From an uncultured Bacteriovoracaceae bacterium (GTDB lineage: Bacteria; Desulfobacterota; Desulfomonilia; UBA1062), in assembly GCA_964400685.1 (NCBI GenBank), contig CAYNVT010000004.1, positions 606 through 64,605 of the forward strand: 64,000 nucleotides of DNA, written 5' to 3'. Of this stretch, positions 1 to 64,000 are shown in pieces (position 1 is the stretch's first letter; every line of letters begins with the position of its first letter). A program made the translations under genes and the position numbers. Under the pieces are notes generated by a model. That model ran no database searches and was not told where the DNA came from. It worked only from the letters and a program-made list of their open reading frames with translations.

Positions 1-25
1 AAAACGGTATCTCAGCCTTATTTAT

Positions 26-361
26 ATGCTTGATAAAAATGTTGAACATACAGACGGCATTTATCCTGATGAGCTGAGGGCCCTTGCAGGGGACAGCAAG
101 GCCAGCACCAGACTGAACGCCCTTGTCCTGGCAGGCAACCTGAAGGATGACCAGTTTGCAGACCTTGTAAAAACCTCATTGAATGACACCCAGATCAACG
201 TGAGAACCAAGGCCTGCTGGGCAATTGGAAGGTTGGGTATGCCTGATACGGCAATTATCCTTCAAGGTGTTATCGATAATGACCCTTCCTGGTATGTCAG
301 GGATTATGCCTATATGGCCATGTCAAAGTATAAGCATGAGGCAAAAACAGTTATAAGGTGA
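26..361 (+). CDS. HEAT-repeat protein, C-terminal part (possibly 5' truncated by window edge; no in-frame stop upstream of 26)
   Basis: Repeated helix-turn-helix-like HEAT/PBS-lyase-type motifs (ACWAIGRLG, VRDYAYMAMS); ORF is open to the window start. Confidence 0.35.
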   Translation: MLDKNVEHTDGIYPDELRALAGDSKASTRLNALVLAGNLKDDQFADLVKTSLNDTQINVRTKACWAIGRLGMPDTAIILQGVIDNDPSWYVRDYAYMAMSKYKHEAKTVIR

Positions 362-606
362 TCTTATTCCTGAGTTAACACCAAGATAAAAATATTAAAA
401 TCGGCGTCTCAAAATTTCAGCATATTACATCGTTTAAGGTTTTCAAGATAACATCCGATAATAATTATAAATCAACTTATTTTTAACGGAGTTAAATTAT
501 TATAAAAAAAGTCAGGTGAAGGCGGGATGTTAACTAACAGTCACAGAAGAATTATTCATCACGAATAAAGAGGCCATACGGTGCTGGCCAGAAAGGAAAG
601 CGCCTT

Positions 607-4164
<3,558 letters not shown>

Positions 4165-4331
4165 AAGGCGAATCAGCAAGAGTATCTGACTGATTGAGCC
4201 GGGACTGCTGACAGATAAAAATCGGCAAAGAAATACGGTAAGGGTTCACATCAAGGTCGCACTTCTTAAAACCCGCTTATATTAAGATTAAGATGAAGCT
4301 TAAGAGATCCATAAAAACAGGAGGTGCAGTC

Positions 4332-4778
4332 ATGCTGAAGGAATTCAAGGAATTTGCTATAAAGGGAAATGCCATGGACATGGCGGTCGGAATCATAATA
4401 GGCGCCGCATTCGGCGCAATAGTCAAATCGCTGGTCGATGACATCATAATGCCTCCTATCGGTCTGCTGCTGGGAAATGTCGACTTTTCGGACCTGTTCA
4501 TCGTCCTTAAGAACGGCAAAGATGCGGCGGCAACCTATGCAACCCTGGCCCAGGCAAAGGCGGCAGGGGCCGTAACACTGAACTATGGCGCGTTTATAAA
4601 TGTCATAGTCTCTTTCATTATAATCTCGTTCGCTGTTTTTCTTCTGGTAAAGGCCATGAACAGATTCAGGAAGGCCGCCGAAATTACTACGAGGGATTGC
4701 CCTTATTGCCTATCATCAATACCTAAGAAGGCAATCAAATGCAGCCATTGCAGTTCTGAGGTCAAACCGGTTGATTAG
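4332..4778 (+). CDS. mscL: Large-conductance mechanosensitive channel MscL with C-terminal CxxC...CxxC zinc-ribbon extension
   Basis: Canonical MscL N-terminus [34 protein letters not shown] 7 nt upstream of ATG at 4332; C-terminal tail CPYC..(14)..CSHC. Confidence 0.85.
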
Positions 4779-4882
4779 GAGAAAGCTCCACAGATTCATT
4801 TGATATAATTGACGTTTCATAATTTGAATACGGAACAAAAGATTGTAAGATATGCCAGACCCTCAGGTAAAGGAGTGAAATA

Positions 4883-5320
4883 ATGTCCGGACAGATCGAA
4901 GAGGTAAAGGTTAATCTTATAAATCAAAAGGTTAAATTCAGGGGCGAGTCGAAATCGAATCCTGACGCACCTGTCATCTTTGACTATATGCCACCTGTGG
5001 GAGACGGTGAAGGGTATAACGGGCTAGAATTGCTGCTCATGAGTCTCAGCGGCTGCAGCGCCACAGCTGTTGTTTTTCTGTTGAGAAAAATGGGTAAAAC
5101 AGTTTCAGGCTTTGAGGTCAATGCAAAAGGCGTAAAGACGGAACAGCCTCCGCTGAAATTTGAGAAGATATTCCTGGAATTCGTTTTAAAATCAAATGAC
5201 GCAAAGGACGCGGACATGCAAAGGGCCATGAAGCTTGCCGAAGAATCAGTCTGCCCTGTCTGGCAGATGATCAGGAACAATGTCGAGGTAATTGCGGAAT
5301 ACAAAATTATACCTGAATAA
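4883..5320 (+). CDS. OsmC/Ohr family peroxiredoxin-like protein
   Basis: OsmC-fold motifs with two conserved Cys (LSGCSA, ESVCPV), 145 aa; RBS AAAGGAG upstream. Confidence 0.7.
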   Translation: MSGQIEEVKVNLINQKVKFRGESKSNPDAPVIFDYMPPVGDGEGYNGLELLLMSLSGCSATAVVFLLRKMGKTVSGFEVNAKGVKTEQPPLKFEKIFLEFVLKSNDAKDADMQRAMKLAEESVCPVWQMIRNNVEVIAEYKIIPE

Positions 5321-5334
5321 TAGGGGCAAAGAAG

Positions 5335-5778
5335 ATGAATGAAACCTGCCTCAGATTGACTGATAAGGACGCTCCCCCTACCCCCCGGCAGATTGAATCG
5401 TGGATCGGCAAAAGAGCTTACGGCTTTTGGATGCGTATTTCGGAAATGATTGAACATGGCTACCCGGGAGTCTTTACACCACAATGGCTTTACGGCGGGA
5501 AAAAGCACGGCTGGTCCCTGCGCTACAAAAAAAGCAGATCATTCTGCACGTTCATACCCGAAAAAGGCAGGTTCCTGCTGCTTATAGTATTCGGTGCCGA
5601 GGAACGTCAAAAGGTTGAAACGATAAGGTATGAAATATCCGGAATCACCATGCAGCTATATGACGAAGCTAAGACCTATCACGACGGCAAATGGCTGCTT
5701 CTCGATGTAAACAGTGAAACCGTTCTTTCAGATATTAAAAAGCTGCTTATCGTTAAGCGCAGACCTCTTAAGCATTGA
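5335..5778 (+). CDS. Hypothetical protein (DUF3788-like)
   Basis: 147 aa ORF with good coding periodicity; weak recollection of DUF3788 family; no catalytic motif. Confidence 0.35.
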   Translation: MNETCLRLTDKDAPPTPRQIESWIGKRAYGFWMRISEMIEHGYPGVFTPQWLYGGKKHGWSLRYKKSRSFCTFIPEKGRFLLLIVFGAEERQKVETIRYEISGITMQLYDEAKTYHDGKWLLLDVNSETVLSDIKKLLIVKRRPLKH

Positions 5779-5791
5779 TACAGGCAATGCC

Positions 5792-7006
5792 CTAGTTTAA
5801 CAGCGCCGTGATGCTTGCGCTCATTTCCCTCATATAGAGAGCCTGTATTGTGAGGGAGTTTTTTCCGTCTGTTATGTTCCAGACATTTGTAAACATGAGA
5901 GTCGTGATGCCGGTATCCGTATTATGATACATGTCAGTCAGATATCCCTGATGAGCCCCGCCGTGCCCCCAGCCTAAACCTGGGACATACTCGAGCCCCA
6001 GTCCGTACAGAACAGACGAGCCTTCCTTCTGCGGCAGCGCCGCCTGCTTCATAATTTCAACAGTATCCTCAGTAAGGCCGGCCTCGCCCGAGAGAAGTCT
6101 TCTGCACCAGAGCGCAAGATCATACGGCGTAGTTATCAGGTTTCCTTCCGCAATATTTGCAGTCAGGTTATCCTCAGTTACATCAACGAGAGGTGAAGCG
6201 CCTGTATAAAAATAGCCGGGAACAAAAGGCGAAGGCAGCGCGTTCTGATGAGAATTGACAACCAGGGATGTATCAGAAAGCCCATTACCGAATATGAACT
6301 CATCCCTGATGAAATCATTGTAATTTACCCCCGATACCCTTTCGATGATTTTCCCCAGAAGCGAATAGCCGGTGTTTGAATAATGGTATTTTAGCCCCGG
6401 AGCCGAATCTGAAAGCTGATATTGGGCGACAATCCCAAGCAGTTCGTCAAAGGTGAACTGATGGTACGGGTCCCCTTCTTTCACATAATCTATATAATTC
6501 TTTCCGCCAAAGGGAGGGCCTTTATCTTCGGGGATATTCGAATTTGCCACATCGAAAACTCCTCCCCAGTGCATTAAAAGCATCTTTATGGTTATCTGGT
6601 GCTTGTATGGAATGTCATAATCAACCGTGTCCGGAATGTATGGATTCGACGTTCCCGGAATATCATCAGTTATGTAATCATCGATATCAAGAAGACCCTG
6701 CTGATAAAGAAGCATTATGGCGGCAGCCGTAAATGTTTTGGTGGTGCTTGCGCTCCTGAATCTGTAATAGTTTTTTACATTGTTTCCCATTGCTGTACTC
6801 AAAAAATAATCACCCCCGGGAGAGAGTATCTGCATGGCCACACCCCCTCCGAAACCGGGTTTGCCGTTTGAATATGCACCCCATGCGGAATCAAGGGTTG
6901 ATTGCATCGAGTCCTGCAGGTTCACATCGCTGTTGCCGCTCGAGTTGCTGCATGCGGATATCAGGATCAGTATCGCCACATAAAGGAGATATCTTGTCTG
7001 GTACAT
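5792..7006 (-). CDS. Serine hydrolase, beta-lactamase/transpeptidase-fold lipoprotein
   Basis: Lipoprotein signal (..LISAC); S-x-x-K motif STTK; YxN-like YSNTGY; 404 aa. Confidence 0.75.
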   Translation of the reverse strand: MYQTRYLLYVAILILISACSNSSGNSDVNLQDSMQSTLDSAWGAYSNGKPGFGGGVAMQILSPGGDYFLSTAMGNNVKNYYRFRSASTTKTFTAAAIMLLYQQGLLDIDDYITDDIPGTSNPYIPDTVDYDIPYKHQITIKMLLMHWGGVFDVANSNIPEDKGPPFGGKNYIDYVKEGDPYHQFTFDELLGIVAQYQLSDSAPGLKYHYSNTGYSLLGKIIERVSGVNYNDFIRDEFIFGNGLSDTSLVVNSHQNALPSPFVPGYFYTGASPLVDVTEDNLTANIAEGNLITTPYDLALWCRRLLSGEAGLTEDTVEIMKQAALPQKEGSSVLYGLGLEYVPGLGWGHGGAHQGYLTDMYHNTDTGITTLMFTNVWNITDGKNSLTIQALYMREMSASITALLN

Positions 7007-7019
7007 ACATGGCCTCCCT

Positions 7020-8078
7020 TTAATTATTTTCTATCGCCAGGTATGAGTACAATGCCATGAAATCATCCAGCGGGATGCTGAATATGCCCCTTGCTGTCGT
7101 ATAGCCGTTGTCAATTCCGTCAGGCCCCTCTGGGGTAAAGTCGTATGCCATAGGGTTCCACATGATAAGCTTTCCGGCAGAAGCATCAAAATCCATCACT
7201 GCATAGACATGGTCCCAGGGCAGATGAGAGGTGTTTTTTTTCAGCATCAGGGCTTCGGCCATAAGGTTGCCATCATGCATTTTCTGAAGGGCCTTTTTAA
7301 GCTCCCCCCTTGCGATATCGTCAATCTTGAAAACGGCTGCATCGTTACCTGTCCAGCGTTTGACGATGGAGCCTATCGGCACGCCCGGCCTGTCAATCGC
7401 TACAGTCGGGTCAGGAATGGCGGCGGATTTAGCACTCGTTTGCGACAAAATAGTTCCCAGCGCCTTTTCCAGCACCGGCATCCATAGGCCTCCTGACAGC
7501 GTAGAGGCCGAATCATTGAATGCCATCTCGGCATCCGTCGGTTCTGTTACTGTCGCCTCATCTCCGTTGGGGAAAACCACATGGTAAGTTTTGTCAGGTT
7601 TTTGTGTTATAGCTTTTTTTATGACATCACTCCGGTATTTCGCAATCCAGCCTGTACCCGAAAAGAAATAGCAGTCTCCCGCCGGTCCCTGCGCCATGGT
7701 ATCGAAATCGGGCTGTCCAGGTGCGAAGAGAACACGGTTGACGCCTTTGAGTTTCTCGACATCCTTCTGGTAGAGCTCAAGGGTCTTGTCATCCTGTATT
7801 GCAACGGCGCTTGCCTTATCAATGGAATCCAGCTTGTTTTTTCTCATATAGGTCTCAAGCGCCACAAGCGCAGCAGCATTCTCACCTTTGAATTCGGGCC
7901 TTGCAATGGCTGCAAGCAGATCATCCTTCTGCACGGTGTCATTGCCGTTTGACCATTTATTCCAGTTATTTGCGACAACATCGCCAAGAGACGCCGCAGA
8001 CAGCCGCGGCTGAAAACAAAATATCAGGACCAGAACAGTTAAAGATATTCTTGCAAAAAGCAGATTATAGGTCTTCAT
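7020..8078 (-). CDS. Secreted calpain-like (peptidase C2 / papain-fold) cysteine protease
   Basis: Signal peptide; calpain catalytic triad context QGPAGDCYFFSGTGW (Cys), DHVYAVMDFD (His), LIMWNPM (Asn). Confidence 0.55.
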   Translation of the reverse strand: MKTYNLLFARISLTVLVLIFCFQPRLSAASLGDVVANNWNKWSNGNDTVQKDDLLAAIARPEFKGENAAALVALETYMRKNKLDSIDKASAVAIQDDKTLELYQKDVEKLKGVNRVLFAPGQPDFDTMAQGPAGDCYFFSGTGWIAKYRSDVIKKAITQKPDKTYHVVFPNGDEATVTEPTDAEMAFNDSASTLSGGLWMPVLEKALGTILSQTSAKSAAIPDPTVAIDRPGVPIGSIVKRWTGNDAAVFKIDDIARGELKKALQKMHDGNLMAEALMLKKNTSHLPWDHVYAVMDFDASAGKLIMWNPMAYDFTPEGPDGIDNGYTTARGIFSIPLDDFMALYSYLAIENN

Positions 8079-8225
8079 TTTTTAATCCCTTTATAGATTT
8101 ATTATCTAATTAATTATCGGTTTGTTTTGAATATCTCTTGACCTCATAATCAAACAGATACCATATATGAGTTCAACCCGTTCTCCACGATTACCGGCAA
8201 TAAAAATCACAGGAGGAGAAGCAGT

Positions 8226-9107
8226 ATGGGATTCAGCGAAACCAGAACAGAAGTTTTCAGTCCGGATGGTAATACAAAACTGCAGGTTTATGAATGGCTG
8301 CCCGATGGTGATGTAAAGGCCGTCTTTCTGGCCGTCCACGGCGGCATGGCCCATGCAGGCGACTGGGTGACCCCTGCTCTTTTCTTCAAAGATAAGGGTG
8401 TCGCCACCTATGCATTCGACCTGAGATGGCACGGGACATATCCTTTGCATAATCCGGGCGGCAAGGTCTATTTCCATACGAATTCCTATGAGGAAAACGT
8501 CTCCGACCTGAACGCCTTTTATGAATGGGTAAAGGCAAAACACCCCGGCAAGCCGGTATTTGTCCTTTCCCATTCCAACGGCGCTTTGATTTCGCTCCTT
8601 TATGGCCTCACGACAGCGAAAAAAACTGATATCAAAGGTTTTATCGTTTCGTCGCCCTGGCTCAAGAACAAGGTCAAGGTCCCTGCAATAGTTGAAAAAC
8701 TGGCCGGAATAATAGCCGCAATCCATCCGACATTTGCCGTAGTGCCGCCTGACATCACAGACAAACTCACCCATGACGAGAAGATTCATGCCAGGCATAT
8801 CGAGGACACAAAACTGGGGCTGCGCGGAACGACTGCAACAGCAAAACTCGGGGCTGAAAGCGCAAAAACTCAGGCTACTGTTGTAGCCGGTCTGAAAAAC
8901 TGGGCACGCTTCCCGATGTTTGCCATAATTGCCGGCGATGATTATCTGGCCGATCCGACTGCAAGCAGGGCCGTACTTAAGACCGTACCGCAGGAACTGC
9001 TGAGTCTTATGGAGCATGAAAAGAACTATCATGAAAATTTCAACGAGGTTAACCGCGAAGTTACCTTTGCCGCCATCTGGGACTGGATGCAGAAATACAT
9101 GGGCTGA
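8226..9107 (+). CDS. Alpha/beta hydrolase (lysophospholipase/monoacylglycerol lipase-like)
   Basis: HGGMAHAGDW oxyanion region, nucleophile elbow LSHSNGA (GxSxG variant), 293 aa. Confidence 0.7.
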   Translation: MGFSETRTEVFSPDGNTKLQVYEWLPDGDVKAVFLAVHGGMAHAGDWVTPALFFKDKGVATYAFDLRWHGTYPLHNPGGKVYFHTNSYEENVSDLNAFYEWVKAKHPGKPVFVLSHSNGALISLLYGLTTAKKTDIKGFIVSSPWLKNKVKVPAIVEKLAGIIAAIHPTFAVVPPDITDKLTHDEKIHARHIEDTKLGLRGTTATAKLGAESAKTQATVVAGLKNWARFPMFAIIAGDDYLADPTASRAVLKTVPQELLSLMEHEKNYHENFNEVNREVTFAAIWDWMQKYMG

Positions 9108-9134
9108 TGAATCTATATAAAGGACTGTCCGCAA

Positions 9135-9737
9135 ATGATAACAGGAGTTGATGATAAAATCCGCCGCTGCCCCTGGGTTGATACGAGCAAACCCGATTAC
9201 GTACATTATCATGACAAAGAATGGGGTGTCCCGGTTTATGATGACAGGCTTATATTTGAATTTCTGACACTCGAATCCGCACAGGCAGGGCTGAGCTGGT
9301 ATACAATCCTTAAAAAGAGAGAGAATTACCGGACCGCGTTTAAAAACTTCGAGCCGGAAAAGATTATTCTTTTTGATGAAAAGAAAGTTGAAGAGCTGCT
9401 TCAGAATCAGGGAATCATAAGAAACCGTTTGAAGATCGAAGCGACAATAAACAATGCCCGCCGTTTCCTTGAAGTTAAGGCGGAATTCGGAAGCTTTTCC
9501 AAATACATATGGGGATTTGTCGGAAGCAGGCCCATAATTAACGAGATACGAACCTTGTCGGACTACAAGCCGACAAGCAGAGAATCGGATGCGTTAAGCA
9601 GAGACCTTAAGAAAAGAGGCTTTAAATTTCTTGGTTCAACCGTATGCTATGCGCACATGCAGGCTACCGGCATGGTAAATGACCATTCTATCGAGTGCTT
9701 CAGGAGAAGTGAAATAACAGGTAAATATAAAAAATAG
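9135..9737 (+). CDS. tag: DNA-3-methyladenine glycosylase I
   Basis: Strong Tag motifs: RCPW, YHDKEWGVP, FEFLTLESAQAGLSW, four Cys/His zinc ligands. Confidence 0.85.
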   Translation: MITGVDDKIRRCPWVDTSKPDYVHYHDKEWGVPVYDDRLIFEFLTLESAQAGLSWYTILKKRENYRTAFKNFEPEKIILFDEKKVEELLQNQGIIRNRLKIEATINNARRFLEVKAEFGSFSKYIWGFVGSRPIINEIRTLSDYKPTSRESDALSRDLKKRGFKFLGSTVCYAHMQATGMVNDHSIECFRRSEITGKYKK

Positions 9738-9809
9738 AATGTACGCCAATGGCAGGCCTTTATCTCTGCCGCCAGACATAAAGGCCTGAAGCCCTATCAT
9801 TTTTGAAGC

Positions 9810-10301
9810 TTATTTAACTTCGTACATGCCTGAACCCAGCCACCATGTGTCGTCAACTTTTTCAACATAGCCGAGTTTGGTCTCAACGTCATTGTTATGA
9901 ACGGGATTTGGCCAGGAGTATTCAAGCCAGCCGCTGTCCTTGGCGGCAAGTTTTATAAGCTCCTGAATCACCATGACACCATTCTTGTCTTTCATGCCTA
10001 TAAGGTTTTTGCCTACAAGGTCCGGCTGTCCTCCGTGTGATATTACGGTCCCCTTGAAGTCATATGCGTAAATATAGAGTTCGCCTTTGATGAAACCGCC
10101 TTTTTTATCCATGAACTCTTTCAGGGCCTTATCCTTTCCGTTTTTCTTCGCATAAGCAACCGCACTCTTGACGAAGGCAACTACCTCGGCTTTCGAAGGA
10201 ACGGCCGGTGTTTTCACCTCCTCTTTCCCTGTTGCAAAGGCTGACTGGGCCGCTGCCATAAAGAACACCGTCATGACCAATCCGGCAATTGTCTTTTTCA
10301 T
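9810..10301 (-). CDS. Periplasmic single Cache-domain protein
   Basis: Signal peptide, Cache-like fold signature (GELYIYAYDFKGTVISHGGQPDLVGKN...WLEYSWPNP). Confidence 0.5.
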   Translation of the reverse strand: MKKTIAGLVMTVFFMAAAQSAFATGKEEVKTPAVPSKAEVVAFVKSAVAYAKKNGKDKALKEFMDKKGGFIKGELYIYAYDFKGTVISHGGQPDLVGKNLIGMKDKNGVMVIQELIKLAAKDSGWLEYSWPNPVHNNDVETKLGYVEKVDDTWWLGSGMYEVK

Positions 10302-10642
10302 ACGATTCCTCTTTTCTGATTCTCAGTTAAAGATAGTTCGTCATCTTAAGATAATATCTTTAATTCAGCATCACCTGTCATGGTCGATATGGATGGAAGC
10401 TCAATTGACATGAATTTGTAACGCAACTATATTAGTGCAGATCTGTTTAAGCGTTTTGCCGTGAAATCGATACCCGGAACATTTTTAATTTGGAAATAAT
10501 AGGTTTATCAGAAATCATGCATGAAGATGAGCCAGGCATTCAGGACAGCAATGAATCTGGAATACATGTTCTGGGACGGAACATACAACGATGTGAAATG
10601 GATTGAATGACAATGCGGCGCAATCGCAGGTAGAATGTATAT

Positions 10643-11104
10643 ATGCAGGAAAATAACAACATCATTATACGTGAGGCTGCCCCGGGCGACATCGAGGACA
10701 TCTGCCGATTGCTCGCCCTTCTTTTCGAACAGGAGGCCGAGTTCGAACCCGATTATGAAAAACAGAAAAGAGGCGTTTCCGAGATAATATCTGACCCGCA
10801 CAAAGGCATGTTTCTTGTTATGGAGGTCTCGGGGCGAATAGCGGGTTGTGTAAGTCTTTTGTTTCTTGTGTCTACAGCCATGGGCGGAAAAGCCGCAATT
10901 CTTGAAGATATGGTCATAGAGCCTGAAGCCAGGGGCCGAGGTCTCGGCTCTCAACTGCTGAAAAAGGCAATCAGCTCTGCACAAGAGAATGGATGCATGA
11001 GGATTACGGTCTTGACTGACAACGGCAACATGGCATCGCAGAGGCTGTATGAAAAGTCAGGTTTCAGAAAATCTCAAATGATGCCCATGCGGCTCATATT
11101 ATAA
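10643..11104 (+). CDS. GNAT family N-acetyltransferase
   Basis: Acetyl-CoA binding motif RGRGLGSQLLKKAI; 153 aa. Confidence 0.8.
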   Translation: MQENNNIIIREAAPGDIEDICRLLALLFEQEAEFEPDYEKQKRGVSEIISDPHKGMFLVMEVSGRIAGCVSLLFLVSTAMGGKAAILEDMVIEPEARGRGLGSQLLKKAISSAQENGCMRITVLTDNGNMASQRLYEKSGFRKSQMMPMRLIL

Positions 11105-11135
11105 CGTATTATATAGTAGTAAGAATTGAGTTTTT

Positions 11136-11939
11136 CTATTTTTCAGCAAAGGCCTTGAAAAAGGTGTAGCAGAAAACGCCGTCTTCGTCAGCTGTTCTGT
11201 ATAAATCATCTATGCCGCTGTCGAAATCGGCTGCATTTATGAGCTTTTCCGAAAGGGCCTTTTCGCGAACTCCCTCTATCATGGCGGTAAAGGTCTTTTT
11301 CGTGAAACCTTCTACAAGACCGGGGCTGGATGAATCCACATAGACCATCCTTGGCGAGACACAGACATCCTTGAAACCTGCCTTTATCAGAAGAGGATAT
11401 AGCTCCCTGCCTATCATGGCATTGCCTCCGGCTCGTCTCTGGAGTTCGACCTGGCATAAAATCGCCTGGTGTGCGTAAACGCTGTCCGGGTAAAAGTATG
11501 CCGAGCCATGATCGCCTTCGATGACCGTGATAGTACCGCCCGGCCGGATAAGCCTTTTTAATATTGTCAGGGTCTTTACAGGATTTTTGAGATGTTCGAG
11601 AACAAAACAAACAAATACATGATCGAATGATTCGGGCTTGAACTCAAGGTTGAATATGTCAGCCTGCTTAAATGTTACATTTCTATATCCAAGGGCAACG
11701 CAGCGTTTTTCAGCCTCATCAACAGAAGCCTTTGAAATGTCTATCGATGTGAAGATAGCATCCGGGCTTTTCGCCGCCAGAGTCACGGTCTGCGCCCCTA
11801 CCCCGCATCCAGCTTCGAGAACCGTGCTCCCGGCCGGATAAAAAGTGTCCGAATGCAGAAGTTCTACAAGGGTATCCGCCTGGTCGGTAAGCCTTTCGTT
11901 TTCCTTCCCGTCGTATCCGTGTACGTATTCATTTTTCAT
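11136..11939 (-). CDS. Class I SAM-dependent methyltransferase
   Basis: Motif I VLEAGCGVGAQT, motif post-I DIS..., 267 aa. Confidence 0.75.
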   Translation of the reverse strand: MKNEYVHGYDGKENERLTDQADTLVELLHSDTFYPAGSTVLEAGCGVGAQTVTLAAKSPDAIFTSIDISKASVDEAEKRCVALGYRNVTFKQADIFNLEFKPESFDHVFVCFVLEHLKNPVKTLTILKRLIRPGGTITVIEGDHGSAYFYPDSVYAHQAILCQVELQRRAGGNAMIGRELYPLLIKAGFKDVCVSPRMVYVDSSSPGLVEGFTKKTFTAMIEGVREKALSEKLINAADFDSGIDDLYRTADEDGVFCYTFFKAFAEK

Positions 11940-11968
11940 ATTATGTTATTTCCCTTAAATCAGAATGT

Positions 11969-13882
11969 CTATTGAGGCCATCTGCCACCTTTGTAAATAC
12001 CATCCCAGAACATGTATTCCAGCTTCATGGCTTTTGCAAAAACTTCTTTCATTTTTTTTCTGTTTGACTCACTCCCGGCAAGCATCAGGACATTTCCATA
12101 ATCCGACAGTATTTTAACCTGGCTTTTTTCCCAGGTTTCACCAGAATATTCGTCGATCCACTGTTGGTATTTGTTGGCTTTATTTATTGAGACACTCTTC
12201 ATATCTTTTCCTATCTGATAGTATATCCAATGGCACGGAATTACAGCCATCAGGCCAACTTCAAAAGGATCGAGCGTGGCTGTTTTAATAAGGAATGAAT
12301 TATATAACTCCGTTTCAGGCAAGGGCTCCATTGTTAAAAGATCATCATTGCTCACTCCCCATTTTGCTAAATAACGGGTGTGAACACTCTGTATCTCCTC
12401 ATCTAATGACTCAAGAAGCCCTTTTATGATGTCTGTTGCGGTATTGTCCGGTGCTTTTGACAGCAATATCCCATATACTTTCCGGAAATTCTGAAGGAAT
12501 AAATAATCCTGTACTATATAGTTTCTGAATAATTGTTCATCGAGGTTACCGGCAAGCAATTCCCTGTTGAAAGGCAAATTAAATATCTTCTCATAAAATG
12601 GGTAGTTATCATCCCATACCTGGCACATATAGTTTTTTTGAGGGCTTGCTTCTTCAGCAAGAGCATTCATGACCGCGATCATCTCATCCCATTTCTCATC
12701 AGGGTCAGGCTCCTGCCATGCACTGCTCTGGACAATAACGACATGCCTGGACGGATCAATATATATTGCCTGTCCGTATATGCCCATAGCCATAAAAACT
12801 CCGCCTTCAAGCAGCCACCACTGATAGGCATACCCGAGGGTTTCGGAAAAATTATCGTTTACTGCTAAAGGTCGTGGCAATTCAATTGCTCCCTTTGGAG
12901 TCGTAGATTCTAAAATCCATTCATTTGAGACAATACGGTGTCCATTCAAACCGCCACCGTTCATTACCATAAGGCCGAATCGGCCGTAGTCCCTTAACGT
13001 AGCGGCAAAACCGACTGATGATGAAATCTGGGCCTGGCTGTTTCCCCTATAATAAAAGGCGTCGCTCTCTGCACCGAGCCCTGACCAGAGTTTTTTCCCG
13101 CAATACTCGTTAAGTGGCATACCGGTCGCAGATTCAAGGACAAGGACCAGCACTTGTGTTGAAATACTCTGGTATTCGAATTGTGCGCCAGGGCTTTTAG
13201 AAGATTTAAGCGAAGCAGCAAGCTCGGAAAAAGAAGGAGAGCCTTCAATCCAGGACTGAAGAAGAAGAGGAAAATCACTGTCCGGCGCCATATAATCTTC
13301 ATTCCATTTAACCCCTGCAGCCATCTGGAGCAGATTTTTGATAGTTGCCTGTGCAAATCCGCTTTTTGAAAGATATGGCAGATAACGCACCACAGGATCA
13401 TTGACATTTCCTATTATACCTTCATCAATGGCTATGCCCGTAAGGACTGACACAATAGACTTTGCCATTGAATTTGAAATGAATTTTGATGCAGGTCCTG
13501 CATTGTTAAAGTATTTTTCTACCAAAATCTGGTTCTGATGCAGAGCAAGGAATCCAAGAACATTATTCCTTTTGAAATATTCATCAAGAGTATAACTTTT
13601 GCCCTGAAATGTATATTTCAACTCAAGGTCCTTATCCGAATGTTTTAGTTGATAAACCGGATCAGCCCTGCGGACCCAGTCCAGTTTCAGGTCCTGTTGT
13701 TCCAGATCAACAAGGCCATGGGACCCCGTCTGGCAAACCATATAGGAATACCTGCCCTTAAAGGCAGGTGCAGATAACAGATCGACTTTTCCGGCTGAAA
13801 CCGATGCTTCCAGAGAAACAAGAGACATGAACAGTATGAAAACAAAAAGACCTGAAGCTAAAATCCATTTAATGCATTTCAT
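11969..13882 (-). CDS. Secreted fusion protein: beta-lactamase-family serine hydrolase domain + TenA/thiaminase-II (aminopyrimidine aminohydrolase) domain
   Basis: Signal peptide; S-x-x-K (SMAK) in N-terminal ~400 aa; C-terminal ~210 aa matches TenA (FRNYIVQDYLFL, catalytic Cys in VIPCHWIYYQIG, YQQWIDEY, EYMFWDG). Confidence 0.65.
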   Translation of the reverse strand: MKCIKWILASGLFVFILFMSLVSLEASVSAGKVDLLSAPAFKGRYSYMVCQTGSHGLVDLEQQDLKLDWVRRADPVYQLKHSDKDLELKYTFQGKSYTLDEYFKRNNVLGFLALHQNQILVEKYFNNAGPASKFISNSMAKSIVSVLTGIAIDEGIIGNVNDPVVRYLPYLSKSGFAQATIKNLLQMAAGVKWNEDYMAPDSDFPLLLQSWIEGSPSFSELAASLKSSKSPGAQFEYQSISTQVLVLVLESATGMPLNEYCGKKLWSGLGAESDAFYYRGNSQAQISSSVGFAATLRDYGRFGLMVMNGGGLNGHRIVSNEWILESTTPKGAIELPRPLAVNDNFSETLGYAYQWWLLEGGVFMAMGIYGQAIYIDPSRHVVIVQSSAWQEPDPDEKWDEMIAVMNALAEEASPQKNYMCQVWDDNYPFYEKIFNLPFNRELLAGNLDEQLFRNYIVQDYLFLQNFRKVYGILLSKAPDNTATDIIKGLLESLDEEIQSVHTRYLAKWGVSNDDLLTMEPLPETELYNSFLIKTATLDPFEVGLMAVIPCHWIYYQIGKDMKSVSINKANKYQQWIDEYSGETWEKSQVKILSDYGNVLMLAGSESNRKKMKEVFAKAMKLEYMFWDGIYKGGRWPQ

Positions 13883-14047
13883 AACTCACCTCCTAAGTAA
13901 AAAATAACATCGGAAAACTCAGATACAAATCTTGAGATGAGCTAAAAAACGTCTTCATCAATTTCGCCGGTCTTTGGAGCCTCAGGTTTTCAAATCCATA
14001 AATAGTCGTCCCTTAAAAACCCGATTAGGGGTCAGACTGGCGCCTGT

Positions 14048-15622
14048 TTACTGTTTTCCTCCGCAAAGCCTTTTATATTCTTTTCCATATGGTTTAAGGT
14101 CACAGTCTTTGCAGTTTACCTTTGCATAATCAAGGATTATTCCAATTCCTACACAATAGGCCTCGATTTCGAATTTCTGATAGGACCTGGGTGTGCCTGA
14201 TTTGTATTCCGCGCTGGTGGTTTTATCACTGCATTGCCTCGCGTGCGTGAGTTCATGTTCGTACATCGCCTTGAAAAGCACATCGGGATAACATTTTTTT
14301 CTGTAGTCGTCCCTGACTTCCTCGGCATTTACAACCTTGCAGTCATTATTTGTCGCCATGTCTATCTTTGCCGAGCCTCCATCTCCAGGCCCTGCTGAAT
14401 CTTGAGCTGAACTCTGTGAAGGGTTGTAACCGGGGTCCCACCAGTGTTTCCTGTATTGCCTCACTCCTTCTTTCGCCACCCTTTCATCATAAACCTCTCC
14501 ATCACCCTCATGCGAACCGTCCCATCCGTCTTGAGCGGCCTTGTTTATCAATTCTTCACTCGAATAGGCACGAATCATTGAGATGCTTTCCTTGAGCTCA
14601 TCTATCATGTCTTCGCAATCATCATGAATCTTAAATTCCCAGCTCACCTTAAGCGTCTCGGTTGTTTTAATATCAGGGTCAGCCTGGCCCTCAGCATTGC
14701 CAGACTGATCTTTCATCGACTCCTTTATCGTAGCTTCGGCCTCGGCAAGTTCCTTTTCAAGTTCGGGCGACATTTTGGAAAGCTCCTTCAAGGATTCAAG
14801 GGTCTTATCCATCGTGTCCGTCACTGTCTCACTGACCGAGCCGTAAATGGATTTTATGTCCGGGTAATAAACCTCGCCTTTAATCTTCTTCCCGCCGTCA
14901 TATCTACCTTTAAAAGATGCAATAAGCGGCAGCATCCGCTCCGAGCCTGGAGCGGTAGCGCTGCAAACCCTTCCGGAACTGTCACAACTTGCGGTTATCT
15001 GCGGTTCAATATCAATAGCTTTGAGCATAATGGGAGAAATGTATTTTACATCCTTTATGAAAGTCTCATTTTCGCATGCATATCTGGTTTCCGACTGTGA
15101 ATTCCCGTCTATCAGCAATGCGGGTTTCTTGTTCAAAGCAATTGTAAAGACATATTCCTTTGTATCAGGGTCAACGCTCAAGACAGACTGAGACTCATAT
15201 TTTGGAAAATCCGGATGAAGAAGCCCTCTAAAGCTGCTGTGCTCTTTTTCTGAACTGCCAGGTGTAACATAATCGACCATGTTCTTATCACCCGGGCCTT
15301 TGCTTGACCTTACGCACCTGGATTTTTTCACCTGATTGAACTTGTTTTCAGTCATTGTATAGCTGACATCAGGATTCGAAATTCTCAGGTTCTGGGCCGA
15401 TTCGCCGCAGGCCTTGATTACCGCCCTGAAACGGGCATTTTCTTTAAGACTATGCCTTGATGTCGAGTCCTTATCCGATGTGTCTTTGTATAATGAATTG
15501 CCTAGACTATAATCAATAATGATATCGCCAATCCATATTGGTTCTGAGGCATTCGCTGTTGCAAAAATCAGGCAAACGGCAATCATTGACAAAAGAGCCG
15601 GGGCTGACAGTCTTCCATTCAC
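14048..15622 (-). CDS. Secreted hypothetical protein with C-terminal HExxH(+E) zincin-like motif
   Basis: Signal peptide MNGRLSAPALLSMIAVCLIFATANA; acidic coiled region; YEHELTHARQ ... FEIEAY near C-terminus; many Cys in C-terminal 60 aa. Confidence 0.4.
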   Translation of the reverse strand: MNGRLSAPALLSMIAVCLIFATANASEPIWIGDIIIDYSLGNSLYKDTSDKDSTSRHSLKENARFRAVIKACGESAQNLRISNPDVSYTMTENKFNQVKKSRCVRSSKGPGDKNMVDYVTPGSSEKEHSSFRGLLHPDFPKYESQSVLSVDPDTKEYVFTIALNKKPALLIDGNSQSETRYACENETFIKDVKYISPIMLKAIDIEPQITASCDSSGRVCSATAPGSERMLPLIASFKGRYDGGKKIKGEVYYPDIKSIYGSVSETVTDTMDKTLESLKELSKMSPELEKELAEAEATIKESMKDQSGNAEGQADPDIKTTETLKVSWEFKIHDDCEDMIDELKESISMIRAYSSEELINKAAQDGWDGSHEGDGEVYDERVAKEGVRQYRKHWWDPGYNPSQSSAQDSAGPGDGGSAKIDMATNNDCKVVNAEEVRDDYRKKCYPDVLFKAMYEHELTHARQCSDKTTSAEYKSGTPRSYQKFEIEAYCVGIGIILDYAKVNCKDCDLKPYGKEYKRLCGGKQ

Positions 15623-15726
15623 AGTTCACCTCCTGAATAGACAAAAAATCGACGCGTCAGAACGAAACCCCTTAGCAATGGCAGTGACCCAAGGGGAGCG
15701 AAGAAATTATTTTTCTCGCCGGCGAA

Positions 15727-16545
15727 CTATTTCTTGACTATCTCCACCCTGCGGTTTTTCGCCCTGCCCTCTTCGGTACGGTTGTCTGCAACGGGCTTGT
15801 CCTGACCCCAGCCGGTTGTGGTCATGCGCGAGGCGCTGATACCCTGTTTAATAACTGCCGCTTTCACTGCATCGGCCCTCTGCTGTGAAAGGATTTTATT
15901 ATTAGACGGTGTGCCTGTGTTGTCGGTATGACCTTCAACGCTCACCTTGAGATCAGGATTATCCTTGAGTAAGACGGCAATCTGCTCGACCGTTGTCTGG
16001 CTCTCGGGTTTTATCGTTGCCTTGTTCGTATCAAAATTTATATAAAGAGCGATGAAGCCGTCCTTATTAAGGGCGTCCAGCATGTCGCTGGCAGTAATTT
16101 CCTGTTTGAGCCCCTCTTTTTCGGTGACTGTAAGCAGATAACTTTCGGATGTTGCGTTCACCTTTGCCCAGACATCATTGCCGTCTTTCCTGATATTCAT
16201 GAAAACAGTGTTGCCGGCATATTCGTAAAATGTGCCGCCCGCCTTTTTCACGGCATTTTCAAAATTTCTGATGATCTGAATCGGGGTGATCTCCCTTGCT
16301 CCTTCATTCATGTAATACTCGATCATGTATGTCTTTCCTTCAATGCTCAGGTCTCTGCCTTTGCTGTCTGTGAATTCCTGCGTGTCAAATTCCTTGACCT
16401 CATATGATGTGATGTAAAAATCCTTCATCCTGGTAAACATGGAGTGATCCTTGCTGCCTGAAACATCGCTCTGGGCAGATACGGAAGACGAAACCAACAG
16501 AATGACCATTGCCGACAGGACTCCTTTTATGGATTTTATCGTCAT
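15727..16545 (-). CDS. OmpA-family peptidoglycan-associated protein
   Basis: Signal peptide; C-terminal OmpA_C domain (TDNTGTPSNNKILSQQRADAV...RRVEI). Confidence 0.8.
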   Translation of the reverse strand: MTIKSIKGVLSAMVILLVSSSVSAQSDVSGSKDHSMFTRMKDFYITSYEVKEFDTQEFTDSKGRDLSIEGKTYMIEYYMNEGAREITPIQIIRNFENAVKKAGGTFYEYAGNTVFMNIRKDGNDVWAKVNATSESYLLTVTEKEGLKQEITASDMLDALNKDGFIALYINFDTNKATIKPESQTTVEQIAVLLKDNPDLKVSVEGHTDNTGTPSNNKILSQQRADAVKAAVIKQGISASRMTTTGWGQDKPVADNRTEEGRAKNRRVEIVKK

Positions 16546-16710
16546 GGCAACCTCCTTGAAACGGTTTTGTGGATAATGGCAAGTATGTGGTCATTATCAA
16601 AAAAGTCAATAATCCCGAATTCCATGTTGAAATTATTACCGTTCATCCGCCTCAAGTAATCCGGGTTCATGCCGAAAAATTTATTAATGAAACTTTTCGA
16701 TGGGGATAAT

Positions 16711-17385
16711 ATGAAAACCAGACTTTCCGGTGTTATGCTGTTGATAACAATTATAATGCTTCTGCAATGCTCTCCCATTTTTGCATTGAACGGCCAGTGG
16801 TCTGAAACCGGCAAAACCAAAGGTATTGTAAGCTACAGCAGACAGGCCGCAGGCGGCGTCTATGAAATATATTCAGCCGGCATGGTGAATGCGCCGGTTG
16901 CATCTATTGAAGCGCTATTGAGAGATGTCTCGGCACGTCCGCAATATGTATACAACTGTGACGAAACCTCTTATGCGGAAATACCCGGCCTTAAAAATAC
17001 CACAGACGTCCACTATGTCTATAACAGGACCAGAATGCCAGCTTTTATGAACGATCGCGACTGCGTGGTGAAGAGTGTCTGGACAATCGACAAGACCTCG
17101 GGGACCATTTACTGCAGGTCGGAAAGCATAGACAGCGATTACAGGTTCCAGGCGAACGTAGTCAGGATGGCGAAGGTCGTTACCCAGTATACCCTCATTC
17201 CAAGAGGCAATGACATGACCCTTGTCATCTGCCAGGCAATGGCCGATCCGGGAGGCAACATACCCAATTTCGTCGTCAATCTGTTCACCAAATCGCTCGG
17301 TGCGAACATGATAGAAGGTATTCAGAAAATGGCGAACAGGCCGAAATACCAGAACGCCAGGATCGTTACATCAACCCCGGCCTGA
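16711..17385 (+). CDS. Secreted START/Bet-v1-like lipid-binding domain protein
   Basis: Signal peptide after Met at 16711 (GGGGA RBS), START-like signature (VVKSVWTIDKTSGTIYCRSESID...); ORF opens at 16669. Confidence 0.5.
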   Translation: MKTRLSGVMLLITIIMLLQCSPIFALNGQWSETGKTKGIVSYSRQAAGGVYEIYSAGMVNAPVASIEALLRDVSARPQYVYNCDETSYAEIPGLKNTTDVHYVYNRTRMPAFMNDRDCVVKSVWTIDKTSGTIYCRSESIDSDYRFQANVVRMAKVVTQYTLIPRGNDMTLVICQAMADPGGNIPNFVVNLFTKSLGANMIEGIQKMANRPKYQNARIVTSTPA

Positions 17386-17417
17386 TTGCAGGCTCATGAT
17401 AGAATAAAAGTAAATCG

Positions 17418-18272
17418 CTATCTGAGCTTTTCTGAATAATCCTCATGTTGAGAGTATAATTGGGGTTTGTATCCAGAAGGCGCATTATCTGCCGGGTCCC
17501 TTGTGAGGATCGGCTCCTTCAGCTTCTTCATTGAGATGGCCTTTTCCGGGCATTCGTAAACGCACAGTCCGCATCCGAAGCAGTTTTCCGCTGTAAGGCT
17601 TTTGCCGTCCACAAGTTTCCTTGCATCGAACGGGCATATCTCGATGCACTTCGAACAGGCCCTGCATTTTTCCCTGTCCGTCTTCGCGGAAAAGAAACCG
17701 TCAATAAGCGGATAATCAAGCTGTCCGAGTTCCCGGTTGATTATGTATGGCACGCACCCGCATATGCAGCAGTTACATATGGCGTATTCGTTGTAGAGAT
17801 TGACCGGGCAGTGGATGAAGACCATGTGGAACATCTTTTTTTCATGGCATGACTTTATTATCGCCCTGGCCTCTTCCTTTGATATCTGCCGGTAGTCCTT
17901 GGGAAACGCCTTCATCCATGCGTAGTAGCCGGTCCTGAAGACCATGTCGGTTTCCATGGGGTGGCTGCATGCCTTATGCCCTATGCGGCAGCGGCACGGG
18001 CCCACGGCAATAGGGCCTTCCTGGGCGTCGATAAGTTTTATCAATTCATCATACGGGACCGGGCGTGCCGAATCGCCGAGATATCCGAAAGGTCTTGCAA
18101 GGGCTACACCTGCAATTTTTTTAAACCATCCCATCTGCCCCACCCTTTTCCACTTTCCGCGCAGCAGCTGATAGCAGAGAAGCAGCAGCGGTATCTCGAT
18201 ATAACGTGCAAATATGAAGAGCAGAAAGCGCCTTAACGGGTTCTGTTCATTTGACAGTGGCTTGAAATCCAT
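17418..18272 (-). CDS. Membrane-anchored polyferredoxin (4Fe-4S dicluster domain protein)
   Basis: N-terminal TM helix; multiple CxxCxxCxxxCP motifs (CRACSKCIEICP, CFGCGLCVYECP) plus a CNCCICGC cluster. Confidence 0.7.
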   Translation of the reverse strand: MDFKPLSNEQNPLRRFLLFIFARYIEIPLLLLCYQLLRGKWKRVGQMGWFKKIAGVALARPFGYLGDSARPVPYDELIKLIDAQEGPIAVGPCRCRIGHKACSHPMETDMVFRTGYYAWMKAFPKDYRQISKEEARAIIKSCHEKKMFHMVFIHCPVNLYNEYAICNCCICGCVPYIINRELGQLDYPLIDGFFSAKTDREKCRACSKCIEICPFDARKLVDGKSLTAENCFGCGLCVYECPEKAISMKKLKEPILTRDPADNAPSGYKPQLYSQHEDYSEKLR

Positions 18273-18275
18273 TGC

Positions 18276-19169
18276 TCAACCCTCCCTGCCGTAGGACGGC
18301 GCCATTGTATAGCCTTTGGCCTTTGCAGCATCGAGCAGCCGCTTCCTTGTCTTATCGAGCTTAGTCAGCCTCGGGTCATTGGGCAGTTTTCCCGGATAAT
18401 CGAGATTGGGTTCAAGCTTCAAATACATGTCATAAGGATAGCCGGACGTCATGTCATCCGGCTCGTTCTTACCCCAGGCCACACCGCCGGTACAATAGTA
18501 GCTGATATTGGCCTTTTTATTCTGCCAGGGGATGACAAAGCTGTTTCTGCACATGCTCATGTTCGCCATATAGCGCGTGATGAACTTATCGAAGATTTTA
18601 GTTACATAATCGCTCTTGAATATAAACGTGGTGAACCTGTGCCAGAGCGTGAATCTGTTCAGCAGGGACAGCGTGCGGTTGATATACTTGATCGAAATCG
18701 CGGACATGCCTGTGGGCGGCTTCATCCTGAATGTATTGAGAGACGTCTGGTCCTGCTTGTATTTTTCGGGGTCTATAAAGCTGTCCCAGCCGAGCAGGTC
18801 TATGATCTTCCTGTAGTTGTCCGGGTTCGTCCTTATAATCACGCCGTCCGGCGTTACGCCTTTTTTGAACAGGTACATAGGCGCCATGTACAGGGCTTTT
18901 ATCGCAAACCGTTCGAGGTGCGGCTCGATCGTCTTTTCAAAATCGTTTCCCGGCTCTTTGAACCCGAGAACGACAGGCGACCATTTGCATATTTTGATGG
19001 AGCCGGAATTCAAAAGAAGCTCCATCCCGAAGGTAGCACCGAATATCCCCTGGCAATATGAGATGCCTGAAAAAAGGACAGTGTCCTTGAACTCTTCATA
19101 AAGCTTTTCATCAAGCAGCTTGATGCCTATGGGCGGCAGTTCGAGGGTTATCATATTACGCAGCTTCAT
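18276..19169 (-). CDS. Conserved hypothetical protein, possibly DUF169/COG2043-like, 4 Cys
   Basis: Start chosen at Met with AAAGGAG RBS (19169); longer ORF to 19241 overlaps upstream stop as ATGA; conserved Cys at ISYCQ, KICKW, MCRN, YYCTGG. Confidence 0.45.
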   Translation of the reverse strand: MKLRNMITLELPPIGIKLLDEKLYEEFKDTVLFSGISYCQGIFGATFGMELLLNSGSIKICKWSPVVLGFKEPGNDFEKTIEPHLERFAIKALYMAPMYLFKKGVTPDGVIIRTNPDNYRKIIDLLGWDSFIDPEKYKQDQTSLNTFRMKPPTGMSAISIKYINRTLSLLNRFTLWHRFTTFIFKSDYVTKIFDKFITRYMANMSMCRNSFVIPWQNKKANISYYCTGGVAWGKNEPDDMTSGYPYDMYLKLEPNLDYPGKLPNDPRLTKLDKTRKRLLDAAKAKGYTMAPSYGREG

Positions 19170-19237
19170 ATTTCTCCTTTGGTTTTTCTCCTGTCTCCTT
19201 ACTCCTAACTCCTCACTTCTTACTAATGTCTTCTTCC

Positions 19238-20428
19238 TCACATCTTAAAGCGTCCCGGGTCGAGATATTTCGGCAGGGCGTTAATGCCGATCCCGAGGGC
19301 CATCTGTAAAGCCTTTTTCGTATTAGTCCTTTTAACATTTTCACCGAGCGCCTCTCTTGCATATTCGATAATATGCCTGAGAGTTTTGCCGAAAGGGTTC
19401 GCCAGCCTCATTATGCCGAGCGTAAGCAGGCAGCCTGTGCAGTAAATGGCAGCCTCATCCGCATCGGTCTTATCCAGTGCTGAAAGGCCCTTCAGACCGC
19501 ATGAGGCCAGGTCGATAAGGCTGAAGCTGTTGCAGCCCGCAGCAACACCGCAGCAGAGGCCATGCTCACGGCTCTGCTCTGTCTCGATAATCGTAAGCCC
19601 GAACATTTCAAGCAGCCTGCGCTGAGATTGCATGAAATCTTTTCCGAGCACCCTCGCATGGCAGGAATCATGCATCACGACAGTACCTGAGAGTTTCTTT
19701 CCGATTTTAAAAGTGCCGTCTTCGATCCTCTCGATGAACCAGTCCGTGAAAAATGTCTTTTTAAAATCAAAGCTCGCGCCGAACTGTCCGGGAAGCACAT
19801 TTGAAAACATGTTGTACCCGGCAGGACAGATGAACACGAGTTCTTCGATATCCTTATCCCTGTAGAATTCAGTGAGATATTTTGCAGTCTTTCTGACAGG
19901 TTCGAGCGCTCCCATCCTGAAAAACATCTCGCCGCAGCACAGGTCCCACCTGCCCCATACCGGAAGCTCTTCGAATATGACACCTTCGGCCAGAAGAGGC
20001 ATTGCGAGAAGGTTGCAGCCCGGATAAAGGCAGGTCTTTGCCGGCGGCTGTTCAACAGACCATTTTTCCTGAAGGGCCTTTTCAGATGCGGTGTATGCTA
20101 GGCTCTGCCTGAAATTTGGAAGCCTTCCGGGCATAAGATAGCTGGCCCTTGCAGGCAGCCCTTCTCTTTCATAACGTTCATTCCAGAAGTAGTGGATCCT
20201 CTCATAGGGATGTGCATCGTTCGGGCAGAAGGCGTTGCAGGCATAGCAGCTCATGCATTTTTTTGCCGCAACCGATCTTTCATGAAGTCCGAGGTTTATC
20301 TTTCTGATGTCCTTGATCGCGTCCTGCCTGGAGAGTTTCATATACCGGCAGTTTACGAGGCATTCGCCGCATTCAGTGCATCTGTCCCAGCCTAAAACCT
20401 CCCTGAACTCTTTCATTACACCTGACAA
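19238..20428 (-). CDS. HdrD/GlcF-like Fe-S protein (4Fe-4S dicluster + two CCG cysteine-rich domains)
   Basis: CTECGECLVNC and CMSCYACNAFCP ferredoxin motifs; CCG signatures LCCGEM and GLCCGVAAG. Confidence 0.7.
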   Translation of the reverse strand: MSGVMKEFREVLGWDRCTECGECLVNCRYMKLSRQDAIKDIRKINLGLHERSVAAKKCMSCYACNAFCPNDAHPYERIHYFWNERYEREGLPARASYLMPGRLPNFRQSLAYTASEKALQEKWSVEQPPAKTCLYPGCNLLAMPLLAEGVIFEELPVWGRWDLCCGEMFFRMGALEPVRKTAKYLTEFYRDKDIEELVFICPAGYNMFSNVLPGQFGASFDFKKTFFTDWFIERIEDGTFKIGKKLSGTVVMHDSCHARVLGKDFMQSQRRLLEMFGLTIIETEQSREHGLCCGVAAGCNSFSLIDLASCGLKGLSALDKTDADEAAIYCTGCLLTLGIMRLANPFGKTLRHIIEYAREALGENVKRTNTKKALQMALGIGINALPKYLDPGRFKM

Positions 20429-20478
20429 TTTAACCTCCGAAAATTGCCGGGATATCCCGGCTCAACTTTTCAGTAATT

Positions 20479-20922
20479 TTATCCGGCCTGTCCCTTATCC
20501 GAAAATATTGCAGGGTAGATAAATATGCCGACTGATACGATGAGAAGCCCGATATCCCTCAGCAGATACCACCATGTAATTTTTGCAGCAGCAGGGTCGG
20601 TGGTAAAACACCCGCATGAGATATCAAGCCCGCGGACAAGACTCGCGCACAGTGCCACGGCGAATATAAGAAGCATGCCTGAAATCGCCAGGGAGCCGCC
20701 CTCGATGAATATCCCGCTAACGACAAAGAATCCGGCAATGATCTCGATTGGCGGCATGGATGTTGCTGCCAGATTCACGAGAAACCCGTTTGGAAGGATC
20801 TTATATGCATCGATCGCCTTTGCAAAGGCCACAGGTTCAGAAAAATGAATGAAGCCGGTATATATGAACATGCCGCCGATTAAGAGCCTTGCCAGAATAT
20901 AGATGGCCTTTTTAGTGCTCAT
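20479..20922 (-). CDS. DoxX/MauE-family membrane protein
   Basis: 4 TM, MauE-like CGCF motif (DISCGCF). Confidence 0.6.
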   Translation of the reverse strand: MSTKKAIYILARLLIGGMFIYTGFIHFSEPVAFAKAIDAYKILPNGFLVNLAATSMPPIEIIAGFFVVSGIFIEGGSLAISGMLLIFAVALCASLVRGLDISCGCFTTDPAAAKITWWYLLRDIGLLIVSVGIFIYPAIFSDKGQAG

Positions 20923-21425
20923 CTGCCTGACTCCTGAGGATAACCGGACATGCTCCAGGCCTCCCAGCCTTCAGGCATTTCCCTGACATTGGTAAAACCG
21001 TCTGCCATCAGCTCTTTTGCAAGCTCCTCGGCAAGAGGACAGTCAATCCCAAGACAATAGGTGATGATAAGCCTCGATTTGTCTTTCTCAATCGCATTGA
21101 CGGATTTGTCCCCTTTGCCGGGATGTATATTAATGGCCTTCGGGATATGACCCAGGTTGTAGTCATATTCGCTTCTTGCATCAATGAACAATGCCTTGCC
21201 CGAGCGGAAGGCCTTGAAGCCTTCCCAAACGCTTATCTTAGCAACCTGAACAGGATTAGTGGTAATCTGAGAGGAAGCCTGGCCGGCAGTTGCCGCAACT
21301 TCTCCGGCTGTTTCAATCTTGTCATGGCGCAGAGTATTCACAGCAAGCCCTATTATGACGCCTGCCGCTATTATGATCAGAACCTGAAGAATTCCTCTTT
21401 TAAAAATCCTTTCCAGCTTATTCAT
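20919..21425 (-). CDS. Membrane-anchored rhodanese-domain sulfurtransferase
   Basis: N-terminal TM; rhodanese active-site loop YCLGIDC; overlaps downstream gene by 4 nt. Confidence 0.7.
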   Translation of the reverse strand: MNKLERIFKRGILQVLIIIAAGVIIGLAVNTLRHDKIETAGEVAATAGQASSQITTNPVQVAKISVWEGFKAFRSGKALFIDARSEYDYNLGHIPKAINIHPGKGDKSVNAIEKDKSRLIITYCLGIDCPLAEELAKELMADGFTNVREMPEGWEAWSMSGYPQESGR

Positions 21426-21457
21426 TCTTCACTCTTTCGGATTATATTATTTGATAC

Positions 21458-22222
21458 TTAAATCCTGGAAGCGATTATTGCAGCGCCTATCGCCCCGTTT
21501 ACCTGGGTCTCGGTGAAGACCTCCATTGGTCCCAGCTTCGCTTCAAGCGCCTTTACTATACCAATGTTTTTTGCAACGCCTCCGGTCATCATAATCGGCT
21601 TTTTCACGCCTACCCTGTTTGCAAGTGCAGCGACACGTGAGGCGACCGACTCATGGATGCCTGCTATTATATTTTCACGTGTCTCCCCCTTGGCTATCAA
21701 CGATATGACCTCGCTTTCTGCAAACACCGTGCAGAGGCTGCTTATGTGCGAAGGATTTTCAGCCCTGAGAGAAGTCTCGCCGAATTTATCCAGATCGACC
21801 TCAAGCGCCCTTGCCATAACTTCCAGAAACCTGCCTGTACCTGCTGCGCACTTGTCATTCATGGCAAAATCCTTGACCTTTCCCTGAGCGTCGAGGACGA
21901 TGGCCTTGCTGTCCTGCCCTCCTATATCGACTACAGAGCGGACATCCGGATTTAAAAAATACGCCCCGGTCGCATGGCAGATTATCTCGGTGACGGCCTT
22001 GTCCGCAAAATCGACGGAATTTCTGCCGTAGCCCGTGGCTACCACTCTGCTCAGTGAACCGGGCTTTATGCCAGCTTCACCGAGTATATCATCAAATATC
22101 CTTTTACCCGCCTGTGTTGAGTTGTATCCGGTAAAAGACACCTTTGTGGCTATGATTTCACCATCCTTAAGAATGGCCGCCTTTGCCGTTATCGAACCTA
22201 TGTCAATTCCGAGTGTTGTCAT
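21458..22222 (-). CDS. HgdC/BcrAD/BadFG-type ATP-dependent [4Fe-4S] activase (CoA-substrate-specific enzyme activase, archerase)
   Basis: Near-colinear match to HgdC: LGIDIGSITAKAAIL, VDIGGQDSKAI, cluster-bridging Cys in MNDKCAAGTGRF and SSLCTVFAESEV, MMTGGVAKN. Confidence 0.9.
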   Translation of the reverse strand: MTTLGIDIGSITAKAAILKDGEIIATKVSFTGYNSTQAGKRIFDDILGEAGIKPGSLSRVVATGYGRNSVDFADKAVTEIICHATGAYFLNPDVRSVVDIGGQDSKAIVLDAQGKVKDFAMNDKCAAGTGRFLEVMARALEVDLDKFGETSLRAENPSHISSLCTVFAESEVISLIAKGETRENIIAGIHESVASRVAALANRVGVKKPIMMTGGVAKNIGIVKALEAKLGPMEVFTETQVNGAIGAAIIASRI

Positions 22223-22224
22223 GG

Positions 22225-22983
22225 CTAAACCGCTGTTGTGCCCCCGTCAACGACAAGAGTCTGACCGGTAATAAAGCTGGCACCTTCAGAGGCAAGGAAA
22301 AGAGCGGGATGGACCACTTCCATTGGTTCGGCTATGCGGCCCATGGGAATGCCTTTTGTGATCTGGGCAAGTATTTCCGCATTCGACCAGAATGGTTTTG
22401 AAAAATCGGTCCTGACCATCGCAGGCGCAACTGCGTTTACCCTTATCCCGTATTGCGCCAGTTCGCTGGCAAGAACCTTCGTGAGCATCTCTATCGCGGC
22501 CTTTGCAGTCCCGTATATGCCCATGCCGGGAGAGGCCTTCCTGCCGGCAACAGATGTGATTGTCACGATAGAGCCCTTATTCTGAGGCTTCATTATTTTT
22601 GCAGCCTTTCTTGAAACCAGAAAGGTCCCGCTCAGATTCGAATCGATTATCTTCTGCCAGATTGCAAGCTCCGTATCTGCAATCGACGCAGTAAGCAGGT
22701 TCATGCCTACATTGTTTATGAGTATGTCAAGGCGCCCCCCGGACCAGGCGGTGATTTCATCGAACATCCTTTCGACGTCGGCTTCCTGTCCGATATGAGC
22801 CTGAACCGCTATGAGCCTGTCGCCTGCATTAAGCAGAGCTGCAGCTGCGTCGAGGCCTTCTTTTTTCCGTCCGCAAACAGCCACTTTCGCACCCTGGCCG
22901 AGAAGGGTCTTCGCCATCTCGAGCCCAATGCCCCGGCTTCCCCCCGTTACGAGTACAACCTTGTCTTCAAGTCCGTAATTCAT
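22225..22983 (-). CDS. SDR family NAD(P)-dependent oxidoreductase
   Basis: TGGSRGIG Rossmann motif, NNVG, catalytic YxxxK (YGTAKAA); start at Met with GGGAGAG RBS (ORF opens at 23001). Confidence 0.8.
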   Translation of the reverse strand: MNYGLEDKVVLVTGGSRGIGLEMAKTLLGQGAKVAVCGRKKEGLDAAAALLNAGDRLIAVQAHIGQEADVERMFDEITAWSGGRLDILINNVGMNLLTASIADTELAIWQKIIDSNLSGTFLVSRKAAKIMKPQNKGSIVTITSVAGRKASPGMGIYGTAKAAIEMLTKVLASELAQYGIRVNAVAPAMVRTDFSKPFWSNAEILAQITKGIPMGRIAEPMEVVHPALFLASEGASFITGQTLVVDGGTTAV

Positions 22984-23001
22984 AATTTTCTCTCCCTGCA
23001 T

Positions 23002-23994
23002 TTACCTGTTTTCTTTTGTAAATGGTCCTATCGTCATATCCTTTGTTATCTTCTGATCAATAAAATCAAGTATCAGACCTGCAGTAACATCGGGTATTTC
23101 CTCCTGCGGCGTATGTCCGCAGTGCTGAACTATTGCAAGGTTTGCATTGGGAAGGTTGTGTCTGTACTGATAACCCACGATGAGCGGAATCCATTCATCT
23201 TCCTCTCCCCATACAAGCAGGGTTTTCTGGCCTATCGAAGGAATACGCTTAAGGTATGGTTTAAAATAGTCGAAATCAAGCTGCGTGATTATCGCTGCCT
23301 GGGCGTCTACGGAGCCAACAGTAATCAGCCTTGCGTAATAATTATCAATCTGATCCTGACTCACCCAGTCCTTGTTGTAGAACACTTCCTTCAAGTTCCA
23401 TTTTACAACCCATTTTCCGAACAGAGCCTTTATCGAGAAGACTGCTCCGGGTACTGACCCCATACGTATAATAAGAGGTTTTTTCTGGGGATAGCCTGCG
23501 GGGTCCAGAAGGACCATGCTGCTTATATATTCAGGATGCTCCATCGCCATGAGAATGCCTACGGCCCCGCCCAGAGAGTTGCCGACATAGATCACATTCT
23601 TGATACCTATGGCGTCCATGCATGCACGGACTTCTTCCATAAGCGTAACCGGGTCATATTTGACATCATCTGACGCCCTGGGTTTATCTGACCAGCCGAA
23701 ACCTTTCATATCGATGGCATAAACGTGCAGTCCTTTTTTCTGAAGGACTGGGGCCGCTTTCTCCCATGAATATGTAGATGAACCGAATCCATGGACCATA
23801 AGCACAGGCTGGCCGGCAGCGGGATATTCAGTGTAGTGGAAATTCGTCCGGCCAATCTTTATCATGTGGTCTTCGCCGTTCGGGCACGGGATAGCAATTT
23901 CACCCTGCGGTATATTCTTTATGAAAATTCCGCACCCGCTCAGAATCGATAAGATGATAAACATTACGAATATGACTGAAAACCTGCATTTCAT
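23002..23994 (-). CDS. Alpha/beta hydrolase lipoprotein
   Basis: Lipobox LSGC; HGFGSS oxyanion motif; nucleophile elbow GNSLGG. Confidence 0.75.
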   Translation of the reverse strand: MKCRFSVIFVMFIILSILSGCGIFIKNIPQGEIAIPCPNGEDHMIKIGRTNFHYTEYPAAGQPVLMVHGFGSSTYSWEKAAPVLQKKGLHVYAIDMKGFGWSDKPRASDDVKYDPVTLMEEVRACMDAIGIKNVIYVGNSLGGAVGILMAMEHPEYISSMVLLDPAGYPQKKPLIIRMGSVPGAVFSIKALFGKWVVKWNLKEVFYNKDWVSQDQIDNYYARLITVGSVDAQAAIITQLDFDYFKPYLKRIPSIGQKTLLVWGEEDEWIPLIVGYQYRHNLPNANLAIVQHCGHTPQEEIPDVTAGLILDFIDQKITKDMTIGPFTKENR

Positions 23995-24175
23995 TCTTGC
24001 CTCCTAAGAAAATTAAATCATATTGCAACAGGTAAGCATAACCTGTTTTATGCCCATCAGCGAAGTCCCGCGGAAATTGCCGGCCAGAGGATATCCATAC
24101 CCTGCTCCGTAGCCGCCGGCCTGAACATAAGCAACCTTATTTCTGAAAATATAAGGTTGTGCACTTTAAGCGATT

Positions 24176-25138
24176 TCATATGAGGATTTTTCTGACTGCA
24201 GCCGAAACGCTGTCCCAGTTTCCGTATCTGAGGGCATGGGCGCCGGCAACACCGCATGCATTCGATATCAGGAAAGATGTCCTGATACCGCTGCCTCCTC
24301 TTGCCTGTACATGGCCGAGCGCATCGCCTGCCATGAAAAGGCCTGTTGCAGGCATGCATTCGGTGATCATTCCGCCCATCGGGATTGATGTTCGCAGGCT
24401 GTATTCGACTGTGGCGCCCTTTATCCTTTCGGAGAAGATTTTATGGAAAGAGGAGAATTCTTCAAGCTCCGGCAGCCAGTTGTTCGACAGGCTTAAAATG
24501 ATTATTTCCGCTTCTCCTTTGCCTCTCGGGAATATGCAGCCGACGGCAAGCCTGCCTCCTTCAGCATGAAAATGATATTCAAGCCTGTCTTCCGGACCGT
24601 CATAGTTTTTTAAAATCCATTTTGCGGCAGGCCTGTCCATTTTAGACCGGTCAATCCCGGTAAGAGTAGATGAAAGATCATCAATGCCTCCACATGAATA
24701 TATCAGGTCTGCAGGACAATCCCTGTCTGAAAGCCTCACCATTTGCGCCCTTCCCTTTTCAACAATGATCCCTACAACGTTGGTGCCGGTATGAATACTT
24801 GCCCCGGATTTCTGAACCTTTTGGGCAATGGCCTTAATGAAATCCTGCCAGTCGATGATCAGGTTGTATTCAGATATCGTCCGGTCAACCAGCTTTTTGC
24901 CGGAATGGGAATAGTAGCGGCGTTTGTTTATTCTGTGGATTGTCTGCGAATCGAAAAAGCCTTTTCCAAGCAAGGCCTCCATTTCAGGGCTGAAACGGAT
25001 TGTCTCTCCCCTCCTCTGTTGGCCGATCTCCTGCTGCCTCTCATAAATATCAACCTCGATACCTGCGCGGGAAAGAGCAAGCGCTGCTCCCAACCCTGCA
25101 GGGCCTGCTCCGATAACAATGGCTTTATTATTCATCAT
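24176..25138 (-). CDS. FAD-dependent oxidoreductase, geranylgeranyl-reductase-like family
   Basis: N-terminal GxGxxG (IVIGAGPAGLGAA) + ERQ; GGR-like length 320 aa. Confidence 0.6.
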   Translation of the reverse strand: MMNNKAIVIGAGPAGLGAALALSRAGIEVDIYERQQEIGQQRRGETIRFSPEMEALLGKGFFDSQTIHRINKRRYYSHSGKKLVDRTISEYNLIIDWQDFIKAIAQKVQKSGASIHTGTNVVGIIVEKGRAQMVRLSDRDCPADLIYSCGGIDDLSSTLTGIDRSKMDRPAAKWILKNYDGPEDRLEYHFHAEGGRLAVGCIFPRGKGEAEIIILSLSNNWLPELEEFSSFHKIFSERIKGATVEYSLRTSIPMGGMITECMPATGLFMAGDALGHVQARGGSGIRTSFLISNACGVAGAHALRYGNWDSVSAAVRKILI

Positions 25139-25215
25139 CGGACAAGATTACCAATATGCAATTTGCCTTGTCAATTTATTATATGTTAATTTCATCTGAA
25201 CTGGGAGAATGTTTT

Positions 25216-26784
25216 ATGGAAAAGATCGATAAAAAAACCTGGTATTTCATACTTGGGGCTCTTCTTCTAATTCTTCTGCCGGGGATAAACCATGGCATAT
25301 GGCGTCCCGACGAACCGTATATGGCGGGTATCTGTTCGGAGATGGCCAGGACAGGCGATTTTGTCGTTCCCAGACTCAACGGCGTACCTTTTCTTGAGAA
25401 ACCTCCCCTGTACTACTGGGTAGCGGCTTCATTCGGTACCGTTTTCGGCACCACCGACGATATGCCTTTCAGGCTCGCTTCAACCCTATTTTCAATATTG
25501 ACCCTGGTTACGATTTTCTTCGGCATCAGAAAAAGGACATCGGATGTTACCGCAGCAATGGCCTGCCTCGTACTTTCCTCCCTCTGGCAGTTTTTCGATC
25601 AGTCGCGCTGGATAATAGTCGATATAGCCCTTATCTTCGGTGTTGCTCTATCCATGGTTGCATGGTTCAGGATCACCCATAAAGGCAGGTGGACCGATTC
25701 GATGCTGCTTGGAATAGGTACTGCAATTGCCTTCATGGCAAAGGGATTTGTGGGGCCTGCAATGATCGCATCTGCGATTGTCGTAGATGTGCTCATAAAG
25801 AGAGATTTCAGGCTTATCATCAGATCAAGGCCGCATATCGCACTTTTATTCTTCATGCTGCCCATCGCGATATGGACAGCTCTGCTCTATAAAAGCGGAG
25901 GCTGGTCTTTCGTCAGGGAAGTGCTCGTCGTGAACAACATCATGCGTTTTACCGGTGCGCCCGAAGGTGCTGCGCTGGGGCATATGCACGGCCCTTTCTA
26001 TTATCTGCCCAAGGTACCGTCCGAGATGATCCCCTGGACGCTGATAGGGATACCCGCTTTCATCGCATCTTTTAAAAATTTCAGAAACGACAGCTACCTT
26101 CCCTGGTTCATAGGGCCCTTGCTGCTTCTCTCGGCTTCATCAGCAAAGAGAGGCCTTTATCTGGCGCCTCTCGGACCTGCAATAGCCTGTATGATCGCCT
26201 CATGGCTGTCGTCTCCACCACAGAATAAATGGGAGGAGCTTACGATAAAGATCACATGGGCTCTTACCGCAGCCGCGGCACTGGTTCCACTTGCCGGATT
26301 ATTCATGGGTGTGCCTTTCTGGGGGGCGGTCATGGGCATGATATCCATTGGAAGCCTTGTCTACATATACAGGTACAGCGGACTGAAAATGTCAAACCTT
26401 GCTCTGTGCATTTCGGTCTGTATTGTTATGGCTTCGGCCATGTTTGTCTTTTACATGCACCAGCAACCAGGTGAGGATTACCTGCCGTTTGCGAAGAAAG
26501 CCCTCAGCGTTTCGCAGGGAAAAGAAATCATTCTTCTAGCGGATGACGAGGTGTTTGAAGGCGTGATGCCCATGATAACAGGCAAATATTTCAGAAACGT
26601 GCCTAAACCCGACCGGATTACGGAAGAAGGCTATTATATCTGGGCCGATAACCGGAAAGAAGAAATCACGCGGAAAATCAGGAAACTCTATAAGGTCGAT
26701 GTGGTGCTGGACAAGCGTATAGGAAGGAAAAACGCAAGACTCGCCTACATCATTCCCGAACCCCATGCAAATCCCGGGAGATAA
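25216..26784 (+). CDS. ArnT-like undecaprenyl-phosphate-aminoarabinose:lipid A transferase (GT83/GT39 family), paralog 1
   Basis: WRPDEPYMAGICSEMARTGDFVVPRLNGVPFLEKPPLYYW matches ArnT N-terminal loop; ~13 TM; GGGAGA RBS before 25216 (ORF opens at 25156). Confidence 0.75.
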   Translation: MEKIDKKTWYFILGALLLILLPGINHGIWRPDEPYMAGICSEMARTGDFVVPRLNGVPFLEKPPLYYWVAASFGTVFGTTDDMPFRLASTLFSILTLVTIFFGIRKRTSDVTAAMACLVLSSLWQFFDQSRWIIVDIALIFGVALSMVAWFRITHKGRWTDSMLLGIGTAIAFMAKGFVGPAMIASAIVVDVLIKRDFRLIIRSRPHIALLFFMLPIAIWTALLYKSGGWSFVREVLVVNNIMRFTGAPEGAALGHMHGPFYYLPKVPSEMIPWTLIGIPAFIASFKNFRNDSYLPWFIGPLLLLSASSAKRGLYLAPLGPAIACMIASWLSSPPQNKWEELTIKITWALTAAAALVPLAGLFMGVPFWGAVMGMISIGSLVYIYRYSGLKMSNLALCISVCIVMASAMFVFYMHQQPGEDYLPFAKKALSVSQGKEIILLADDEVFEGVMPMITGKYFRNVPKPDRITEEGYYIWADNRKEEITRKIRKLYKVDVVLDKRIGRKNARLAYIIPEPHANPGR

Positions 26785-26787
26785 AGA

Positions 26788-27456
26788 ATGAAGGTCCTTG
26801 TAATTGAAGATGATATAAAAACAGCATCGTTCATTATAAAAGGGCTTTCGCAGGCAGGCTATCTCGCGGACCATGCACCAGACGGCGAAACCGGCCTTTT
26901 TATGGCGCAGACGGCATCTTATGATGCGGCGGTAGTCGATATAATGCTGCCGCTGCTCGACGGGATATCCCTGGTAAAGAAGTTGAGGGCTGATAATAAT
27001 ATGACGCCTGTCATTTTTTTAAGCGCAAAAGGCTCAACCGAGGACCGAATAAAAGGGCTTCAAACAGGAGCAGATGACTACATTCCAAAGCCGTTCGCAT
27101 TTTCAGAACTTCTTGCAAGACTTCAGGCTGTCCTGAGGCGTGCTTCAGCATCTGCAGAACCGACAACTTTAAGCATATCCGACCTCACACTTGACCTTAT
27201 AAAAAGAAAGGTTTTCAGGGCAGGGGTCGAGATCGAACTTCAGACCAAGGAATTTGCCCTGCTTGAATATCTTATCAGGAACAAGGGCCGGGTCATTTCA
27301 AAGACCATGATCATCGAAAACGTCTGGAACTATAATTTTGACCCCCAGACAAACGTGGTTGAGGCAAGGATATGCCATTTAAGGGACAAGATCGACCGCG
27401 ACCATGAACACAAGCTTATCCAGACGATCCGCGGTGTGGGGTACATGATTGAGTAA
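26788..27456 (+). CDS. OmpR/PhoB-family response regulator (PmrA/BasR-like)
   Basis: Receiver (VIEDD...DIMLP) + winged-helix C-terminal (RGVGY); adjacent to arnT-like gene and sensor kinase. Confidence 0.85.
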   Translation: MKVLVIEDDIKTASFIIKGLSQAGYLADHAPDGETGLFMAQTASYDAAVVDIMLPLLDGISLVKKLRADNNMTPVIFLSAKGSTEDRIKGLQTGADDYIPKPFAFSELLARLQAVLRRASASAEPTTLSISDLTLDLIKRKVFRAGVEIELQTKEFALLEYLIRNKGRVISKTMIIENVWNYNFDPQTNVVEARICHLRDKIDRDHEHKLIQTIRGVGYMIE

Positions 27457-28852
27457 AAAGACTTCCAGAATATCAGGTGTTGCTCTCAAAATCGCACTTT
27501 CCTATGCAGCAGCTTTCGTTGTTGTCGCAGCTGCAGCGTTCGGCGTTCTTTATATCGGGCTGGCCTCCAACCTTCAGGCAAGGCTTGACGAGCTTTTAAG
27601 GAAGCAGGCATCAGACCTTGAACTGCTTTATGAATCAGGGAACAGAACTCTATTTGCTGAGGAAATCAACAGGCAGACAAGTTACGAGGGCGTTGACAGA
27701 ATGTTCATGCTGCTGATGAATAAAAAGGCTGATCCCACCCTGAAAACAGACATGACCCCCTGGACAGGAGTTTTAGAGACCCTTTCGAAAGAAGCATCCA
27801 TCATGAAAAACGAAGAGGATTTTATCACGCTGAAAGTTGCAGAACGAAAACACAAGGTCAGGGTAATCATCCGGCGTCTTAAAGACGGTTCATTCATTGC
27901 TGCGGGGAGAACGGTCAGAGACAATGACAAGGTGATGGAAGATTTCAGGGAGATTTTCTCCACCGCTTTTTCCCTGATACTCCTTATTGGTGCCCTTGCT
28001 GCATGGTTTGTTACAAAAAGAGCTATGCGAGGGGTCGAGCGTGTCACAAAGACGGCAGGCATCATCGGGACCGAAGGGCTTTCAAAAAGGGTCCCTGTTG
28101 GAAATGAAGGCCGGGAGATAGCAGAGCTGGCAACAGCCTTTAATGACATGCTCGAACGTATCGAAGCCCTCATAACAGATATGAGGGCCGTCACCGACAA
28201 CATCGCCCATGACCTTAAAAGCCCTCTTACCAGAATCAGGGGAATTGCTGAAACGACGCTTACCGGTTCGCAGAATCTTGCCGAATACAGGGATATGGCA
28301 GGCAATGTCATCGAGGAATGCGATAGGATGGTTTCGATGATCAACATCATGCTTGAGATAGCCCGTACTGATGCGGGGCTTACAAAGCTTGACACCAAAG
28401 AGTTGGATATCAATGAAATTCTAGTCGATATTGTTGATATTTACGAGGCACTGGCCCAGGACAGAGGCATCATCCTTTCATTAATTAACCCCGGCAATAT
28501 CCCCAGGGTTTCGGCGGACAAGGCCATGATTCAAAGTGCGGTTGCCAACCTGATCGATAATGCGGTCAAATATACTCCTTCAGGCGGCGAAGTCTGCATA
28601 CGCACAGGAATCGAGAACGGCACAATAATGATTTCAGTAACGGATACAGGGCCCGGAATTACAGAAGAAGATATCCCTCATATTTTCGAAAGATTTTACC
28701 GCGGCGATATAAGCCGGTCAACCCCTGGAAGCGGCCTCGGCCTGAGCCTTGTCATGTCCATAGCCAAGGCCCACGGCGGCGACGTGAGCGTCAAAACTTC
28801 ACCAAATGGTAGCACATTCAGCCTGAGCCTGCCGTTAAAGAAAATAATATGA
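27449..28852 (+). CDS. Sensor histidine kinase (PmrB/BasS-like) with 2 TM, HAMP, HisKA, HATPase
   Basis: H-box IAHDLKSPLT, N box NLIDNAVKYT, G boxes DTGPGI / GSGLGLS; overlaps RR by 8 nt. Confidence 0.85.
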   Translation: MSKKTSRISGVALKIALSYAAAFVVVAAAAFGVLYIGLASNLQARLDELLRKQASDLELLYESGNRTLFAEEINRQTSYEGVDRMFMLLMNKKADPTLKTDMTPWTGVLETLSKEASIMKNEEDFITLKVAERKHKVRVIIRRLKDGSFIAAGRTVRDNDKVMEDFREIFSTAFSLILLIGALAAWFVTKRAMRGVERVTKTAGIIGTEGLSKRVPVGNEGREIAELATAFNDMLERIEALITDMRAVTDNIAHDLKSPLTRIRGIAETTLTGSQNLAEYRDMAGNVIEECDRMVSMINIMLEIARTDAGLTKLDTKELDINEILVDIVDIYEALAQDRGIILSLINPGNIPRVSADKAMIQSAVANLIDNAVKYTPSGGEVCIRTGIENGTIMISVTDTGPGITEEDIPHIFERFYRGDISRSTPGSGLGLSLVMSIAKAHGGDVSVKTSPNGSTFSLSLPLKKII

Positions 28853-28900
28853 TCATGTTAAGTATACAGACAAGTGAATCAAAATATGATATAAAATCTT

Positions 28901-29089
28901 ATGAAGTTAGACAGAACAAAAACCCTGCTAAAAAAACAGACCAAACAAGATGACTGCTTTGTTAATGCCTCTTTTCAGGAAAGAATATCTTTTGTCTGGG
29001 AACTGACATCTGAATTGTGGCACCTGAAAGGTGACAGAGATGCTGAACGAAGATTACAAAGATATGTTACAAAGCTTGTTAGACAATGA
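28901..29089 (+). CDS. Small hypothetical ORF (possible partner/antitoxin of downstream nucleotidyltransferase-fold protein)
   Basis: 62 aa ORF overlapping next gene by 59 nt in a different frame; AT-rich context; no recognisable motif. Confidence 0.2.
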   Translation: MKLDRTKTLLKKQTKQDDCFVNASFQERISFVWELTSELWHLKGDRDAERRLQRYVTKLVRQ

Positions 29090-29492
29090 GGTAAAATTTC
29101 TCATTGTCGGTGCTTATGCCCTTGCCGTTTATGGATATCCTAGAGCAACTGGTGATTTTGACATATGGGTAGAAGCAAGTCTGGAAAATTCAAAAAAAGT
29201 ACTGGCCTCCCTTATCTATTTTGGAGCACCTGTGTCAGGGTTGACAGAAAATACTTTTATTGAGGAAGGTATAATCTTTCAAATCGGTGTTGCACCACGC
29301 AGAATAGATATCATAACCCAAATTGACGGTGTCGAATTTAACAACGCCTACCAGTCCAGAACAACAGTCGTAATGGAAGGACTAAATCTTCCTTTCATTT
29401 CTAAAGAAGACCTCATCAAAAATAAGAAATCAACCGGGAGAGATAAAGATATCCTTGATGCAAAACACCTTGAAGAAAACGAAAATGCATAA
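29031..29492 (+). CDS. Nucleotidyltransferase-fold (MNT-like) protein
   Basis: Pol-beta-type NTase signature G..(12)..DFDIWV with flanking hydrophobics; 153 aa; AT-rich island context. Confidence 0.4.
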   Translation: MTEMLNEDYKDMLQSLLDNEVKFLIVGAYALAVYGYPRATGDFDIWVEASLENSKKVLASLIYFGAPVSGLTENTFIEEGIIFQIGVAPRRIDIITQIDGVEFNNAYQSRTTVVMEGLNLPFISKEDLIKNKKSTGRDKDILDAKHLEENENA

Positions 29493-29510
29493 TCATACAC
29501 TCCATGCGCA

Positions 29511-29533
29511 AGAAAAGGTGACAGGCACCATTT
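29511..29533. repeat. 23-nt direct repeat copy 1 (AGAAAAGGTGACAGGCACCAT, palindromic core GGTG-CAGGCACC)
   Basis: 22/23 identical to copy at 31781-31803; flanks MarR/Fe-S/membrane-protein cassette. Confidence 0.6.
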
Positions 29534-29620
29534 CTTTAATTGCGTCCCGTACACTGAATTAATTTTTTTACTTCTTTTTTTGCTTGACATTTTTAAGTTA
29601 ACCTGGTTAATTATCTTGCC

Positions 29621-30064
29621 ATGAATGAACAGAATCGTGAAAGTATTCTTGATATGATTCATATTGCGCATCTCTACCTACAGAGGCTGGAGAGTACTCC
29701 ACGTGATTATGGAACCGGTGAGCTTCTTTATTCCTCTGATGTTCATACGGTTGTTGCTGTGAGTAAAGCACCCGGCTGTAATTTGACGGCATTGGCTGCC
29801 CAGCTTAATATTTCGAAAGCTGCCGTATCTAAATTCGTCTCCAAGCTGGTCCGTACGGGTTATCTTATTAAAAGCAGACCGGTTGATAACGATCGCGAAG
29901 TGATCTTTACTTTGACTAAAAAAGGGCAAGCCGCAGCCAGTGGACATCAAGCATTCGTAGCAAAGACGTTTGGTTCTCTTTTTCAGGTAGAATCCGCTCT
30001 TTCTGAGCGGGACTATCAGACAATAAAAGAATATTTCAAGAAACTGATGGACCTAATTGAGTAA
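29621..30064 (+). CDS. MarR family transcriptional regulator
   Basis: Winged HTH region LTALAAQLNISKAAVSKFVSKLVRTGYL; 147 aa. Confidence 0.75.
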   Translation: MNEQNRESILDMIHIAHLYLQRLESTPRDYGTGELLYSSDVHTVVAVSKAPGCNLTALAAQLNISKAAVSKFVSKLVRTGYLIKSRPVDNDREVIFTLTKKGQAAASGHQAFVAKTFGSLFQVESALSERDYQTIKEYFKKLMDLIE

Positions 30065-30114
30065 TAATTTTTTTTAAATATATTATTAACTTGGTTAACT
30101 TAACAGGGAACGCT

Positions 30115-30912
30115 ATGATAAGTAAAAGAATAACCGGTACGATAAGGAACAAATGGGGATTCATATGCAGGTTGATAAAGATGAGAAGACAATCAATACG
30201 CATGCTTCTTCTTCTCTTTTCATTTTCTGTATTTCCCATAACAATTATTTATCTGGCCCCGGCTCCGCCGATAATGAGCCTAAAGGCAGGAGTAATCAAT
30301 CTGAGTGTAATTACAATCCTTGCAATTTTCATATCTGGTTTCATTTTTCGTCGAGCATTTTGCGGCTGGCTTTGTCCAGGCGGAGGATGCCAACTGGTTG
30401 CACAGACCTTGAACAACAATAAATTACAGCATCAAAAAACAAACTGGATGCGGATTATACTTGTCTCTATCTGGTTTATCATTTTGATCTCTGTAGTTGT
30501 GTTTTCAGAGCACTTACCCAGTCTGGATATAGTTCATCCCGGTGCAGGTAAATTTGCCACGTCATACATTCGTTACTTTTTACCATACATACCTGTGGTA
30601 ATTTTCATATTTCTCTTTACCTTTCTTTTTGGCAGACGCGGTTTTTGTCATCGGGGATGCTGGATCTATCCCATCATAGCATTCAGTTCAAAGGTTGGAA
30701 TGCTCATCCATACTCCCAGTCTTCATGTGGCTGTAAACGACCATGATAAATGTTCACACTGCAAAGCCTGCACAACAAATTGCCCGATGAGTATCGAGGT
30801 ATTTGAATATATCCAGACAAACACTAAATTACCGAATAATTGCATTCAGTGCGGTTTATGTATTGATAAATGTCCAAAGGGTATCCTGGAATTTTCGTTT
30901 GGCTTTAAGTAA
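30115..30912 (+). CDS. Polytopic membrane 4Fe-4S-binding protein (NapH/MauN/COG0348-like)
   Basis: 4-5 TM; CGWLCPGGGCQ, CHRGCW and C-terminal CSHCKACTTNCP / CIQCGLCIDKCP ferredoxin motifs; AGGGA RBS before 30115. Confidence 0.6.
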   Translation: MISKRITGTIRNKWGFICRLIKMRRQSIRMLLLLFSFSVFPITIIYLAPAPPIMSLKAGVINLSVITILAIFISGFIFRRAFCGWLCPGGGCQLVAQTLNNNKLQHQKTNWMRIILVSIWFIILISVVVFSEHLPSLDIVHPGAGKFATSYIRYFLPYIPVVIFIFLFTFLFGRRGFCHRGCWIYPIIAFSSKVGMLIHTPSLHVAVNDHDKCSHCKACTTNCPMSIEVFEYIQTNTKLPNNCIQCGLCIDKCPKGILEFSFGFK

Positions 30913-30933
30913 TTCACAGAAGGAGACAGACAT

Positions 30934-31608
30934 ATGAATACCGGAAATTACAAGATAAATAGAACAAAACGTATGTGTATCGGCTTATCTTTCATCATTT
31001 TCCCTTTAATATTTATTTTTGCTTTTGCAGGTCACCCTAACCTTTTGAATCCTCATTTTTTGGGGCCGGAAGATCTTATTTTAAGAGCTCATAACAATTC
31101 AATGCTACATTTTGGACATGCATTAGTTACGCTATGTACTGGTCTGCTTGTTGTTGTTGCAGTACATTTTATGAATATTCAAAACGACAAATCAACTGCC
31201 TGGTACGGATTTATAGGCGGTGTCCTGGCAATACTGGGCGCGCTCATGTTAGCAGCTGATAAAGGGGCATTATGTCTGACTATGAGTGCCCTCGATACGC
31301 TACCTGAACATAAATTCAGAATGATGATGCCGGGTTTACTTGCGATGTTTGCAAAAAACGGCTGGCTGGTTCTTATTTGGGGACTCCTCTTGTTACCTGT
31401 CGGTTTTTTGATTCAGACAATAGGGTTACTCAAGTCCAAAAGCCTGCCAACATGGCAAAGTCTACTGTTTCTGATAGGGGTGCTTTTCATTGGCACTCCT
31501 GACGGTGTTGAAATTATTAATTTAACTGCATCAGTTTTGATAGCAACAGCATGCTTACCATATGGTTTAAAGATTATAGCAAATAGAAACAAAAAAGTTA
31601 TAACCTGA
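30934..31608 (+). CDS. Hypothetical polytopic membrane protein
   Basis: 6 predicted TM helices, no catalytic motif; GGAGA RBS. Confidence 0.45.
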   Translation: MNTGNYKINRTKRMCIGLSFIIFPLIFIFAFAGHPNLLNPHFLGPEDLILRAHNNSMLHFGHALVTLCTGLLVVVAVHFMNIQNDKSTAWYGFIGGVLAILGALMLAADKGALCLTMSALDTLPEHKFRMMMPGLLAMFAKNGWLVLIWGLLLLPVGFLIQTIGLLKSKSLPTWQSLLFLIGVLFIGTPDGVEIINLTASVLIATACLPYGLKIIANRNKKVIT

Positions 31609-31693
31609 AGATGGGCTGTACAGAAACCAATTAATCCGGTTTATATTCAAGATGCTGTCCAGGAGGCCAGGAGGAAGGCGACGCAGGCATAAT

Positions 31694-31778
31694 AATCAGC
31701 TGCTGAGCTATTAAGCTGTTAAGCATAATCTAAAAGAAGATTTGATTTTCTTATCAGCTCATCAGCTTAACAGCTTAT
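31694..31778. repeat. Imperfect inverted repeat (AAGCTGTTAAGC ... GCTTAACAGCTT) with ~40-nt spacer
   Basis: CAGCTGCTGAGCTATTAAGCTGTTAAGC and CTTATCAGCTCATCAGCTTAACAGCTTATC arms read directly. Confidence 0.5.
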
Positions 31779-31780
31779 CA

Positions 31781-31803
31781 AGAAAAGGTGCCAGGCACCA
31801 TAT
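31781..31803. repeat. 23-nt direct repeat copy 2 (AGAAAAGGTGCCAGGCACCAT)
   Basis: See copy 1; lies in AT-rich non-coding stretch next to a long imperfect inverted repeat. Confidence 0.6.
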
Positions 31804-32083
31804 CTTGGGAAAAAGGATTTGGCGGATCTTGAATCTCTGGGTGAAGTGATTGATCCATAGTTAAAATATCGATGTCGGTTTTGTTTACTTTGGACAATTT
31901 TCCTATGATATACACGCCGGGCTTTTTGTCCTTATTATCATAAAATACCCGCTGGTAAGTCTAGGTATCTGCTGATTTTATGATATATTTTTCTTTTCAT
32001 TTCTTAGTTAAATACAGTATTATTTTCACAAAATACCGAAAAAGGATTTAGGGTATACTAATTGTTAGCCGTATGAGGAAATA

Positions 32084-41735: not shown

Positions 41736-42590
41736 ATGGCTGAGCTGGCACTTAAAGTAGATATAGATACCTACCGGGGTTTCAAGGACGGGCTCCCGTC
41801 TCTTCTTAAAACATTGGGGGAACGTGGTCTCAAGGCCAGCTTTTTTATAACCTTCGGACCCGACCGTTCAGGTCTTGCAATAATACAGCTGCTCAGGCCG
41901 CGGTTTTTCATGAAAATGCTGAAGTCTAATGCACCGGGCACATACGGTATTGAAACGGCCCTTTACGGGACACTTCTGAAGGCCCCGATGATCGCATCCG
42001 CATATCCGGATGCAGTAGGGCAGATCGGCGAACTCGGCCATGAAACAGCCTGCCATGCATGGGATCACAGACTGTGGCAGGACTGGCTTGGTGTCATGGG
42101 TAAAAAGAGCATCCATGATTGGTTCAGGAAAATGGTGGGCGCATACATGGATGCAATCGGAGCCACCCCTCAGGCTTTCGGCGCACCGGGATGGATGATG
42201 AATACGTTTGCCTTAAAAGAGGCCTCTGCATGGGGCTTCAAATATCTGAGCTGCACGCGAGCACAGTCCCCTTTCATTTTTGAAGAAAACGGCATGCTTG
42301 AAGTACCCTCGAACATCCCCTGCATAGAAGAAGTCGGGACAGAAGGCGTAATTAAGGCCCTCGAAATAAATGCCGGAAGCAATGTGCCTCAGGTTCTTCC
42401 CGTTCACACCGAGATAGAAGGCGGGTCATTCAAAGCGGATTTTGAACGTATCCTGGATAAGGCTGCTGACCTCGGATACAATATCAGAAAACTCTGTGAT
42501 ATAGCCGACGGCATTGACCGTTCACAGCTTGAAATACGCCCTTTGAAAAAGGCTTTGCTACCCGGGCGTGCATTTGCATGCTCTGTGTGA
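41736..42590 (+). CDS. arnD: 4-deoxy-4-formamido-L-arabinose-phosphoundecaprenol deformylase
   Basis: LKVDIDTYRG, FFITFGPD, KMLKSNA, HAWDH match E. coli ArnD (polysaccharide deacetylase fold). Confidence 0.85.
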   Translation: MAELALKVDIDTYRGFKDGLPSLLKTLGERGLKASFFITFGPDRSGLAIIQLLRPRFFMKMLKSNAPGTYGIETALYGTLLKAPMIASAYPDAVGQIGELGHETACHAWDHRLWQDWLGVMGKKSIHDWFRKMVGAYMDAIGATPQAFGAPGWMMNTFALKEASAWGFKYLSCTRAQSPFIFEENGMLEVPSNIPCIEEVGTEGVIKALEINAGSNVPQVLPVHTEIEGGSFKADFERILDKAADLGYNIRKLCDIADGIDRSQLEIRPLKKALLPGRAFACSV

Positions 42591-42607
42591 TTTGCAGGAT
42601 AATTTTC

Positions 42608-43639
42608 TTACCGCCGAAGCAATTCCGGAATGCCTGATTCACACGGGACACCCGTTGAACAAAGGCCGCAGCCGTAGATAAAGATATGATACTTCATGTT
42701 GCAGTGCCTTAAGGAAGCGGCAACCTTCCTGTAGCAGGCTTCCTTGTCGTGGGCGCTTTCCCTGGTAATGGCATTTACGGGACACCGTTTTGCACATTTA
42801 AGACAGTCTATCCCCTGATATTGAAGACAGTTCGCATGTATGTCATCCGGACGCTTGCGGTTAGGCTCCAGCTTCAGGTTGACCACAAAGCTGCCCGCAC
42901 GGTGTGCAGAGCCCTTTTCCGTGATCAGGAAATCATGCATCCCGAAAGTGCCGAGCCCGGCTGCATAAGCTATATGCCTGTGAGACCATGGGGAAGCCCA
43001 CCCCACATCGGGATAACGCTTCTTGTTGAACATGGGAGTCACATCCGGCGAAACTGCAAGAATACCCTTACTCATGAGCTGGGTAACAATCTCGCGAACA
43101 AAAGTCTGGCTGAATATCTCACCCAGCAGACGGCTTTGAGCCCACCGTTCTGCAGTCCATTCCTTTGCCGAGGCATTGTCCTGTCTGGTTATGGGGGTAA
43201 ACGGCATTACAAATGAGACAATACTGATATCCTCGGCTTCAGGCGGTTTTACACCGTTTTTTTCAGCCTGCCATTTCATGATTTTCCAGGGGGTGAAATG
43301 GTGCGGGCCGATAACCTCCATAAACTTCTCGAATATCGGATCATTGCCGCGGACAAACCCGATAAGCGGTTCCTCAAAAACCGGCTCACCGTAATAAGGG
43401 TATTCCATTGCATTTTCAGGATGGTTTGAGACCTTTTCTTTAATGGTTCGTATGAACCACTCTTCATCAGGCGCATCCCTTTTATCACTGATAAATGCAT
43501 CTCTGTTCAGGACAGGCTGTTCCGGCATGAAAAGCCCGCGCATCTCTCCCAGGGCATTTTTCATTCCACGGACGTCCGAAAGGAAAGAAAACCGGCGATA
43601 ACGTTGTTTCATTCTGTTCTGATATTTATTCTCATCCAT
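42608..43639 (-). CDS. QueG-family (epoxyqueuosine reductase / reductive-dehalogenase-like) 4Fe-4S protein
   Basis: WSHRHIAYAAGLGTFGMHDFLITEKGS matches QueG core; C-terminal CxxCxxxCP and CGLCSTGVPC ferredoxin motifs. Confidence 0.5.
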   Translation of the reverse strand: MDENKYQNRMKQRYRRFSFLSDVRGMKNALGEMRGLFMPEQPVLNRDAFISDKRDAPDEEWFIRTIKEKVSNHPENAMEYPYYGEPVFEEPLIGFVRGNDPIFEKFMEVIGPHHFTPWKIMKWQAEKNGVKPPEAEDISIVSFVMPFTPITRQDNASAKEWTAERWAQSRLLGEIFSQTFVREIVTQLMSKGILAVSPDVTPMFNKKRYPDVGWASPWSHRHIAYAAGLGTFGMHDFLITEKGSAHRAGSFVVNLKLEPNRKRPDDIHANCLQYQGIDCLKCAKRCPVNAITRESAHDKEACYRKVAASLRHCNMKYHIFIYGCGLCSTGVPCESGIPELLRR

Positions 43640-44670
43640 TCTTCAGCTGATACGGCCTTGTCAACGAGCTTGCCGAATTTGTTTATGCATGTGTCCCGGA
43701 TATAGGCGTCAACATCGTCATACTTTTGAGGCATCGTTACAATGCGGGCTTCGAGTCCTTTTTCTCTAATCAGATCAATCGCCTTCTTCGTCTTATCTTT
43801 ACCTGACAGAGCCAGTATGATTGTTTCTGCCCCGAACCCGGCAGCGGTCTTCAGCATTGGGGCAGTGAGGCCCTCACTTCCTACGCCGATAACTCCCTTG
43901 ATGCCTATGCTCTCAGAGAGCAATGCATCGAAAAACCCCTCAACCGCAACAAGCTTCTCCTGTTTCCTTGATTTATACATAAGTAAGGGCGTGCCCCTGA
44001 GATACTCCATGCCTGTTAGCGGCACATATGCATTATGCCCATCTTCATGCGACATGCCGTATATGCCCATAATCCTTCCGCACAAGTCCCTGTAGGGTAT
44101 TGCAAGCAACCGGCTGTCGTTTACGCTCAAAGAAAAGACATCAGATATTTCGGATTGAGAATAATCTTTTTTAAGTATATCGAGCGTTTCCCTGTAACCC
44201 GGGAAGAGCCCGAGTCCCATGTGCTCGATTTCCTCGCCCATATATCCGCGGCTGTTGAGATAAGCAAGCTCACCCCTGCCACCCTCTGAGAACAGCATTG
44301 CAGAGAATACAGTCATTACCGATTCGAGCATGCGTGAGCGGGTAAACTCTCTTTTCCACTCATTTTCTGAACTGATCACTCGCAAGGAAGCTGCTTTGTT
44401 AAGAGACTTCAGGACATCGCTGAATCCATATCCCTTGTGTTTCATCAGGAAATCAATCCAGTCTCCATGAGCGCCGCATGCGAAACAGAAATACCTGGGG
44501 CTGTCCGAATTGATTATAAGCGTGGGAAGAACATCTTCATGAAACGGGCAGCATGCGATATAGCCTTCGCCTTTTTTTTTAAAGCCTTTAAGGCCGCCGA
44601 ATATCACCTCCTGATAATTCTTATCCAGCAGCCTGGAGTATATTTTTTCGATAATGGAAATGTCATTCAT
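43609..44670 (-). CDS. Truncated DnaG-like mini-primase (CHC2 zinc finger + Toprim, no helicase-binding domain)
   Basis: CCPFHEDVLPTLIINSDSPRYFCFACGAHGDWIDFL zinc finger; Toprim VAVEGFFDAL...DDVDAY; only 353 aa. Confidence 0.65.
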   Translation of the reverse strand: MNDISIIEKIYSRLLDKNYQEVIFGGLKGFKKKGEGYIACCPFHEDVLPTLIINSDSPRYFCFACGAHGDWIDFLMKHKGYGFSDVLKSLNKAASLRVISSENEWKREFTRSRMLESVMTVFSAMLFSEGGRGELAYLNSRGYMGEEIEHMGLGLFPGYRETLDILKKDYSQSEISDVFSLSVNDSRLLAIPYRDLCGRIMGIYGMSHEDGHNAYVPLTGMEYLRGTPLLMYKSRKQEKLVAVEGFFDALLSESIGIKGVIGVGSEGLTAPMLKTAAGFGAETIILALSGKDKTKKAIDLIREKGLEARIVTMPQKYDDVDAYIRDTCINKFGKLVDKAVSAEEWMRINIRTE

Positions 44671-45693
44671 TTAATCGCCTATTAATGGGCCTCTGACAGG
44701 CCATACATATGATAAAGCTGTTTTGGATTGCGTATTTACCGAACCGTTATAGAAATCCACAAACCATGCATAAGATGTGTTGACTGCATATGATGTCGAT
44801 GTCCAGTATTTATAGCTGCCGTACCCTGTAAAAAAGCTTGATATCGAAGTAACAATTGCAGGGTCATACTGAGAAGCATCCAGCAGAGTCTCCAGCTCAG
44901 CCATAGTCGGAAGCCTCCACTGGCCGTCGGTAAGGCTTTTACAGTATAAATCCGCATCACTCCATGTCTTGGCTATACCAAGCGGTGTTTTGAACCATAC
45001 GAGTCTTGTAAGGTTATCTTCAACCATCACGCCGTCATGAAAATCGGTGAACCTCGGACTTCCCCATGTCTTGCCCAGTCTCAGGTATCCGTCCTGATGT
45101 CTGCAGGTGTTGCCGGAAGTGCATGTTGATGGAGGAGATTCAAACGGGTTATAAACCATATTCTGGCCTGTTTTTATGACAGTGTTAGTACCGCCGCCCG
45201 GAATCTTTACCAGAAGCATGCGCGCGTTGGACACTTTGGAAACTGATGTTTTAGTGCCGTCGTACATGTCTATGCACCATGCATTCTGTATCAGCAGTTC
45301 ATCGGTCGTGGACGTCCAGTAGTAGCTGCCTTTTGTCGTAAGGATATTTAAAAAGGGATAGCCGTTCCCCAGGGCCGGACCGTATTTCGTATAATCCATA
45401 AGGCTCATGATTTCCCTGATATTGGGCAAATGCCAGCCATTCATATTATAATTTGTATCACCCAGAAACAGGGCGACTTCCCAGCTCTTCAATCCTTCGA
45501 TACCTGTTATGCTCCTGGGATCTTTCAGCCATATGAGAGTGGTGTAATTATCTGTAACAGTCCCGTCTCCGTTGTCGGTAAACCTTGGCGGCTCTGGAGC
45601 CGGTCCTGGTTCGCCTCCGCTTTCACCGCTCCCTCCACATGAGACAAAAAGAATTATTGAAAAGAGCAGGACTAGGCACATTGTTTTTTTCAT
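44671..45693 (-). CDS. Lipoprotein with two DUF1566 (Lcl C-terminal-like) domains
   Basis: Lipobox VSCGGS; two repeats each containing RFTD-GDG-V-DN-T-L-W, W-LP---E----L and YWTST motifs. Confidence 0.6.
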   Translation of the reverse strand: MKKTMCLVLLFSIILFVSCGGSGESGGEPGPAPEPPRFTDNGDGTVTDNYTTLIWLKDPRSITGIEGLKSWEVALFLGDTNYNMNGWHLPNIREIMSLMDYTKYGPALGNGYPFLNILTTKGSYYWTSTTDELLIQNAWCIDMYDGTKTSVSKVSNARMLLVKIPGGGTNTVIKTGQNMVYNPFESPPSTCTSGNTCRHQDGYLRLGKTWGSPRFTDFHDGVMVEDNLTRLVWFKTPLGIAKTWSDADLYCKSLTDGQWRLPTMAELETLLDASQYDPAIVTSISSFFTGYGSYKYWTSTSYAVNTSYAWFVDFYNGSVNTQSKTALSYVWPVRGPLIGD

Positions 45694-45839
45694 ATATACC
45701 TCCGATATAATAAGCCCGATTGTTATTACACTTTATCTTTATTATTCTAATCGGTTTTCTAAAAGTGATTATTTAGGAAAATATCTATTAACTGTTTTTC
45801 AGCCGGCAGACATTAAACGGCGTAATAACATACTGTGTA

Positions 45840-47027
45840 TCAACATAATATTGCTGAAGATATAAAACATCCACCCGACCCTGATGATCCTGAATCATCA
45901 GCGTTCAATGTTTCAGAGTCTTCGGTTGCCTGATGTGATGCGTCCATAATCCTGAACCTTCCGAGTGTCTTTGTAGTGAAGACAGCCCTTGCATTATCCA
46001 TCTTCGCTTCAGTCTTGATTCCCGCCCATTTCCCTGTTGTGAAGTCATAAAGTTCCACATGCGGACTTACACCGGAATAAGGCACGGCAACCTTTGCAGG
46101 TTGCTTCAATGTCTTTCCATAAGGAAGTATATCAAAAACATATCCAGGTGTTGCAACTGCATTTTGCGGGCCGCTTTGCACAAGGCTGATGCCGATGCCC
46201 ACCTCAATTTCATCAGATGATGACCCTTCGGGAATTTCCAGCTCAATGCCGGTTGCACTGTCAATGACGGAAACAGATTCTTCATCGCTGATCTGGGCGG
46301 CCAGGAGTATGCTTCCGGTAACTGAGATGTTGAGCTTGTATTTAACCGAGCCTGACGAATTTATAAGGTTATAGTAAAATAGGCCTTCTGTCTGCAGGTT
46401 AAGAATCAGGCCTGCAGGCACCGGATATTCAGAGGAAACAGGGACTATATCAAGAGACGCTTCAGGTATGATGCCATCAAGTGTTATCGATGATCCCTTC
46501 TCTGCTATCATGTAAATCATATACGTATCCCTTTCGGGAAAGCTTAAAAAATCATTCATATCAGTATGTGATTCATACTCAGAAAAGTTGCTGTATCCGT
46601 CCAGGTCATTGTCATATATGGAGTCGAAGGGATTTAAAGGGTCAAGCCCCATCGAAATCTCGACCGTATCCGGTATTCCGTCCGAATCGGTATCCAGTTC
46701 GATCTGTGGATCCGGTATCGAAAGAGATACCTCGTCAGAATATGCGCTCTCATTAAAAACCTCATCGTAAGCAGTGACGGCAAAATAATACGTCACCCCT
46801 TCCTGAAGGCCGGTTATATAAACTTGCGTGTTCTGTCCCGCACTTTCCACATGGATATATCTTTTTGATGACGTCCCGTAATAGACCCTGTAACCTGCGA
46901 CTTCATCATCGGAAGGATTTGCTGACCATGATACTTCTGCGGTTGCGGCGGCTGCCTTTTCCCCCAAAACCATGCCACATAAAGCCATTATCAATGCCCA
47001 GAATAAACCACTCCTAATTAAATTCAT
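45840..47027 (-). CDS. Secreted protein with N-terminal fibronectin-III-like domain and Ca-binding-like D-rich repeats
   Basis: Signal peptide; FN3-like YRVYYGTSS...TYYFAVTAYD; DTDSDGIPD and DNDLDGYSN repeats; C-terminal GGCFISSAILC. Confidence 0.5.
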   Translation of the reverse strand: MNLIRSGLFWALIMALCGMVLGEKAAAATAEVSWSANPSDDEVAGYRVYYGTSSKRYIHVESAGQNTQVYITGLQEGVTYYFAVTAYDEVFNESAYSDEVSLSIPDPQIELDTDSDGIPDTVEISMGLDPLNPFDSIYDNDLDGYSNFSEYESHTDMNDFLSFPERDTYMIYMIAEKGSSITLDGIIPEASLDIVPVSSEYPVPAGLILNLQTEGLFYYNLINSSGSVKYKLNISVTGSILLAAQISDEESVSVIDSATGIELEIPEGSSSDEIEVGIGISLVQSGPQNAVATPGYVFDILPYGKTLKQPAKVAVPYSGVSPHVELYDFTTGKWAGIKTEAKMDNARAVFTTKTLGRFRIMDASHQATEDSETLNADDSGSSGSGGCFISSAILC

Positions 47028-47197
47028 GACAAATATATTACAAATGCCATGCCAACACCTTTATTTATTAAAATCATAGACTTAAAAGATAATCTGGTTT
47101 ATTTGAGTACGTTTGCGAACAGTGTTGTTACAATTGTGTACGCTGACGGAAAGTCAAGCCCCTGCATGGAAATTATGCAGGGGCTTATGGGACATTA

Positions 47198-48109
47198 TTA
47201 AGAACTCTTCTTTGAATTGCTCATGAACAGTACAATAGGGCTTGCAACGAATATCGAGGAGTAGCATCCGATGATGACGCCTATAAGCATTACCAATGCA
47301 AACCCGTGCAAGACCACTCCTCCCAGTAGAAAGAGCGCAATCACGACTAGAAAAACTGTGAGTGTCGTCAGCAAGGTCCTGCTCAATGTCTGGCTTATGC
47401 TCATGCTCATAATATGGGCAAGGTCATAATTCGGAGACTGCTGCTTCTTCATGTTTTCCCTGATCCTGTCGAAGACCACGATCGTATCGTTGAGCGAATA
47501 TCCTATCAATGTCAGCAGAGCTGCCACAACGGTAAGGTCCATCTCTCTTCTCAGCAGCGAAAACATTCCCAGCACTATTATTACGTCATGCACGGTCGCG
47601 ACAATCGCCCCTACAGAGAACTTGAACTCGAATCTCCACCATACATAGATCAGGATGCCTATGCCAGCCCAGATGAGAGACAGAAAGCCTTTGGTTTTAA
47701 TATCTTTACTGACCGCGCCTCCTACCATTTCTATACGCCTTATCTCGAAGTTGCCTTTGCCGAAGGACTTCTCGAGTTCAGCCTTGAACATCCCGCCGAA
47801 GCCTTTTTTCGTGTCCTCTGTTTGAGATGTTCTGATCATAAAATCATTGTCAGATGGCTCACCGACACTCTGAATTCTTTCGTCGGCCATCCCCATCGGC
47901 TTGAGAGCCTTGCGTATTTCATCTGCCGTGGTCGGGTTTTTAAACTGCACCTGTATCACCGAACCTCCGGCAAAGTCGATCCCGTAAGAAAACCCCTGCA
48001 CTGCAATGCTTCCGATCGCGACAAGTGAGGTTATAAGAGAAAATCCGATGAAGTACCATTTGTACTTCATGAAATCTATATAGGTTCCGGGTTTAATGAA
48101 TTCTAACAT
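47198..48109 (-). CDS. secF: Protein translocase subunit SecF
   Basis: Conserved SecF sequence, 6 TM, follows secD. Confidence 0.9.
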   Translation of the reverse strand: MLEFIKPGTYIDFMKYKWYFIGFSLITSLVAIGSIAVQGFSYGIDFAGGSVIQVQFKNPTTADEIRKALKPMGMADERIQSVGEPSDNDFMIRTSQTEDTKKGFGGMFKAELEKSFGKGNFEIRRIEMVGGAVSKDIKTKGFLSLIWAGIGILIYVWWRFEFKFSVGAIVATVHDVIIVLGMFSLLRREMDLTVVAALLTLIGYSLNDTIVVFDRIRENMKKQQSPNYDLAHIMSMSISQTLSRTLLTTLTVFLVVIALFLLGGVVLHGFALVMLIGVIIGCYSSIFVASPIVLFMSNSKKSS

Positions 48110-48122
48110 GAACTGCCTCCCC

Positions 48123-49709
48123 CTAAATGCTTATGCGTTCAACATTCTTGCTGTTGACGAACCATTCCATGACCCATTTGCAGCCAACGAGCACGGTAAA
48201 CAGGGTGGTTAGAATACCGAAACACAAAGTCACTGCAAAGCCCTTGATCGGTCCCGTACCGAACTGGAACAGCACAAGGCCTGCAATCAGTGTCGTCACA
48301 TTCGCGTCTACAACGGTTGATACTGCATGCTTGTATCCGGCCTCGACCACCATCTTGGGCGTCCGTCCCAGTCTGATTTCTTCACGCATTCGTTCAAATA
48401 TAAGAATATTCGCATCAACGGCCATACCGATGGTGAGTATGATTCCGGCAATACCGGGCAGCGTGAGCACCGCCCCGACAAGGGCCATGAATGCGGCTAT
48501 CAGCATGATATTCAGGGTAACGGCAATATTGGCCAGCATTCCGGAAGCCCTGTAATAGATGATCATGAACAATATGACAAGCGCGCCGCCTATTGCACAG
48601 GCGACCAGTCCCTGGTGGATCGAATCCTTACCCAGAGATGGCCCGACTGTCCTTTCTTCAAGTATCTCAACAGGGGCGAGCAATGATCCTGATCTCAGGA
48701 CAATGGCCAAATTCTTTGCTTCCTGGTCAGTGAATCTGCCGGTAATCGACGCCTTGCCTCCCGCGATCCTGTCTTTTATAACAGGGGCAGAATAGACCTT
48801 GTTATCCAGAAGTATGGCAAGCCTTTTATTGATATTCTCTCCTGTAATACGTTCAAAATCCCTCGCGCCCTGGGAATTAAAGTCAAGTGAGATATAAGGA
48901 CTGGCACCGTCGATCTTTACCCTGGCATCGTTGAGCGTATCACCCGTAAGTTCGACCTGCTGCTTGAGAAGTATGGGTTCATTTGTTTCCTTCATGTAGG
49001 CGATATAGCTGCCCTGCGGTATGTCGCCGGCCAGTGCATTAGAGAGTGAATGCTCCTCGTCCACCAGCTTGAATTCCAGTACAGCGGTTTCTCCGATGAT
49101 CTTTTTTGCCCTTTCCGGATCCGTAATGCCCGGGAGCTGAACGTTTATACGGTCCCTGCCCTCAGTGATTATTGACGGTTCGCTCACGCCCAGCTGGTCT
49201 ATCCTGTTTCTTATAGTCTCAAGGGCCTGGCTTATCGAAGAATCCTTGATTTTTTGAATCTCCTCATTTTTTATAGAATATTTAAGTACAGTCACTCCGC
49301 CGGCCGTTTCTGTTGACGGATCAGAAAAAGACGACTGTTCGTTTATTATGCCGGTCAGCTTGTCCTGATCCGCCGGGTCCCTTAACGTTACGGCAAGACT
49401 GTCCGGCGCTACCACTTCAATTTTCGTATAATGTATCCTTTTCTGCTGCATCTCCGATTTAATAGTTGACGCAATGATATTCAGCTTGCCTGTTACAGCC
49501 TTGTCTGTGTCCACTTTAAGAATCAGGTGCATGCCGCCCTGAAGGTCCAGACCGAGTTTCACCTGCTTGATATATTTGCCAAGCGGTCCGAGCCAGTTGT
49601 CGGCCAGCTGATACGGAGTGAGCAGAGAGACCATCGTAGGCAATGAGAGTATGAGGCCTGCTATCATAACAACTGCGATTATGATCCCCCGCAATTTGAA
49701 ATTGTTCAT
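48123..49709 (-). CDS. secD: Protein translocase subunit SecD
   Basis: Conserved SecD periplasmic and TM regions; 528 aa. Confidence 0.9.
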   Translation of the reverse strand: MNNFKLRGIIIAVVMIAGLILSLPTMVSLLTPYQLADNWLGPLGKYIKQVKLGLDLQGGMHLILKVDTDKAVTGKLNIIASTIKSEMQQKRIHYTKIEVVAPDSLAVTLRDPADQDKLTGIINEQSSFSDPSTETAGGVTVLKYSIKNEEIQKIKDSSISQALETIRNRIDQLGVSEPSIITEGRDRINVQLPGITDPERAKKIIGETAVLEFKLVDEEHSLSNALAGDIPQGSYIAYMKETNEPILLKQQVELTGDTLNDARVKIDGASPYISLDFNSQGARDFERITGENINKRLAILLDNKVYSAPVIKDRIAGGKASITGRFTDQEAKNLAIVLRSGSLLAPVEILEERTVGPSLGKDSIHQGLVACAIGGALVILFMIIYYRASGMLANIAVTLNIMLIAAFMALVGAVLTLPGIAGIILTIGMAVDANILIFERMREEIRLGRTPKMVVEAGYKHAVSTVVDANVTTLIAGLVLFQFGTGPIKGFAVTLCFGILTTLFTVLVGCKWVMEWFVNSKNVERISI

Positions 49710-49725
49710 TTAAATTCCCCCTTTA

Positions 49726-50058
49726 TTAAGCCTTGGTTACAGTTTTACTGTCTTCAGAGCCTTTTTTATACGCTACAAATTCTCTTGATACCTTTATCTT
49801 GACGTTCTGTGCAATCTCAATTGTAAGGACATTTTCCGCAACACCCACAACCTTACCGTGAATCCCGCCGGTAGTTACGACTTCGTCGCCCTTGTCGATC
49901 TTGGAAAGCATCTCACGGTGCTGTTTCGCCTTTTTCTGCTGGGGCATTATAAGCAGGAAGTAGAAAATGACAAAGATAAGAATAAGCGGGGCGATACTCA
50001 TAAGCATCCCCATTGTTCCTCCCGACGCCGCGTCTGCAGCATAAGCAATACTAAACAT
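49726..50058 (-). CDS. yajC: Preprotein translocase subunit YajC
   Basis: YajC motif MPQQKKAKQHREMLSKIDKGDEVVTTGGIHGKV. Confidence 0.9.
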   Translation of the reverse strand: MFSIAYAADAASGGTMGMLMSIAPLILIFVIFYFLLIMPQQKKAKQHREMLSKIDKGDEVVTTGGIHGKVVGVAENVLTIEIAQNVKIKVSREFVAYKKGSEDSKTVTKA

Positions 50059-51166
50059 CGTACATCTCCTTTATACTTGATCTTAGTTTATTCAGATACT
50101 GGTTCTCTACGGCATGCCGCATCTTATACATTAATTCAAGATAGAAATGAAGGTTATGTATGGTGGCTAGGACTGAAGACAGTATTTCACCTGAAATGAA
50201 CAGGTGCCTTAAATACGCAAGGGAGAAGTTCCTGCAGGTATAACAGGTGCAGTTTTCATCGGGCGGGCTGTTATCAAGCCTGTATTTAGCCTGTTTGAGC
50301 GTGATTCTGCCATTCCATGTAAAAAGCTGGCCGTTCCTTGCGTTTCTTGTGGGAAGCACGCAGTCGAACATATCGATGCCGCGGGTGACAGCCTCAACAA
50401 TATCAAGCGGTGTTCCCACACCCATCAGATATCTGGGTTTCTCCTGAGGCATCAGAGGTGCGGTGTAATCAAGCACATCCATCATTATGTCATGCCCTTC
50501 TCCGACTGACAGACCGCCTATGGCAACGCCGTCAAACGGGAGCTCACATATCTGAGCTGCACTCATTTCACGCAGGTTCTTAAAAACGCCTCCCTGCACT
50601 ATTCCGAACATCGCATTATCACTTCTTCTTGCCTTGATGCATCGCTCTGCCCATGAAGTCGTCCTTCTGACGGCATTAAGCGCATCTTCCTCTCTGCATG
50701 GATAAGGCACACATTCATCAAGCACCATCATGATGTCGGAACCAAGTTTTTCCTGTATAAGAACTGCCTTTTCAGGTGTAAGGAATCTTCTGCTTCCGTC
50801 AATATGCGACTGGAACTCGATGCCATTATCAGTAAGTTCCCTCAATTTCGCCAGACTGAAAACCTGATACCCGCCGCTGTCGGTAAGGATCGGCCCTTCC
50901 CATGCCATGAATTTATGCAGACCGCCGATTGTTTCTATAAGATCTTCTCCGGGACGCAGGTGGAGATGGTACGTGTTTGAAAGAATTATCTGTGCACCCG
51001 CCTCTTTCAGATTCTCAGGGGTCATGGCCTTGACCGTACCCTGGGTGCCTACAGGCATGAATGCAGGGGTATCGACAGGGCCTCTTTGTGTGTGAAACCT
51101 GCCCCTCCTTGCATCGCCGTACCTGGCCAGCACTTCGAATCTAAATGATGAGCATTGCGTCCCCAT
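50051..51166 (-). CDS. tgt: Queuine tRNA-ribosyltransferase
   Basis: TPAFMPVGTQGTVK, zinc site CTCYTC...H; 371 aa. Confidence 0.92.
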   Translation of the reverse strand: MGTQCSSFRFEVLARYGDARRGRFHTQRGPVDTPAFMPVGTQGTVKAMTPENLKEAGAQIILSNTYHLHLRPGEDLIETIGGLHKFMAWEGPILTDSGGYQVFSLAKLRELTDNGIEFQSHIDGSRRFLTPEKAVLIQEKLGSDIMMVLDECVPYPCREEDALNAVRRTTSWAERCIKARRSDNAMFGIVQGGVFKNLREMSAAQICELPFDGVAIGGLSVGEGHDIMMDVLDYTAPLMPQEKPRYLMGVGTPLDIVEAVTRGIDMFDCVLPTRNARNGQLFTWNGRITLKQAKYRLDNSPPDENCTCYTCRNFSLAYLRHLFISGEILSSVLATIHNLHFYLELMYKMRHAVENQYLNKLRSSIKEMYDV

Positions 51167-52148
51167 AACTGAAGAACCTGTACCTTTCCTTTACTGCTTC
51201 CTTGTATGCTTTCATTATTAAATCATATCCCCCGAATGCGCAAACCAGCATGATAAGTGTAGAACACGGCAGATGGAAATTCGTAAGCAGGGCATTCACA
51301 CACTTGAACTCAAAGCCGGGTCTGATAAAAATTCCGGTAATGCCACGGCCTGCAGTTATCCTCCCTTTTTCACGCATCAGGTGCTCAAGAACACGGGTGG
51401 TAGTTGTTCCGACCGATACTATCCTTGTTTTATTATTCATTGCCATATTTATTTTTTCCGATTCTTCAATGCCCAGGTAAAATTCTTCCTCATGCATTTT
51501 ATGCTCTTCAATATTTTGAACTCTTACCGGCATGAAAGTTCCTAGACCCACATGAAGCGTTATATAAAGTGGCTCGATGCCTTTTTGTGAAAGACTGAAA
51601 AGCATATCTTCTGCAAAATGTAGTCCCGCGGTAGGTGCAGCAACAGAACCTTCATCCTTCGCATAAACGGTCTGGTAATATTCTCTGTCACAATCTTCAG
51701 CATTACGCGATATATAAGGGGGAAGCGGCATTTTGCCTGTTTCGAGAATAAGCTCAGGTCTGTCAAAGCGGACAATTCCTTTCTCTGATTCTCTTTCAAT
51801 GATTTCCGCCGTGAGTCCGCTTTCAAAATATACAACTGTACCCGGTCGCGAAGGTTTTGAAGACCTGACAAGACATTCCCACATTCCCCTTTCAAGCTCC
51901 TTGAGCAGGAATATCTCAACATTGCCGCCAGTAGCCTTTTTCCCCGTCAGCCTTGCGGGTATTACCTTGCTGTTATTTAGGACAAGGGTGTCATCCGGTA
52001 TCAGATAGTCTTTGAAATCACTGAAATGTCCATGAGAGATCGCGCACTTTGCCCTGTCGATGACCATGAGCCTTCCGGTTCCCCTTGGAAGCGGGTACTG
52101 GGCAATAAGGTCTTCAGAAAGGTCGTAATGAAAATCACTGAGTTTCAT
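51141..52148 (-). CDS. queA: S-adenosylmethionine:tRNA ribosyltransferase-isomerase
   Basis: MKLSDFHYDLSEDLIAQYPL... canonical QueA N-terminus and length. Confidence 0.92.
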   Translation of the reverse strand: MKLSDFHYDLSEDLIAQYPLPRGTGRLMVIDRAKCAISHGHFSDFKDYLIPDDTLVLNNSKVIPARLTGKKATGGNVEIFLLKELERGMWECLVRSSKPSRPGTVVYFESGLTAEIIERESEKGIVRFDRPELILETGKMPLPPYISRNAEDCDREYYQTVYAKDEGSVAAPTAGLHFAEDMLFSLSQKGIEPLYITLHVGLGTFMPVRVQNIEEHKMHEEEFYLGIEESEKINMAMNNKTRIVSVGTTTTRVLEHLMREKGRITAGRGITGIFIRPGFEFKCVNALLTNFHLPCSTLIMLVCAFGGYDLIMKAYKEAVKERYRFFSYGDAMLII

Positions 52149-52154
52149 CAGATG

Positions 52155-52355
52155 CTAAAGATTCCTTCCGAAATAGACTATTGCGAGGCCAGACAGCGCG
52201 CAAAGGATACCTGTTATCTGTATCCATAAATCAGGTATCTTTTCAATGTGTCTGGCCGCCAGTTTCAACCCTCTTGGAAAGAGCATATATGGAATGGCCT
52301 CGATTATAAAAACCATGCCGATGACACACAGAAAATATTGAAGATCGAATTTCAT
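52155..52355 (-). CDS. Small membrane protein, DUF2065-like
   Basis: Two TM helices, ~66 aa from Met MKFDLQYF; ORF opens at 52388. Confidence 0.4.
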   Translation of the reverse strand: MKFDLQYFLCVIGMVFIIEAIPYMLFPRGLKLAARHIEKIPDLWIQITGILCALSGLAIVYFGRNL

Positions 52356-52368
52356 GAAAAAAACCCTA

Positions 52369-53385
52369 TCATGAATGTGATGCCTCAATCAAACCGTCAT
52401 CAATGACGGCGGCACTTATTTGTTTATCAAGGGATTCAGGAGATTCACCCCATGAAGCGGTGTTTCCTTCAGTACCCCGGGCCTTTGTGTACCTGAGGCA
52501 TATAGATGCAGCCAGTTCAAGGTTTCTTTGATTTATGATTCCTCTTATAACACCGGTAGGTCCCGGCACATTGTTAACCTTCACAAATACATTTCCCGGG
52601 AATCTCAGCTTTTCTGCAAGCACATTCTCCTGTTCGTCTCTGGGAACTATCATTACGGTATTGCTATCAAGCATGAATTTTCTTCCGACAACGTCCATTG
52701 CAAAATCCGCCCCTGCTGGCATTTCAGGGCTGAATCTTTCAATCGTCTGCCTTACTTTATCTGCAATCTGAACGTATGTAAGAAGGCAGCCGCCTGCAGG
52801 CGACGGGATTTCCTCTTTCAAAACACCGTAGGCAAGGGCAAGAGTTTCCTGTTTTTTTCTACCCCTGCCGGCTATATCAAGCATGTCTTCCTTGTTTATG
52901 ATGCCTTCTTTTTCAGGAACTGAATCAGGCATGTGCCGGGCGCAGAGCGGCCTCACAAGCAGCCCTTTCAATCCGGAATCCCTTTCTATGACATTCATCG
53001 CATCTTTTCTCTGCGACATGGGCCTCTGTCCGAGCACTTCGCCAGTTATGACAAAGGATGCTGAATATTTATCCAGAAGCCCTCGGGCCATTTTCAGCAT
53101 TCCGATTTTACAGTCTATACACGGATTCATATGCTTGCCGAATCCGTATTTAGGAGCTTTGAGAATCCTGATAAAATTATCCGTATAGTCTATTATCTCC
53201 GGCATAATACCGAATTTCCTGAAATGGTTCTTCTTGAATTCAGACGGGGACAGCAATGCGCTGAATCCGAAAAAAGGCGTGGCAAAATAAAGAGGGACAA
53301 CCTCTATCCCAAGCTCTCTCACCATTCTGATGCTTATTATGCTGTCAAGTCCGCCGGAATATAGCGCCAAGCAGCGCCTGTACAT
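52369..53385 (-). CDS. PP-loop ATP pyrophosphatase, ThiI/MnmA-like (putative tRNA thiolation enzyme)
   Basis: SGGLDS PP-loop; FVITGEVLGQRPMSQ matches ThiI TGE-LGQV-SQT segment; NPCIDCK Cys pair. Confidence 0.5.
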   Translation of the reverse strand: MYRRCLALYSGGLDSIISIRMVRELGIEVVPLYFATPFFGFSALLSPSEFKKNHFRKFGIMPEIIDYTDNFIRILKAPKYGFGKHMNPCIDCKIGMLKMARGLLDKYSASFVITGEVLGQRPMSQRKDAMNVIERDSGLKGLLVRPLCARHMPDSVPEKEGIINKEDMLDIAGRGRKKQETLALAYGVLKEEIPSPAGGCLLTYVQIADKVRQTIERFSPEMPAGADFAMDVVGRKFMLDSNTVMIVPRDEQENVLAEKLRFPGNVFVKVNNVPGPTGVIRGIINQRNLELAASICLRYTKARGTEGNTASWGESPESLDKQISAAVIDDGLIEASHS

Positions 53386-53467
53386 AGATGAACCCCTTCT
53401 CTTCTGTCATCGGTATTCATGGACATAAAAAAGATCCATACCGTGTTTGCGGTATGGATCCGGAATC

Positions 53468-53544
53468 TGGCGGGAGCGACGGGACTCGAACCCGCGACCT
53501 TCGGCGTGACAGGCCGACGTTATAACCAACTTAACTACGCCCCC
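53468..53544 (-). tRNA. tRNA-Asp (anticodon GTC)
   Basis: Cloverleaf read on minus strand: GGGGGCGTAGTTAAGTTGGTTATAACGTCGGCCTGTCACGCCGAAGGTCGCGGGTTCGAGTCCCGTCGCTCCCGCCA, 77 nt, CCA encoded. Confidence 0.85.
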
Positions 53545-53565
53545 GCGTATCTATATCTATTTTAC

Positions 53566-53640
53566 TGGTAGGCGGAACAGGGTTTGAACCTGTGACCCTC
53601 GGCTTGTAAGGCCGATGCTCTCCCGCTGAGCTACCCGCCC
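53566..53640 (-). tRNA. tRNA-Val (anticodon TAC)
   Basis: Minus strand: GGGCGGGTAGCTCAGCGGGAGAGCATCGGCCTTACAAGCCGAGGGTCACAGGTTCAAACCCTGTTCCGCCTACCA, 75 nt. Confidence 0.85.
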
Positions 53641-53652
53641 AGAATCATAATG

Positions 53653-53931
53653 CTATTTCTTGTTGACAGCTTCCTTGAATGATTTCCCTGCCCTGAAGCG
53701 GGGAGATTTGGAAGCTTTGATCTTTATGACCTTTCTTGTCCTTGGATTTACGCCCTGACGCTCTGCTCTTTTTACAACTTCAAACGTGCCAAAGCCAACC
53801 AGTGTTACTTTATTCCCTCTGGCAAGGGATTCAGTGATCGCCTCTGTAGCTGCATTTATCGCTTTTTCCGCCGCAGCCTTGGGCAACCCGGATTTCCCTG
53901 CAACGACCGCTATCAATTCAGTTTTAGTCAA
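53653..53931 (-). CDS. hup: DNA-binding protein HU
   Basis: MTKTELIAVVA..., GFGTFEV, RNPRT-like arm (GVNPRTRK). Confidence 0.92.
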   Translation of the reverse strand: MTKTELIAVVAGKSGLPKAAAEKAINAATEAITESLARGNKVTLVGFGTFEVVKRAERQGVNPRTRKVIKIKASKSPRFRAGKSFKEAVNKK

Positions 53932-54087
53932 GGCATACCTCCTGTGGAAATTATGTTTTTTATTATTGCTTTCACCCGCGTCAGTACCTAACAGCTATTG
54001 CAGGTGGTGTCAATACCTTAAATGCTCTGTTTATCACATTTTACAGGCAAAATGATTTAATATTGTTTTGCCCGGTCTATGCAACTC

Positions 54088-55341
54088 TTATGCCTGTTTG
54101 GTGCTTCTCTCAAAAACTATTAAAGGCTGTATACCTTTTAATATAACTTCCTGCGATATGTGGCATTCTTTAACACCATTCATATCGGGAATATCGTACA
54201 TTATGTTCAGCATTACGCTTTCCATGATAGATCTCAGGCCTCTTGCGCCCGACTTGCGTTTCATCGCCTGTTCAGCGATAGTCTTAAGTGCATCTTTGCT
54301 GAAAGTAAGCTCGACACCCTCCATTTTCATCAGCGCCTGATATTGTTTCACCAGTGCGCTTTTCGGTTCGGTAAGTATGGCGATCAGCGCTTCCTGGTCA
54401 AGCTCGTGGAGAGTGGAGATAACCGGCACCCTTCCTACAAATTCAGGAATCATTCCGAATTTGATAAGGTCTTCAGGCTGTATATTCTTTAAAATGTCGC
54501 CGATATTTTTATCTTTCTTGCCCTTGATCTCGGCTACGAAACCGATTGTCTTCTGGTCCATCCGCTGTGATATAATCTTATCGAGCCCTATAAAGGCGCC
54601 GCCGCATATGAACAGAATGTTCGAGGTATCAACCCTTATGAATTCCTGCTGTGGATGTTTTCTGCCGCCTTTCGGGGGAATTGATGCGAGCGTTCCCTCA
54701 ATTAGCTTTAAAAGGGCCTGCTGGACTCCCTCACCGGACACATCGCGCGTAATGGAAGGGTTGTCGCTTTTTGAAGCGATCTTGTCTATTTCATCTATAT
54801 AGACAATTCCCCTCTGTGCACGGTCTATATCGTAATCGGCGTTCTGAAGAAGATTGACGATGATATTCTCGACATCTTCTCCGACATAGCCTGCCTCAGT
54901 CAATGTCGTGGCGTCAGCTATGGTAAAAGGAACGTCAAGTATTTTCGCGAGTGTCTGAGCAAGAAGCGTTTTGCCCGAGCCGGTCGGGCCTATCAGCATT
55001 ATGTTGCTCTTGTTGATCTCGATTCCGCCGATATTCGTCCCTGCTTCGATCCGTTTGTAATGGTTATATACGGCAACAGAAAGTATTTTTTTTGCAGACT
55101 CCTGGCCTATCACATATTCATCAAGCACGTTCTTTATTTCGGAAGGTTTCGGAATCTGGGATGAGGATGAAAAATGTGTGTAATCACCCTCCTCTTCAGT
55201 CAGTATCTCGTTGCACAGAGATATGCACTCATCACAGATATAGACATCAGGGCCTGCAATCAGCTTCCTGACTTCTTCCTGTGACTTGCCGCAGAAAGAG
55301 CACCTCAGGCCCGGCCTGAAATGGTCATTTATCTTTGGCAT
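54088..55341 (-). CDS. clpX: ATP-dependent Clp protease ATP-binding subunit ClpX
   Basis: Zinc finger CSFCGKS...CDEC, Walker A GPTGSGKT, full length 417 aa. Confidence 0.95.
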
Positions 55342-55945
55342 CCGCCTTGCCTCCTTCTCCCTTCAGTTGTCTCTTGGCAATTACGCTGTCCAGTATACCA
55401 TAATCTTTGGCATCCTGGGGAGTCATGAAATAATCCCGGTCCGTATCCAGTATAACTTTTTCAATCGCCTGTCCTGTATGATGTGAGATTATGCTGTTCA
55501 ACTCGTCTTTCATCCGCTGCATCTCTTTGGCTTGAATAGCGACATCAGTTACCTGCCCCTGTACTCCGCCCAGCGGCTGGTGAATCAGAATGCGCGAATG
55601 AGGCAGGGCATACCTCATGCCCGGCTCGCCTGCTGCCAGCAGCACCGCCGCCATGGATGCGGCCTGGCCTATGCAGATCGTTGACACTTTGGACTTTATG
55701 AACTGCATGGTGTCATAGACTGCCATACCGGCTGTTACCGAACCACCCGGCGAATTGATATAGAAGTAAATGTCTTTGTCCGGGTCTTCCGACTCCAGAA
55801 AAAGCAGTTGTGCAACCAGCAAGTTTGCTATGTCATCGTTTATCTCGCTTCCCAGAAGAACAATCCTGTCCTTCAAAAGCCTCGAGTATATATCGTATGA
55901 CCTTTCTCCCCTGTTAGTCTGTTCCACTACTATCGGAACCAGCAT
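55325..55945 (-). CDS. clpP: ATP-dependent Clp protease proteolytic subunit ClpP
   Basis: [23 protein letters not shown], catalytic Ser in [11 protein letters not shown] opens at 55966, start uncertain because it overlaps tig 3' end. Confidence 0.9.
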
Positions 55946-57248
55946 CACCTTCTCCTTCTGCCGCATCTGCAGTATCTTCCGTTACATTCGAATTTTCGAT
56001 AACGTAGTCGAATACCTTTCCCTCAAGGAGCTGGAATCTGATCTCATCGAGCCTGCCGCTTTCTTCGAGACCTTTTCTTATATCCTCGAGAGGCATATTG
56101 TATGTATTCGCCATCTCCTGTAGTTCTTTATCGACATCCTCTTCGTCAACCTTTATATCAAGTTTTTTCGCAATGGCTTCAACAAGAAGCGACTGCTTCA
56201 AAATCTGCTCGGCTGACGATAGGGTCTCCTCTCTCAGGGCATTTGTATCAGGATAGACATCCTGAAGCTTCACACCCTGGGATGCAAATCTTTTCGCCAT
56301 TCCCTGAACCATCATTGTTGCCTGAAGTTTGATCATGGATTCGGGCACTTCGACATTATTCTCCTCGACAAGCTTTGCGGCGACCCTTGAATAAACTATG
56401 CCCTTCAGCTTTTCGGCCGCCCTTTTCTCAAGCTCGGTCTTAATCATTTTTCTAAGGTCTTCCACGGTCTGCGTATCTTCCCTTACCTTTTTCGCGAATT
56501 CGTCATTAAGTTCAGGCAGTGTTCTGTGCTTTATGGAAACGACCTTCAGGGTAAGCTTTACATCCTTTCCCCTCAGCTCTTCTATATAATGATCATCCGT
56601 CATGGTCGTTTCGTATGTCTTTTCCTCGCCGGTCTTCATGCCTAGAACCATATCCTGTGCACCCGGAACAAAGCTCCTGTTCCCGGCATCGACAGTGACC
56701 TTTGTCCAGTTGAGCTTTTCATGGTCTGTTGATGAGATGTCGGATATTACATAGTCGCCCTTTTTGACTTCATAATTCTCATCAGTGACATCATCCATTG
56801 TCGAGTATGATTCCCTGAGCGATGTTATGGCCGTATCCACATCCTCATCCTTCACTTCGAAAACAGGTTTTTTCAGATCGAATCCAGTATATTTTTCAGG
56901 GTTGATCTCGGGTTTGACGTCGAATTTTGCGGTGAAAGTGAAGTCTTCGTCATCTTTAGGATCTTCGTTATCGATCTCCGGCATGGATACGACAAACAGT
57001 TCCTGCTCCCTGACGGCATTGTCATAGTTTTCAGAGACAAGCTTCTTTGTGAGTTCGCCTTTTATATAGCTGCCATAATATGTATCAATAATATTCTTCG
57101 GGGCCTTGCCTTTTCGGAAACCCTTTATAACGACTTCCTGGGCGACTTCCCGGTAGATATCATTTTTTATTTTCTGAACCTCTTCCTTCGGGACCGTTAC
57201 GGTCATTTCTTTCTTGGTGCCGGTAATATCCTTAATTTCTACTTTCAT
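55914..57248 (-). CDS. tig: Trigger factor
   Basis: [20 protein letters not shown] canonical TF N-terminus, PPIase middle, acidic C-terminus; RBS favours Met at 57248. Confidence 0.92.
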
Positions 57249-57356
57249 TTTGCATCCTTTCAACTTTTTCTTTTCAAACTTATGAAGATTAACACCTACT
57301 ATTTACATTTGCTGACAAGGTCAAGGTTTTTTCGGTAACCGCTCTAAAATTTGAAA

Positions 57357-58100
57357 TCATTTTTCCGGGAACAATAAAGTTGAAAATATATCTCGTGTTT
57401 CTTCTGTGTAATTCTTATCTTTGATATAAATATAAAATGTTTTTTCTATATGCAATTCAGCTCCCGCCCCTTTGATCCCCTTAACCAGAAACAGGCTTGC
57501 GCGGCTTTGGGGATGCGAGTGAATCATGATTATTTTCTTGGGTTCGATATTGTTTTTGCGCATCGTGCAGATCATGTCGGGCATTCGCCAGGCAGGATAT
57601 ATCGCATAAAACCTCCCGCCGTCATTTATCATCCTGCCTGCGCAGAAAAGCATCTGTTCGAGCGTGAGCTTTATCTCGTGCCTTGCCAGGGCCTTTTCAC
57701 TGTGCGGATTAATCCTGCCGCTTCCCACAGGCCTGTAAGGCGGGTTGACGACAACCGCATCATACGGCCCGCCTGAATGTTCTTTTATATCTCCACATAT
57801 GATTTTCACCTTTTTCTCAAGCCCGTTCATGGCAACCGTACGCTTCGACATCCCTGCTAGCGCAGGCTGTATCTCGATGCCGGTCATGCAAAGTTTCTTT
57901 ACTCCTGCCAGCAGAATCGAAACAACACCCGAGCCGGAACCTATTTCAACTGCAGACGCCCCCTCGGGTTCATCAACGAATGCTGCAAGCAGATATGAAT
58001 CGATGGAAAAGCGGTAGCCTTTTTTCTTCTGGATTATAAAAAGGCCGCCGGTTGTGAGTTTTCCGGCGGTCTCGTCTTGCAGGACTTCAGGGTTTTGCAT
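57357..58100 (-). CDS. tRNA1(Val) (adenine37-N6)-methyltransferase-like (TrmN6/YfiC family)
   Basis: SAM motif VEIGSGSGVVS, N6-MTase motif VVNPPY; ORF opens at 58151 but overlaps ndk, later Met preferred. Confidence 0.7.
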   Translation of the reverse strand: MQNPEVLQDETAGKLTTGGLFIIQKKKGYRFSIDSYLLAAFVDEPEGASAVEIGSGSGVVSILLAGVKKLCMTGIEIQPALAGMSKRTVAMNGLEKKVKIICGDIKEHSGGPYDAVVVNPPYRPVGSGRINPHSEKALARHEIKLTLEQMLFCAGRMINDGGRFYAIYPAWRMPDMICTMRKNNIEPKKIIMIHSHPQSRASLFLVKGIKGAGAELHIEKTFYIYIKDKNYTEETRDIFSTLLFPEK

Positions 58101-58551
58101 CGATAAAGATAACTTCATCCAGCTTTCTGTTATAAGAAAATATTTCGGCATCCATGAAAAACCGCTTCAGCTCAGTCTCCGCAGACTCGATGCTGTCCGA
58201 TGCGTGCACCAGGTTGGAACGGATACTCATGGACATGTCTCCCCTGATTGTCCCGGGGGAGGCCTCCCTTGCATTGGTCACTCCGCACATCGCCCTTGTT
58301 ATCCTTACAGAATCTATGCCCTCAATGCATACGGCTATTATAGGGGCCGACATCATGAAATCGGCTATTCTTGGAAAATAAGGCTTGTCTTTCAGGTGCC
58401 CATAGTGCTCCTCGATCATGGGCATATCGAGCCTCATCATCTTCATTCCGGATATCTTGAGGCCCTTGTCCTCAAACCTGGAGATGATCTTTCCTATAAG
58501 ACCTCTTTCAACTGCATCGGGCTTTATAAGCAGGAGAGTCTTTTCCATCAT
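58087..58551 (-). CDS. ndk: Nucleoside diphosphate kinase
   Basis: LLLIKPDAVERGLIG, catalytic His in NLVHASDS; 154 aa. Confidence 0.9.
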   Translation of the reverse strand: MMEKTLLLIKPDAVERGLIGKIISRFEDKGLKISGMKMMRLDMPMIEEHYGHLKDKPYFPRIADFMMSAPIIAVCIEGIDSVRITRAMCGVTNAREASPGTIRGDMSMSIRSNLVHASDSIESAETELKRFFMDAEIFSYNRKLDEVIFIDAKP

Positions 58552-59297
58552 GCCTCACTTGTATTCTTGACTTCCTTGTTGATGAGGTATTTCGCGACAA
58601 TGGATTCAAAAGGGGTTTTCCCTGGCTTGTCCTTGCTGAGGCTGGCAAGCGACTCATAATCGCTCTTCCATACGATATCTCCCGGTGCGATGAAACAAAG
58701 GCTGCCCGGTTCATAGGTAAGGAAAAGCCTGCCGTTTTTGAAATAGTAATGCTCCTTGCTGACTATTACCGGATATGGCTGCATAAGGGGCGGGATATCA
58801 TTCGGCTTGAACCATAGCTTTATCTCCCTTTCGGCATCTTCCTTGTTTGCGGAGGCGTGTATCAGGTTATCCATCCTGTCGCTGATTATGTTTCCCGCAG
58901 CATCTTTTATAGGCACTATGGTCCCCAGCGACCTTATGCATCCTGGCCTTTCGTCGCGGGCTATATGTGGATTGGTGTTTCCCGCAATCTTCCTTATCTT
59001 GAGGATAGCATCTTCACCCTGGTACACAAACGCCATGACCCTTCGTTTCCACTGGTCTTCGGGATAGTGTATCTGCCCGGTTATATACTCAAGCAGCGAA
59101 GGAAAGAACGCCTTTCCCTTGTGCTCGGCATAATGTTCTTCCGCAAGCATCCTGTTGACGCTTACTATCTTGGTTGCGGCAAATCTCAGGCCCGTATGGA
59201 ATTCCGAAAGCATTGAAAGGATATAACCTGTCAGTGAATTTTTCATGGCATCAGGCTTTATGAGCACCAGTGTCTGTTCGAGGTCTTTAAGTGGCAT
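58548..59297 (-). CDS. Divergent NDK-domain protein with ~90 aa C-terminal extension
   Basis: LVLIKPDAMKNSLTG and NLIHASAN (His kept, SD->AN), insertions in Kpn loop region, unique C-terminal domain; 4-nt overlap with ndk. Confidence 0.6.
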   Translation of the reverse strand: MPLKDLEQTLVLIKPDAMKNSLTGYILSMLSEFHTGLRFAATKIVSVNRMLAEEHYAEHKGKAFFPSLLEYITGQIHYPEDQWKRRVMAFVYQGEDAILKIRKIAGNTNPHIARDERPGCIRSLGTIVPIKDAAGNIISDRMDNLIHASANKEDAEREIKLWFKPNDIPPLMQPYPVIVSKEHYYFKNGRLFLTYEPGSLCFIAPGDIVWKSDYESLASLSKDKPGKTPFESIVAKYLINKEVKNTSEA

Positions 59298-59386
59298 GCG
59301 GCTCTCCTTGATTGTTGGTTTTTTATTTCTTTTCCCGCACTTATATGCAGAATGCGTCTTATGTCAAGAAGCCATATCCTGATAAT

Positions 59387-59971
59387 CTAATATGGCCTCT
59401 CAACTTCCCCGTTGGTTGAAACCCTGTCGCCCTGCCATACGCCGCGGTATGGGACTGCAACTCCGTCTATTGGCATGAAGGCTATGCATAAAATCCTGAA
59501 GCCCATCTGGATATCCACATCGAAATGGCCCTGATGCTTCATGCCGACAGTGAGCTTCCCCTGATAATTGGGCGAAATAAACGCCGTTTCAAGAGGTATG
59601 CCGGAGCGTATCATGGTTGTGCGGGGCCTTATGTATGCAAAAAGCCAGGCAGGTAGATTGACCTGCTCTATTGTCTGGAACAGAAGGTAGTCTCCCGGAC
59701 AGATCGTAAATACTCCGTCGGGTGAATCATTGATGTCCATGAGCTTCTCTATTTCAGGCGTGACTCTTGATCCGCGCATCAGCTTTGCGCCTCCGGACGG
59801 TTTAAATACCGCACCCAGCCTCAGATCCAGTGTCGTGCCTTCAATGCCTTCGGTCTGATCCGCAGCAAGATTTTCAACAAGAGGTTTAAAAATCATTTTA
59901 CCGGTTTCATGATCTTCAACCTCGACCCCGTTTTTCACCAGGTCAAGTATCCTGTCAGCACCGAGGACCAT
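59387..59971 (-). CDS. dCTP deaminase/dUTPase-superfamily protein (Dcd-like)
   Basis: Colinear with Dcd: LDLRLG, ICPGDYLLFQTIEQVNLP, tail PYRG; 194 aa. Confidence 0.65.
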   Translation of the reverse strand: MVLGADRILDLVKNGVEVEDHETGKMIFKPLVENLAADQTEGIEGTTLDLRLGAVFKPSGGAKLMRGSRVTPEIEKLMDINDSPDGVFTICPGDYLLFQTIEQVNLPAWLFAYIRPRTTMIRSGIPLETAFISPNYQGKLTVGMKHQGHFDVDIQMGFRILCIAFMPIDGVAVPYRGVWQGDRVSTNGEVERPY

Positions 59972-60501
59972 TACACCCTTCTCCTTGATGTGGCGGGTTT
60001 CAGGAATTCCGCTGCATATTCAATCTTGTCCGCGCTTATGACAAGCCTCTCGACCGTCGTATTGCTGGAGGCAAGAACCTCTTTCCAGTATTTGTCTCTT
60101 TCAGGTATCGGCGATTCGTAGGCATGCTCATAAACGACTCGGCTTATGCCGGACATGACGATCAGTTTTGCGCAGGTAATGCACGGCTCCAGCGTACAGT
60201 AGATCGTGGAGCCTTCGAGCGAAACGCCTTTTTTGGCACCGAGCGCTATGGCATTGGCCTCTGCGTGCGCAGAGCGGCACATGTCGTATTTGGTTGCCTC
60301 GGGCCACTCTACCGACCTTCTGAAGCAGATACCGTCGTCTACGCAGTGCCCCTGTCCCGGTAATGCGCCATTGTATCCGGTTGCCAGAATCTGCCTGTCC
60401 TTTACTATTACCGAGCCTGTAGGCCGCGAAACGCATGTGGAGCGCGAAGCGGCAAGTTTGGCAAGCATCATGAAATATTCGTCCCAAGTGGGTCTCTTCA
60501 C
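59971..60501 (-). CDS. dCMP deaminase (ComEB-like cytidine/deoxycytidylate deaminase)
   Basis: HAEANAI and PCITCAKL zinc motifs; start at GTG 60501 preceded by AGGAGA (ORF opens at 60588 without RBS). Confidence 0.8.
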   Translation of the reverse strand: MKRPTWDEYFMMLAKLAASRSTCVSRPTGSVIVKDRQILATGYNGALPGQGHCVDDGICFRRSVEWPEATKYDMCRSAHAEANAIALGAKKGVSLEGSTIYCTLEPCITCAKLIVMSGISRVVYEHAYESPIPERDKYWKEVLASSNTTVERLVISADKIEYAAEFLKPATSRRRV

Positions 60502-60664
60502 TTCAGGTTCTCCTGAAAAGTATATTTTTCCCCGGAATTGTGATATGCAGAAAACATCGCTGGCTGCCGTTCCGGAATAGAATTTCAATAACTTTATCAG
60601 AACTAAATATCAAAGCAAGGTTTAGGTTTTGTTTTCTTTGAAAAATTTTATTTTGTTATCCGGC

Positions 60665-60678
60665 TTGACCCAGGTCAA
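60665..60678. promoter_or_regulatory. FNR/CRP-family (HcpR-type) palindrome TTGAC-N4-GTCAA upstream of hcp
   Basis: TTGACCCAGGTCAA ~130 nt upstream of hcp start. Confidence 0.4.
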
Positions 60679-60806
60679 ACCTGTCATGATTCTTTCATGT
60701 TATTTCATGGCAATAATAAATGAAGGAGTGAAAGATGACCAACTCATAAAAACGCCTAAACCATAAACCGGACTTCAAATGTAAAATATCAGACAAGGAG
60801 GAATAT

Positions 60807-62432
60807 ATGTTCTGTAACCAGTGTGAACAAACGGCAAAAGGGACCGGATGCAATATATCCGGAGTATGCGGGAAAAAACCTGAAGTCTCAGACCTCATGG
60901 ACAACCTTATTTCCGGCTTGAAAGGTTTGTCGGTTTACGCGAACCTTCTGAGGCAAAAGACAGGCATCGTTGATGATCTGGTCAACAGGTACACGGTCGA
61001 AGCCCTTTTCAGCACCATAACCAACGTCAATTTCGATCCAGAAAGACTCGTTAAACTGTTGAAAGACTGCAAGACTCTGATAGTATCCACAAAGGGCCTC
61101 TGTGATAATGAAGGCGTAAAAGTCCCTCAGAATGAATTCACAGACTGGACCCCCGGCAATGATATGGCTGAAATGATCGAGAAGGGTAATGCAAATGGAA
61201 TCGCCAGCTGGAATGCCGACCCGGATATACTCTCGGCAATAGAGGTGCTCCTTTTCGGAATAAAGGGAATCGCCGCCTATACAGACCATGCTTTCATACT
61301 CGGCAAAAAGGATGATGCGATATTCGGCTTCATCCATAAGGCCCTGGCAGCGATGACTGACAATTCGCTTACGCTGAATGACTACGTGGAGCTTATCCTT
61401 GAATGCGGCAAAATAAATATAAGGGCCATGGAAATTCTCAATATTGCACACAAAGAACATTTCGGAACGCCCGTTCCCACTCCGGTCAGCCTTGGAACAA
61501 GGGCCGGCAAGGCAATCCTTGTTTCAGGACATGACCTGCTTGACCTCGAATGTCTTCTCAAACAGACAGAAGGCAGGGGCATTTTCATATACACGCACGG
61601 CGAGATGCTTCCCGCGCACGCATATCCGGAGCTGAAAAAATATCCCCACCTGGCGGGCAATTACGGCAGCGCATGGCAGAACCAGCAGAAAGAATTCCCG
61701 GAATTCCCGGGTGCCATCCTCATGACGACCAACTGCATCCAGAAACCGGCGGAAAGCTATATGAACAATATCTTCACTACAGGCCTTGTGGCATGGCCTG
61801 GTGTAAAGCACGTCACAAGGAATGATTTCTCAGCAGTGATTAACCGCGCCCTTGAACTGCCGGGATTTTCCGAACAGCCGGGCAAGAATATCATGGTCGG
61901 TTTCGGCCATGACGCAGTTCTTGGAGTTGCGGATAAGGTCATAGAAGCGGTCAAGTCCGGCGGCATAAAGCACTTTTTCCTTGTAGGCGGCTGCGACGGG
62001 GCGAAGCCGGGACGTAACTACTATACGGAATTCGCTGAAAAGGTTCCTGATGACTGTGTGATACTTACGCTCGCCTGCGGGAAATACCGCTTCAACAAGC
62101 TGGAATTCGGCGATATCGGAGGCATTCCGAGGCTGCTTGACGTGGGCCAGTGCAATGACGCCTACTCTGCGGTCCAGATTGCAGCCGCACTGGCGGGCGC
62201 TTTCAAATGCGGCATTAACGACCTGCCCCTTTCATTCATCCTCTCATGGTATGAACAGAAAGCGGTTGCTATCCTTCTTTCGCTCTTTTATCTGGGTATT
62301 AAGAACATCAGACTGGGGCCGAGCCTTCCTGCATTCGTTTCTCCCAACGTGCTTAAATTCCTGGTGGAAAATTTCAATATAATGCCGGTTTCAACGCCGG
62401 ATGAGGACCTTAAGACCATCCTCGGGAAGTAA
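60807..62432 (+). CDS. hcp: Hybrid-cluster protein (hydroxylamine reductase)
   Basis: MFCNQCEQTAKGTGC N-terminal cubane cluster motif; full-length 541 aa; GGAGGA RBS. Confidence 0.95.
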   Translation: MFCNQCEQTAKGTGCNISGVCGKKPEVSDLMDNLISGLKGLSVYANLLRQKTGIVDDLVNRYTVEALFSTITNVNFDPERLVKLLKDCKTLIVSTKGLCDNEGVKVPQNEFTDWTPGNDMAEMIEKGNANGIASWNADPDILSAIEVLLFGIKGIAAYTDHAFILGKKDDAIFGFIHKALAAMTDNSLTLNDYVELILECGKINIRAMEILNIAHKEHFGTPVPTPVSLGTRAGKAILVSGHDLLDLECLLKQTEGRGIFIYTHGEMLPAHAYPELKKYPHLAGNYGSAWQNQQKEFPEFPGAILMTTNCIQKPAESYMNNIFTTGLVAWPGVKHVTRNDFSAVINRALELPGFSEQPGKNIMVGFGHDAVLGVADKVIEAVKSGGIKHFFLVGGCDGAKPGRNYYTEFAEKVPDDCVILTLACGKYRFNKLEFGDIGGIPRLLDVGQCNDAYSAVQIAAALAGAFKCGINDLPLSFILSWYEQKAVAILLSLFYLGIKNIRLGPSLPAFVSPNVLKFLVENFNIMPVSTPDEDLKTILGK

Positions 62433-62498
62433 CAAAGGCAAAAAAATAGTGCGGCCATGCCGCACTATTTTTTATCGCGTAATTAATTTCCTGCAGGT

Positions 62499-64000
62499 TT
62501 ATGCATACAGCGAATCTATCATATCCTGATACTTCTTCAATACTTCGCGGCGCTTGAGCTTGAGAGTCGGCGTGAGCATTCCGTTTTCAACCGTGAACCC
62601 TTCTGAAAGAAGCAGTACCCTTTTCGGTAATTCATAGCTTGCAAACGTCTTTTTGAGATGTTCGTTGATTTCATCTTCATACATCTTTATCACCTTGGGA
62701 TCTTTGACGAACGCTTCTTTATCTTCTGGCAGGCCCTTTTCTTTCGCCACCTTTTTCATAACAACAAAATCAGGGACTATAACGCAGACGGTATATGGTT
62801 TGTTCAACCCGAATATCATTGCCTGCTCCACGCTTCCAAGCAGCTTTACTTCTTCTTCGATCGCTGAAGGATAAACGAATTTGCCGTTTTCAAGCTTGAA
62901 CTGTTCTTTAATACGGCCTGTGATATAAAGGAACCCTTCCTTGTCAACATAGGCCCTGTCGCCTGTCCTAAGCCCCCCGTCATCGGTCATGGTCGCTTTT
63001 GTTTCTTCGGGCTTGTTGTGATATCCCTTCATGACATTGGGACCATAGATGATCAGCTCGCCGTCATTGGCATCAGGGTCCATGCCCGTCTTGTCTATAA
63101 CGAGCTTGACCTTGTCTATGGCCTTGCCACAGCTGCCCACTTTATAATCGGCAGGTGTATTGACCGTTCCGGCAGGCGATATCTCGGTCATTCCCCAGGC
63201 CTCGTAAACAGGCGCACCTATATCGAACATGAACTGGGCGATGTTGGCGCTGAGTGCTGCGCTCGAACTGATGGAAAGCTCGAGGTTTCCTCCGAAGAGC
63301 TCTCTTAATTTGCTGTAAACGATCTTATCGACCAGTTTAATCTTGAGCTCGTTGATAAGGCTGGATTTTCCCTGTTTCGCGAGTTCGCGCTTCTTTTTGT
63401 TCTCTTCGGCGCCCATATTGAACAGCGTCTGGGCAAGACCGCCTTTATCCCTGATTTTCTGCTGGATGCCGTCATAGACCCTGTTGAATATCCTCGGCAC
63501 TGCGACAAGCATGGTAGGCTTGACAAGCTGAAGGTCTCCTACGATAGTCGCCGGGCTCTCCGCGAATCCGGTCGAGCCGCCAAGCATCAGAAGGGTATTG
63601 AGCTCCGCAGTCTGGCCGTATGAATGCGCCCAGGGAAGGAATGAAAGCGTCCGTGTTTTATCGCTCAGCATGTGAAACGCCTTGAGAAGGGCATGGACCT
63701 GGCTTGAAAAATTGCCGTGGGAAAGCAGAACGCCTTTCGGATTGCCTGTCGTACCTGAAGTATAGATGAGACCTGCAATATCTTCAGAAGTGGGCTTAAA
63801 TGAAGGGACAATGTTTTTGAACCCGTTTTCCATAAGCTCCTGATAGCTTCCGGGACCGGTTTCGTTGATTATGAATACGTACTTGAGAGTATCTATCTCA
63901 TTCTTCCACGTAAGGGCCTTTTCATAGATTTCCTTCTTGGAGACAAACAGCGCTTTTACCTCGCTGTCCTTGATGATGTATTTCCACATCGAATCGAGTT
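62499..64000 (-). CDS. Long-chain-fatty-acid--CoA ligase (AMP-dependent synthetase), N-terminus beyond window
   Basis: AMP-binding motif YTSGTTGNPKGV, GYGLTE-like WGMTE, motif II TGDRAY; ORF open to window end. Confidence 0.85.
   Translation of the reverse strand, partial: LDSMWKYIIKDSEVKALFVSKKEIYEKALTWKNEIDTLKYVFIINETGPGSYQELMENGFKNIVPSFKPTSEDIAGLIYTSGTTGNPKGVLLSHGNFSSQVHALLKAFHMLSDKTRTLSFLPWAHSYGQTAELNTLLMLGGSTGFAESPATIVGDLQLVKPTMLVAVPRIFNRVYDGIQQKIRDKGGLAQTLFNMGAEENKKKRELAKQGKSSLINELKIKLVDKIVYSKLRELFGGNLELSISSSAALSANIAQFMFDIGAPVYEAWGMTEISPAGTVNTPADYKVGSCGKAIDKVKLVIDKTGMDPDANDGELIIYGPNVMKGYHNKPEETKATMTDDGGLRTGDRAYVDKEGFLYITGRIKEQFKLENGKFVYPSAIEEEVKLLGSVEQAMIFGLNKPYTVCVIVPDFVVMKKVAKEKGLPEDKEAFVKDPKVIKMYEDEINEHLKKTFASYELPKRVLLLSEGFTVENGMLTPTLKLKRREVLKKYQDMIDSLYA

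Follow-up and report, generated by a model that had tools for sequence, protein, structure and literature searches.

Thiamin, HMP, AmMP and FAMP are exchanged among microbes, and most environmental bacteria lack de novo synthesis. In the cytoplasm of Bacillus subtilis, base-degraded thiamin is salvaged by YlmB, a metalloenzyme that converts formylaminopyrimidine (FAMP) to AmMP, and by TenA. TenA enzymes also hydrolyse thiamin. The bond type in FAMP is the one cut by NylB, that is, the amide joining an acyl group to a primary alkylamine. The enzyme for the FAMP to AmMP step is known only as Bacillus YlmB, and it is unidentified in many lineages that have TenA and lack YlmB (PMC10470507). Those TenA_C enzymes characterised so far prefer AmMP, thiamin being a poor substrate (PMC5627462). 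Outside the cytoplasm, the extracellular vesicles of Bacteroides thetaiotaomicron carry BtTenA, for which thiaminase activity has been measured (PMC10277260), and myxobacteria starve an oomycete with a vesicle-secreted thiaminase I (PMC10499793).

The gene described here lies in a window of 64,000 nucleotides, the whole stretch of DNA that was analysed, and is a 637-aa ORF on the minus strand ending in TAG (Table 1). The start codon that includes the leader was accepted because a strong AGGAGG ribosome-binding site precedes it. The initial annotation had read the product as a secreted S-x-x-K serine hydrolase of about 400 aa, fused to a complete TenA domain. This architecture was borne out by Pfam: aa 112-396 match Beta-lactamase PF00144 (2.2e-27; 96.6 bits, cutoff 27) and aa 429-630 match TENA_THI-4 PF03070 (1.5e-36; 126.6 bits, cutoff 22), the latter match spanning profile positions 7-208 of 210 and placing the domain in the PF03070 superfamily. 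An AlphaFold2 model of the protein (pLDDT 79), which at a pTM of 0.62 informs on fold and domain boundaries only, was used alongside. The fusion is not an assembly artefact because it recurs in 19 protein clusters that share 50-58% identity and is conserved among them, column identity averaging 72% and the catalytic residues all being invariant. GTDB representative genomes that bear the fusion are MAGs labelled Dehalococcoidia, Chloroflexi and Omnitrophota.

Table 1. Features of the fusion gene and its surroundings, in window coordinates
Feature	Position	Strand	Basis
Exported serine amidohydrolase::TenA fusion (predicted), complete ORF, 637 aa + TAG	11969..13882	-	ORF list; Pfam PF00144 + PF03070; 19 homologous fusion clusters
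Shine-Dalgarno AGGAGG, 6 nt 5' of ATG (13880-13882)	13889..13894	-	sequence read directly, coordinates verified
Predicted Sec-type signal peptide, aa 1-30, MKCIKWILASGLFVFILFMSLVSLEASVSA, predicted cut before G31	13793..13882	-	helix 2-22 in model; clade-wide hydrophobic leader
Poorly conserved low-confidence tether, aa 31-62	13697..13792	-	pLDDT <50 at residues 18-62; variable columns, alignment A1
NylB/PIB-1-type serine amidohydrolase domain (by homology), aa 63-412	12647..13696	-	PDB 8rlj, NylB alignments; Foldseek; clade analysis
Catalytic residues S138, K141, Y237	13469-13471, 13460-13462, 13172-13174	-	codons verified
Clade-specific W193 and F204, flanking invariant Y197	13304-13306, 13271-13273	-	clade analysis; codons verified
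Inter-domain linker, 5 residues, aa 413-417	12632..12646	-	model: helix 395-412 then helix 418-434
TenA_C (thiaminase II / aminopyrimidine aminohydrolase) domain (by homology), aa 418-637	11972..12631	-	Pfam; TenA alignments; invariant columns; Foldseek
D459, F462, Y527	12506-12508, 12497-12499, 12302-12304	-	codons verified
C550, Y579, E622, F625	12233-12235, 12146-12148, 12017-12019, 12008-12010	-	codons verified
Segment of ~2.1 kb with the fusion gene, missing from the syntenic site of L027	11942..14046		blastn synteny map, GC/GC3
Remnant of standalone exported TenA, last 29 codons + stop, MKMSQAFRTAMNLEYMFWDGTYNDVKWIE and stop	10521..10610	+	tblastn; DNA alignment; synteny

The hydrolase domain aligns with PIB-1 (PDB 8rlj, 1e-55) and with NylB (4e-33), and its model gives Foldseek TM-scores of 0.81-0.84 to the former and 0.71-0.75 to the latter. 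NylB Ser112, Lys115 and Tyr215 align with S138 (in S138-M-A-K141), K141 and Y237, in agreement with the S-x-x-K claim. This triad and Y197, the counterpart of NylB Tyr170, are at least 97% conserved among 123 homologs, and the substrate-specific NylB Asp181, the residue that holds the amino group of the substrate, is L208 in a variable column. By sequence, the domain has a beta-lactamase fold and is an amidohydrolase of the NylB/PIB-1 type. Class C beta-lactamase identity was rejected because the domain reaches 13 bits with the bla_class_C model, whose cutoff is 415, and because the motifs differ: the second motif is Y237-Q-S, not Y-x-N, and in place of K-T-G there is the conserved late motif G367-I-Y-G-Q371 that NylB and PIB-1 also have. 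The beta-lactamase label given initially therefore holds for the fold and fails for the enzyme proper. Public databases list members of the family as “serine hydrolase”, as “CubicO group peptidase (beta-lactamase class C family)” or as “hypothetical protein”; by motif or model score they are not beta-lactamases proper. Homologs without TenA exist at ~53% identity and some carry a fused GH39 glycosidase, so the wider hydrolase family is not thiamin-specific. Homology to the M20 metallopeptidases, the family of YlmB, was not found, Pfam detecting only PF00144 and PF03070 in the protein; if the deformylase activity proposed below is real, the domain would be an analogue of YlmB and not a homologue.

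The C-terminal domain is of the TenA_C type, with Cys, Asp and Glu all present, and is not the PqqC- or heme-oxygenase-like protein that the initial annotation had allowed for. B. subtilis TenA Cys135 corresponds to C550 (VIPCHW versus LLPCYW), which is invariant in the 19 fusions and in 18 standalone clade members. Asp44 and Glu205 are aligned with D459 and E622, which are likewise invariant, and the aromatic pocket is conserved as Y527, Y579 and F625 (B. subtilis Tyr112, Tyr163 and Phe208). At the position of B. subtilis Tyr47 the window protein has F462; this residue is Phe or Tyr across the clade and Phe in wild-type Helicobacter pylori TenA. The roles of these residues are taken by us from the B. 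subtilis mutagenesis literature, where Asp44 and Glu205 bind and activate the aminopyrimidine. The modelled domain matches TenA structures with Foldseek TM-scores of 0.87-0.88. Its score of 116.4 bits against the NCBIfam equivalog TIGR04306 (salvage_TenA) is below the trusted cutoff of 130, and by this NCBI criterion the domain is a divergent subfamily and not an equivalog.

The protein is predicted to be directed to export by a Sec-type leader, as had been claimed at the outset, and the strong ribosome-binding site argues against its loss on re-annotation of the start. The N-terminus, MKCIKWILASGLFVFILFMSLVSLEASVSA followed by GK, has a positive n-region, a hydrophobic core of 19 residues and V-S-A preceding the predicted cut, the site being placed by eye with the -3/-1 rule. 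The AlphaFold2 model shows the leader as a helix over residues 2-22, with disorder after it. In a hydrophobicity scan, a peak of at least 2.0 was reached by 17 of 19 fusions and by all 20 standalone clade members, but by only 1 of 29 ordinary TenAs. Lipobox leaders also occur among clade members, and the Dehalococcoidia-type relatives are read as lipid-anchored. In the two split pairs that were read (P0020/L010 and L019), hydrolase and TenA alike have their own leader, so export of TenA appears to be selected in its own right.

Both modules belong to clades that are inherited together. The exported TenA clade is monophyletic and sharply delimited, comprising about 6 of 3,784 TenA representatives; at its boundary the profile score drops from 282 bits to 196, its members carry signal or lipoprotein leaders, and in the TenA tree it sits on a long stem branch apart from ordinary TenAs. 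The hydrolase clade is set apart from 99 other homologs with a bootstrap of 89/100. Its 22 members are without exception linked to TenA, 19 by fusion and 3 as adjacent genes, in several phyla. For the single member that had seemed to be alone, a TenA neighbour was predicted from the tree and then found 14 bp downstream. On the TenA tree, fused, split and standalone members are intermingled, and therefore fusion and fission have been repeated. Clade membership was defined by a signal or lipoprotein leader, a TenA profile score above 280 bits (alignment A5) and a partner from the 22-member hydrolase clade, fused or adjacent; the window protein has each of these, and so belongs to the exported TenA clade with a dedicated PF00144 partner. 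The hydrolase is absent within 3-8 kb of the standalone exported TenA in at least 5 cases, and in one locus (L014) an unrelated PF00144 hydrolase adjoins an exported TenA. The fusion partners of ordinary TenAs are the thiamin enzymes ThiD and ThiE, from which it follows that the fusion partner of a TenA is usually a pathway neighbour.

The history of the gene in this genome can be read against L027, a closely related MAG whose label, “uncultured Bacteriovoracaceae”, is perhaps unreliable. The 2.1-kb segment that L027 lacks has a GC content of 42.5% against 45-48% in the flanking genes, and this fusion-bearing insert was probably acquired horizontally. Directly upstream of the GNAT gene, 1.4 kb from the fusion, lies the remnant of a TenA that is 69% identical to the C-terminus of the TenA in L027 (tblastn, E 1e-10). 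The fused gene appears, from this alignment and the synteny, to have taken the place of a standalone exported TenA in the source genome. The insert and the remnant, together with the dedicated exported TenA clade and the hydrolase clade that is TenA-linked in 22 of 22 members, are points that go beyond the initial annotation.

A search for thiamin riboswitches or thiXYZ genes nearby, suggested in the initial annotation, was negative. An Rfam scan at gathering thresholds found no TPP riboswitch in the window or in ~21 clade loci, so that TPP riboswitch control of the fusion was rejected; the same scan was positive at 4 of 9 ordinary TenA loci. Genes of thi biosynthesis or transport, ThiXYZ included, are missing from the window and from ~21 related loci within 0-27 kb, and the window holds no homologs of the genes from four riboswitch-controlled tenA operons. 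The neighbourhoods of the fusion are not conserved between lineages, and enrichment analysis of 60 flanking proteins yielded nothing beyond lineage-specific two-component systems, amino-acid permeases and flavin oxidoreductases. Two related genomes (L001 and L007), and these only, have an ABC transporter directly upstream of the fusion. It was rejected as an HMP or thiamin importer: it stays far under every NCBIfam cutoff (PhnS2-like, 138 versus 393; thiamine-binding-protein model, 42 versus 93), its closest solved relatives are of the AfuA (sugar phosphate) and P5PA types, and its neighbours are DeoR, PGM and AP-endonuclease genes. The idea of a third, conserved component upstream was also rejected, the unannotated proteins of 300-330 aa being common only to Dehalococcoidia synteny. 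The methyltransferases that adjoin the fusion in the window and the standalone hydrolase P0021 in L008 were judged a coincidence because the two share only 27% identity, within a generic SAM fold, and because L027 keeps the methyltransferase without the fusion.

The main reading, to which we give a probability of roughly 45%, is an extracytoplasmic two-step conversion of an N-acyl (formyl) aminopyrimidine to AmMP and then to HMP by the fusion protein. Here, an exported bifunctional hydrolase would regenerate HMP from the breakdown products of thiamin outside the cytoplasm. After export by the Sec-type leader, the protein would reside in the periplasm of diderms, or be lipid-anchored on the external face of the membrane in the Dehalococcoidia-type relatives, and judged by sequence both domains would need only water and no cofactor. 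The Ser138/Lys141/Tyr237 amidohydrolase would strip the acyl group from N-acylated 4-amino-5-aminomethyl-2-methylpyrimidine to give AmMP; the likeliest substrate would be N-formyl-AmMP, which is FAMP, or the ring-opened formamide form of thiamin, and we infer formylaminopyrimidine as the substrate of the fusion. TenA_C, with its active site fully conserved, would then exchange the aminomethyl nitrogen for water, yielding HMP and ammonium, with Cys550 as the nucleophile, Asp459 and Glu622, and Tyr527, Tyr579 and Phe625 forming the pyrimidine pocket. HMP may then be imported by a putative transporter for ThiD/ThiE-dependent thiamin synthesis.

The shortness of the linker and the strictly joint inheritance of the modules suggest that the two reactions are consecutive, and both active sites are intact and invariant across the family. 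The idea of a single exported protein carrying out both steps had been raised initially from the fusion itself; it gains from the TenA coupling of all 22 hydrolase clade members, the leaders on the split versions, the recurrent fusion and fission, the thiamin-enzyme partners of ordinary TenA fusions, the apparent replacement of a standalone exported TenA in this genome and the bond type cut by NylB, the nearest characterised relative of the hydrolase, and loses from the lack of a riboswitch, ThiXYZ or thi genes. Also counted against it are the unconserved neighbourhoods, the TenA-free hydrolases, the lone exported TenAs and the TIGR04306 score below cutoff. The broader proposal, that this is an extracellular, cofactor-free two-enzyme module for rebuilding HMP, ahead of uptake, from thiamin breakdown products in the environment and that its serine-amidase clade is the long-sought non-YlmB formylaminopyrimidine amidohydrolase, is held more doubtfully.

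The substrate could lie elsewhere. Were the TenA domain to cleave mainly intact thiamin or its analogues outside the cell, the protein would starve competitors or harvest HMP and thiazole, and the hydrolase domain would prepare or broaden the substrates, for example acylated or esterified thiamin derivatives. That TenA enzymes hydrolyse thiamin is known, and missing TPP-riboswitch control fits an enzyme that does not serve the thiamin homeostasis of its own cell. Extracellular precedents are the thiaminase activity of vesicle-borne BtTenA (PMC10277260) and the secreted thiaminase I of myxobacteria (PMC10499793). However, BtTenA is only a remote relative (2a2m, E 0.003), thiamin is a poor substrate of characterised TenA_C enzymes beside AmMP (PMC5627462), and the strictly co-inherited amidase would be left without a clear role. 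An exported thiaminase, which the initial annotation had offered as an alternative, is less likely than the main reading but still a serious rival. A non-thiamin compound, some other amide-bearing aminomethyl-heterocycle such as a natural product, antimetabolite or xenobiotic, processed for detoxification or as an N/C source, is rather improbable. It would account for the lack of a thiamin regulon or gene linkage at every locus, the long stem branch of the clade, the sub-equivalog score of the TenA domain, the pairing of sister hydrolases with unrelated enzymes such as GH39 and the location of this gene in a small, probably horizontally acquired insert. Against it, the equivalents of Asp44, Tyr112, Cys135, Tyr163, Glu205 and Phe208, which in B. 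subtilis TenA bind and activate the 4-amino-2-methylpyrimidine ring, are all invariant in the clade; this speaks for a substrate whose pyrimidine half has stayed the same.

It is also conceivable that two exported hydrolases with unrelated jobs were joined incidentally and that the fusion is functionally uninformative, since both domain families are large and architecturally promiscuous and the gene contexts are otherwise unconserved. This is strongly disfavoured and very improbable: the well-supported hydrolase clade is TenA-linked throughout, the blind prediction included, the linkage was kept through repeated fusion and fission over several phyla, and L014 has an unrelated PF00144 hydrolase beside an exported TenA.

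The family is small, uncharacterised and found in uncultured bacteria, and its probable role is the extracellular recycling of vitamin B1 breakdown products. A serine amidase that is strictly coupled to TenA is a concrete candidate for the missing FAMP to AmMP step, and export of a whole TenA clade would shift part of salvage outside the cell. HMP made there would be reachable by neighbours, which would alter how vitamin-B1 precursor exchange is modelled; if the broader proposal is true, thiamin-pyrimidine recycling would be partly a “public good” reaction in the host communities. It would also account for an exported enzyme with a catalytic Cys being seemingly limited to lineages usually regarded as anaerobes. 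The sample and bin names of communities with the module suggest that they are anoxic (Dehalococcoidia, syntrophs, Omnitrophota).

Of the known systems, the nearest solved relatives of the N-terminal domain are PIB-1 (PA5542 of Pseudomonas aeruginosa, 8rlj), described as a metal-dependent carbapenem hydrolase, and NylB (1wyb and others), at ~30% and ~26% identity; their Ser-x-x-Lys, Tyr and NylB Tyr170 equivalent are conserved in the fusion, and neither is fused or linked to TenA. The best match to the TenA domain in sequence and structure is H. pylori HP1287 (2rd3; F47Y variant 3ibx; E 6e-21, TM 0.88), which shares the Phe at the B. subtilis Tyr47 position (QDYLFL) and, unlike the fusion, is a standalone, leaderless protein of ~220 aa. 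BtTenA (BT_3146, 2a2m) is a precedent for an extracytoplasmic TenA_C and belongs to another TenA sublineage without an amidase partner; the words “signal peptide” and “lipoprotein” do not occur in the text of its description (PMC10277260). B. subtilis TenA (1yaf, 2qcx) resembles the domain in fold (TM 0.87), in the catalytic Cys/Asp/Glu and in the pyrimidine-stacking residues, at ~28% identity and with the fusion below the TIGR04306 cutoff. Fusions of TenA to ThiD or ThiE (yeast THI20, 3rm5) likewise join it to the enzyme of an adjacent step; these partners, kinases or synthases of the cytoplasm, act downstream of HMP, whereas the partner here is an exported hydrolase, presumably upstream of TenA. 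With B. subtilis TenA and YlmB the fusion shares the proposed logic of deacylation followed by hydrolysis to HMP. It differs in being exported, as predicted, and not cytoplasmic, in lacking a TPP riboswitch or thi operon, in assigning the proposed first step to a beta-lactamase-fold serine amidohydrolase unrelated to the M20 metallopeptidase YlmB, and in holding both proposed activities in one polypeptide.

The initial annotation described a secreted serine hydrolase fused to TenA, and this is what the gene encodes. It is a single ORF with a perfect AGGAGG 6 nt upstream of its ATG, and the Pfam searches that had been proposed recover both Beta-lactamase (PF00144, aa 112-396) and TENA_THI-4 (PF03070, aa 429-630), each well over its gathering score. 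Residues 1-30, MKCIKWILASGLFVFILFMSLVSLEASVSA, are arranged in the n/h/c regions typical of a Sec signal peptide, and in an AlphaFold2 model this part forms a helix that leads into a disordered tether, which upholds the signal peptide as a predicted leader. In the same model, the two domains are joined by approximately 5 residues. The fused architecture is seen in 19 protein clusters (50-58% identity to the window protein, mean column identity 72%) and therefore the gene is not a chimera. A Foldseek structure search found no solved structure spanning both domains.

The domain at the N-terminus is no true beta-lactamase: it scores 13 bits against the NCBI class C model (cutoff 415), and Y237-Q-S and G367-I-Y-G-Q371 stand where a beta-lactamase would have Y-x-N and K-T-G. 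Among solved structures, it is closest to PIB-1 of P. aeruginosa (8rlj; 1e-55, TM 0.81-0.84) and to NylB, an amidase of nylon oligomers (4e-33, TM 0.71-0.75). The S-x-x-K motif noted earlier is S138-M-A-K141, and alignment to NylB equates S138/K141/Y237 with catalytic Ser112/Lys115/Tyr215 and Y197 with Tyr170; each is kept in at least 97% of 123 hydrolase homologs. The C-terminal domain is TenA_C by alignment to B. subtilis TenA, with numbering that runs one-to-one across the first 116 domain residues. In the first stretch of this alignment, Asp44, Tyr112 and Cys135 of B. subtilis TenA correspond to D459, Y527 and C550, the last being the catalytic Cys recognized in VIPCHW, while past two one-residue gaps Tyr163, Glu205 and Phe208 correspond to Y579, E622 and F625. 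The equivalents of all six are invariant or nearly so in the exported TenA clade. Position 47 is Phe, as it is in wild-type H. pylori TenA, of which Foldseek lists 3ibx as the F47Y variant, and the H. pylori and B. subtilis TenA structures match the domain with TM 0.87-0.88. With 116 bits against the NCBIfam TenA equivalog model, the domain stays below the cutoff of 130 and so counts as a divergent rather than a textbook TenA_C. Both catalytic sites of the fusion protein are intact in sequence.

The central result is that the hydrolase is a partner dedicated to TenA. When 121 hydrolase domains were placed on a tree by neighbour joining, a single clade with bootstrap support of 89/100 contains all 21 TenA-linked hydrolases and P0023, a hydrolase labelled 'alone', apart from 99 other homologs. 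When the 2.5-kb contig of P0023 was checked after this placement, a 246-aa TenA gene was found to begin 14 bp downstream, so that TenA linkage in the clade is 22/22 (19 fused, 3 split). The nearest standalone hydrolase, P0020, has a standalone exported TenA 42 bp downstream with its own leader on each protein, and locus L019 shows the same split arrangement. Mean identity is 64% inside the clade versus 53% between it and the others, and six positions set it apart, including W193 and F204 on either side of Y197. Judged by their leaders, the two modules are both predicted to be exported, and they are inherited as a unit. The wider hydrolase family has no thiamin specificity, its members being mostly standalone, with four fused to a GH39 glycosidase. 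These four (P0041, P0051, P0062 and P0073; 826-868 aa; one named Bryobacteraceae) are sister-clade homologs with ~51% identity in the hydrolase domain and form their own monophyletic group. In a Syntrophobacteraceae MAG (L014), the PF00144 hydrolase beside a standalone exported TenA has no significant BLASTP similarity to that of the fusion; this single case may be an independent, analogous pair.

A search with the TenA domain alone retrieved 36 standalone relatives (46-56% identity) of 152-299 aa, nearly all 240-299, versus about 220 for ordinary TenAs. Leaders were present in all those inspected, some of the SPase-I type and others with canonical lipoboxes (LSGC, LPAC, LAGC, LSAC, LTGC). An N-terminal hydrophobicity peak of at least 2.0 was found in 20/20 standalone members and 17/19 fusions versus 1/29 ordinary TenAs. 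The two exceptions are P0017, at 1.95, and P0014, which falls short because its gene call is truncated: at its locus, L004, the reading frame extends 5' of the called start and encodes MKKRNLSLLVCMTLCLLFVAQVGCS there. Exhaustive searching of 1.84 billion representatives with a profile returned 3,784 of the TenA family, only ~6 of which belong to the exported clade, and scores fall abruptly at its edge from 282 to 196 bits. This search also found P0164 (470 aa), a leaderless tandem TenA-TenA outside the clade with two full domains and the active-site Cys in both. Among GTDB species representatives, the clade occurs in uncultured MAGs only, labelled Dehalococcoidia, Chloroflexi, Syntrophobacteraceae, Syntrophus, Omnitrophota, Victivallales, Actinomycetota, Acidimicrobiales and 'Bacteriovoracaceae', and, going by how the samples or isolates were named, the habitats may be digesters, a sulfidic spring, anoxic lake water and groundwater. 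On a descriptive TenA tree without bootstrap, exported TenAs are monophyletic, with fused P0018/P0019 beside split P0122/L083 and fused P0010/11/15 nested in standalone Dehalococcoidia forms; this interleaving points to repeated fusion and fission.

The recent history of the gene is seen by comparison with L027, a locus of a close relative that is syntenic with window 4.6-15.6 kb and whose neighbouring proteins are 85-87% identical. In L027, the methyltransferase and 524-aa secreted-protein genes directly abut. The segment carrying the fusion gene has a GC of 42.5% versus 45-48% in flanking genes (GC3 41.7% versus 47-51%), pointing to recent acquisition by horizontal transfer or, alternatively, to a precise loss in L027. 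In addition, a complete gene for a standalone exported TenA lies just 5' of the GNAT gene in L027, and the TenA remnant in the window occupies the same position. The simplest reading is that the fused gene took over from the standalone TenA in this genome, which suggests that both are functionally interchangeable.

Coordinates of the fusion gene and of other features in the window and at related loci
Feature	Location	Strand	Remarks
Fusion gene	window 11969-13882	-	637 codons
2.1-kb segment with fusion gene	window 11942-14046		between methyltransferase and 524-aa protein genes; absent at syntenic L027 site
Standalone exported TenA remnant	window 10521-10610	+	last 29 codons, MKMSQAFRTAMNLEYMFWDGTYNDVKWIE*; 69% identity, E 1e-10 to L027 TenA; directly 5' of GNAT gene
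Tag gene	window 9135-9737		in place of lost TenA 5' part
Cache-domain gene	window 9810-10301		in place of lost TenA 5' part
Second, unrelated PF00144 lipoprotein	window 5792-7006	-	404 aa; 85% identical to L027:5649-6860, in shared synteny; no evidence of a TenA link
352-aa ORF	window 7020-8078	-	between PF00144 lipoprotein and alpha/beta hydrolase; no Pfam match; region missing from otherwise syntenic L027
524-aa protein	window 14048-15622	-	immediately 5' of fusion; leader-like N-terminus; 87% identical in L027; no Pfam/NCBIfam match; C-terminal part Cys-rich with HELTH motif
Two adjacent tRNA genes	window 53471-53544, 53569-53640	-	only Rfam matches in window
AfuA/P5PA/PhnS2-like ABC transporter	L001:5882-9844, L007:5971-9898		directly 5' of fusion, two related genomes
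Standalone exported TenA	L014:259-918		64 bp before hydrolase gene
Exported PF00144 hydrolase	L014:982-2208
Group II intron domain	L024:7033-7108	-	RF00029, 51 bits; with reverse-transcriptase-like ORF fragment; immediately 5' of standalone exported TenA, Actinomycetota MAG

The reading given the most weight, with a probability of roughly 45%, is two-step salvage. Here, the amidase domain would take the acyl group off an N-acyl-aminomethylpyrimidine, most plausibly N-formyl-AmMP (FAMP), the TenA domain would turn the resulting 4-amino-5-aminomethyl-2-methylpyrimidine (AmMP) into the thiamin pyrimidine precursor HMP, and HMP would then be imported. This is favoured by the characterised chemistry of TenA_C, by the specificity of NylB for amides of primary alkylamines and by the tendency of TenA to fuse with pathway neighbours. 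Both reactions should be feasible outside the cytoplasm because they are cofactor-free hydrolyses, and the apparent limitation of the clade to anaerobe-type lineages would be in keeping with an exported enzyme that relies on a catalytic thiol. Further support comes from the documented absence of YlmB, the Bacillus deformylase acting before TenA, from many lineages with TenA (PMC10470507).

The genomic context argues against a classical salvage role. The thiamin riboswitch that the initial annotation proposed to look for is absent from the window and from ~21 clade loci in an Rfam scan, versus 4/9 ordinary TenA loci with one, and the window holds no homologs, other than TenA, of genes from four riboswitch-controlled tenA operons. 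Annotated genes 0 to 27 kb from the fusion are unrelated (sensor kinases, MscL, alpha/beta hydrolase, Tag, Cache protein, GNAT, methyltransferase, OmpA, START-domain protein and Fe-S proteins), neighbourhoods at other clade loci are lineage-specific, and several standalone exported TenAs are hydrolase-free within 3-8 kb. The main rivals to two-step salvage are both judged rather unlikely: cleavage of thiamin itself by an exported thiaminase, which has precedents in vesicle-borne BtTenA (PMC10277260) and thiaminase I (PMC10499793), and, with marginally less weight, recruitment to a non-thiamin substrate. The ABC transporter at L001 and L007 (binding protein, ATPase and fused double permease, beside DeoR, AP-endonuclease-fold and phosphoglucomutase genes) was considered as an HMP importer and is probably a sugar-phosphate system instead. 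Two-step salvage is open to direct testing in vitro.

The searchable literature yielded no account of a TenA clade with leaders, of the serine amidase as its obligate partner or of the fused architecture; one paper explicitly terms TenA 'the intracellular enzyme thiaminase II' (PMC5627462). Family members carry the public names 'hypothetical protein', 'serine hydrolase' or 'thiaminase II'. Both folds, the salvage logic and vesicle-packaged TenA are already known, and in ordinary TenA fusions the partner is ThiD or ThiE.
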